A stretch of 771 nt of DNA. Origin: a phage. A program made the translations under genes and the position numbers. Shown one piece after another: positions 1 to 771 of this stretch. Location: sequence record AF039871.1; one strand, 5' to 3'. A model generated the notes under the pieces. The model did no database searches. It saw only the letters and a list, made by a program, of their open reading frames with translations, and had not been told where the DNA came from. How positions within the stretch are numbered: the stretch's first letter is position 1; each line of letters opens with the position of its first letter.

Positions 1-54
1 TAACAGAGAANACGAGCCAAAATGACTCGGTAATCAGAGTTCAGCTAATAAAAA

Positions 55-447
55 TCATTCATCATTCAGGCCTGGAACATAGATCCCAACACGGTTTAAC
101 TGTTCTTTAGCTTCTTTGAGAGTATCTGGAGTGTACTCCCAAATATCATCTTCCACCCGTAAAAGATGGGGCGAACAACCATCATCAGGCACACGACATA
201 TAGCCAAACCACGTGGATGGAACAAAGAGAAATTTAGTGCAACAATTAAACCCATAGCAGACAATTCATTCCAATCCAATTCCCATTCCCCAGCGTAGCC
301 TGATAGGAAAACACCAATACAGGGATCGTCTATTTGCTGCTCCGGAAAAGTGAAGGAGGCTTGTCTTACCCCCAACCAACGTTGTAGCAGCTTCTCTGCA
401 CACTTCACCAAACTAGGATCAATCTGACGCCAATATATTTGTTCCAT
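55..447 (-). CDS. Hypothetical protein, 130 aa; small, acidic, Trp-rich, no signal peptide or transmembrane segment evident; family not recognised; downstream member of a tandem paralog pair
   Basis: Uninterrupted 130-codon ORF on the minus strand, ATG at 447..445 and TGA stop at 57..55. AGGAGG sits 4 nt upstream of the ATG (minus-strand reading CTAAGGAGGCACAATG). This part of the read has no N calls. Counting the translation gives 21 Asp+Glu against 11 Lys+Arg, 5 Trp and 4 Cys, with a hydrophilic N-terminus (MEQIYWRQIDPSLVK). Its C-terminal ~30 residues are paralogous to the upstream gene's C-terminus, supporting a real conserved coding sequence rather than a chance ORF. Confidence 0.8.
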   Translation of the reverse strand: MEQIYWRQIDPSLVKCAEKLLQRWLGVRQASFTFPEQQIDDPCIGVFLSGYAGEWELDWNELSAMGLIVALNFSLFHPRGLAICRVPDDGCSPHLLRVEDDIWEYTPDTLKEAKEQLNRVGIYVPGLNDE

Positions 448-451
448 TGTG

Positions 452-457
452 CCTCCT
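452..457 (-). promoter_or_regulatory. Shine-Dalgarno ribosome-binding site (AGGAGG) for the 55..447 CDS
   Basis: Reverse complement of plus 447..460 reads CTAAGGAGGCACAATG: a perfect AGGAGG core, 4-nt spacer (CACA), then ATG. The SD overlaps the TAA stop (457..459) of the upstream gene by one base, indicating translational coupling. Confidence 0.75.
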
Positions 458-771
458 TAGGCAGTTAAACCCGGAATTTGATAACCAAANCGACGAAGTT
501 TTTGGATANCATCATTTACTTCTTCCGGTGAGTAAGACCAACCGTAATGTTCATTAACTTGAAAGCCAGGAGATTCACTGGGTTTTANAGTTAACANCAA
601 TACGGTGTTTATTAGGCATAANCAGCTTATAGNTTAAATGCAAAAACCAAGGCCAATTCATCCAACTCTTCCAAGCCGGNNAATCTCCNTCAANGNCATC
701 CNCTACCTGCACANTTTAACCAANTCAAGGGAGCTTCTCAATCTCCCCTTTAAANGCCANGGNGATTCNTG
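457..771 (-). CDS. Partial CDS (3' portion; 5' end lies beyond the window edge) encoding a paralog of the 55..447 product; reading frame disrupted in the low-quality, N-containing part of the read
   Basis: Minus-strand frame ending at TAA (457..459) is open for 58 codons (plus 633..460) and translates to ...LCLINTVLxLTxKPSESPGFQVNEHYGWSYSPEEVNDxIQKLRRFGYQIPGLTA*. This aligns with the C-terminus of the 130-aa protein (...LAICRVPDDGCSPHLLRVEDDIWEYTPDTLKEAKEQLNRVGIYVPGLNDE*), sharing W-Y-(S/T)-P, L, R-(F/V)-G, (I/V)-P-G-L. Further upstream a different frame (plus ~689..630) gives GLEELDELALVFAF, which aligns with GEWELDWNELSAMGLIVALNF of the 130-aa protein. The frame switch falls at N calls (622, 633), so a read indel is likely. 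The 5' extent is undetermined. Confidence 0.55.

Follow-up and report, generated by a model that had tools for sequence, protein, structure and literature searches.

Tandem two-module DUF7415 paralogs at the end of an early operon of bacteriophage T5, a candidate acidic protein-binding pair

The stretch of DNA analysed here (AF039871.1, 771 nucleotides, referred to as the window) comes from bacteriophage T5 and carries the last two genes of the early operon T5.100-T5.107. The two genes, T5.106 and T5.107, are tandem paralogs, and we suggest, with a probability of about 0.45, that these DUF7415 proteins act as a non-enzymatic, acidic, protein-binding pair early in infection and thereby support phage growth. 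T5.106, T5.107 and their family are already known: annotation of the two genes in the T5 genome dates from 2004-2005, and Pfam and PHROG both list the family, so that the finding itself is not new. What is added here is the two-module make-up of the proteins, the history of their duplication, the motif asymmetry between T5.107 and T5.106, and the spread of single-module relatives.

The window and the end of the T5.100-T5.107 operon

Alignment to T5 showed that the window is 95.4% identical to the phage genome, and 100% identical over positions 13-580. It has the character of a Sanger-like read in which positions 13 to about 580 are free of errors; N calls and indels follow past ~580, and its first 13 bases also contain errors. 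Its features are as follows.

1..31, minus strand: Rho-independent terminator, with a stem-loop at 11-31 and a T-run (minus strand) at 1-10
55..447, minus strand: T5.107, complete gene including the stop, 130 aa, protein identical to T5 YP_006935.1
448..456, minus strand: intergenic spacer of 9 bases, from sequence reading and gene coordinates
457..771, minus strand: 3' part of T5.106, about 104 of 142 codons, from the ORF listing and T5 alignment

An earlier sequence-only reading had described two adjacent minus-strand genes, and both are present, as a complete 130-aa ORF at 55-447(-) and an in-frame piece of 47 aa at 457-600(-). The latter, the C-terminal end of T5.106 with its TAA stop at 457-459, is the sole part of that gene in frame in the window. 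Between 600 and 771 the frame is broken by N calls and single-base read indels, and the window edge cuts the gene, leaving ~38 N-terminal codons past position 771.

According to the annotation of the T5 records, the operon runs from a promoter after nrdD to a terminator before the origin-binding helicase gene, and the gene order at its end is T5.102 Sir2, T5.105 HAD phosphatase, T5.106, T5.107, terminator and then the origin-binding helicase. The operon-end terminator is annotated in both NC_005859 and AY587007 and was placed on window coordinates through the alignment to T5; the terminator-like site at L001 8030-8010(-) reads ACCGAGTCATTTTGGCTCGGT followed by TTTCTCTGTA. The junction between the two genes is TAAGGAGGCACAATG, which on the minus strand reads TAA-GGAGG-CACA-ATG. 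The Shine-Dalgarno sequence GGAGG (window 452-456) abuts the T5.106 stop, and 4 bases separate it from the T5.107 ATG (445-447). Since a strong Shine-Dalgarno sequence is held between stop and start in this way, translation of the two genes is expected to be coupled. T5 annotation over 8 kb on either side, together with Pfam scans of seven upstream genes, placed Sir2, HAD_SAK_2, NrdD, PhoH, the origin-binding helicase, HNH and ligase in the neighbourhood.

Family membership, module architecture and duplication history

Both proteins match Pfam PF24187 (DUF7415), for which the curated gathering cut-off, a whole-protein HMM score, is 27 bits. T5.107 scores 104.8 bits (E=2.7e-30) and full-length T5.106 114.2 bits (E=3.1e-33), each in two stretches. 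Residues 1-129 of T5.107 also match positions 4-134 of the 134 in the PHROG 2502 profile (E=2.6e-60), and a 42-aa piece of T5.106 lying within the window aligns with positions 95-134 (E=1.6e-14). The CRISPRi-ART re-annotation of T5 independently puts both proteins in PHROG 2502 (PMC11879866). The family, which had been called unrecognised, is therefore catalogued, but its entries carry no attached function, and our literature search found no paper mentioning DUF7415/PF24187 or PHROG 2502. The NCBIfam scan gave no match, PADLOC-DB (anti-phage defence profiles) gave 0 families at E<=10, and no catalytic family was matched in the Pfam, NCBIfam and PADLOC scans. The profile and structure comparisons that had been proposed as a check thus yielded a family assignment and no PDB fold match: PDB sequence-profile searches with full-length and core profiles returned nothing meaningful, and sequence-profile and fold searches of PDB chains recovered no solved structure resembling the DUF7415 model.

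The DUF7415 module is found in >900 sequenced phages and in many prophages of Gammaproteobacteria. Some homologs carry the product names 'tail tube protein' or 'exonuclease (ACLAME 70)', which are annotation errors with no profile or fold support. Twelve long repetitive proteins (VCBS-like, 'DGxWxYxxD...A.Q.L..G') match profile positions about 85-122 only, and do so repeatedly; we regard these matches as motif-level noise.

Profile matches and structure prediction show each T5 protein as an apparent internal fusion: two DUF7415 modules of ~50 aa (beta-alpha-beta-beta) stand one after the other, and a C-terminal helix and a conserved tail complete the chain. Pairwise homology between the N- and C-terminal modules is, however, weak. 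In T5.107 the modules span residues 3-54 and 56-about 97, the helix spans 107-120 and the tail ends in 'VPGLNDE'; together, the two proteins hold four modules in a row. Every half-protein matches DUF7415 on its own at 52.9-65.1 bits (E=4e-15 and 4e-14 for the halves of T5.107, 7e-18 and 4e-14 for those of T5.106), but these strong half-matches may reflect a Pfam seed alignment that already holds both module types. Because pairwise BLAST of N-halves against C-halves found no similarity, the case for internal duplication is built on the profile matches, on an in-register hhalign alignment of the N-terminal-module profile with the canonical-module profile (50 columns, P=8e-4, at a probability of only 24%), and on predicted secondary structure. 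AlphaFold2 models of T5.107 (pLDDT 91.8) and T5.106 (pLDDT 86.5) have the same order of elements, E-H-E-E, then E-H-H-E-E, then H.

The four modules differ in how much of the family motif they retain. The motif, DWNxLSxxGL...N...HPxG...GxSP...WxY, is kept in the second module of T5.107, which has all of the nearly invariant core positions (G66, L67, N72, H77, P78, G80, G90 and S92, in T5.107 numbering). In the second module of T5.106, Met replaces His77 and Lys or His replaces Gly80, and the N-terminal modules of both proteins are without most of the canonical residues, so that the full motif occurs in one of the four T5 modules. Among 135 representatives of the family, the polar residues N72, H77 and S92 and the G/P positions are nearly invariant, and the core motif is 50-70% identical across unrelated phage groups (T4-like, T5-like, P2-like and lambdoid) of many host genera. 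The T5 proteins had been described as small and acidic, which agrees with pI values of 4.5 and 4.8 for the pair; the median over 135 core modules is 4.7.

That the two genes are related had been proposed from two pairs of matching motifs. The C-terminal pair is in frame and significant on window sequence alone (47-aa T5.106 piece against the 130-aa T5.107, BLASTP E=2e-5). As for the second pair, the upstream similarity holds, but the string given for it, 'ELDELALVFAF', comes from a different frame and is a corrupted copy of T5 WKELDEMGLVFALNY. Loss of the similarity in longer, accurate sequence had been named as an observation that would count against paralogy; on clean T5 sequence the similarity grows, reaching 40/124 identities (32%, BLASTP E=2e-20) from end to end. 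With protein similarity at 32% and diverged DNA, the duplication is old. Klebsiella phage Sugarland has the pair too, gp141 being the ortholog of T5.106 and gp142 that of T5.107, and the gene duplication is older than the Tequintavirus/Sugarlandvirus (Markadamsvirinae/Sugarlandvirus) split. The dN/dS values of orthologs, 0.06-0.16 for T5.106 and 0.19-0.39 for T5.107, clearly point to purifying selection on both genes, with T5.107 evolving faster. An old same-strand tandem duplication maintained under selection, as originally suggested, is supported by these data.

The DUF7415 gene or genes occupy a constant, syntenic position in every member of the Demerecviridae examined; each genome in the T5-like records has exactly two places, and more distant relatives have one. 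The distant T5-like metagenomic contigs L029 and L031 have a single two-module DUF7415 gene (131-162 aa), in the orders PhoH|NrdD..SIR2..HAD-DUF7415-Obp and PhoH|..SIR2-DUF7415-Obp; in one T5-like contig the gene overlaps Sir2 by 11 bases. Like the T5 pair, these single-copy genes encode two modules and lie downstream of Sir2, with or without HAD, and upstream of the origin-binding helicase. Unlike the pair, they combine the T5.107-type canonical motif and a T5.106-like tail ('GFQVPGLTC') in one gene, and they probably resemble the state before gene duplication. A two-step duplication, of the module and then of the gene, with asymmetric loss of the motif, provides a clear testable basis for experiments.

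Proposed role and alternative explanations

The solubility and strong acidity of T5.106 and T5.107, together with a size too small for an obvious catalytic site, make a non-enzymatic protein-binding role most likely, and the conservation of the core motif at 50-70% across unrelated phage groups argues for a conserved partner. We infer the protein-binding mechanism from composition, size, conservation and context. The single-module relatives are probably homodimers, and the two-module T5 proteins would then be covalent pseudo-dimers of the same module. Presumably made together from one mRNA through the stop-codon/Shine-Dalgarno junction, T5.106 and T5.107 could form a hetero-complex in which the role of canonical binding partner would fall to T5.107. 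The target would be a conserved phage or host protein in the early phase of infection, when DNA and nucleotides are metabolised.

Fitness data are available from a genome-wide CRISPRi-ART knock-down screen, in which T5.107 is among 17 'Fit' T5 genes (fitness -2.90, p=0.0215, a marginal call) and T5.106 is 'Not Fit' (PMC11879866). The authors call the screen inconsistent beyond the pre-early region of T5, and even the T5 origin-binding protein was 'Not Fit' (PMC11879866). T5.107 is one of a handful of function-unassigned T5 genes with a 'Fit' score. T5-like phages lie outside the coverage of HIDEN-SEQ and of a transposon-mutagenesis preprint.

The contexts of relatives, taken from annotated phage records and from contigs encoding homologs, vary between phages. 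Single-module DUF7415 relatives of 60-100 aa occur widely among phages of the T4-like, P2-like and lambdoid groups. JD18-like and phiP4-3 phages have the gene between nrdD and nrdG, and in Aeh1 it comes after rnlA. In RB43-like phages Acb1 and NUDIX are a few genes away, and a GmrSD_N protein is encoded two genes away. In P2-like prophages the DUF7415 gene follows that of the replication protein gpA, adjoins DUF3850/ASCH and closes the early operon; the bacterial occurrences are in prophage early operons. Fusions of DUF7415 also occur, with dATP/dGTP pyrophosphohydrolase, with thymidylate-kinase-like and with DUF3850/ASCH domains, each type having 1-2 representatives out of 135. Taken together, such contexts and fusions suggest nucleotide or nucleic-acid metabolism, but the fusions are rare and the neighbourhoods differ between phage groups, so that guilt by association is weak. 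A glycyl-radical, NrdD or redoxin role, suggested by the position between nrdD and nrdG, was rejected, as the sequences have no glycyl-radical or CxxC motif.

DUF7415 could instead be an inhibitor serving host takeover or anti-defence, blocking a host nuclease, a defence system or another factor, with the two copies directed at different targets or variants. Many small, acidic, early phage proteins bind and block host factors, and relatives of the T5 pair lie in accessory early regions by known counter-defence genes (in the RB43-like phages, for example, near Acb1, NUDIX and a GmrSD_N protein) or close the early operon of P2-like prophages. The copies have diverged since duplication, T5.107 the faster, and T5.107 scored 'Fit' in E. 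coli DH10B, in a screen where the antitoxin-like T4 gene dmd was 'Fit' as well (PMC11879866). However, inhibitors of fast-evolving defences usually diverge quickly, whereas the DUF7415 core motif is held at 50-70% identity between phage groups, both T5 genes are under clear purifying selection, and the locus is a fixed syntenic position rather than a variable hotspot; we consider such an inhibitor unlikely.

At a dimer interface, the near-invariant Asn, His, Ser and Tyr could come together as a site for a ligand or for catalysis, which would contradict the term non-enzymatic. Along this line, DUF7415 would be a small ligand-binding or catalytic module, with a pocket of Asn, His, Ser, Trp and Tyr in the dimer or pseudo-dimer that binds or processes a nucleotide-like molecule and works with the neighbouring Sir2 and HAD phosphatase. 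The near-invariance of N72, H77, S92 and the G/P positions would suit a pocket, as would fusion or adjacency to dATP/dGTP pyrophosphohydrolase, a thymidylate-kinase-like domain, NUDIX, NrdD/NrdG and DUF3850/ASCH; T5-like phages always have the gene after the NAD-dependent Sir2, and a full motif in one of four modules is typical of pseudo-dimers that keep one functional site. Yet 50 residues are very few for an enzyme, no enzyme or ligand-binding fold in the PDB is similar, the conserved G, P, N and H fall at helix ends and hairpin turns of the model and may be purely structural, and the Sir2 linkage is confined to one phage family and could be plain synteny. We hold a module of this kind to be quite improbable.

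The sequence-only reading had also mentioned, as speculation, immunity or inhibitor proteins of a polymorphic-toxin system in a tandem diversified array. The T5 pair shares with such immunity proteins a generic pattern, being small, acidic, cytoplasmic and encoded in tandem. Unlike them, it lies in the early operon of a lytic phage. The 8 kb on either side contain genes of replication and nucleotide metabolism, and no toxin-domain gene (Rhs, CdiA, WXG100-type or other) is adjacent or nearby, so the idea is not supported. A search of other genomes for tandem arrays found a fixed pair in T5-like records and a single gene in distant relatives, hence no diversified array; the orthologs are conserved rather than diversified, and the bacterial occurrences belong to prophages. 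We give this explanation almost no credence.

Returning to the protein-binding pair, we can extend the proposal, in a form that as a whole is rather unlikely, to an unstudied module with no PDB match that binds a conserved target and is needed for full T5 fitness, in which two duplications turned a homodimer into an asymmetric hetero-complex. The target could, for example, come from nucleotide, NAD or replication metabolism or be a conserved factor of the host. If true, DUF7415 would be a new class of phage early effector, common to T4-like, T5-like, P2-like and lambdoid phages. The interest of the module lies in its conservation at 50-70% between unrelated phage families, with no structural relative in the PDB.

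Comparison with known proteins and single-module relatives

The best structural match is the anti-CRISPR AcrIC4 (PDB 8dfo chain M), at a score below usual significance and with 16% sequence identity; AcrIC4 has no sequence-profile match to DUF7415 and was not recovered by Foldseek, and we found no evidence linking DUF7415 to CRISPR.

The closest comparison is with the single-module relatives, for instance the 72-aa product encoded between nrdD and nrdG of Klebsiella phage JD18, Aeh1ORF299c, and an 81-aa protein whose gene follows gpA in P2-like Aeromonas prophages. Like the T5 proteins, these are acidic, are encoded by early-operon genes and belong to DUF7415, with unassigned function. They share with the second module of T5.107 a stretch of ~50 residues, [IV]DWNxxSxxGL[IL]xRINxE[IV]LHPxGLAxxRxxxTGxSxGxLVxxDGxWxY, most of whose canonical motif has been lost from the N-terminal modules of both T5 proteins and from the second module of T5.106. 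The T5 proteins further differ from them in having two modules per chain, a C-terminal helix, a tail of the form '..G.x[IV]PGL', and two genes in tandem.

The tandem genes of phage T5

Across its 771 bases the window agrees with bacteriophage T5 (NC_005859.1, 58219-58980, reverse strand) to 95.4%. Aligned base by base, positions 13 to ~580 are identical to T5, and every difference falls in the first 13 bases or the last 190. Positions 580-771 contain N calls and four or more single-base indels when set against NC_005859, and errors are also found at positions 1-13. This is the mismatch pattern of a read from one sequencing pass and not that of a diverged relative. ORF calls within 600-771 are unreliable, and read errors are the reason why the frame jumps upstream in T5.106, whose final 47 codons alone can be read in frame here; ~38 codons lie beyond the window edge. 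The window has the following features.

Features of the window
1-31, rho-independent terminator (stem-loop and T-run), annotated in both T5 records and also found by scan
55-447, minus strand, T5.107, complete ORF of 130 aa, protein identical to YP_006935.1
445-447, minus strand, T5.107 start codon, read from the sequence
452-456, minus strand, strong Shine-Dalgarno sequence, four bases ahead of the T5.107 start
457-459, minus strand, T5.106 stop codon, abutting the Shine-Dalgarno sequence
457-771, minus strand, T5.106, partial (YP_006934.1, 142 aa at full length)

On the minus strand the junction of the two genes reads TAA-GGAGG-CACA-ATG. Given this stop/Shine-Dalgarno junction and the shared terminator, T5.106 and T5.107 are the last products of one early transcript. 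They are probably produced in similar amounts, and we infer from the junction sequence that they may be co-translated.

Both proteins belong to a catalogued family. They score 104.8 bits (T5.107) and 114.2 bits (T5.106) against Pfam PF24187 (DUF7415), for which the curated cut-off is 27 bits, and both match PHROG 2502 (no known function); scans of NCBIfam and PADLOC gave no matches. The sequence-only reading, which took the family to be unrecognised, was thus only partly right: the family is catalogued, though the databases attach no function to it. A full-text literature search with DUF7415, PF24187, the PHROG numbers, the locus tags of neighbouring genes and a BASEL-phage homolog found no paper, and a search for T5.107 and T5.106 gave no hit in main text, the sole mention found being in the supplementary files of a CRISPRi-ART knock-down screen. 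The genes and the family, and hence the feature as such, are already known. Two GenBank names of homologs, 'tail tube protein' and 'exonuclease (ACLAME 70)', are supported by none of our analyses; for another 120 homologs the name is in every case 'hypothetical' or 'DUF7415 domain-containing'.

We would also like to record some observations on the neighbouring genes in the T5 locus (L001). T5.103 and T5.104 (L001 9380-9738), upstream in the same operon, form another tandem pair of small paralogs, 60 and 61 aa long and both in phrog_5116 (BLASTP E=2e-5), with the common motif DIF[VI]xxxG[ST]WCYR, and their 'DGxWxY'-like hairpin loosely resembles, perhaps only by chance, the end of the DUF7415 module. 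T5.105 (L001 8887-9393) is labelled 'Sir2 (NAD-dependent deacetylase)' in RefSeq, whereas it matches Pfam HAD_SAK_2 (E=4e-20), the HAD phosphatase domain found in RNA-repair proteins of the 'Swiss Army Knife' type; the true Sir2 of T5 is T5.102, and NC_005859 appears to be misannotated here. The label 'tail length tape measure protein' on T5.097 (L001 14145-14303), a 52-aa ORF between phoH and nrdA, is implausible given its size and early-region location.

Paralogy, modules and motif

That the two genes are an old tandem duplication had been proposed from two protein motifs. The C-terminal motif pair is in frame and is significant from the window's own coding alone (BLASTP E=2e-5). The second motif, ELDELALVFAF, was read from another frame, being what read errors have made of the true WKELDEMGLVFALNY, but the similarity itself holds with the accurate T5 proteins, which align end to end with 40/124 identities and one gap (E=2e-20). 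Resolving the read errors therefore leaves the paralogy intact. The age of the duplication and its maintenance by selection are borne out as well, since the pair is also present in Klebsiella phage Sugarland and dN/dS is purifying for both copies. NG86 values lie between 0.06 and 0.16 among T5.106 orthologs and between 0.19 and 0.39 among T5.107 orthologs, dS being saturated for the most distant pairs.

The 53-position Pfam model matches twice in each protein. Scanned separately, each of the four half-proteins matches DUF7415 alone (E=4e-14 to 7e-18), strong matches that could partly be explained by a seed alignment already holding both module types. Pairwise BLAST found no similarity between N- and C-halves. 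A profile of 22 N-terminal modules aligned with one of 59 canonical modules in register over 50 columns, including the Trp, the helix and the hairpin Gly, with a modest score (hhalign P=8e-4, probability 24%). In the AlphaFold2 models, both confident, of T5.107 (pLDDT 91.8, pTM 0.85) and T5.106 (pLDDT 86.5), the order of elements is strand-helix-strand-strand, strand-helix-helix-strand-strand and a final helix. We conclude that each gene encodes two fused DUF7415 modules followed by a C-terminal helix and tail, and that the locus carries four consecutive modules.

A profile search of 1.84 billion representative proteins gave 162 matches, only ~20 of them full length; most are limited to profile positions ~56-110, in proteins of 60-200 aa. 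These short-match proteins have in common a strikingly conserved motif, [IV]DWNxxSxxGL[IL]xRINxE[IV]LHPxGLAxxRxxxTGxSxGxLVxxDGxWxY, in which G66, L67, N72, H77, P78, G80, G90 and S92 (T5.107 numbering) are nearly invariant. Every one of them is present in the second module of T5.107. In the second module of T5.106 the His is replaced by Met and a Gly by Lys or His, and the N-terminal modules of both proteins are missing most of the nearly invariant residues. Twelve long VCBS-like repeat proteins (P0054, P0078, P0085, P0100, P0112, P0121, P0137, P0148, P0176, P0181, P0189 and P0191) were set aside as noise. Each has 3-13 matches, all to the short C-terminal 'DGxWxYxPD...A..QL..G' segment of the T5 proteins, probably a convergent hairpin motif multiplied by repetition and not homology.

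History and distribution of DUF7415

The order nrdD, small ORFs, Sir2, small ORFs, HAD, T5.106, T5.107, terminator and origin-binding helicase is kept in Tequintavirus and Epseptimavirus. Sugarland, of another Demerecviridae genus, has the DUF7415 pair and no HAD gene; its gp141, with the tail 'RRFGFQVEGLT' and a degenerate motif, is orthologous to T5.106 (hhalign E=5e-18), and its gp142, with the canonical motif, to T5.107 (E=5e-20). Two metagenomic T5-like contigs (L029 and L031) each have one two-module gene at the equivalent position, and in the 131-aa single-copy protein the canonical motif occurs together with a tail like that of T5.106. On the simplest reading, a module duplication would have produced a two-module gene, which would then have been duplicated before the split of Markadamsvirinae and Sugarlandvirus, and the upstream copy (T5.106) would have lost part of the motif afterwards. 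All the T5-like genomes examined have Sir2 in one operon with, and upstream of, their one or two DUF7415 genes, including those from which nrdD, the HAD gene and the small ORFs are lost.

By tblastn, the module is found in ~900 phage records, covering T5-like phages, T4-like phages of Klebsiella, Cronobacter, Citrobacter, Proteus, Aeromonas and Vibrio, P2-like phages and others.

DUF7415 genes in other genomes
Metagenomic T5-like contig: PhoH, NrdD, SIR2, HAD_SAK_2, DUF7415 (131 aa), Obp, in this order
Metagenomic T5-like contig L031: PhoH, SIR2, DUF7415 (162 aa), Obp, in this order; Sir2 and DUF7415 overlap by 11 bases
Klebsiella phage JD18, L003 3995-4213: overlaps both nrdD and nrdG
Proteus phage phiP4-3, L013 2462-2725: between nrdD and nrdG
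P2-like prophages, L024-L026 ~5490-7270 and L017 5001-6272: conserved block of five genes for a 166-170-aa protein, DUF7415 (81 aa), a 76-78-aa protein, DUF3850/ASCH and a ~111-aa protein

In JD18-like and phiP4-3 phages, two T4-like genera, a single-module gene sits between nrdD and nrdG, and the T5-like genes lie in an operon directly downstream of nrdD; this proximity might be due to chance, mark an insertion hotspot or reflect a functional link. At the equivalent locus of Providencia phage PSTCR6 the gene follows endonuclease VII. Its Aeh1 counterpart comes after rnlA, with td, denA and a HAD-gene homolog of T5.105 close by. The block that contains it in RB43-like phages also includes DNMK, Acb1, NUDIX and a GmrSD_N protein. 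In P2-like prophages of Aeromonas and others it comes after gpA at the end of the early operon; the DNA methylase preceding the five-gene block is variable. DUF7415-DUF3850 fusions exist (the matched protein P0082), and on one contig with integrase, KilA-N and excisionase-like HTH_17 genes, probably a lambdoid-type prophage, DUF7415 is fused to a dATP/dGTP pyrophosphohydrolase. Among 135 representatives, co-occurring Pfam domains were dATP-dGTP_PPHyd (2), DUF3850/ASCH (2), Thymidylate_kin, Phage_Cox, PGDYG, DUF551 and zf-C4_ClpX (1 each). Early operons and nucleotide- or nucleic-acid-handling enzymes are a recurrent theme, which is suggestive only, because fusions are rare and neighbourhoods vary.

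Some T5-like DUF7415 proteins (P0006, P0007, P0037, P0040 and P0047) are filed under E. coli, Salmonella enterica and even Enterococcus faecalis. Their records, some very short contigs and some ~110-kb, look like phage genomes or phage contamination of bacterial assemblies.

Possible function

In the CRISPRi-ART screen, T5.107 was among 17 'Fit' T5 genes, and one of the few of these with no functional assignment at all, and T5.106 was 'Not Fit' (Nat Microbiol 2025, PMC11879866). The values are -2.90 (p=0.0215) for T5.107 and -3.28 (p=0.167) for T5.106, with a background of ~-3 to -4, and the authors warn of poor guide consistency outside the pre-early region (PMC11879866). Since the values are close to background, the call for T5.107 is marginal.

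What could be the role of these proteins? They are soluble proteins of acidic composition, with pI 4.5 and 4.8 and net charges of ~-10 and -7 (core-module median pI 4.7), which would count against nucleic-acid binding. For a typical enzyme the module is too small, and it has no matches to catalytic families; the very high conservation of its motif across unrelated phages would argue for a conserved partner. We tentatively favour, at a probability of about 0.45, a protein-binding factor without enzymatic activity, organised as a covalent pseudo-dimer. The canonical binding surface would be on T5.107, possibly in a hetero-complex with T5.106, and the factor would act in the early phase of DNA and nucleotide metabolism.

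An inhibitor directed at the host or at its defences would suit the accessory-region contexts and a weak resemblance to AcrIC4, but is unlikely in view of the strong conservation and fixed synteny. It is less likely still that DUF7415 is a small ligand-binding or catalytic module that partners Sir2, HAD or another nucleotide enzyme. In favour of such a role are the domain fusions and the invariance of Asn, His and Ser; against it are the small size and the absence of a fold match. The link to polymorphic-toxin immunity proteins, offered earlier as speculation, is contradicted by the genomic context and is now highly improbable. With a two-step duplication, an asymmetric loss of the motif and a marginal fitness signal for T5.107, the function of DUF7415 has become experimentally approachable.
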